The position numbers and the translations under genes are program-made. Below, piece by piece: positions 1 to 31,751 of a stretch of 31,751 nucleotides of DNA (its first letter is position 1; each line of letters starts with the position of its first letter). Below the pieces are notes generated by a model. The model did not search any database and had not been told where the DNA came from. It saw only the letters and a program-made list of their open reading frames with translations. This DNA is from a virus (Duplodnaviria; Caudoviricetes). The stretch covers positions 1-31,751 of IMG/VR virus record IMGVR_UViG_3300038312_000392, one strand, 5' to 3'.

Positions 1-198
1 TCACCCGATTCCCTTGAAGTTGAAGTTCCCTTTGCGGATCTCGGCGTGGTCGGCTTCGACGGCTTGGCGGTAGTGCTGGCGCTCGGTTTCGATGCAGTCG
101 AGGCAGAGGCAGTCGGTGTTGAACATGCTCATCATGCGGCCGTTTTTCAAGGATTTGCCGCAGCGGTCGCAGTTGGGTTGGGTGAAAAAGGTGTCCAT
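1..198 (-). CDS. Small Cys-rich (zinc-finger-like) phage protein, 65 aa
   Basis: Start moved to MDTFFTQ (ATG at 198, GGAG RBS upstream). CDRC and CLCLDC motifs. Confidence 0.75.
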   Translation of the reverse strand: MDTFFTQPNCDRCGKSLKNGRMMSMFNTDCLCLDCIETERQHYRQAVEADHAEIRKGNFNFKGIG

Positions 199-199
199 T

Positions 200-625
200 T
201 TATTCTCCGGTAGTGAATTTGATTTCGATGAATTCGGCGGTGGCTTGGCTGGCGTAGAGCCAGTGGTCACCGTCGAACAGGTACAGGTAGGAGGCGGGGG
301 TGTCGCGCGTTGCTTCGGTGAGGTAGGCTTCGGGACTGGCGTAGCGCTTTGCGGGGCACAGGGCTTCGCCGCGGTCGCGGTGGTAGGCGACTGTTACGCC
401 GGGTGCCGGGTCGGCAAAGGTGTGCGGCTCGTTCGGCGCAGGGGCGGGGCGTTCGGCTATGGCGCTGAGTTCGCCGAGGCTCAGGAGGGTGCGCACCTTT
501 TCGGCGGTGCCGTAAAAGGTGGCGAGGATATAGCCCGCATGGAGCGGATAGCCGTCGTTGTGGAGGTAGGTCGCTTGGACTCTGCCGTCGGGCATTTTTA
601 TTCCAATCATCGCTCGTGTGCTCAT
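200..625 (-). CDS. Conserved hypothetical phage protein (MSTR...YxHxDGYP family)
   Basis: N-terminal MSTRAMIG and YLHNDGYP motifs, C-terminal YLYLFDGDHW. ATGA overlap with the upstream gene. Confidence 0.8.
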   Translation of the reverse strand: MSTRAMIGIKMPDGRVQATYLHNDGYPLHAGYILATFYGTAEKVRTLLSLGELSAIAERPAPAPNEPHTFADPAPGVTVAYHRDRGEALCPAKRYASPEAYLTEATRDTPASYLYLFDGDHWLYASQATAEFIEIKFTTGE

Positions 626-816
626 TTCGTTTCTCCGGTGATGGTTTTCAGGAGGTCGCGGAGTTCTTCCGCTTGGGCGGCGTAGCCCGCTTTGGTCTGG
701 TGGGCGGCGAGTAGTTGGCTCGGGTCGCGGTATTCGTTCAGGTCGATCTTGGCGGCGCTGAATTCGAGGTTGGCGATTCGCATGCCGATTTCTTTTTTGA
801 TTTGTTCGGTGGTCAT
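622..816 (-). CDS. Hypothetical protein, 64 aa, helical
   Basis: GGAG RBS. Tightly packed in the small-gene operon. Confidence 0.7.
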   Translation of the reverse strand: MTTEQIKKEIGMRIANLEFSAAKIDLNEYRDPSQLLAAHQTKAGYAAQAEELRDLLKTITGETK

Positions 817-829
817 TTTCTTGCTCCGG

Positions 830-1048
830 TTATTTGTAACTTGCTTTTTCTTGCCTGGTGTTGGCGGCGAAGGTTTTGTTCCTGCCGGTGAGCTTGATTT
901 CGCCCATCGGTGCCCAATCGCCGTTACTCCAAATCTTCGTAATGAAGCCTTTTGCGTTGTTTTCTTTCATCGCCTTTTTGGCAGAAGGGAGGTCGTGGAA
1001 TGTCTCGTGGTAGCCGGTTTCGTGGTTGACGACATCGTAGGCTTTCAT
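830..1048 (-). CDS. Hypothetical protein, 72 aa
   Basis: Plausible phage-like composition and operon packing. Confidence 0.7.
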   Translation of the reverse strand: MKAYDVVNHETGYHETFHDLPSAKKAMKENNAKGFITKIWSNGDWAPMGEIKLTGRNKTFAANTRQEKASYK

Positions 1049-1061
1049 TATTTCGCCATCC

Positions 1062-1193
1062 TCAGTTTTTGACGATCCAGTATTCGCCGTCGAAAATGTC
1101 GAGGCGTTTGCCTTTCTTGGCGAGTTCTTCGTTGGCCTTGAAAAAGCCGCCCATCCGTTTGACCTCTTTGCTGCTGATCTTTGCTAAAACCAT
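1062..1193 (-). CDS. Hypothetical protein, 43 aa (below the ORF-track cutoff)
   Basis: Translated by hand: MVLAKISSKEVKRMGGFFKANEELAKKGKRLDIFDGEYWIVKN*. Strong AAGGAG RBS. First gene of the operon. Confidence 0.7.
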   Translation of the reverse strand: MVLAKISSKEVKRMGGFFKANEELAKKGKRLDIFDGEYWIVKN

Positions 1194-1238
1194 TTTCTTA
1201 TCTCCTTGTCGTTTAGCTTGTTATCTTTCACTGTGCAT

Positions 1239-1267
1239 ATATTAGCGCAGGTCGAAGCGTATAGCCA
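1239..1267 (-). promoter_or_regulatory. Bipartite phage promoter-like motif, copy 1 (TGGCTA-N14-CGCTAATAT)
   Basis: Same boxes and spacing as the copies at 28592-28620 and 31255-31283. Oriented towards the small-gene operon. Confidence 0.6.
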
Positions 1268-1368
1268 GAGGATATTCGAAGAATTATTGATAATAGTTCG
1301 TTTATTATCAAGATGTTGCGATATTATTTCAACGAGACTTTAAACGTTTCGCTTTTTCCCTCGTTCGG

Positions 1369-1396
1369 TTGAATTTATTGAAATCGGATGTAGATT
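1369..1396 (+). promoter_or_regulatory. Putative sigma70 promoter for the yjhP-like gene
   Basis: TTGAAT-N16-TAGATT in AT-rich intergenic DNA, 21 nt before the ATG. Confidence 0.45.
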
Positions 1397-1417
1397 ACCG
1401 TGAAAGATTAAGGAACT

Positions 1418-2176
1418 ATGACCATGGAATTAGATATCCCGCGTATTTTCAATATTGCCGAAAGCGGCCATCGCATCCATAATCCGTTCACGCCGGAAAA
1501 ACTCGCTGTTCTCGGCGCGGCGTTGCGCCTGGAGCCGGGAACGCGCGTGCTCGACCTCGGCAGCGGTTCGGGCGAGATGTTGTGCACTTGGGCGCGCGAT
1601 TACGGAATCACCGGCGTCGGCGTCGACATGAGCCACTTATTCTCTGAACAAGCGAAACTTCGCGCCGGCGAACTCGGAGTCGCCGCCCAGGTCGAGTTTA
1701 TCCATGCCGACGCGGTCGGCTACGTCGCCGCCGAAAAGGCCGATATCGCGGCCTGCGTCGGCGCCACATGGATCGGCGGGGGAGTTGCCGGCGCCGTCAA
1801 GCTGCTGGCGAAGAGCCTCCGCCCCGGCGGAATCATCCTTATCGGCGAACCCTACTGGCTGAGGTTGCCGCCAACGGAAGACGTCGCCAAAAAGTGCGGC
1901 GCCGGTTCGATCTCCGACTTTTTCATGCTTCCTGAACTTCTCGCGTCTTTCGGCGATCTCGGGTATGACGTGGTGGAAATGGTTTTGGCCGACCGGGACA
2001 GTTGGGATCGTTACGAGGCGGCCAAGTGGCTTACCATGCGCCGGTGGCTCGATGCGAATTCCGGCGACGATTTGGCGAAAGAAGTTCGAGAACTGCTGAC
2101 CTCGGAGCCCAAACGTTATGCCGCATATACGCGCGAATATCTTGGCTGGGGCGTGTTCGCGCTGATGGCGCGATAG
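1418..2176 (+). CDS. yjhP: Class I SAM-dependent methyltransferase, YjhP-like (moron)
   Basis: DIPRIF..ES.HRIHNPFT N-terminus, VLDLGSGSG SAM motif, ACVGATWIGGG, GEPYW, WDRYEAAKWLTMRRWL and GWGVFALMAR closely match E. coli YjhP as recalled. Confidence 0.9.
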   Translation: MTMELDIPRIFNIAESGHRIHNPFTPEKLAVLGAALRLEPGTRVLDLGSGSGEMLCTWARDYGITGVGVDMSHLFSEQAKLRAGELGVAAQVEFIHADAVGYVAAEKADIAACVGATWIGGGVAGAVKLLAKSLRPGGIILIGEPYWLRLPPTEDVAKKCGAGSISDFFMLPELLASFGDLGYDVVEMVLADRDSWDRYEAAKWLTMRRWLDANSGDDLAKEVRELLTSEPKRYAAYTREYLGWGVFALMAR

Positions 2177-2186
2177 TAATCTCAGG

Positions 2187-2230
2187 AAAGAAAAATCCCC
2201 CGCCGGATGGTGGGTGTCCTGACGAGGGAT
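2187..2230 (-). terminator. Intrinsic terminator ending the late (structural) operon
   Basis: Minus strand ATCCCTCGTC...GGCGGGGGAT stem (with G-U pairs) followed by TTTTCTTT, just after the last minus-strand gene. Confidence 0.6.
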
Positions 2231-2238
2231 GAAATGGG

Positions 2239-2625
2239 TTACTCTTTCTTGCCGTTGATCTTGTTTTTGGATTCGTAGAAGGCTTTGATGGCTTCGGGGT
2301 TGTCCTTGAGCATTTCGATGACGTCGCGCTCGTAGCCGGTGGTTTGGGTCCCGATTTTGATTTTGACGCTGCCTGCGGTTTTGCTGGCGACGGGGTTTCC
2401 TTCGGCGTCGAACTCGTTGGAGCCGTTCATCTCGGCTTCGGTGTTTTCGCGGGCGACGAAGTTCCAGATTTTTCCGTAGCGGAGGATCACGCCAAAGTTC
2501 CCCGAATCGGGGCGGAGGGTGGTCTCGAAGCCAATGCCGTCCGAGTAGGTGGAGATGTTGTGGGAGCATCCGGCGAAGAGGAGCATCGCCGCCAGCGCGA
2601 GGGTGAGTGTGATGGTCGTTTTCAT
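2239..2625 (-). CDS. Lipoprotein, 128 aa (possible spanin-like or exclusion protein)
   Basis: Start moved to MKTTITLTLALAAMLLFAG-C, a signal peptide II with lipobox. Confidence 0.8.
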   Translation of the reverse strand: MKTTITLTLALAAMLLFAGCSHNISTYSDGIGFETTLRPDSGNFGVILRYGKIWNFVARENTEAEMNGSNEFDAEGNPVASKTAGSVKIKIGTQTTGYERDVIEMLKDNPEAIKAFYESKNKINGKKE

Positions 2626-2627
2626 GA

Positions 2628-3023
2628 TCAGTGGCCTTTCTTGGTGATGAATTTCTTGCGGTTGGAACGCCACGCCGTCCAGCCGAAGAGGCGGAGGGCG
2701 AGGTAGATTGCGGAGCATTTCCACGGGGGGACGCCGGACTTTTTCAGGATCGAGCGGAAGATGGTGTCGGCCAAATTGCGGTCGATCTCCTGCGTCCGAT
2801 AGTGGTAGTCGTGGATGATTGCGCCGTAGACGTACGGCTGCTCGAACGGATCGCCGATCAGCGGGCGGAACAGCCACGGGATGCTCATGCCGTCCGAGAT
2901 GAAGCCTCGTTTCACGGTGAACATCCTGCCGTAAATCCGGAGTTGGAGGCTCGTCGCGAGCTCGACCCCGGCCACGCCTCCGGCGTCGCGGGTTATCTTG
3001 AGTTTGGGTTCACGCAGCAGCAT
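2628..3023 (-). CDS. DUF1353 family protein
   Basis: V.RGFISDGMSIPW, GAIIHDYHY, ADTIF and YLALRLFG motifs typical of DUF1353. Confidence 0.85.
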   Translation of the reverse strand: MLLREPKLKITRDAGGVAGVELATSLQLRIYGRMFTVKRGFISDGMSIPWLFRPLIGDPFEQPYVYGAIIHDYHYRTQEIDRNLADTIFRSILKKSGVPPWKCSAIYLALRLFGWTAWRSNRKKFITKKGH

Positions 3024-5192
3024 TTACACCTCCTCCGCGATCAGTTCCACGGCGGGGTCGAGGTAGAAGTACCCGGCGATGCTGTACCACGAATAATGGA
3101 TTTTCACGTCGAGCGCCCCGGCTTCGGTCACCTCGACGGGGATCTCCAACTTGAACGCCGTCAGGTCGTCGTCGTTCTCCCACACGCTCTCGGCGTCGCG
3201 GCTCCAGCGCCCGGCGGCGTTGCTGAACACCGTCTCGAACGTGCCGCCGCTCCGGGGGACGGCGACTTGCGCAACCACCTTGCGCCCCAGCTCGGAGAGG
3301 TCGGTGAACGCCTTGGCCGCGCAGTGGACGCGGAGGAGGTACTTGCCCGGCTCCTCCGGCATGACCCGCATGCCCTGGAACGGTTGCCGCCCGAGGGAAA
3401 GCCCGCCCGAACCGTCGGCGGAGTTGTTGGCGAGCTTGAAGACCGCCGGGGAGCCGCCGACGCGGTGGACGTTCCAGGTGTCGCAGACGTAGTTGACCGA
3501 GCGGCAGACATAGTGCCCGGCGTCGATCTCGTTGCCGCAGATGAAATTGTACCCGTTCCAGACGTTCGTCGCATTTTCGCCGAGGTTGCCCTTCAAGGCC
3601 CCGTTGGCGCTGTCGACGTAGATGAACGAGCTGTCGGAGTACCGCGAGCCGACGGCGGGGTCGTCCGCGCCCCCGGTGACGGCGGCGTTCGCCTTGCCGA
3701 GCGTGAGCGTCCCGATCCTGAGCGTGGTCGCCTCGGCCGCGAAGACCGCGTAGCCGGGATAGTAGCTCTCCACCGAGGCGAGGTCGGCGTTGGTGCGGCG
3801 CATTTTCACCGTCCCCTTCACGGCGCATTCGCGGAGCTGGCAGCCGAAGCTGTAGAGCGCCACGCCGCGCGGGTGGTTGACCGTGACGTCGCGGACGGAT
3901 ACCGGCTCCCACGAACCCTCGTTGTAGTGGCGCTCGCTGAACGACAGCTCCAGCGCCGCGCCGTAGGGGTACTGGTCGATGTTGTCCGTCCCGTACTTGA
4001 CCCAATCGTAGTAGTTGCCGTTCCGCTCGCCGTCGAACCCGCCGGTCTCGGCGAGATTGATCGCGATGTTGCGGATCGACTTCGACACGCCGGGGACGGT
4101 GCTGTTGGCGAAGCCGGAGAGCGAAACCACCCGCCCGGAGGTCTCGATCCGCCAGCAGCCGGGCAGATTGACGGTGATCCCGTCGATCAGGAACTCCCGG
4201 CTGCCGTGGCTGCGGATCATCGGCTGCCCGACGCTCAGCGTGGCCGGAGTTCCTTCGCCCAGCCGCCGTTCAAGGATGTCCACGGAGACCTTGCGGAGCA
4301 CGCAGTGGTCGTTGCAGGCGGCGTAGAAGAAGCTCGGCAGATAGCCCCAGGTCTTGTTGACGAGGATGTGGAAACGCATGTTTTCGTAATTCCCATACGC
4401 GCCGGTCTTGCCGCCGTTGGTGAGCTGCAAAACCGGCTGCATGCTCGGGCCGTAGTCGCCGCCGTATTGGCTGGTGGTGCAGTAGCAGTCGACGTCGTTG
4501 ACCGTGATGAAGCTGGCGTTCTGAAGGTAGATGCCGTAGCTGTAGCCGTAGTAATAGTCCTCCGCCGGAACCTGGTTGACGATGCAGTGCCGCATGGAGA
4601 AGACCTGCGCGGTGTTGATCTCCATGTAGGACTTGCAATTGTCGGAGCCGACGGCGGCGGTGAAGTCGGCGCGGTCGAGGTCGATCCCCTTCGCCCCGAA
4701 CTTGCAGTGCTCCAGCGAAATGGAGGCGGTCGGCTGGTCGGAGGGGAAGCGCATGATCGGGATGTAGGCCGGAGTCCCGTCGCGGAACAGGTACACCCGG
4801 TGGAGCAGCAGCGTCCGCAGCGCGGGGAGCTGGAACGTCCGCTCCTCGCCCGACCACGGGTCGCTGCCGGTGTCGGCCTTGACGTTGGCGTAGTCGTGGG
4901 CGTCGCCGCCCCAGGCGAGCCGGGCGGCTTCGGGGACGAGCGTCCACATGGCGTCGGCGGGCTTGGGCATGCCGAGGAACAGCACCCCGGTGATGGCGGA
5001 GGTGTTGCCGACAGGCATGTTGACCGCCGCGCTCTCCGCCGTGCGGCGGATGAGGAAGCAGGTGTTGTCGGTCATGTCCTCGACGGTATCCGGGAGCGCG
5101 GCGAGCGGCGTCCCCGGCGCGGAGCCGTCGCCGCCGTTCTCCGCCGACGGGTCGACGTAGAGGACTTGGAATTCAGTGTCGGAAAATATCAT
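3024..5192 (-). CDS. Large beta-rich protein, putative beta-helix tailspike or receptor-binding protein, 722 aa
   Basis: N-terminal LYVDPSA.NGGDGS.P.TP motif seen in pectin-lyase-fold proteins, repeated short beta-strand patterns, no signal peptide, located in the fibre module. Confidence 0.6.
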   Translation of the reverse strand: MIFSDTEFQVLYVDPSAENGGDGSAPGTPLAALPDTVEDMTDNTCFLIRRTAESAAVNMPVGNTSAITGVLFLGMPKPADAMWTLVPEAARLAWGGDAHDYANVKADTGSDPWSGEERTFQLPALRTLLLHRVYLFRDGTPAYIPIMRFPSDQPTASISLEHCKFGAKGIDLDRADFTAAVGSDNCKSYMEINTAQVFSMRHCIVNQVPAEDYYYGYSYGIYLQNASFITVNDVDCYCTTSQYGGDYGPSMQPVLQLTNGGKTGAYGNYENMRFHILVNKTWGYLPSFFYAACNDHCVLRKVSVDILERRLGEGTPATLSVGQPMIRSHGSREFLIDGITVNLPGCWRIETSGRVVSLSGFANSTVPGVSKSIRNIAINLAETGGFDGERNGNYYDWVKYGTDNIDQYPYGAALELSFSERHYNEGSWEPVSVRDVTVNHPRGVALYSFGCQLRECAVKGTVKMRRTNADLASVESYYPGYAVFAAEATTLRIGTLTLGKANAAVTGGADDPAVGSRYSDSSFIYVDSANGALKGNLGENATNVWNGYNFICGNEIDAGHYVCRSVNYVCDTWNVHRVGGSPAVFKLANNSADGSGGLSLGRQPFQGMRVMPEEPGKYLLRVHCAAKAFTDLSELGRKVVAQVAVPRSGGTFETVFSNAAGRWSRDAESVWENDDDLTAFKLEIPVEVTEAGALDVKIHYSWYSIAGYFYLDPAVELIAEEV

Positions 5193-5206
5193 CGTTACCT
5201 CTCAAG

Positions 5207-5524
5207 TTACAGGATGGGATAGGTGGTGTCGGCCTCGACGGCCGCGGCGAGTTCCACTTGCGGGGCGTTGCGCACGCCGTCGCCGTAGCCTCCTCCGAAA
5301 ACCGAAGGGGACGCGAGGACGGCGGCGTTCACGGTCGAAAACCCGGTGATGCCGGATTCCTCGGAGACAACGGCGCCGCCGCCCGGAACGAGGGCGATGC
5401 GGCGGTCGTTGTAATCGAAGAACATCTCCCCGGTATCGACCGCGATGATCAGCTGCCCGTTGCGGACGAGGCCGTCATCGATCCGCGCCCGCTGCGTGAC
5501 GCACGGTCTGAATTGGGGCATCAT
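5207..5524 (-). CDS. Small fibre-associated hypothetical protein, 105 aa
   Basis: NGQLIIAVDTGEMFFD resembles short tail-fibre or knob modules. GAGG RBS. Confidence 0.6.
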   Translation of the reverse strand: MMPQFRPCVTQRARIDDGLVRNGQLIIAVDTGEMFFDYNDRRIALVPGGGAVVSEESGITGFSTVNAAVLASPSVFGGGYGDGVRNAPQVELAAAVEADTTYPIL

Positions 5525-5529
5525 TCACC

Positions 5530-6324
5530 TCACAGCGTTTGCCATTCGAGCGTCGCGTAGACTCCGTTGGCGTCGCTGCCGATGAGGTTGCCCTCGGCTC
5601 CGGAGATCTTCACGCTGGCGGTGATCGCGCCGCCGGAGACGCTCACGACCGCCGTGCCGGTGCTGCCGCCGGTGTAGGCGTCGACCAGGTCGGCGAGGTT
5701 CACCGTGAACTCCGTGTCGTCGTTCAGCGCGAGCGTCAGGACGTGAGTCCCCTGGTCGTAGCTGGCGGAGGCGAGGAACTGCTCGACCGGCAGATTCACC
5801 GAGACCGGGGTGCCGCCGTTGGTGGTGAAGCTCAGCACCCCCGTCGCGCCGTTGTAGCCCACGCCGTCGAACAGCCCGGAGAGCGCGGTCACGACCGCCT
5901 CGCCCGCGCCCTTCTGGACGGAGATCGACTTGGCGGCGGCGTTGTAGGCGACGTCGCTGACCGCGCCGGAGAGGCCGCTGTTGACGTTGACGATCTCCGC
6001 GTCGACGTAGTTTTTCACCGCCAGCGCGGTCGGGAGCTGGGCGTGGGTCGGGGACGCGCCGATGACGGTCGCCACCGGGGGCGAGACAATGACCCAGGCG
6101 CTCCCGCTCCACGTCCGCGCCTCGAAGGTGGTCTGGTGGATGTAGAGCGTGCCGACCTCGCCGGTCGCCGGGAACGCGGCCACGGTCGCCACCGGGTGGG
6201 AGTACGGGGCCGCGCCCTTGTAGATCCGGTTGGCGTCGGTGACGAAGTAGACGGCGTTGGGGTTCTTGGTCTCCAGCGCGTTGAACTGGACGGCGGTGAC
6301 GGCGTAAAACAAGACTTGACTCAT
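5530..6324 (-). CDS. Phage fibre-like structural protein, 264 aa
   Basis: FNALETKNPNAVYFVTD, FPATGEVGTLY and PTALAVKNYVD motifs, plus repeated SYD...L.LT...G....VNL units typical of fibres. Confidence 0.7.
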   Translation of the reverse strand: MSQVLFYAVTAVQFNALETKNPNAVYFVTDANRIYKGAAPYSHPVATVAAFPATGEVGTLYIHQTTFEARTWSGSAWVIVSPPVATVIGASPTHAQLPTALAVKNYVDAEIVNVNSGLSGAVSDVAYNAAAKSISVQKGAGEAVVTALSGLFDGVGYNGATGVLSFTTNGGTPVSVNLPVEQFLASASYDQGTHVLTLALNDDTEFTVNLADLVDAYTGGSTGTAVVSVSGGAITASVKISGAEGNLIGSDANGVYATLEWQTL

Positions 6325-6342
6325 GGTGATTTTCCTTTTCTT

Positions 6343-6726
6343 TTAGTTGATGGTCTGCCACTGGATGCCGTCGGGCGAACCGCCGCTCTCGGAATCCGGA
6401 TGGCCGAAATTCAGGATGATTCTGACTTTCGTGGCGCTCGCCTGGGAATGGCAGGCCGCCACGCCGAGAAAGGCGTTGCCGAGGCTGTCGGGGGTCGCCG
6501 CGCTCGCGGCTTCGTTCCAGAAAACCCGGCTCCCGGCGGCGATGGCTTCGGCGGTTTTCACCACGTCGAAGATGCCTCCGAGGTGCAGCGCCCCCAGCTC
6601 GCCGCTTTTCACCGGGATCTTGACGATCCCCAGCAAGCCGCCGAAGCGGAGGATTTCACCCGCCTCCACGTTTCGGGTCGGGACGAAGTCCACCGCTTCC
6701 CCCCGTTGGACAAATGTCGCGTTCAT
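6343..6726 (-). CDS. DUF2190 family capsid decoration (cement) protein, paralogue 2, with C-terminal extension
   Basis: Start moved to MNATFVQRGEAVDF. Aligns by eye with the 20617-20946 protein. ATGA overlap with the heptosyltransferase stop. Confidence 0.85.
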   Translation of the reverse strand: MNATFVQRGEAVDFVPTRNVEAGEILRFGGLLGIVKIPVKSGELGALHLGGIFDVVKTAEAIAAGSRVFWNEAASAATPDSLGNAFLGVAACHSQASATKVRIILNFGHPDSESGGSPDGIQWQTIN

Positions 6727-7943
6727 CGTTCTTTCACCTCCATGGTTTGGATTTGCTTTATCCGGTCGAAAACCATTTTCGCCGGGATCATTTTCGTGCA
6801 TTCGAATTTGCCGCTGGGTTCCGTTTTTCGGGGACACCAGAGGAAGTCGAAGTGATTGAAGTCGCACCGCATGTCGTTCCAGCAACCGTGGCAGACCGTG
6901 GGGTTGTGGACGCGGTACGCCGTATGGAACTCATTGATCGGGTCGGTGAAGCCGGAGATCAAAATCACCGGGACGCGGCAGCACCACGCGAGCCAGCTCA
7001 GGCCACTCGAAAGCCCGATGAAAAACTCAGCGTCCTTGATGAGGTCGATCCGCTCTTGAAGCGGCAGGTCGCCGGTGAAATCCTCCGTTCCATGCGGGAT
7101 ATGATTCCACACATAATCCGTGCCGTACTCCGCCGCCCGGTCGATGCAGAGCACCCGGTAGCCTTGCGATTTCAGGTGCGCCACCACCTCGCGCCAGCCG
7201 GAGGGGTTGTTCCAATATTTGCATTGGGAACTCGCCTGGGACGCGATCACGACATAGGGCTTCTTGATCTTGCGCTTCGCCGTGAGCTTGACGCGGGGCG
7301 GCTCGTCGGCAAGGTTGCGCAGTCCGAGGATATGCCCCGCCGTCCGGTGCAGCCCCACCTGCCGGAAGTCGAACGGCTGGTGATCGGCGTCGCCGCCGAA
7401 AAACAGTCCGAGATTGTAGGTGGCGTAGGGTTCCAGTTTCGCCGCCTCTTCCTTATTAATAAAGGCGATTGCGGGGTACTGGTCGCGGAAGATCGCCGCG
7501 AGCTCCTGCGCCATCGAGCAGTAAAGCTCGCAGCCGTGCGCCTTTTGGAACCGCTCGACGTAGCTGAACCAAGCGATGGTATCGCCCAACGCCCCGACCG
7601 GGAGTTGCACCAAGACTTTTTTTCCGGCAAGATTGAGGTCATGGCTGAAAATCATTTCAGCACCCTCATAGATTTCCAGCCGGAAGCGGATGAAATATTT
7701 CTTCACGCTTTCGACCGTGCAACCGGGCTGCACGTCCATGCTGTAAAGCAGGCAGCCGGTGTCGAGATCGCGGAACACGCAACGGTAGTTTTTGCCCTTC
7801 GGGAACTGGACACGCAAGCCCCGGTTGAAGTCGAAGCGGATGCCGTCGACCGCCTCTATGACGGGGTCGTCGGGCGGCGGGGCGAATACCGGCTCGGACG
7901 GCTTGCCCGGTACGGAATCGCATTTTATGGTGAAGTCGTTCAT
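6723..7943 (-). CDS. tibC: Autotransporter strand-loop-strand O-heptosyltransferase (Aah/TibC family, GT9-like)
   Basis: GIRFDFN, KKYFIRFRLE, VGALGDTIAW (catalytic Asp motif), QPFDFRQVGLHRTAGHILG, KYWNNPSGW, DFTGDLPLQER, FIGLSSGLSWLAW, and four iron-finger Cys (CHGC...WCP...FEC). TAAGGAG RBS overlaps the upstream stop. Confidence 0.95.
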   Translation of the reverse strand: MNDFTIKCDSVPGKPSEPVFAPPPDDPVIEAVDGIRFDFNRGLRVQFPKGKNYRCVFRDLDTGCLLYSMDVQPGCTVESVKKYFIRFRLEIYEGAEMIFSHDLNLAGKKVLVQLPVGALGDTIAWFSYVERFQKAHGCELYCSMAQELAAIFRDQYPAIAFINKEEAAKLEPYATYNLGLFFGGDADHQPFDFRQVGLHRTAGHILGLRNLADEPPRVKLTAKRKIKKPYVVIASQASSQCKYWNNPSGWREVVAHLKSQGYRVLCIDRAAEYGTDYVWNHIPHGTEDFTGDLPLQERIDLIKDAEFFIGLSSGLSWLAWCCRVPVILISGFTDPINEFHTAYRVHNPTVCHGCWNDMRCDFNHFDFLWCPRKTEPSGKFECTKMIPAKMVFDRIKQIQTMEVKER

Positions 7944-7951
7944 GATACTCC

Positions 7952-9478
7952 TTACAAATATTGGATGTAGCCGCCGGTCTCGACGGTGACGATTGCCCCG
8001 ATTGCCGAGCTTACGGCGTAGGCGCTCGCGCCGCTGTAGACGTGGAAGCTGCCGCCGCTGGCGACCGAAACCGAGGTGGCGTTGCAGTAGCGCGAGAGCA
8101 GAAAACTCCCGCCCGCTTCCACGGTCACGGAGGCGATCTCGCAGGTTTCGTAGACACCCAGCCAGCCGCGCGAGCTCACGACGATGTCCGCATAGGAGCA
8201 GTTCTGCGAGACGTGGAGGCTGCCGCCGTTTTCGATGGTCGCGCCCGATCCGGCGCAGTTGTAGCGGATGTACATGATTCCGCCGGAGTTGACCGTGGTG
8301 TGGAACACCGAACCCGCGTTGGAGACGTACTGCGTCCCCGCGAGGACGGTGGAGGTCGCCGCGCCGCCGTTGGAGACGTACATGCAGCCCCCGGCTTCCA
8401 CCTCGACGTTGACCGCCCGCCCGTAGTTGCTGACGTACAGATATCCGGCGGAACTCACCATCGCCCTGACCGCCGTGCCGTGGAAGTCGGCGTAAAGATA
8501 GCCGTTCGAGTGGATCACCGCGTCATACGCCTTGCCGCTCGAATAGAGGTACATCCGCCCGTTGCCGGAGATTTGCGGCCACTCCGAAACCGCACCGAAG
8601 CTGACGAACTGCGTCCCGCCGCTCGAAAGCACCGTGCTTATCGCGCTCGCGTAGTGGTAAAGGTGCTGTTGATTCAGAACCAGAACATACCCATGCGCCG
8701 TGCCGTTGCTGGTCCAGAACGTGCCGTACTGGTTCGTCCCGGTGACCTTGGTCAGCTCGTCGTTGCCCCACACGTGGTGGTTGATGATGCCGCCCGCCGC
8801 GACCACCGCGTCGGTGCAGTTCGCGCCCGAGCTGACGTAGAGGTACGCGCCGCTCATGACGGTCGTGTGCTCCACGGCGCAGCTGTTGTAGCAGTACATG
8901 CTCGCGAACGCGCAGATCGTGGTATGAATGGCACGGACTCCGGACGAATTGCCGATGTCGAAACGCCCGTTGCTCGACACGACGCAGCTTTCGAAGGAGA
9001 CCGACACGCCTTGCCCGTAGAGCGAACCGCCCACCGAGACGTTGGCGCGGCGGACGATTCCGCCGGAGTGGACGAAGACCCGCGCGTTGCTGTGGACTTC
9101 GACCCCGTCCGCCAGCCCGCCGCTCACATAGATGTAGCCATAGTCGTTCACGTCCGTCATGCTTGCCGTGCCGCCGGGGCTGACGTGAAGGTAGCCGTTG
9201 CTGTTGACTACGGTATTTTCAGCGTGGCCGCCGTCGCGAACGAATACGCTGCCGCCGTAGTTGACGGTGGTGTTGAGCGCGGAACCGCCATTGTAGACCT
9301 CCATGCGGCTGACGCGGCTGGAGACGATGAAGCGGCTCCGCATGGTCATCGCGCTCTGGTTGCAACTACCGTTCCGCAGAAACGTGAACACGCCGCGCGA
9401 ACCGTAGACCGGCCCATCCACCGTGAGGTGGCCGCCCGCGCCTATCTTGTTGAACTGGTATGGTATTCGCATGGTCAC
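7952..9478 (-). CDS. AIDA-I/TibA-like strand-loop-strand repeat beta-helix protein without autotransporter domain
   Basis: About 19-aa repeats (GGSALNTTVNYGGSVFVRD, GGHAENTVVNSNGYLHVSP and so on) and an Ag43/AIDA-like VTGTNQYGTFWTSNGTA segment. Start is GTG 9478 or ATG 9472. Confidence 0.9.
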   Translation of the reverse strand: MTMRIPYQFNKIGAGGHLTVDGPVYGSRGVFTFLRNGSCNQSAMTMRSRFIVSSRVSRMEVYNGGSALNTTVNYGGSVFVRDGGHAENTVVNSNGYLHVSPGGTASMTDVNDYGYIYVSGGLADGVEVHSNARVFVHSGGIVRRANVSVGGSLYGQGVSVSFESCVVSSNGRFDIGNSSGVRAIHTTICAFASMYCYNSCAVEHTTVMSGAYLYVSSGANCTDAVVAAGGIINHHVWGNDELTKVTGTNQYGTFWTSNGTAHGYVLVLNQQHLYHYASAISTVLSSGGTQFVSFGAVSEWPQISGNGRMYLYSSGKAYDAVIHSNGYLYADFHGTAVRAMVSSAGYLYVSNYGRAVNVEVEAGGCMYVSNGGAATSTVLAGTQYVSNAGSVFHTTVNSGGIMYIRYNCAGSGATIENGGSLHVSQNCSYADIVVSSRGWLGVYETCEIASVTVEAGGSFLLSRYCNATSVSVASGGSFHVYSGASAYAVSSAIGAIVTVETGGYIQYL

Positions 9479-10914
9479 GCCTCATAGCTGTAAGCGTAGT
9501 TGACCTGAAGCCGGAGGTTGTTGACCGCTCCAGATTTATACACCGCCCGGATCACGAATACATGAACCATCGCCGCGTTATTTTTGAGCGGCAGCGTCTC
9601 CGGAATGTCGATTCCGACCATGCTCGAATCGGTGCTCCCGACGGTGACGCCAGTGACCGTCTGCGAACAGGGCGCGTGGTATTCCCAAGTGAGCATGCAA
9701 CCCGCGACCCCGGCATACGCCGCGCCGCCGACCGTTGTTTGCACGGCGGTAAAGTCGATGGCGAGATCGGGCGAAGCGTTGACGGTTGTGTTGCGGATGA
9801 TCGGGTAGTCGAGGAACAACGTCTTGGGGTTCGCGGCGCTATACTCCCGCTGATAGACCGGGTTCGAGACTTCCGTCATCGCGTGGGTGTGAGCCGAGGG
9901 CGCGAAGCTCGACGGCTTCCCCGAAACCCCGCCCCACGGCACGGCGGCAGCGGAATCCGCGCTGACGGCGGAATTCACCTTGCCATCGCCGTCCGGGTCG
10001 TACACCGAGGCGAGCATGTCGCCCATCCCCTGACCGTCGTCGCCGATGTATTTCACCCAAACCGCCTCGACAAAGTCGGCGGCGGAAATCTCCGGCATCT
10101 CGACCGTCGAATGCAGTTCCGCGCGGTATTTCAGCGTGTTGGAGGGTGTGAGTGAAAATCCGGTTCCAACCGCGTCCGTGGCGTAGGCAACGTAGCAGAA
10201 CGCATCCACGCCCGGATCGCCCTTCGCGCCCTCGGCCATTTTCAGTGGCTCGCTCCACTGCGCCCCCACGCCGGAGGCGCTGCGGAAGCGGATATAGCGG
10301 TCACTGTCGGCTTGAGCGTCGTGCCAATCTTCGGCGTTCGCGGAGAATTGCAGCGTCACCCCGGCAGCGATCATGGCGGTGACTTGCGCCGCCGTCAGAT
10401 AATCCGGTGAAATATTGGTGGGGTTGCCGAGACTGGTGATCCGGTTCCGCACCGTGAAATTCTCAATCTGCAACACGAAAATCTGCCGGGCGGCGACATC
10501 GTAGCCGATCAGCTCGCCCACCAGACCCGACTTGCTCTTCTCCGAGCCGAGCCACGCCGCCAGCTCCTCCGTGTTCATGTTGCTCATCGGGATCGTTATC
10601 TCGGTGTATTCGACCTCGCTACCCTCTGAATTTTCAATGATGGAAGCGACCGTAATGTCGCCGTTGTCGCCAATGAGTTTATAGGCGGTAGCCTCCGAGA
10701 AATCGTTGTCCATCGCCCACTGCCACGAGGCGATCCCGGCGAAAGTGGCCAAGGGATACGGCGTGTTGCCGTCGCGCTCGGCGAAGAGGCGCATTTTCAA
10801 ACACGCCTCCACACCGCGCACCAGCGTCGGCGGCGTGACCGATTTCGCGTTGGCGTAGTCCCGGACCGCGCCCAGCGTCTCGTTCGCCGCCACATAAAAA
10901 ATGATATTCTGCAT
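9475..10914 (-). CDS. Tail fibre protein, 479 aa
   Basis: GAKGDPG collagen-like stub, YVAYATDAVGTGFS, GDMLASVYDPDGDG and VPWGGVSGKPSSFAPSAHTH fibre motifs. Confidence 0.8.
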   Translation of the reverse strand: MQNIIFYVAANETLGAVRDYANAKSVTPPTLVRGVEACLKMRLFAERDGNTPYPLATFAGIASWQWAMDNDFSEATAYKLIGDNGDITVASIIENSEGSEVEYTEITIPMSNMNTEELAAWLGSEKSKSGLVGELIGYDVAARQIFVLQIENFTVRNRITSLGNPTNISPDYLTAAQVTAMIAAGVTLQFSANAEDWHDAQADSDRYIRFRSASGVGAQWSEPLKMAEGAKGDPGVDAFCYVAYATDAVGTGFSLTPSNTLKYRAELHSTVEMPEISAADFVEAVWVKYIGDDGQGMGDMLASVYDPDGDGKVNSAVSADSAAAVPWGGVSGKPSSFAPSAHTHAMTEVSNPVYQREYSAANPKTLFLDYPIIRNTTVNASPDLAIDFTAVQTTVGGAAYAGVAGCMLTWEYHAPCSQTVTGVTVGSTDSSMVGIDIPETLPLKNNAAMVHVFVIRAVYKSGAVNNLRLQVNYAYSYEA

Positions 10915-11273
10915 CAGTCGCTCCTCAGTTGTTCCAGCCGAGCCACCGCTTCCGGGTGGTCGGCATTGAAGTGTTCCCGGATCGCGTCAAGCACCTCGCA
11001 CCAGCCCCTGCCGATGTCGCGGTCGCGGTTTTCCTCGATCAGGATCGCGAGGTTACGGACGGCGAGCGCCGTTTCGCGATGGTCATACATCAGATGGTCG
11101 GCGGCGAGCCGGAGCTGGCCGGAGATCGCGTCCCGGTTGTCGTCCGCATACAAAAACTCGTTCCAGAGCGACCACGCTTTCACGACATGCTTTTTCGCGC
11201 AGACCGTGCATTGGTCGAACGGGCTGACGCGGGTTACGGAAACTCCGTTTCGGGTGTGGCAATTGCAGCTCAT
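10914..11273 (-). CDS. Hypothetical Cys/His-containing protein, 119 aa
   Basis: In-operon ORF abutting both neighbours. CNCH and CTVC..KH motifs. Confidence 0.7.
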   Translation of the reverse strand: MSCNCHTRNGVSVTRVSPFDQCTVCAKKHVVKAWSLWNEFLYADDNRDAISGQLRLAADHLMYDHRETALAVRNLAILIEENRDRDIGRGWCEVLDAIREHFNADHPEAVARLEQLRSD

Positions 11274-12005
11274 TTATTCAAACTCCGGGTCGGGAGGCCG
11301 GGAGTAGCTTTGCTCCTCGGTCTCGGTTATGTGTTCTTCTGCGGAGAGTTCGTGCAGCTCCCATCGCTCGGCTTTCGTGATGTGCCGCTCCTCGAACTCG
11401 CCGTCGCGGCGGGCGTAATAGCAGTCGCCGTCATAGAGCGCCGCCTTGTAGGCGGGGACTCCGTCCGCGACCACTTCGTACAGCTTTTTCGTTCCGGGAT
11501 GGTATGCCCATGAAAAGATTCCGCCGTCGCGGAACTGCCCCGAAATCAGCAGCCGGTTCGCCTGGAACGGATCGTAGGAAGCGCGGTACAGAAACGCCGC
11601 TTCGGGGATCGCCAGCGTAACCGTCCGCCCCGGCTCGGCGATGCGGATCGGGGTGCGCCGTCCGGCGTAGGCCACACGGTCTTTCCGCGCGAAACCGACG
11701 TCGGCTTCCAGCAGCGGTGTCGCCGCATTGCCGATGCCGAGAATCCGGTAGAGCCGAAACTGGCGGTCGGTTTTTGCGCCGCCCGCGATGAACGAAATCT
11801 TCCACATGCCGTCCTCGAACTCGGCGCAGGGGCCGCACTCGGTCGCGTCCTCCGGCAACCCGGTCTTGATCCGCTTCCACCGCGTCCCGGTGAAGTGATG
11901 GAGCTTCCACAGCCCGTTCGCCATAATGCAGCAGAGCTGTTTCCCGCCGGGCGCGGCGAACGGCATGTGGGTAAAGCGATTGTCCTTGAATTCAAACATT
12001 ATCAT
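11274..12005 (-). CDS. Hypothetical beta-rich protein, 243 aa
   Basis: Start moved to the ATG overlapping the upstream TGA (ATGA). Repeated beta-strand pattern. Confidence 0.7.
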   Translation of the reverse strand: MIMFEFKDNRFTHMPFAAPGGKQLCCIMANGLWKLHHFTGTRWKRIKTGLPEDATECGPCAEFEDGMWKISFIAGGAKTDRQFRLYRILGIGNAATPLLEADVGFARKDRVAYAGRRTPIRIAEPGRTVTLAIPEAAFLYRASYDPFQANRLLISGQFRDGGIFSWAYHPGTKKLYEVVADGVPAYKAALYDGDCYYARRDGEFEERHITKAERWELHELSAEEHITETEEQSYSRPPDPEFE

Positions 12006-12403
12006 CCTCCGCCCGGACAGGGCCATGTTATGTTTCCGTTTTCATCGACGCAGCCCATCTGCAGCTGCATGTAGCCGTTGTAGCTGTAGCCGGAGACGAA
12101 CTCGTTCGGCAATCCCGTGAGGACACCGTCACCGTCGATGCTTCCGTTGTTGTAGATCGAGCCGGAACAGCCGTTGTCGCTGTTGTTCCAGTGCGATTCC
12201 CCCACGTCGCGGATGCGCCACCTTGCTCCGGGCAAGCCGATGTGCTCGCCCTGATACGGGGTCAAGTCCCAGCGCGGCGAGCTGGGATTGGTGATCTTGC
12301 TCGCGATGACCTTCGGTCGACAACACGGGCAGATCCAGCAGGCGATCAGCCGCCCTTTTTTCAGAAGGAGGACTTTTGATTTATAGTCGCGCCAGAGCTT
12401 CAT
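12002..12403 (-). CDS. Hypothetical Cys-rich tail-region protein, 133 aa
   Basis: Start MKLWRDY with ATGA overlap. CWICPCC motif. Confidence 0.7.
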   Translation of the reverse strand: MKLWRDYKSKVLLLKKGRLIACWICPCCRPKVIASKITNPSSPRWDLTPYQGEHIGLPGARWRIRDVGESHWNNSDNGCSGSIYNNGSIDGDGVLTGLPNEFVSGYSYNGYMQLQMGCVDENGNITWPCPGGG

Positions 12404-13185
12404 TCGCTGCAGTCCCCCGCCGCGAGCAGGATCGCCACCGGCACTCGGAACGAGCAGACCGTCACCGATTCGCCGCTCGTTTTGCAGCTCCCGACCGGAT
12501 AGCTGAACTGTCCCGGCTCGCTGAATTTCACTTCCGGTTCGCTCCAATTCCCCTCGCTGTCGAGGTTGGACGCGACGCACACCATCCCCGTCTGCGGGGA
12601 GAGTTCGGAGGCTCCGACCGCCTTGAATTCGCCGTTCCGCGAGAGGTATCCGGCCTTGATTTTCAGCATTTTGCTTTCGGTGTCATAGCTCAGGGCGAAG
12701 GGGCCGTCGTAGCTGTCCTGCGAGCTTGCGCCGAGCAGGATCACCCCTTTGCCGCCCCCGGCGAAGATCACCGGCGAACCGGTCGCGCCTCGCGTGAACG
12801 TCGCCGGGTTGGACGCGCTCGGCGCGGCGTATTCCCCCGAACCGGAGAGCGACACCGTCGCCGGACCGCAGAGGATGCAGCTTCCGAGGGCTTTCGCGGC
12901 AAGATTGTTCACTACGACACCCCACGGTTTCGCCACGTCCTTCAGCGGTTCGGCGGGGACGGCGTCGCCGCAGAGAGTGCCGCTTTCGCTGAAATTCACC
13001 GCCGTCCCCGCCGCGATGGCGCTTCCGGTGTTGTTGTAGACCTGGATGCGGATCATGCCGCCGGTCGCCGTCATCGGTTTCGCTCCGAAGCCGTTCATCG
13101 CGTTGACCAGATGCCGGATATTGTTGCTTAAAAGCGCGTTCGGCTTGAACTCCTCGCCGCGCGTCACGTCAGGGAAGAACGCCAT
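12400..13185 (-). CDS. Putative minor tail or tail-tip protein, 261 aa
   Basis: Second gene after the tape measure. VYNNTGSAIAAG motif common in virion proteins. Confidence 0.65.
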   Translation of the reverse strand: MAFFPDVTRGEEFKPNALLSNNIRHLVNAMNGFGAKPMTATGGMIRIQVYNNTGSAIAAGTAVNFSESGTLCGDAVPAEPLKDVAKPWGVVVNNLAAKALGSCILCGPATVSLSGSGEYAAPSASNPATFTRGATGSPVIFAGGGKGVILLGASSQDSYDGPFALSYDTESKMLKIKAGYLSRNGEFKAVGASELSPQTGMVCVASNLDSEGNWSEPEVKFSEPGQFSYPVGSCKTSGESVTVCSFRVPVAILLAAGDCSE

Positions 13186-13186
13186 A

Positions 13187-14002
13187 TCACAACCCCAATC
13201 CGCTGAAACTGGCGTATTCGCAGACCTGATCGACGTAGACCCCCTCCAGCTCGACCTTCGGGACGCTGCCCGACGCGGTGGTCTTGCTGATCGCCCAGAC
13301 GTATTCGAACCCCTTTTTCGTGCCGATGCTTTTGCCGCCGACCTTCGCGCCGGATTCGTTGGGCTGGACGGCGAAGTTGAAGGTGACGGTCACCTTCTTC
13401 GCCTTTTTCGCCGGGGTCGAGTAGCTCATGCCGAGGAACATGACTTCCCCCGCGCTCCACCCCTTGAACGAGCCGGAGTTGACCTTGCCCACCAGTTCCG
13501 CCACGCGGCGTTTGTAACTGGTGGAGAGTTGGCTGAGTCGCATCGGTTTTGTATACGTCTCACGGAGCTGCGCGGTCGGCACGTCCACGCCGGAGATCTC
13601 GCAATCGTCGCCGCACTTGCCGTTCCAGCCGATTGCTCCGCCCGCGTCCTTGTCGCCGTAGGCTTTCCGCTGCGAAAGTCCATAGTTGAGGTGCTTCGTG
13701 CCGCCGCCGCAGTCGAAGCTGACGGTTGGGTCTTCGTCGTCCTCGTCGTCCGAATCGGCGGAGTCGTCCTCCGGCTTGTAGACGGCGTTGACTCGATAAG
13801 TGCTGTCGTTCTCCCGCGTGTCGATTTCGATCCCATCGAGCGGCAAGTTGCCGCATTCGGCAGGAGCTTCGGCAAGAACCGCCGCCAATGCGGCGTCTTC
13901 GTCAACCGCCTCGAACACCAGATACTGGATCTCGACGGCGGTGTACTTGCCGTTCTTGTCGATGGACTTGCGATGCCCCTCGTAGCTTTGTTCAACTCTC
14001 AT
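13187..14002 (-). CDS. Putative distal tail or hub protein, 271 aa
   Basis: Directly after the tape measure. GKVNSGSFKGW.AGEVMFLG and KKGFEYVW motifs. GGAGG RBS. Confidence 0.7.
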   Translation of the reverse strand: MRVEQSYEGHRKSIDKNGKYTAVEIQYLVFEAVDEDAALAAVLAEAPAECGNLPLDGIEIDTRENDSTYRVNAVYKPEDDSADSDDEDDEDPTVSFDCGGGTKHLNYGLSQRKAYGDKDAGGAIGWNGKCGDDCEISGVDVPTAQLRETYTKPMRLSQLSTSYKRRVAELVGKVNSGSFKGWSAGEVMFLGMSYSTPAKKAKKVTVTFNFAVQPNESGAKVGGKSIGTKKGFEYVWAISKTTASGSVPKVELEGVYVDQVCEYASFSGLGL

Positions 14003-14010
14003 GATTCCTC

Positions 14011-17000
14011 CTATGCATAGTTCAGCGTTCCGCCGCCGGTTTCGAGTTTTTTCAGGAGCTTGTTGGTCTCCTTGCCTTGTTTCGCCATCTGTTCGGTGGC
14101 GTTTGCCGTCCTTTCAGCCTCGGTTCCACCGCCGCCCAGCATGGCGTTCAGCGATTCGGTGAAAAAGCTGCCGAGCGTCCGGTTGCGGTCCGCCGCCTGA
14201 CTCGTCCCCTCCTGCGCGTCATGGAGTTTCGCCTCGTATTTGTCGAGCATGGATTCGGCGCGACTGTAGCCCTCCTGCGCCTCGTTGATCCGTTGCCGTT
14301 CATCGTCGTCGATCTTGCCGTCCGCTTTGGCGGATTCCAGCTCCGCCTCGAAAGTGGCCTTTGCCGCTGCAGCGGCTTGGCGGTACTGCTCGATCATCTC
14401 ATTCAGCATAGCCGCGCCCGCTTCGGGATCATTCTTCAGCGTCTCGTCAATTTCCCGATCCACTTCGCGCTCCTCGCGGCGGCGTTGGATTCCCTGTTCG
14501 GTTTCGGCGAAACGGCGCTCAAGATTGGCAACGTCGCGGTTGAACTCCTCGACAGCCTTGTCCTGCGCGTTGGCGATCCGCTCGGCGGCGATGGAATCGG
14601 CTTCGGCAAGTTTCTTTTCCAACTCGGCGATCTTGTCCTTGTCCTGAAGCGCATCGGCTTTCGAGCGCTCGAAATCAAGCATGGTCTGGATCAGTTTTTT
14701 GTATTCATCGTTCAGATTCTGGATCTCAATGATCTCGTTTTCGAGTTCGCTCCGGCGTTCTTTCGCCAACTGCGCGTCGATGGCCGCCACGCGGGATTCC
14801 GCATCGGCGGCGGTCTGGGCGGAGACCGCCCGGCGCTGCTCCTCGGCTTGAAGGTTCTCTTCCGTATTCTCCCCTTCGCCGGTGAGCGCGTTGGCGTCGC
14901 CGCCTTGCAATGCCTTCATCCGTTCACGCGCCGCGCCCATCCGCTTCAGGTTGGCAATCGCGCGATCTCCGTTTGCTTCAAGCTGCTTGACCGCCTCCGC
15001 CTGTTTGCCGGTCATTTGGCTCCACAGATTGTGGTTCCAGTAGGACATCAGCGATTCGTCCTCCTTGCGGAGCTCCTTCAAATTCGCCTCGTACTCGGCG
15101 ATTTCCGCCTCCAGCTCGGAGAGAGTGGCGCGTTTCATCGACTCGTTGAGCTTGTCCTGCGCGTCGGCGGCGAGGGTCAGCTTCCCCGCCACCGCGTCGA
15201 TGCCCGCCCCGAAGTCGCCGTATTTCGCCGTCAGCTTGCCGGTCAGGGCTTCCGCCTCGGCGAGTTCGGCGGCGGAGAGCTTCTGCTTTTCCGAAAGCTG
15301 CTTCAAGCGCTCCATCCGCGTCTGATCGACGCGGCGCTGATCATCGCCCTTTTGCCGGAGAGTCTCCATCTTGTCGGAGAGGTCGGCGGTGTGCCGCGCC
15401 GCCATGCTGAGGCCGATCACCACCGCCGCGAGCGCCGCCCCCACGCCGATCAGAATCCACGAGATCGGGATCGCGCAGAAGGCCGCCGCTGCCGCCGTCG
15501 CGGCGAGATACCCCGCCGCCACCGCTTTCGCGCTCACCGCGAGCAGGAAGTTCGCCACGCTCCCCGCCGCGGAACTTGCCGTAGCCTTGAGGTTGGCGGC
15601 GGAAAACAAGCCTGCCACGGAAGCGGCAAACGCCCGTGCACCCGACAGTGCTTTGGTCGCCAGCGCGGAAATCCCGATGACGGCGGTGTGCGCCTTGGTC
15701 GAGGCGGTCGCCGCCACCGTTGCGAGGCTGAACGATTTCAGGGCGGAGGTGGCTTGCAACCACTTCGCCGCCAGCATTGATTTCGCGGTGCTCGCGGCTT
15801 CGGCGTTCGACATCAGCACCAATCCAGCCGCGATCTGCTTGGCGCGAACGTCGATGGGCAGATTTAACGCCGCGAGCAACTGCGAAGTCCCAACCATAGC
15901 CGGAATCGCCGCATTGCGGTAGTTCGCGAACGCCTGAGTCAAGAGCGAGAGCGAATTGCCGAGCGTCGTACCCTGCGCCACGCACAAGCCCTGCACGAAA
16001 GCAAAACCTTTCAGCACCGTCTGTACCACGGCGATTCCGGCGGCGGCTCCCTTGGCGGCAATGCCGATGCCGATCAGCGTCACGCCCAGTCCCGCCGCGC
16101 CCGCCACCACGGCGGCGATTGCCGTGACCGTGCCGTGGTTTGCCTCGATCCACTTGGTCGTCTCGTTGATGACGGCAGTGATCTTGTCGATCAAAGGCTG
16201 CAAGGTGCCGGTGATCGCCTCGGAAAGCGCGTTCGACGATCCCTCGACCGCCGACCACAACAGCCGGAACGAGCCGCCCAGCCCGGCGTCCATCGCGGCG
16301 GCGGTTTCGGCGGCAACACCCTCCACGTCGCGGAGCTTCGCCAGCATCGCGTCGAGTTCGTCGGTGTTCGCGCCCAGCGTCAGCCCGGCGAGTGAACCGC
16401 GGATGTCGAAGATATCCTCGGCAAACGCCAGCTTTTCGGCGGAGGGCATCGCGTTCATCACTTTGCCGATGTCGCGCATGATCTCCGCCATCTTGCGGAG
16501 GTTGCCGTTCGCATCGACCGTCTCCACACCGACCGCCCGGAGCTGATCCTGCACCTTCACCTTGGTGAACTGCGAGAAGCTTTTCCGTAGCGCCGTTCCG
16601 GCGAGCGAACCCTTGATGCCCATGTTGGCGAGCACCGCCAGGCTGGCGGCGGTCTCCTGAATGGATTCACCCGCCGCTTTCGCCTGCGGGCCGCCCATCT
16701 TCAAGCCTTCAAAAAGGTCGGAAAGCGTCTGCGCCGAACTGTTCGTGGCAACCGTCAGTACATCGGAAACCGCCCCCATCTTCGATGCCTCGATTCCGAA
16801 GATCCGCATCGCGTTGGCGGCGATGTCCCCCGCATCGGCAAGCTCGGTTCCGGTCGAACGGGCGAGGTTCAACACTGCGTCGATAGAGGCTTGGATTTCT
16901 GTCGGAGAGAAGCCCATGCGCCCGAGCGATACCATCGCATCCGCCGCCTGCTGCGCGGTATAACTGGTGTCGCGCCCGAGCCGCTGCGCCGTCTTGGTCA

Positions 17001-17268
17001 GGGATTTGAAGTCCGCCTCGGTCGCCTGCGTGACGGCGTGGACAAGCCGCATCCGGTCGTCGAACCCGGCGAAAGACTTCAGCGCCAGCGCCATCGGAGC
17101 CGCCAATGCCCCCGAAACCATCAGCATATCCCGGCCAATGGCGGTACAGGACTTGCCGAAGCTCTGAAGCTGCGCCTGGGCGGACGCAAGGTTCCGCCGG
17201 AGCTTGCTCGTTTCGGCGGTCACCTCCACATAGGCCGCCCCGGCGCGGATATTGCTGGATATGGACAT
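14011..17268 (-). CDS. Tail tape measure protein (TP901 family), 1085 aa
   Basis: AGAAYVE N-terminus, LGRDTSYTA.QAADAM..LGRMGF and GIKGSLAGTALR core, Ala-rich helical middle and coiled-coil C-terminus. Confidence 0.95.
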   Translation of the reverse strand: MSISSNIRAGAAYVEVTAETSKLRRNLASAQAQLQSFGKSCTAIGRDMLMVSGALAAPMALALKSFAGFDDRMRLVHAVTQATEADFKSLTKTAQRLGRDTSYTAQQAADAMVSLGRMGFSPTEIQASIDAVLNLARSTGTELADAGDIAANAMRIFGIEASKMGAVSDVLTVATNSSAQTLSDLFEGLKMGGPQAKAAGESIQETAASLAVLANMGIKGSLAGTALRKSFSQFTKVKVQDQLRAVGVETVDANGNLRKMAEIMRDIGKVMNAMPSAEKLAFAEDIFDIRGSLAGLTLGANTDELDAMLAKLRDVEGVAAETAAAMDAGLGGSFRLLWSAVEGSSNALSEAITGTLQPLIDKITAVINETTKWIEANHGTVTAIAAVVAGAAGLGVTLIGIGIAAKGAAAGIAVVQTVLKGFAFVQGLCVAQGTTLGNSLSLLTQAFANYRNAAIPAMVGTSQLLAALNLPIDVRAKQIAAGLVLMSNAEAASTAKSMLAAKWLQATSALKSFSLATVAATASTKAHTAVIGISALATKALSGARAFAASVAGLFSAANLKATASSAAGSVANFLLAVSAKAVAAGYLAATAAAAAFCAIPISWILIGVGAALAAVVIGLSMAARHTADLSDKMETLRQKGDDQRRVDQTRMERLKQLSEKQKLSAAELAEAEALTGKLTAKYGDFGAGIDAVAGKLTLAADAQDKLNESMKRATLSELEAEIAEYEANLKELRKEDESLMSYWNHNLWSQMTGKQAEAVKQLEANGDRAIANLKRMGAARERMKALQGGDANALTGEGENTEENLQAEEQRRAVSAQTAADAESRVAAIDAQLAKERRSELENEIIEIQNLNDEYKKLIQTMLDFERSKADALQDKDKIAELEKKLAEADSIAAERIANAQDKAVEEFNRDVANLERRFAETEQGIQRRREEREVDREIDETLKNDPEAGAAMLNEMIEQYRQAAAAAKATFEAELESAKADGKIDDDERQRINEAQEGYSRAESMLDKYEAKLHDAQEGTSQAADRNRTLGSFFTESLNAMLGGGGTEAERTANATEQMAKQGKETNKLLKKLETGGGTLNYA

Positions 17269-17295
17269 ATTTGGGCCTTTTTTATAGAATAAGAG

Positions 17296-17324
17296 TTGAA
17301 AAACCCAAGCGTAGGGTTTATAAT
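17296..17324 (+). promoter_or_regulatory. Near-consensus sigma70 promoter with an internal palindromic operator
   Basis: TTGAAA-N17-TATAAT. AAACCC-N7-GGGTTT inverted repeat at 17301-17319. Confidence 0.8.
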
Positions 17325-17356
17325 ATTATCAAGATAACAATACGCAGGAATTTACG

Positions 17357-17596
17357 ATGCCGAAATTTTTCATGTTTCTCGGGTTCTGGGTCGGAAGATT
17401 CTCCCACGAGGAAGATCGCGCCCATGTGCATGTTGTGAAATTCGGGTCACCGGAAGCGATGAAAGTTTGGCTCGAGCCGGACGTTGAAATTGAATACATC
17501 AAAGGCATCAACGCGGCGACGGCAAATAAAATCCTTAACGAAATCAGGAGGCGGAAAGATGAATGCCTTGAAAAATGGAACAACGCTGACAGCTAA
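17357..17596 (+). CDS. DUF4160 family protein (putative toxin of a TA-like pair)
   Basis: MP......G....F...E...HVHV...AMKVWLEP...EKWN pattern. Confidence 0.85.
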   Translation: MPKFFMFLGFWVGRFSHEEDRAHVHVVKFGSPEAMKVWLEPDVEIEYIKGINAATANKILNEIRRRKDECLEKWNNADS

Positions 17597-17963
17597 GGTG
17601 CTGGAACTTGGTCGTGACTTCATGCTCGTTGACTATTGCGGCAAGGTTTATCGGATTGACTTTGAACTTTATCCATACTTTAAAAGCTGTTTCGTGTCTG
17701 AGCTTTACAATGTGGAAGCCAGTGCGGTCGGCCTGCATTGGCCGGACGCCGATATCGATATCGAGGTCGAGTACTTGGAGCATCCGCCGAAAAATCCAAG
17801 CATGGTTTCGGTCGAATGGTGGAATGAGCAACGCCGCCGCCAGATGTCGCGCCTTGGCGCTGCCGGCGGTTCCGTCCGCACGCCCCGGAAGTCCGCCGCC
17901 AGCCGCGCCAACGGAGCAAAAGGCGGCAGACCAAAGAAGAAACCGGAACCGAGCTTGGCTTGA
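17559..17963 (+). CDS. DUF2442 family protein (putative antitoxin) with basic C-terminal tail
   Basis: Start moved to MNALKNG. YP.F, GLHWPDADIDI and KSAASRANGAKGGRP motifs. Overlaps the DUF4160 gene. Confidence 0.85.
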   Translation: MNALKNGTTLTAKVLELGRDFMLVDYCGKVYRIDFELYPYFKSCFVSELYNVEASAVGLHWPDADIDIEVEYLEHPPKNPSMVSVEWWNEQRRRQMSRLGAAGGSVRTPRKSAASRANGAKGGRPKKKPEPSLA

Positions 17964-18062
17964 CATGATCAGATTGTGCGTAGCCGCCGCTCAATCCGAG
18001 AAGGAAATCGCGGCGATTCCACAACTGGCGCTCGCCTGATTTCCTGCCTAACCGCTGATGCT

Positions 18063-18094
18063 TTCTGCCTATTTTTCAGTCAAAATAGGCAGAA
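18063..18094. terminator. Perfect 13-bp hairpin between convergent genes, probable terminator of the plus-strand moron
   Basis: TTCTGCCTATTTT-TCAGTC-AAAATAGGCAGAA, followed on the plus strand by TCATTTT. Confidence 0.6.
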
Positions 18095-18505
18095 TCATTT
18101 TCCCACGAACACCTCCTTCAAGATTGAAAGCGGCGCTTTCACGACCGTTTTCGGCTTCGCGTGGTAGGGGTTGAAATCGGATGGGACTGCCGGTTTCGAC
18201 TTCTTCGGGTTGCGGACAAGATTGACTACGAGTGCCATCAAAGACGCGGTGCGCTGCCATTCGGTCTTCTCCCGCGCCTCCGCCATTGCCGCCAGCTCGC
18301 GGAGCTTGTAGGGATCGGGGTTTATTCCGCAGATTCCGGCAAATTCGAGGATGAGAGCGTCAATTGTTCGAGCGCCGCGTCGATCTTGCCGTCGAGTGCC
18401 GGATCGTCCAGCAGCTTCGCCAACTCCTCTTTCGTCTTTTCCTGGAAACGCCGGGTGGCGGCGAGGATTTTGGCGAACACCCGGCGCTTCGCCTCGGGGA
18501 AAAAA
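18095..18505 (-). CDS. Tail assembly chaperone, gpT-like C-terminal part (probably expressed by -1 frameshift)
   Basis: The frame is open from 18514 down to the stop at 18095. It encodes GINPDPYKLREL..MAEAR...W..TA.LMA..VN..R....P.DFNP, and the first part of this motif lies upstream of the first ATG (18286). Confidence 0.7.
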   Translation of the reverse strand, partial: FFPRGEAPGVRQNPRRHPAFPGKDERGVGEAAGRSGTRRQDRRGARTIDALILEFAGICGINPDPYKLRELAAMAEAREKTEWQRTASLMALVVNLVRNPKKSKPAVPSDFNPYHAKPKTVVKAPLSILKEVFVGK

Positions 18506-18813
18506 TCGATGATTTCATCCAGCAATGCAGCGGTCGCCTTTTCAATCGAATCGCCAGCCATCGCCCGTCCGAACTCCTCATCGGAAACGTTCTTCGCATC
18601 GGCCTCCTCCTTGCAGACAGCATAGAGCACATCTACCAGGAGCACCGGGTCATTGGCGAGCCGTTCGAGCAGTTCGATCTTCGGTTTGCCGTCCGTTTCC
18701 ATAGTGACGATGGAGGCGATGTCGACGTTGCAGAGGGCGCGGACGCGCTTGACGGTTCCCACGTTGACGTTGACCGTCCAGACGCGCCCCACGTTATCGG
18801 TAAAACTTTTCAT
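18322..18813 (-). CDS. Tail assembly chaperone, gpG-like, 163 aa
   Basis: Start MKSFTDN. Lies between the tail tube and tape measure genes. IIDFFP segment contains the TTTTTTC slippery site. Confidence 0.85.
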   Translation of the reverse strand: MKSFTDNVGRVWTVNVNVGTVKRVRALCNVDIASIVTMETDGKPKIELLERLANDPVLLVDVLYAVCKEEADAKNVSDEEFGRAMAGDSIEKATAALLDEIIDFFPEAKRRVFAKILAATRRFQEKTKEELAKLLDDPALDGKIDAALEQLTLSSSNLPESAE

Positions 18814-18815
18814 GG

Positions 18816-19235
18816 TCAGGCTCCCGTTTTCCATTGCGGCGCACGTTCGGAAGCGGTCGGCTTGGCGGTTACCGAAACGCTCAACGCCTCTTCGAGCGGC
18901 TGCTCCACCGAAAAGCCGGTAATCGAAAAATCCGCGTCGAGACCGTTGCCGTCGCCATCGGTGACGAACAGCGCAAGCGGCGTATTGTTGAAATACGCAT
19001 CCGAGAACGCGGTGAAGTCTGCGTCCTCGGTATCGTAAAGTATACCGAATTCAAGACTTGCGTCTTTCAACGTGGCGACGGTCGCTCGCCACCCTTTGGT
19101 GGCGCGGGTGGTCACATCCGCCTCGCCACTTTCGAGATTCAAGGTCAAATCCTTGACGTTCTTCACTTCGGTCGATCCGGTCGATCCGGCGACTCCGCGC
19201 AGAAGTTTCGCATCCAAACCCAATACTACAGCCAT
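18816..19235 (-). CDS. Tail tube (major tail) protein
   Basis: VKDLTLNLE..EADVTTR...GW and FSVEQPLEEALSVSVT patterns. Expected gene position. Confidence 0.85.
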   Translation of the reverse strand: MAVVLGLDAKLLRGVAGSTGSTEVKNVKDLTLNLESGEADVTTRATKGWRATVATLKDASLEFGILYDTEDADFTAFSDAYFNNTPLALFVTDGDGNGLDADFSITGFSVEQPLEEALSVSVTAKPTASERAPQWKTGA

Positions 19236-19250
19236 TGATTTTTCTCCTGG

Positions 19251-19634
19251 TTATTTTATTGCCAGCTCCCACATCTTCGGAAGCTTTGAAACTGATTTTT
19301 CGAGCGTCGGCCCCATCAGGGGGCGTTTGGGATAACGTTGCTTTTTGTAGCGTCCGCCGAACTCATGCGGATGCATGGATACGCCGATCATCGACTCCGC
19401 CGGGCCGATCAAAACGGTTGCGGTACGCTTCTCGACCCCGAACAGCAGCGAATTTTTCAACAATCCGCGCCGGGTGTTCGGCGGAGTTCCAGGCATGGAC
19501 GAGCGCTCGCTCTGCGAGACGCGGTTTCGCGCCGCCTTGCGAATGTACGCCCCGGCACGGCGCAGGGCGACAAGGTTGCCGCGCTCGACCGCAGCGATCA
19601 CCCGCCAGCCATCGAACTCGATCCGGCACTTCAT
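19251..19634 (-). CDS. Tail completion or neck protein (HK97 gp10-like)
   Basis: PGTPP.TRRGLLKNS, HEFGG and YPKRPLMGP motifs. Confidence 0.8.
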   Translation of the reverse strand: MKCRIEFDGWRVIAAVERGNLVALRRAGAYIRKAARNRVSQSERSSMPGTPPNTRRGLLKNSLLFGVEKRTATVLIGPAESMIGVSMHPHEFGGRYKKQRYPKRPLMGPTLEKSVSKLPKMWELAIK

Positions 19635-20023
19635 CGGATCTGTTTGAACGTAAGCTGGATCACGCTGGTGAACTGTCCGCGTTCACGCAGATGCTCCGGC
19701 GAATAGATCGGGTCGTATGCGACCGCCACGCAGGTTGCTCCGGCGAGCTTTCGGTTGAGAAAGCCGAGTCCGAGTCCTTCGACCAGCCGGAGCAGTTCCG
19801 GCAGTTCATCCTCGCAGCCGCGCTTCAAAAATCCGACCGACACCTTCAGCAACTCCTCGTGAGCGTGGCGGCTGACCGTCTTGTACTCGGTTCCCGCCGG
19901 AACAACCACCACGCGCATTTCTTCGAGTTCCTTCAAGTCGAACTCCGGGAAGAACAACAGTTCGGCGTGGTAGTCAGCCAACTCGGCGGCGACCGCCTCG
20001 GCGATTTTCACGACTTCGCTCAT
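19631..20023 (-). CDS. Putative tail terminator or neck protein, 130 aa
   Basis: Start moved to MSEVVKIAEAV (GGAGG RBS). Gene position and C-terminal FTSVIQLTF strand. Confidence 0.7.
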   Translation of the reverse strand: MSEVVKIAEAVAAELADYHAELLFFPEFDLKELEEMRVVVVPAGTEYKTVSRHAHEELLKVSVGFLKRGCEDELPELLRLVEGLGLGFLNRKLAGATCVAVAYDPIYSPEHLRERGQFTSVIQLTFKQIR

Positions 20024-20025
20024 GT

Positions 20026-20265
20026 TCACCTCCGGAAGAGTTCGAGCGCCAGCGCTCCGGCGGCTCCGAGCAATGCCAACAGCGCCGCCCCGACCGCCGA
20101 GAGCATCGTTTTCTGAACGTCCGCCGCGACTTTGCAAGGCGGATTATGGTGAGTGTTGTCGCGAAAATGCATCTCCAGCATCCCCTGCAACTTCGCAATG
20201 TCCATCCGGGACTGGTTCACAACCTCCCAGATATCCGCATGGGTGGGATTGTCTCCGTTAGCCAT
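20026..20265 (-). CDS. Small protein with a C-terminal transmembrane helix (holin-like), 79 aa
   Basis: Start moved to MANGDNP. Amphipathic N-terminus, then AVGAALLALLGAAGALALELFRR. Confidence 0.65.
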   Translation of the reverse strand: MANGDNPTHADIWEVVNQSRMDIAKLQGMLEMHFRDNTHHNPPCKVAADVQKTMLSAVGAALLALLGAAGALALELFRR

Positions 20266-20620
20266 CGGCAATTTCTCCTGTTTCTTTGGTGTGGATGCGG
20301 CAGGTCGTATGCGCTGTTCCCGACCACCGCCAACACGGTTCGCCGTTGGGGGCGAGAACTTCGTAAAGCCTGCCACTGTATTCGATTTTGTCGCCGCGTT
20401 CCGGCGGCGCACCGAGTTCGGAAAGCGCGATCAGAAAGTCGCGGCTCTCCGTCCGGACGGTCACGCCGTATTGATCCTCGACACGGAACAGCGTCCGCCC
20501 GAGCGCGGCGCTGACCGCGACTTTCCCGCCGCCTTTCCGGCGATAAAGCACCGGAACGGTGAGGTGCGCGGAGCGGTTGGCTTCCAGCCACGCCGCCGCC
20601 TGTTCCAGCATGCCCATCAA
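20258..20620 (-). CDS. Head closure or head-tail adaptor protein (FII-like)
   Basis: PERGDKI......YEV motif, located after the decoration protein. Confidence 0.75.
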   Translation of the reverse strand: MMGMLEQAAAWLEANRSAHLTVPVLYRRKGGGKVAVSAALGRTLFRVEDQYGVTVRTESRDFLIALSELGAPPERGDKIEYSGRLYEVLAPNGEPCWRWSGTAHTTCRIHTKETGEIADG

Positions 20621-20946
20621 CCGTTCAGGAGGACGAGTATGGTGGCATCATCCGCCGCTGCATCACCTACCGCTTTGCCGATCAGCGTGTTGCCGGTGGC
20701 GGTCGTCACCACCACGCCGTTGGTCGCGTCCCAATAGACCTTCTTGCCGAAGGCGATGGCGGCGGCGGCGGCTCCTTTCGGGAACTCATACACGCCGACC
20801 ACCGCCACTGCGCCAAGTTTCCCGGCTTCGATGTCGAGCTTCGCCACGCCGACGAGATCATTTTCAATCACCAGATCACCGGCGGCGACCGCTGTTTCTG
20901 GGGTAAAATTGATGGATTCGCCCTTTTGCACATATCTTGCAGTCAT
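20617..20946 (-). CDS. DUF2190 family capsid decoration (cement) protein, paralogue 1
   Basis: Start MTARYVQKG. VAAGDLV, GVAKLDI.AG..G, GVYEFPK and GKKVYWD motifs. Immediately after the capsid gene. Confidence 0.9.
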   Translation of the reverse strand: MTARYVQKGESINFTPETAVAAGDLVIENDLVGVAKLDIEAGKLGAVAVVGVYEFPKGAAAAAIAFGKKVYWDATNGVVVTTATGNTLIGKAVGDAAADDATILVLLNG

Positions 20947-21014
20947 AAACAGTCTCCATTTTTTGCCGGTCGGAGACCATATAGCCCGACCGGTGGTTGA
21001 TTTATTCTCTATGC

Positions 21015-22997
21015 TCAGTTGGCCACGCCGTTGGCCTTCACCATGCCGCGGAAGTCCTGCTCCCTCACTCCGAGGTCGAAGTAGACGCGGAACCACATCC
21101 CCAGCGTGTTGAAGTCCGTCTCGCCGCGCTCAATGGTCGGGGTGCGCCGCCCTTTGAGGAATCCCAGCTCGAAGGTGTCGACGCTACGTGGGTCGCCGAA
21201 CAGGTACCAGCCCGACTGCGACGCGCCGTCATAGGCGGAGTTCGCCAGATAGGGGCTGGAGACCACCTGCAAATGCTCGTCGGCGAGGACGTTCAACGAT
21301 GGGCGCACGACATTGTCGGCGCCGCCAGCCATGATAAGGGTCGCGCCCTGAGTCAGTTCGACGGCGAGGTGTTTCAGCGCGGTCGGCACGAGCAGGAAGC
21401 GCGGCTCGACCGAGATCGGCTGCCCGTCCGCATCCACCTGGTCGAGGTAGAGCTGGACCGCCTTTTTCAGCGAGTCGGCGGAGAGCGTCGAGGTCGCGCC
21501 GGTGAGTAGGTTGCGGTGGCTGGCATGGAACAACGCCTTGCCATCGTTCTGCGCGGGATTCCGCAGGAGGCGGCTGAAGAACAGCTGGTCGATCAACCGC
21601 GCCGCGCGGTTGCCCATCGCCGCCGGGACTTTCATGAATGCCCCGAGATCGTCGTTGATGATCATCTTGCGGGTCAGGCAGAACTTCTTGCCGTAGGTCT
21701 CCAGCTGATTCTTGGCGCTCTCCTCAACCAGCCCGCCATCCTTGATTTCGCCGTCCGGCGCGACCGGCAGGAGGTCGCCCACGTCTGTCAGTCGGAAGCG
21801 GTCGTTTTCCTTGAAGTCGTTCAGGTCGCCAGTCGAGCAGAGCTTCGTCGCGATGACCGGCTGCGCCTCATAGCTCTGGAGCAATTTCTTGTTCGCCACG
21901 TTCGAGAGGATGCCCGGCAGCGAGACGCTGGAGAACGCGGCGCGGATGGTGTCGTTGTCGAAGCCACGCCCATAGGGGATGCCGTCGAGCTTCATGCATT
22001 CGACCATGAGCTGGCGGAGTGGCATGTCCATCTCCGCCATCCCGGCCTCGACCGCCTGCGCCCCATAGGATTTCTCCAACTGCTCGGGGCTGACACCGAC
22101 GCGGAGGCACATCGCCGCCTCGATGGTCTTACGCATCTCGCCGCCCTCGGGGCGGGATTTCACGCTGATCGCGGCGCTGGCGGCGGGGCGTTCGGCGCGG
22201 ATGGTTTCCAGCACCTTTCGGGAAACCGCCTCGGGCGTCCACCCGGCGGCGACCGCCTGTTTCTCGATTTCGGGGAACTCGCCATCGCAGATCGACTGGA
22301 TGGCGGAGACGCGCTCGCGCTCGGCCTTGATCGCGGCTACGGCGGCCTCATGGGCGGTTCCGGCCTCGGCGGCGGCTTGGATCTGCGCCGGGGCGGTTTC
22401 GCCCTCCGCAGGCTGGACAACGGTGGCTTTGGCTGCCGCTACTTCGGGCTGTCCGGCTTCGGTCTTATCTTCGTTCTCTTTCGACATGATGGTTGCTTCT
22501 CCTTGGTTGAGATTGAAATTGGCGGCGACCTTCATTCTGGTCGATGCGTCCGCGCCGACCGCGACGACGGACACCTCCCGCAATGCTGATTTTTGGACAT
22601 GGTAGAAAGGCGCGTCGAGAACCTTTCCGTTGACGGCGCGGCTTCCGGCCTTGACCAGCTCGCACTCCTTGACGTCGGCCCCGATGGAGAGCTGCCAGTC
22701 GGCGCCCGCCTTGGACTGCGCGACGATCTCGCTGGCTTCGCCTCCGCCGGAGACGATCTCGCCATTGATCTCCAGTGTGCCGTCGCGCACCGTGGCGTTC
22801 ACCATCCCGACACGCGAGGTGGTCTTGTTCTGATGGTTCGTCAGCAACGGGACGCTTTCGGGGATGTCCATCCCGGCGAGGTCGACGACGACGGGGTGCT
22901 TCCAGCCCGTCAGCGGCATCTTGCCGCCGGAATAGGCCAGCCCGGCCACTTTCGGCTTCGTTTCCCCCGAAGCCTCGATCACGATATACTCGTTCAT
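21015..22997 (-). CDS. Fused prohead protease, scaffold and major capsid protein (Mu gpT-like capsid domain)
   Basis: N-terminal PLLTNH, WQLSIGA and LREVSVVAVGAD protease motifs, AERERVSAI scaffold, and TYGKKF.LTRKMIINDDLGAF and RVYFDLGV capsid motifs. Confidence 0.92.
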   Translation of the reverse strand: MNEYIVIEASGETKPKVAGLAYSGGKMPLTGWKHPVVVDLAGMDIPESVPLLTNHQNKTTSRVGMVNATVRDGTLEINGEIVSGGGEASEIVAQSKAGADWQLSIGADVKECELVKAGSRAVNGKVLDAPFYHVQKSALREVSVVAVGADASTRMKVAANFNLNQGEATIMSKENEDKTEAGQPEVAAAKATVVQPAEGETAPAQIQAAAEAGTAHEAAVAAIKAERERVSAIQSICDGEFPEIEKQAVAAGWTPEAVSRKVLETIRAERPAASAAISVKSRPEGGEMRKTIEAAMCLRVGVSPEQLEKSYGAQAVEAGMAEMDMPLRQLMVECMKLDGIPYGRGFDNDTIRAAFSSVSLPGILSNVANKKLLQSYEAQPVIATKLCSTGDLNDFKENDRFRLTDVGDLLPVAPDGEIKDGGLVEESAKNQLETYGKKFCLTRKMIINDDLGAFMKVPAAMGNRAARLIDQLFFSRLLRNPAQNDGKALFHASHRNLLTGATSTLSADSLKKAVQLYLDQVDADGQPISVEPRFLLVPTALKHLAVELTQGATLIMAGGADNVVRPSLNVLADEHLQVVSSPYLANSAYDGASQSGWYLFGDPRSVDTFELGFLKGRRTPTIERGETDFNTLGMWFRVYFDLGVREQDFRGMVKANGVAN

Positions 22998-24439
22998 TGG
23001 TTCTCCTTTTCAGTTGGTTCCGAGCCGTCGTCCGGGTCGGAGGATTCTCTTGTCTCCGGCATTTCGCCCGGAACCGGGATGCCGAGTTCGCGCATCAGCT
23101 TGAACTCCTTCGCCCGCTGCCGGAGCAGCGAGAGATAGTCGCGGCCGTCCTTGGCGCATTCCGCCGCGAGCGTGGTGGTCAGGTTCGCCAGACGCTTCTC
23201 CTGCGCCGCCGCCTCCTTCGAGGGGTCGACGTGCGGGAAGCCGTCCCAGAACCACATGTGCCGGTCGTCCAGAGCCTCCGTGACCGGAAAGCCGGGACGC
23301 GCCAGCAGATACTCCCGGAACCACATCCGGAATATCTGGTTGAGCGCCTCCGTCTCCCAGAACCCACGGTCGACCAGGATGCTCTTGTGGTAGATCTGGT
23401 TGTCCAGCCGACCCGACGCGTAGTTGTGGCCGGAGAAGTCCCCCGCCAGCGTTCCGTAGGTGCATACCACGCTCCGGGCCACTTCCGAGAGGATGATCTT
23501 CACGAACTCCGCATGGTTCGCCGTCGGTTGCTTGGCGTCGAGCTGCCCCATCTTCCAGCCAGCCGGGACGGTCAGCATCATGTTCCGCTCCAAAGGAATG
23601 GAGTCGAGCGCCGCCACGTCCTCGGATTCGCCGTCCGGCGGCGCGTCGGTGTAGAGGATCGCCGCGAAATCCGCCGCCGCCTCCGCCGCAGAAAGCACCG
23701 CGAGGTTGTACCGGCGGAGCTGGGCGAACAGAGGCAGCGCCGCCGCCAGTTCGGGTATGCCGCGATGCAGCCCCGGCCTGTCCTGCCGGTAGACGTGGAG
23801 CATGCATTCCGCCGGGACATGCAGCGCCTCGTCGCCGGGCAGATACCGCGCGTCGCCCGGATGGTATTTCAGCACCCGATAGGACACCGGGTTGCCCCAT
23901 GCGTCGTAGTCCACGCCGTCGACGCTAGACTCGTCCTCGAACCACCGAAGCTCGCCGCTGATTCGGTCGGCCTCGACCGGGGTCAGATCCATCTTGACGC
24001 AATGTCGGACTCGCGGGTTGGTGTTCATCACCGCGAAAGCCTCCCCGTCCTGGCACCGGGCGATCCGCATCGTGCGAAGCTTCCGCGCCAGCCTCACCGC
24101 ATCCGCCCACCGGGCGAACTGCGACTCGACCTCATCGTTGAAGTCCTCGTCCGCCGTCAGCATCTGCAGCCTCGGCCCCGTGCCGATGGTGTCGTTCGCC
24201 AGCATCTGCACCAGCCCTTTCGCGTAGGAGTTGTTGGCGACTTCGTAGCGCGACCTCATCCGCAGAATCCGCCGGACTTCCGGGTTCGCCTCACCATCGG
24301 CGGAGAAATGGTCCGCCGCCATCCAGTGCCGCGCGTTGTCGGCGGTGGTCTGCGCCGCGTCGAACCGCCCCCGGACTGACGGAGGGTGCTTCACCGGTTC
24401 CGCTTTGCTTTGGAACATTGATTTTATGGCTTTGAACAT
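22994..24439 (-). CDS. Portal protein, lambda family
   Basis: LR.RSRYE..NNSYA.G, DGEAF, RGIP, GDFS..NYASGR and VDPSKE motifs. Confidence 0.95.
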   Translation of the reverse strand: MFKAIKSMFQSKAEPVKHPPSVRGRFDAAQTTADNARHWMAADHFSADGEANPEVRRILRMRSRYEVANNSYAKGLVQMLANDTIGTGPRLQMLTADEDFNDEVESQFARWADAVRLARKLRTMRIARCQDGEAFAVMNTNPRVRHCVKMDLTPVEADRISGELRWFEDESSVDGVDYDAWGNPVSYRVLKYHPGDARYLPGDEALHVPAECMLHVYRQDRPGLHRGIPELAAALPLFAQLRRYNLAVLSAAEAAADFAAILYTDAPPDGESEDVAALDSIPLERNMMLTVPAGWKMGQLDAKQPTANHAEFVKIILSEVARSVVCTYGTLAGDFSGHNYASGRLDNQIYHKSILVDRGFWETEALNQIFRMWFREYLLARPGFPVTEALDDRHMWFWDGFPHVDPSKEAAAQEKRLANLTTTLAAECAKDGRDYLSLLRQRAKEFKLMRELGIPVPGEMPETRESSDPDDGSEPTEKENQ

Positions 24440-24440
24440 C

Positions 24441-24653
24441 TCACGCCCCCGAATGGCTCAGTTTGGTGATCTTCAGGCCGCTTGCGCGGGATTTCAGCGC
24501 CTTTTTCGACGCGAGATATTCATCTGCCTTGATCTGCTCGGTCAGCGAGTGCTGTTCGACCCGCTGCCCGTCGACTTCCGCCGACTTGGGGCCGGAAGCG
24601 TTTTTTATGATCGTCTCCGTCAGGGAGGTCTTCGCTGTGGTTTCATCGCTCAT
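24441..24653 (-). CDS. gpW-like head-tail joining protein
   Basis: 70 aa with SAEVDGQRVEQHSL.E, immediately before the portal gene. Confidence 0.75.
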   Translation of the reverse strand: MSDETTAKTSLTETIIKNASGPKSAEVDGQRVEQHSLTEQIKADEYLASKKALKSRASGLKITKLSHSGA

Positions 24654-26272
24654 TGGTTTCTTCCCTCATTTTGAATTTCATCCTCGGCCGTCTGGATTCG
24701 TCGCCCGATCCACGCCATCACGTTTATACACATGCTGTTGCCGCAGGCTTTGTATCTTGGGGCGTCGGGACATTCCTCCTCCGGCAGCCCCTTCCACGGA
24801 ATCCGCGTGTGATGATCGGGAAATCCCATCAGGCGTTCGCACTCGACCGGAAGCAGCCGCCGGACGGAGGCGTTCTGCGCCACCCCGTGGACTCCGGTGC
24901 AGTTGAGAGTGTAGGAGAGTTCCTCCTGTGCTCCGGTTCCGTTGCCGCCGTTTTCGACTTTGCGTCCGATGATGTTTTCGGCAATCGCCACTGCCGGAGT
25001 CACTTGGCTCCGCATGGTCGGGAACACCCCGTCCGAGTAGCATTGCTGGATGCCGCCCGCATCGTTCTTGATGAAACCGAGCACGTCCTCCAGCACCAGC
25101 GGGAGGTTGTTGCCGCCCGTCCCGGCTTTCGCCGAAAGCACCGGCGCGACCTTGATCTCCGACACCCGGCTGTCCTGCCCATGATTCTCGAAACAGACCG
25201 CCTTGCCGCCTTTATAGTCGGTGGAGATGAGCGTCGGGGAGACGTCGCCGCCACCGGCTTCGATCTGCCGCATGTCGAGGCATATCAGCGATTCCGAACC
25301 GCCGCCGTTGGTTCCGCCGGAAGCTCGCAGGGCGGCGGCGTTCCCGGATTCGCTGAAGACGCCATGCCCGTTCTCCACCACGCATTGCAGCCGCGCCTTG
25401 TCCGGCATCAGCTGGTTGTGGCTGGTGCAGGTCAGGGTGTCGGCGAGGTCGGAGCCGTTCCACCACTTTGCCGGATCAGCGCCAGCTTCAGCACCGGCGG
25501 CAGTGTCCGCCCTCTTCGTTCGGCGCGGCGGAGTATCCCCTCCGAGCATTTCGCCGTCAAATAATACTTGGGCGGGACGCTCCCAGCTTCCAAGATGTCC
25601 GACAACGAAGAGACGTCGCCGTCGCTGCGGGATCGCCCTCGGAAATTCGGGAACTCGGGTATATTGAGCGTCAAGCACTCGCCACGCCACTCCGAAACAT
25701 CCGGGCGCGGGGGTGACGATCCCGGACTTCCGCCATCCGCCGTTGGGGACGGGGACTTCCCATCCTGCGAGCAGCGATAGGAATCCGGCAAAATCGCTTC
25801 CGGATTCGCCTGAACTAAGCAGGCCCGGCACGTTTTCAAAGACAAGCCACCGGGCATTTGAGCGGTAAGCCAGCTTGACAAACTCAAGCGAGAGGTTGCC
25901 CCTGGGGTCGGAGAGTCCCTTCCGCAGCCCGGCCACAGAGTAGCTTTGGCACGGGCAGCCGCCGACGAGCAGGTCGATGTTTCCGTCATAATCCTCATTC
26001 CTTATTTTGGTGAAGTCGCCGAGATTCGGGATCGTCCCGCCCTCCGGCATTCCGGCGATCAGTTTTTGCCAGCTTTCGCGGAGCTTGCGGTCTTTGCCGT
26101 TCGCCGCCTCCGCCGGGTCGAGCGGGCGCAGAGGCCGCGTCGCCCCGAACCGGTGCGCCAGCACCGCCGCCGGGAATGGTTCGACCTCGGCGAAAAATTT
26201 CGCCTCCCAGCCGAGCCGCCCCCAGGCCAGCGAGGCGGCTTCCACCCCACTGCATACGCTTCCATAATTCAT
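24650..26272 (-). CDS. dcm: DNA (cytosine-5)-methyltransferase, 540 aa
   Basis: Start moved to MNYGSVCSG (motif I variant). GGCPCQ (IV), ENVPG (VI), PQRRRR (VIII), RRLLPVECERLMGFP (IX), RYKACGNS (X). Confidence 0.95.
   Translation of the reverse strand: MNYGSVCSGVEAASLAWGRLGWEAKFFAEVEPFPAAVLAHRFGATRPLRPLDPAEAANGKDRKLRESWQKLIAGMPEGGTIPNLGDFTKIRNEDYDGNIDLLVGGCPCQSYSVAGLRKGLSDPRGNLSLEFVKLAYRSNARWLVFENVPGLLSSGESGSDFAGFLSLLAGWEVPVPNGGWRKSGIVTPAPGCFGVAWRVLDAQYTRVPEFPRAIPQRRRRLFVVGHLGSWERPAQVLFDGEMLGGDTPPRRTKRADTAAGAEAGADPAKWWNGSDLADTLTCTSHNQLMPDKARLQCVVENGHGVFSESGNAAALRASGGTNGGGSESLICLDMRQIEAGGGDVSPTLISTDYKGGKAVCFENHGQDSRVSEIKVAPVLSAKAGTGGNNLPLVLEDVLGFIKNDAGGIQQCYSDGVFPTMRSQVTPAVAIAENIIGRKVENGGNGTGAQEELSYTLNCTGVHGVAQNASVRRLLPVECERLMGFPDHHTRIPWKGLPEEECPDAPRYKACGNSMCINVMAWIGRRIQTAEDEIQNEGRNQ
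25432..25989 (-). CDS. Overprinted alternative-frame ORF resembling the N-terminal part of M.EcoHK31I polypeptide beta
   Basis: GLSLKT, WRGECLTLN and SSLSDILE...PPKYYLT...GILRRAERRGRTLP..L motifs. AAGGA/GAGG upstream of ATG 25989. Confidence 0.7.
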   Translation of the reverse strand: MTETSTCSSAAARAKATLWPGCGRDSPTPGATSRLSLSSWLTAQMPGGLSLKTCRACLVQANPEAILPDSYRCSQDGKSPSPTADGGSPGSSPPRPDVSEWRGECLTLNIPEFPNFRGRSRSDGDVSSLSDILEAGSVPPKYYLTAKCSEGILRRAERRGRTLPPVLKLALIRQSGGTAPTSPTP

Positions 26273-26429
26273 TTGACATCTCCGATGGTTTCGACAGTTT
26301 TTTGTCACATCGGGTATATCTCCAAAAAAAATAAAATCCCGTTGATTTTTTTGGTGTTTTTTCAAAAAAAAAGAAAAAAAGTTCCGCCAGACTATTTCAG
26401 CCGGGCGGAACGAGAGGAATGATACCTTT

Positions 26430-26810
26430 TCAGATGCCGAGAAACAGCCGCTCCTGCTCCCTCCATGATTCAGGAATGGCGTTCCGCAGCGCGGCGACAG
26501 TCAACGACTTCGGGATATCGCCCATGAGTATCCTGTGGATTATGGCCGGTGACAGCGTCGCCAAACGGATCGTTCTTGCTATCACCCCTTGGTCGATGCC
26601 CAGCTCCTTTGCCATCTCCACGGTGTTGGCGAACCGCCCCTCGTCGATGCACTTCTGCCAGCGGAAGGCACGGGCGACGTGGAGCACCAGCGGCTCGCAT
26701 CCGTCCATCGGGCTGCCGGGGGCGATGATCCGCCGTCTGCCGGATATCCCGCGCAGGACATAGTCCACCGTCACTTCAAGATTCCCGTTCTCCAATATCC
26801 TACTCTGCAT
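26430..26810 (-). CDS. HTH protein associated with serine recombinase modules, 126 aa
   Basis: ARAFRWQ...D.G.F....EMAKELGID...IAR.IRLA.LSP.I and P.SW.EQ motifs. Overlaps the recombinase stop. Confidence 0.8.
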   Translation of the reverse strand: MQSRILENGNLEVTVDYVLRGISGRRRIIAPGSPMDGCEPLVLHVARAFRWQKCIDEGRFANTVEMAKELGIDQGVIARTIRLATLSPAIIHRILMGDIPKSLTVAALRNAIPESWREQERLFLGI

Positions 26811-28077
26811 TGTATGCCTCCATTATCGATTGGATTCCGGCCGTGCGGACTTCCAATTTGATGTCTTTTTCGTTTATGCTCACACGCTCAAGCAGCATCT
26901 GCATGAGCCGTTGCCGCTCTCCCGGAGTGACTTCATCCCAGAATCTCTCCGAGAACATCTCGATGATGTCGCGCGGCTTCTCTCCAGTCTGTTTCGCCAC
27001 TTCGAGGACGATCTCCGGGGCGGCGAGGATCGTCTTTATCTGCTCGTGGACGATCTTCTCGATCTCCCCCGCCGAGACTGATTTCACGGGGCATATCGAT
27101 TCCGGACGCTTCCGATCCTTGGCGCATTGGTAATAATGGTGGATGCGCCCATGGCGCTTCGACCGGATCGGCGTCATCGAGCCATTGCAATGCCCGCATT
27201 TCAGGATGTCGCGGAGCGGGGCGGCGAACTCCAGACGACTGGTGTTGTCCCGGTCTCCGCGCATAGGTGCGTTGGCCGCCAGGAACTTGCGACTCATCTC
27301 CCATGTATCTCGGTCGATGATCGCCTCCTGTTCGCCTTGGAATATCTCACCCTTGTAGAGGATTTCCCCGATGTAGTGATGGTTGTTGAGCACGCCGTAG
27401 ATCTTCTGCTTCGTCCATGGCTTCCCCTGCTTCGTCCAGCGCTCCTCCTTGTTCAGCTCGTAGGCGATGTTCTTCGGCGACTGGATTTCGAGAAAACGCC
27501 GGAAAATCATCCTCACCAGCTCCGCCTCCGCCGGTTCGACCGCCAGCTTCTTGTCTACAACCTTGTAGCCCAGCGCAACGCTGCCGCCGACCCACTTGCC
27601 TTTCTTCCGGCTGGCTGACATCTTGTCGCGAATGCGCTCTGCGATGACCTCGCGTTCGTATTGCGCGAAGGTGATGAGGATGTTCAGCATCATCCGCCCG
27701 GCACTGGTCGCCGTGTTGATCTCCTGTGTGACCGCCACGAAATCGACGTTCCATTGGTCGAACTTCCTGCTCAATTCAGCAAAATCGCAAATTGAACGCG
27801 AGAGCCGGTCGAGCTTATAGACGATGATGATGTCGATCAATCCGGCCTCCACATCGGCGAGCAGCTTCTTCAGGCCGGGCCGGTTGACGTTGCCGCCCGA
27901 CCAGCCGCCATCGTCATAGCGTTCCGGCAGGCACACCCACCCGTTCGACTTCTGGCTGGCGATGTAGTTCTCCCCCGCTTCCCGCTGGGCGTCGAGCGAG
28001 TTGAACTCCTGCTCCAAGCCGTCCTCGACGCTTTTACGCGTATAAATCGCGCAACGTTTCGGTTTGATTTCCTCCAT
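26800..28077 (-). CDS. Large serine recombinase or integrase
   Basis: CAIYTRKS catalytic Ser, YKLDRLSR, FAQYERE.I.ER, recombinase domain, and CGHC...C...C zinc ribbon. Confidence 0.95.
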   Translation of the reverse strand: MEEIKPKRCAIYTRKSVEDGLEQEFNSLDAQREAGENYIASQKSNGWVCLPERYDDGGWSGGNVNRPGLKKLLADVEAGLIDIIIVYKLDRLSRSICDFAELSRKFDQWNVDFVAVTQEINTATSAGRMMLNILITFAQYEREVIAERIRDKMSASRKKGKWVGGSVALGYKVVDKKLAVEPAEAELVRMIFRRFLEIQSPKNIAYELNKEERWTKQGKPWTKQKIYGVLNNHHYIGEILYKGEIFQGEQEAIIDRDTWEMSRKFLAANAPMRGDRDNTSRLEFAAPLRDILKCGHCNGSMTPIRSKRHGRIHHYYQCAKDRKRPESICPVKSVSAGEIEKIVHEQIKTILAAPEIVLEVAKQTGEKPRDIIEMFSERFWDEVTPGERQRLMQMLLERVSINEKDIKLEVRTAGIQSIMEAYNAE

Positions 28078-28078
28078 G

Positions 28079-28522
28079 TCACTTCACCCCGAAGAATAGT
28101 TTGCCGTTCCAGCGCGTCCCTGTGATTTCACGGGCGATGGCCGAAAGCGAGCGGTATGTCTTATCCTGGAACTCGAATGTGCCGTCGCCAAGGGCGGTTA
28201 CCTCGTATTCCGCCCCTTTCCAGACGCGCCGGAACCTCGTCCCCTCGCGCCGCGTCACTTTCGTCGCCCCGGCGATCTGGAGGTTCGCCAGCGGGTCTTT
28301 CGCCGCCACCGCCTCCAGCGTCTCCATGTCCCTGTCGGAAATCCCTCCGTAATAAATCTCCTGCAGCCGGTAGGCGATCCGCTTGCGCAGATTCCGCGCG
28401 CTCGTCTTGCCGGGCTTGAACCCGTAAAGCTCCTCGAACTTCTCCGCCAGCTCCGTCATCCCTTTTCGGTTGACGGCGTCGAGCTGGCGGGCGAGTATTT
28501 CCTCGTTCCTTTCCATTTTCAC
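28079..28522 (-). CDS. DUF2924 family protein
   Basis: IAYRLQE..YGG, GTRFRRVWKG and YRSLSAIAREITGTRWNG..FFG motifs. Start is GTG 28522 or ATG 28516. Confidence 0.92.
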   Translation of the reverse strand: MKMERNEEILARQLDAVNRKGMTELAEKFEELYGFKPGKTSARNLRKRIAYRLQEIYYGGISDRDMETLEAVAAKDPLANLQIAGATKVTRREGTRFRRVWKGAEYEVTALGDGTFEFQDKTYRSLSAIAREITGTRWNGKLFFGVK

Positions 28523-28591
28523 TTCTCTCCTGTCTCGTTATTTATAAATGGTTTGCAATTCCCAACCGGAATCCTTCTCCGGCACGCCGTC

Positions 28592-28620
28592 ATATAAGCG
28601 TGCCTTTCGTTTCTTATCCA
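28592..28620 (-). promoter_or_regulatory. Bipartite phage promoter-like motif, copy 2 (TGGATA-N14-CGCTTATAT)
   Basis: Upstream of the DUF2924-recombinase operon, same spacing as the other copies. Confidence 0.6.
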
Positions 28621-28706
28621 GTCGGCATTGCCTTTATTCTGCGGATAACCGCTGAAATAAGCAGTATCGCCTGCAATATGTGGTCGGGAATCGTGTCTTT
28701 AGCCAT
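28614..28706 (-). CDS. Possible 30-aa peptide
   Basis: GGAGG RBS, ATG overlapping the terminase end. MAKDTIPDHILQAILLISAVIRRIKAMPTG. Confidence 0.4.
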   Translation of the reverse strand: MAKDTIPDHILQAILLISAVIRRIKAMPTG

Positions 28707-31038
28707 TTCTGTTCCTCCGTAGTTCTGATAATATGATCTGTCCTTTCGCAGGCTTCGCCACGCCGCCGCTCCGCGCCTTATGCACGTCCGAGAGCCGTAT
28801 CCCCGGGCGGTTTCGCCTTTTCGCCGCCGCCGCGGACAACTCCGGCAGCGTCGCACCGAGCATGGAGGCGCAGACGGCGCACCCCGCGAGGCAGTCGAGC
28901 CAGTGGTTGTCGGGGCGGTCGGGTTTCTGCTTCCACTCGTCAACCGACCTGCCGCGCCCTTCCGTCCTGATGCGGTACTCGGCAGTCAGATGTTCCGCGA
29001 GCTGCTGATGGACGCCGGGGATACGGCCGTAGAGCGACAGCGCCCCCTTGTCGCCGAGCGGCACCGCGAGCCGGGCGTGGACGAACGATTTCCAGTAGTT
29101 CGTGTCATAGACGACATGCCGGATCGCCCGCTTCCCGGTGACGGAAGGCATCATCCAGTTGAACCCGATGCGGTCACCGACCTGCTTGCGGTACTCGGTC
29201 ATCGGTTTCGAACTCGCGCCGACATACCGTCCGTGCGACGGCAGGATCACGCCCGAAAACGCGCTCTGGCGGCAGAACTGGTAGACGATGTCCGTGCTCT
29301 GCCCCCAATTCGCGTCGACCAGCACCCGCTCGATCTTCAGCATCGCGCCGTCCTCCCGCTCCCATTCGCGACCAAGCCGGTCTTCGGTCAGCTCGTTCAA
29401 GGCGGCGTACAGTCCGCCCTCCAGCCCCGCGTTCGGAAACATCGACTGGATGGAGGGGTTCGCATCGGCAAGCGAAAACTGCCGCCGGTGCTGATCCGGC
29501 CATGCGCTGTAATCGATGACCGCGCCCGTGAAATCTTCACTCCACGCCACCACCACATAAAACAACAGCGCTTTCTGCACGTCGACGAACATCGTCAGCC
29601 GGTCGCAACCGAGCGGGACGCGCCCCTTCGCCAGCCCGCCGATCTTGGCGCAGATATCGTCCACGGAAAGCAGGGATTCGCCGCATTCATCCTCCGGCAA
29701 CGGGTCGTTCTGATACTCGCTTTGAAATGCCGCCTCGTCCTGGAATTTCAGATTCATCGCATGCTGGAGCGCAGAGATTTCATCATGGTTGAACCGCGCG
29801 CCCCACGCCACCTTTGCGCCCCGTTCCATCTCCTCGCGATTGGCTGAATAGAACTCGGTCGCTGCGGCAAAATTGCCATCCGTTCGCAGCGATTCCGCGC
29901 GAATTTCGGCATACTTCTCCCATAGTTTCATGTTGGTCGGGAACTTGTAGATCATCTTCGTCTTTTCGCCGTTCCAGTCGGGGTGGCTCTGCCGGTCAAG
30001 TATGATGTCGGCCATGTCGCCGGGGCGAATGATCGTACACGGCATGATACCGGAAATCTTCTGCCCCGGCCCGGCGAGACCGAGGATGTCTCCGGCAAGG
30101 ACGCGCACCCGCTTCCGGGTCTGCTCCAAGCTTCCCGCCGATTCCGAGGTCTGCGGGTCGTCGATGATGACCAGCGAGGGGCGGACGCTCCGCCCGTCCG
30201 AACGCTTGTATTTCATTCCGCGCACTCGACCGGTGATCCCGGCGACGCGCACGACCACCCCGGATGCCTTGCTCCCCGCCACGGTCGGCAGCACGATCTC
30301 GTTGCTCGTCCAAGTGATGCGGGTGCGCTCACCCTTGAACAATTGCCCCGCGCACCGGTTGGCGATCCCCTCCAGCTGCGCGATGGGGAAGCTCACCTCC
30401 GGAAAGTCCTCCGCCAACCGCTCGTTCACTTCAAGCTCGGTCTTGATGCTATCGAGCATTTCGAGAGCCGCCGCCTCGGTCGCGCCGATCAGCGTCACGA
30501 ACTCCCGATGTCCATAAAGCATCGCCCACAGGCAGGCGGTTTCAGCGAGCGAACTCTTGCCCGAACCGCGCGGCATCGCCAAAGCGAACAGACCGCCCGA
30601 CAACACCGCCGTCTCGATCTTGCCGATGGCTTTCAAGTGATCCGGCGACCAGTCGAGCGAGTAGGTTTCCGGGAAATAGGTCTCGCAAAAGAGGCGGAAG
30701 TTCCGCTCGCACTCCGCCTTGCGGCAGAGATCCACGACATCCGGCAGCGGCCCGATGTCGCGTCCGGCGAGCGACTGCTCCGCTTGCCTGGAACGTTCCG
30801 CATCGCGCCGCTCGTCATAGCTTCTGCCGCCAGGATCAGGCGCGGCATGTTTCCGATCATAGAGATACGCGATGTATTTCAGCAGATTGATGTTGCGAGC
30901 ATTGTCGGCGGCGGCGATACGAAACCCCACCCGATTGAAGTCGCGGTAGATGCGCGACTGCTCCAGAACGAAACCGAGCGGGGTCGAATTCAGCAGCCGT
31001 GCCACTTCGATGGGGCGCATGCTATTCGGATTGATCAT
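28699..31038 (-). CDS. terL: Terminase large subunit (GpA-type nuclease domain) with N-terminal HTH-like extension
   Basis: Start moved to MINPNSM. Walker A AMPRGSGKS, Walker B LVIIDDPQ, nuclease FVDVQ, LVDANWG and DNHWLDC. Confidence 0.93.
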   Translation of the reverse strand: MINPNSMRPIEVARLLNSTPLGFVLEQSRIYRDFNRVGFRIAAADNARNINLLKYIAYLYDRKHAAPDPGGRSYDERRDAERSRQAEQSLAGRDIGPLPDVVDLCRKAECERNFRLFCETYFPETYSLDWSPDHLKAIGKIETAVLSGGLFALAMPRGSGKSSLAETACLWAMLYGHREFVTLIGATEAAALEMLDSIKTELEVNERLAEDFPEVSFPIAQLEGIANRCAGQLFKGERTRITWTSNEIVLPTVAGSKASGVVVRVAGITGRVRGMKYKRSDGRSVRPSLVIIDDPQTSESAGSLEQTRKRVRVLAGDILGLAGPGQKISGIMPCTIIRPGDMADIILDRQSHPDWNGEKTKMIYKFPTNMKLWEKYAEIRAESLRTDGNFAAATEFYSANREEMERGAKVAWGARFNHDEISALQHAMNLKFQDEAAFQSEYQNDPLPEDECGESLLSVDDICAKIGGLAKGRVPLGCDRLTMFVDVQKALLFYVVVAWSEDFTGAVIDYSAWPDQHRRQFSLADANPSIQSMFPNAGLEGGLYAALNELTEDRLGREWEREDGAMLKIERVLVDANWGQSTDIVYQFCRQSAFSGVILPSHGRYVGASSKPMTEYRKQVGDRIGFNWMMPSVTGKRAIRHVVYDTNYWKSFVHARLAVPLGDKGALSLYGRIPGVHQQLAEHLTAEYRIRTEGRGRSVDEWKQKPDRPDNHWLDCLAGCAVCASMLGATLPELSAAAAKRRNRPGIRLSDVHKARSGGVAKPAKGQIILSELRRNRNG

Positions 31039-31225
31039 CGGAAGCCTCCTTCGCCAGCCATGCTGCATAGTTTATGAGATTGAAAGTGCCGTCTGGATTC
31101 ACCGGCGCGCCAGCCTCGATGTCGGCGGCAAGCGGCTCCTCGGAGACCGACCGGCATCCGACCTGCTTCAGCAACCTAACCAGCATATCCGAGGTTAATG
31201 CGGTGAGTTTCAGGGGATTATCCAT
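31022..31225 (-). CDS. Small Nu1-like winged-helix protein, terminase small subunit candidate, 67 aa
   Basis: Start moved to MDNPLKL. DIEAGAPVNPDGTFNLINYAAWL. Overlaps the terL start. Confidence 0.65.
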   Translation of the reverse strand: MDNPLKLTALTSDMLVRLLKQVGCRSVSEEPLAADIEAGAPVNPDGTFNLINYAAWLAKEASDDQSE

Positions 31226-31254
31226 ATATTTCGCCTTTATGTTGAGATGTGGAG

Positions 31255-31283
31255 TGGATATGCCCCCGACTCCACGCTTATGT
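31255..31283 (+). promoter_or_regulatory. Bipartite phage promoter-like motif, copy 3 (TGGATA-N14-CGCTTATGT)
   Basis: 27 nt upstream of the HTH gene start, same spacing as the other copies. Confidence 0.6.
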
Positions 31284-31310
31284 ATGCCCAACCCAAACAA
31301 GGAGGTCAGA

Positions 31311-31751
31311 ATGAGCAACCAGGTAAAAGTCGGAACCATCGCCACGGTCAAAGTCGGACGCAACGAAGTCACGGTCGAAATCATCGCCGTCACGGAACAC
31401 GGCTGGATGGTGAAAAGCCAGTCCAGCGGAAAGGAGTTCGAAGCGAAGAAGCTCGAACGGATCGTCAGCGAACCGGTGGAGCCGATGCCGGAACCGGTAG
31501 CCTCCAAAGGAAAGCCGGAGAAGAACCTTTCGCTCCTGAACGCCGCCGCCAGAATCCTCGAAACCGAGTCGCCGCTCAACGTCAAGGAGCTGGTCGCCAA
31601 AGCGGCGGAACTCGGCCTCTGGATTCCGACCGCCGCCAAGACTCCGGAGCAGAGCCTTTACTCGGCAATCTTCCGCGAGATCGGCGGCAAAGAAACCCCG
31701 CGCTTCCGCAAAAGCGAATCGCGCAAGGGCTGCTTCGAATTGGTGAAGTGA
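31311..31751 (+). CDS. Winged-helix protein with C-terminal HARE-HTH-like domain, 146 aa
   Basis: AAGGAGG RBS, start MSNQVKVG. SLLNAAARIL....PLNVKEL and KTPEQSLYSAIFREI....RF.K...G.F.L motifs. Confidence 0.85.
   Translation: MSNQVKVGTIATVKVGRNEVTVEIIAVTEHGWMVKSQSSGKEFEAKKLERIVSEPVEPMPEPVASKGKPEKNLSLLNAAARILETESPLNVKELVAKAAELGLWIPTAAKTPEQSLYSAIFREIGGKETPRFRKSESRKGCFELVK

Follow-up and report, generated by a model that had tools for sequence, protein, structure and literature searches.

The stretch of DNA analysed here (hereafter the window) is one virus record of 31,751 bases, and its phage is a lambda-like phage of Victivallis-type Lentisphaerota. Among the named relatives, the closest is a prophage from a genome bin of Victivallis vadensis, with 93% identity in the protein p479 and 92% in the enzyme described below; the named relatives are mostly Lentisphaerota, with a few in bins labelled, as given, Elusimicrobia, Clostridia or Kiritimatiellae. 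Profile searches of the window proteins revealed a minus-strand gene run encoding terminase, portal, a protease-capsid fusion, tail tube and tape measure. On the 3' side of the tape measure gene follow five genes of unknown function, then the genes of p479, a repeat protein (hereafter the rod), the enzyme, a second cement-family protein and a 722-aa protein. The features considered are the following:

14011..17268, minus strand: tail tape measure protein (TIGR01760, PF10145), in the same co-oriented head-tail operon
9475..10914, minus strand: p479, likely tail fibre, 479 aa (Bxb1 gp4 profile match, PHROG tail families, co-occurrence)
7952..9478, minus strand: stand-alone AIDA/TibA-type beta-helix of 19-aa rungs, the likely acceptor (TIGR04415, PF16168)
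7948..7952, minus strand: AGGAG ribosome-binding site of the enzyme gene, read from the sequence and overlapping the stop codon of the repeat gene
6723..7943, minus strand: Aah/TibC-family protein O-heptosyltransferase, 406 aa (TIGR04414, 4RAP, residue alignment)
6343..6726, minus strand: second capsid-cement/decoration-family gene (PF09956, E 1.2e-19)
3024..5192, minus strand: likely tailspike-type beta-helix protein, 722 aa (Atlas feature match 0.92, synteny)

The open reading frames of the enzyme (6723-7943) and of the rod (7952-9478), both on the minus strand with a gap of 8 nt, lie exactly where an earlier note on this DNA had placed them. The stop codon of p479 overlaps the rod gene, so that the three genes either overlap or are 8 nt apart, and no promoter-like site was found between them. 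Moreover, the start of the cement-family gene at 6343..6726 overlaps the stop of the enzyme gene in an ATGA junction, which ties the enzyme into the structural operon. The 722-aa protein matches a pectate-lyase-like cluster in the Atlas feature comparison, to be taken as a lead only, and by synteny several relatives without rod and enzyme have its gene immediately behind that of the fibre.

Other features of the window were also recorded. The other capsid-cement paralogue (20617-21096, minus strand) lies beside the capsid gene, the one at 6343-6726 being in the tail region. Upstream of the fibre gene, at 10914-12403 (minus strand), are small, conserved, Cys-rich genes of unknown function, including products of 119 aa (CxC, CxxCxxKH) and 133 aa (CPCC); genes with such motifs adjoin TibC-type or other glycosyltransferase genes in two other loci (L037 and L010). 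A DUF4160 gene and the next ORF (17357-17963, plus strand) sit on the opposite strand, with the tail chaperone genes on one side and the tape measure gene on the other; they have a near-consensus promoter-like site at 17296-17324 and look like a small toxin-antitoxin-type insert. Finally, the segment 26430-28522 (minus strand), ahead of the portal gene, carries DUF2924, serine recombinase and 126-aa genes between terminase and a cytosine methylase. L222, the V. vadensis prophage, has a terminase-like ORF leading straight into the methylase, which suggests that the segment was inserted.

An Aah/TibC-type enzyme and an AIDA-type rod

The known systems for comparison are TibC-TibA of ETEC and Aah-AIDA-I of DAEC (TIGR04414/TIGR04415; PDB 4RAP, 4Q1Q), with which the phage pair has the enzyme family in common. 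The earlier note had recognised Aah/TibC motifs in the enzyme, and the profile searches that it proposed bear this out, together with the family of the rod and the enzyme-substrate pairing. The enzyme matches TIGR04414 over the whole protein (536.9 bits, cut-off 200) and aligns with TibC (4RAP) over residues 19-396 (E 7.7e-131), while identity to the E. coli plasmid copies is about 51%. It contains an N-terminal beta-barrel (PF21129, residues 33-93) and a GT9-type catalytic domain (PF01075, residues 223-336).

According to the TibC study, TibC requires D110, K230, R286, W305 and four Cys, and its P300 limits the donor to ADP-D,D-heptose, whereas Aah, with Ser there, takes both forms (PMC4358343). 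The phage enzyme keeps all tested catalytic, donor-binding, thumb and iron-finger positions. In the alignment, D121 of its GALGD motif corresponds to the catalytic base D110 of TibC, C351/C354/C370/C382 to the iron-finger residues C339/342/358/370, and S238, K242, R298 and W317 to the donor-site residues Thr226, Lys230, Arg286 and Trp305, Ser replacing Thr at S238. Residues Y277, V278 and F380 form the hydrophobic cluster of the thumb, and S312 occupies the stereoselectivity position of TibC P300, where it is Ser as in Aah. Residues D121, K242, R298, W317, S312 and the four finger Cys were identical in 28 of 28 aligned copies (the window and 27 full-length copies from related phages); a further copy, L154, of 343 aa and with a divergent end, looks frameshifted. 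The enzyme is an Aah/TibC (BAHT) family member with an intact active site; it is predicted to transfer heptose from ADP-heptose to Ser and, if it follows the family, to form an iron-bound dodecamer.

The neighbouring rod gene would encode 508 aa from a GTG at 9478, the length given before, or 506 aa from an ATG at 9472; as the relatives begin with MxIPYQ and the database copy has 506 aa, the ATG start is more likely. The rod matches TIGR04415 (120 bits, cut-off 30) and PF16168, and its period of 19 aa, also noticed earlier, is evident from a lag-19 identity of 0.219, reached by 0 of 2000 shuffles (0.083 +/- 0.013). The description of these repeats as rich in VxSGG/VSSxG was an overstatement, with 3 [VI]xSGG, 5 SGG and 1 VSSG counted, though Ser is common at the turns: it stands at the second turn in 9 of 17 detected rungs and makes up 0.29-0.53 at the four turn positions of these rungs, shares that are inflated by a profile seeded on SGG. 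The predicted structure consists of 19-aa rungs forming a TibA-type beta-helix that runs to the last residue, with residues 1-38 unfolded in the monomer model. The N-terminus is outside the repeats and conserved, residues 26-50 being among the best conserved. Among phages the rod varies from 470 to 728 aa through gain and loss of rungs, and in a comparison of five proteins it diverges most (mean distance 0.46 versus 0.30-0.38).

Like TibA and AIDA-I, the phage rod thus has the same 19-aa beta-helix and lies next to its enzyme, in reversed gene order with the substrate first. Unlike them, it lacks both a signal peptide and a barrel, and it contains 11 Cys. A hydropathy scan of the first 45 residues detected no signal peptide (highest 11-residue value 0.88), and no C-terminal autotransporter barrel was found, PF16168 being the sole Pfam match and the AIDA-I and Ag43 models far under cut-off. 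Therefore, the rod cannot be an autotransporter.

Inheritance of the cassette with the fibre domain

The upstream gene, called a tail fibre in the earlier note, is likely one. A profile of 51 p479 relatives matched the tail collar fibre gp4 of Bxb1 (E 4.5e-7) over a short W..V..KP..F.P..H.H stretch, and two PHROG tail families gave weak matches in 22 and 20 of the 51 relatives; no Pfam family matched p479, so the call stands on this one short motif and the weak PHROG matches. In its model, p479 is divided into an N-terminal, a middle and a C-terminal part, and comparison with known folds gave no clear match. The C-terminal domain comprises about 135 aa (about 9475-9882) and is the predicted docking site of the rod.

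We surveyed 125 loci matching the N-terminal part of p479, with the window excluded (102 clusters at 95% nucleotide identity; the set holds some duplicates, and one locus, L121, is identical to the window). The p479 C-terminal domain was present in 77 loci; 70 of them extended far enough downstream to be judged, and every one of these had the rod as the next gene. Conversely, the domain was missing from 48 loci, and none of the 38 decidable ones carried the rod; among these, 13 have other genes in common with the family, and 25 are distant matches and as such weak controls. Where the gene behind the rod could be decided, it was the enzyme in 49 of 53 cases; of these, 42 (33 clusters) lie on contigs that carry further genes of the family and 7 on contigs that do not. 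The related phages do keep the pair within the tail module, the point on which the earlier note would have abandoned its proposal. As for the four remaining loci, in L100 the rod is truncated where the prophage ends, while L099, L155 and L157 have a whole rod followed by a different gene, so that a rod evidently does not always require a phage enzyme beside it. Among loci with the fibre gene, the enzyme occurs at this position only behind a rod.

Results showed that p479 C-terminal domain, rod and enzyme form a three-part cassette that is inherited together; that the fibre domain belongs to the inherited unit goes beyond the earlier note. In a quick tree of one upstream tail gene, the cassette-free phages need at least 2 changes, and one supported branch has all three states. 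The enzyme and rod genes are under purifying selection similar to that on the fibre gene, with dN/dS of 0.07-0.22 and 0.09-0.27, respectively, in hand-picked close pairs, and GC and GC3 of the cassette fall within the range of the head and tail genes. This tail operon setting, with inheritance together with a fibre domain, distinguishes the phage pair from TibC-TibA and Aah-AIDA-I. The cassette is real, conserved and selected, a BAHT enzyme-substrate system placed in a phage tail.

Two relatives with the cassette carry further genes downstream of it. L081 (15388-19341), with the full cassette, has in the tail region a 1317-aa protein with a GH9 cellulase-family domain, and L010 (11536-15098) has genes for 549, 138 and 374 aa, which by eye we take to resemble a diversity-generating retroelement with its target, accessory and reverse transcriptase genes. 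In addition, an unrelated contractile-tail prophage (L008, 5877-8562) carries a TibC-type gene and an AIDA-plus-Hint protein between its baseplate spike and gp25-type genes, accompanied by a divergent regulator gene; this is possibly an independent insertion of an enzyme-repeat pair.

Host counterparts and possible donor supply

We found no heptose-synthesis gene among the 33 + 6 window proteins scanned against Pfam, in agreement with the earlier note, which expected the donor from the host. Supply of ADP-heptose by the host is plausible judging from its genes: in the V. vadensis bin HldD scored over cut-off, with HldE-kinase-, HldE-transferase- and GmhA-like genes below cut-offs.

The hosts also own the enzyme and repeat proteins, a second addition to the earlier note. 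In the V. vadensis bin, a third copy of the enzyme gene is apparently chromosomal, and open frames of 2305 and 1331 aa encode large repeat proteins; other Victivallales have the enzyme flanked by a type I secretion system on one side and giant repeat proteins on the other. The enzyme exceeded the cut-off in 30 of 201 sampled genomes of the phylum, prophage copies counted in. The chromosomal TIGR04414 enzymes of Lentisphaerota (L225, L227, L221) are the nearest non-phage relatives (56-61% identity). Their substrates are open frames of 1300-5800 aa with further domains, in L225 lying behind a type I secretion system, compared with 470-728 aa of repeats and an own N-terminus in the phage rods.

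In a tree of 29 rows picked from a larger set, phage and host enzymes formed one clade separate from the proteobacterial ones (SH-aLRT 99), within which 9 host copies, "host" mostly meaning that no gene of the window phage lay within about 1.5 kb, formed a single branch (94). Monophyly of the cassette copies remains allowed (AU p 0.27), so the direction of transfer cannot be read, and the earlier proposal that the phage adopted the pair from a bacterium does not hold as it was put. As the host copies are one branch among more diverse phage copies, the host clade may have acquired its enzyme from a reservoir in phages.

A proposed heptosylated tail adhesin and its rivals

The reading that we favour, with moderate confidence, is that the enzyme heptosylates the rod and that the rod docks on the fibre as a tail adhesin. 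Enzyme and rod would be expressed late in infection; the enzyme would draw ADP-heptose from the host and heptosylate serines at the rod turns within the cytoplasm, the compartment in which the enzyme and the signal-less rod would both be made. The rod would then dock on the fibre C-terminal domain, probably through its own conserved non-repeat N-terminus, and on the virion it would constitute a sugar-coated tail adhesin. We infer late expression, the rod as acceptor, heptose as the sugar, rod-fibre binding and the virion location alike. By analogy, the sugar most likely serves folding, stability and non-aggregation of the rod rather than immune shielding: in TibA and AIDA-I, it acts mainly on folding, stability and oligomer state. 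An extension of this reading, rather doubtful, is that a swappable cassette builds a hyper-heptosylated tip resembling the glycosylated repeat proteins of the hosts, with like-to-like AIDA binding to the host, and perhaps with phages as the enzyme reservoir.

The arrangement recalls gp38 of T2/S16-like phages, a separate tip adhesin docked on the tail fibre. As with gp38, the rod gene directly follows the fibre gene and is inherited with the fibre C-terminal end, and attachment is predicted to go through the N-terminus, docking being what we infer for the rod. The gp38 fold is unrelated to the rod, and gp38 is not known to be glycosylated.

Linkage alone makes adjoining genes co-inherited, which counts against the favoured reading, as do the three whole rods with no enzyme behind them, the phage TibC relatives with no rod detected nearby, the substrates that the host itself offers and the scarcity of exact VxSGG motifs; several alternatives have to be weighed. 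It is unlikely, though the most serious of these, that the rod is glycosylated without being a lasting part of the virion, as a chaperone or scaffold in fibre assembly or as a free adhesin or decoy released at lysis. The gene following a fibre gene often encodes a chaperone, and strict co-occurrence with the fibre C-terminal domain suits a chaperone equally well; the rod has no recognised virion-attachment domain, and the closest folds to its model are bacterial autotransporters, not phage proteins. However, variation in length and the highest divergence would be expected of an exposed, host-facing part, and a glycosyltransferase dedicated to a chaperone would be unusual.

Somewhat less likely again, the enzyme could be a lysogenic-conversion gene that modifies the giant AIDA-repeat surface proteins of the host, altering adhesion or masking a phage receptor. 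The repeat proteins of the V. vadensis bin and the Victivallales loci with a type I secretion system would offer such acceptors, and PMC3835316 describes Aah and TibC as interchangeable and as recognising structure, not sequence. Against it, no separate promoter-like site accompanies the enzyme gene, whereas the DUF4160 pair on the opposite strand has one; the enzyme gene is tightly packed on both sides, with a stop overlapping a structural gene; hosts already own the enzyme; and in fibre-gene loci it is found here only behind a rod.

We consider improbable that the enzyme has a broader range of virion targets (fibre, spike or other Ser-rich parts) or a donor different from ADP-heptose, the rod being one of several acceptors or a minor one. 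TibC-type enzymes with no AIDA rod detected nearby were found in four other phages, as close TibC relatives (L037 2527-13050; L007 9800-11963; L006 3604-4764; L193 18982-20259) and in 70 more distant viral loci, making acceptors other than AIDA rods possible. Of these, L037 and L007 have the same catalytic residues and lie beside other glycosyltransferase genes, L037 having two TibC-type copies and further glycosyltransferase-like genes; moreover, phage copies often have Thr in place of V278, and Ser stands where TibC has T226. On the contrary, R298, W317 and K242 are retained, as is the Ser that Aah also has at the stereoselectivity position, the Ser for T226 also occurs in host and Pandoraea copies, and the adjacent protein is modelled with the known acceptor fold. 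Lastly, that the pair is a passenger, or mainly a sink draining host ADP-heptose with no role in the particle, is very improbable. Against a passenger stand its purifying selection, its position fixed across more than 30 sequence clusters and its GC and GC3; in favour, cassette-free relatives that keep the other tail genes exist.

Literature searches, with supplementary gene tables and most subscription papers outside their scope, returned no account of a phage BAHT enzyme or a phage AIDA rod. In mycobacteriophages (Che8 and others), according to Freeman et al. 2023 as cited in PMC11256854 and PMC12619734, glycans on capsid and tail-tube subunits act as an antibody shield. As there, phage glycosyltransferases would modify the phage's own structural proteins, here as a prediction from the genes; unlike there, a BAHT enzyme would add single heptoses to numerous serines along a single dedicated beta-helix.

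Enzymes of the Aah/TibC family are known for assisting surface adhesins of bacteria. Relatives that naturally have the whole cassette, just the rod or neither provide ready comparisons for the function of the sugar. If the favoured reading is true, this family would also decorate virus particles, in a phage of a Gram-negative host, the target being a single dedicated tail protein of beta-helical fold and not the capsid, an AIDA-type rod would work without a secretion system, and phages would have a second, mechanistically different route to virion glycosylation.
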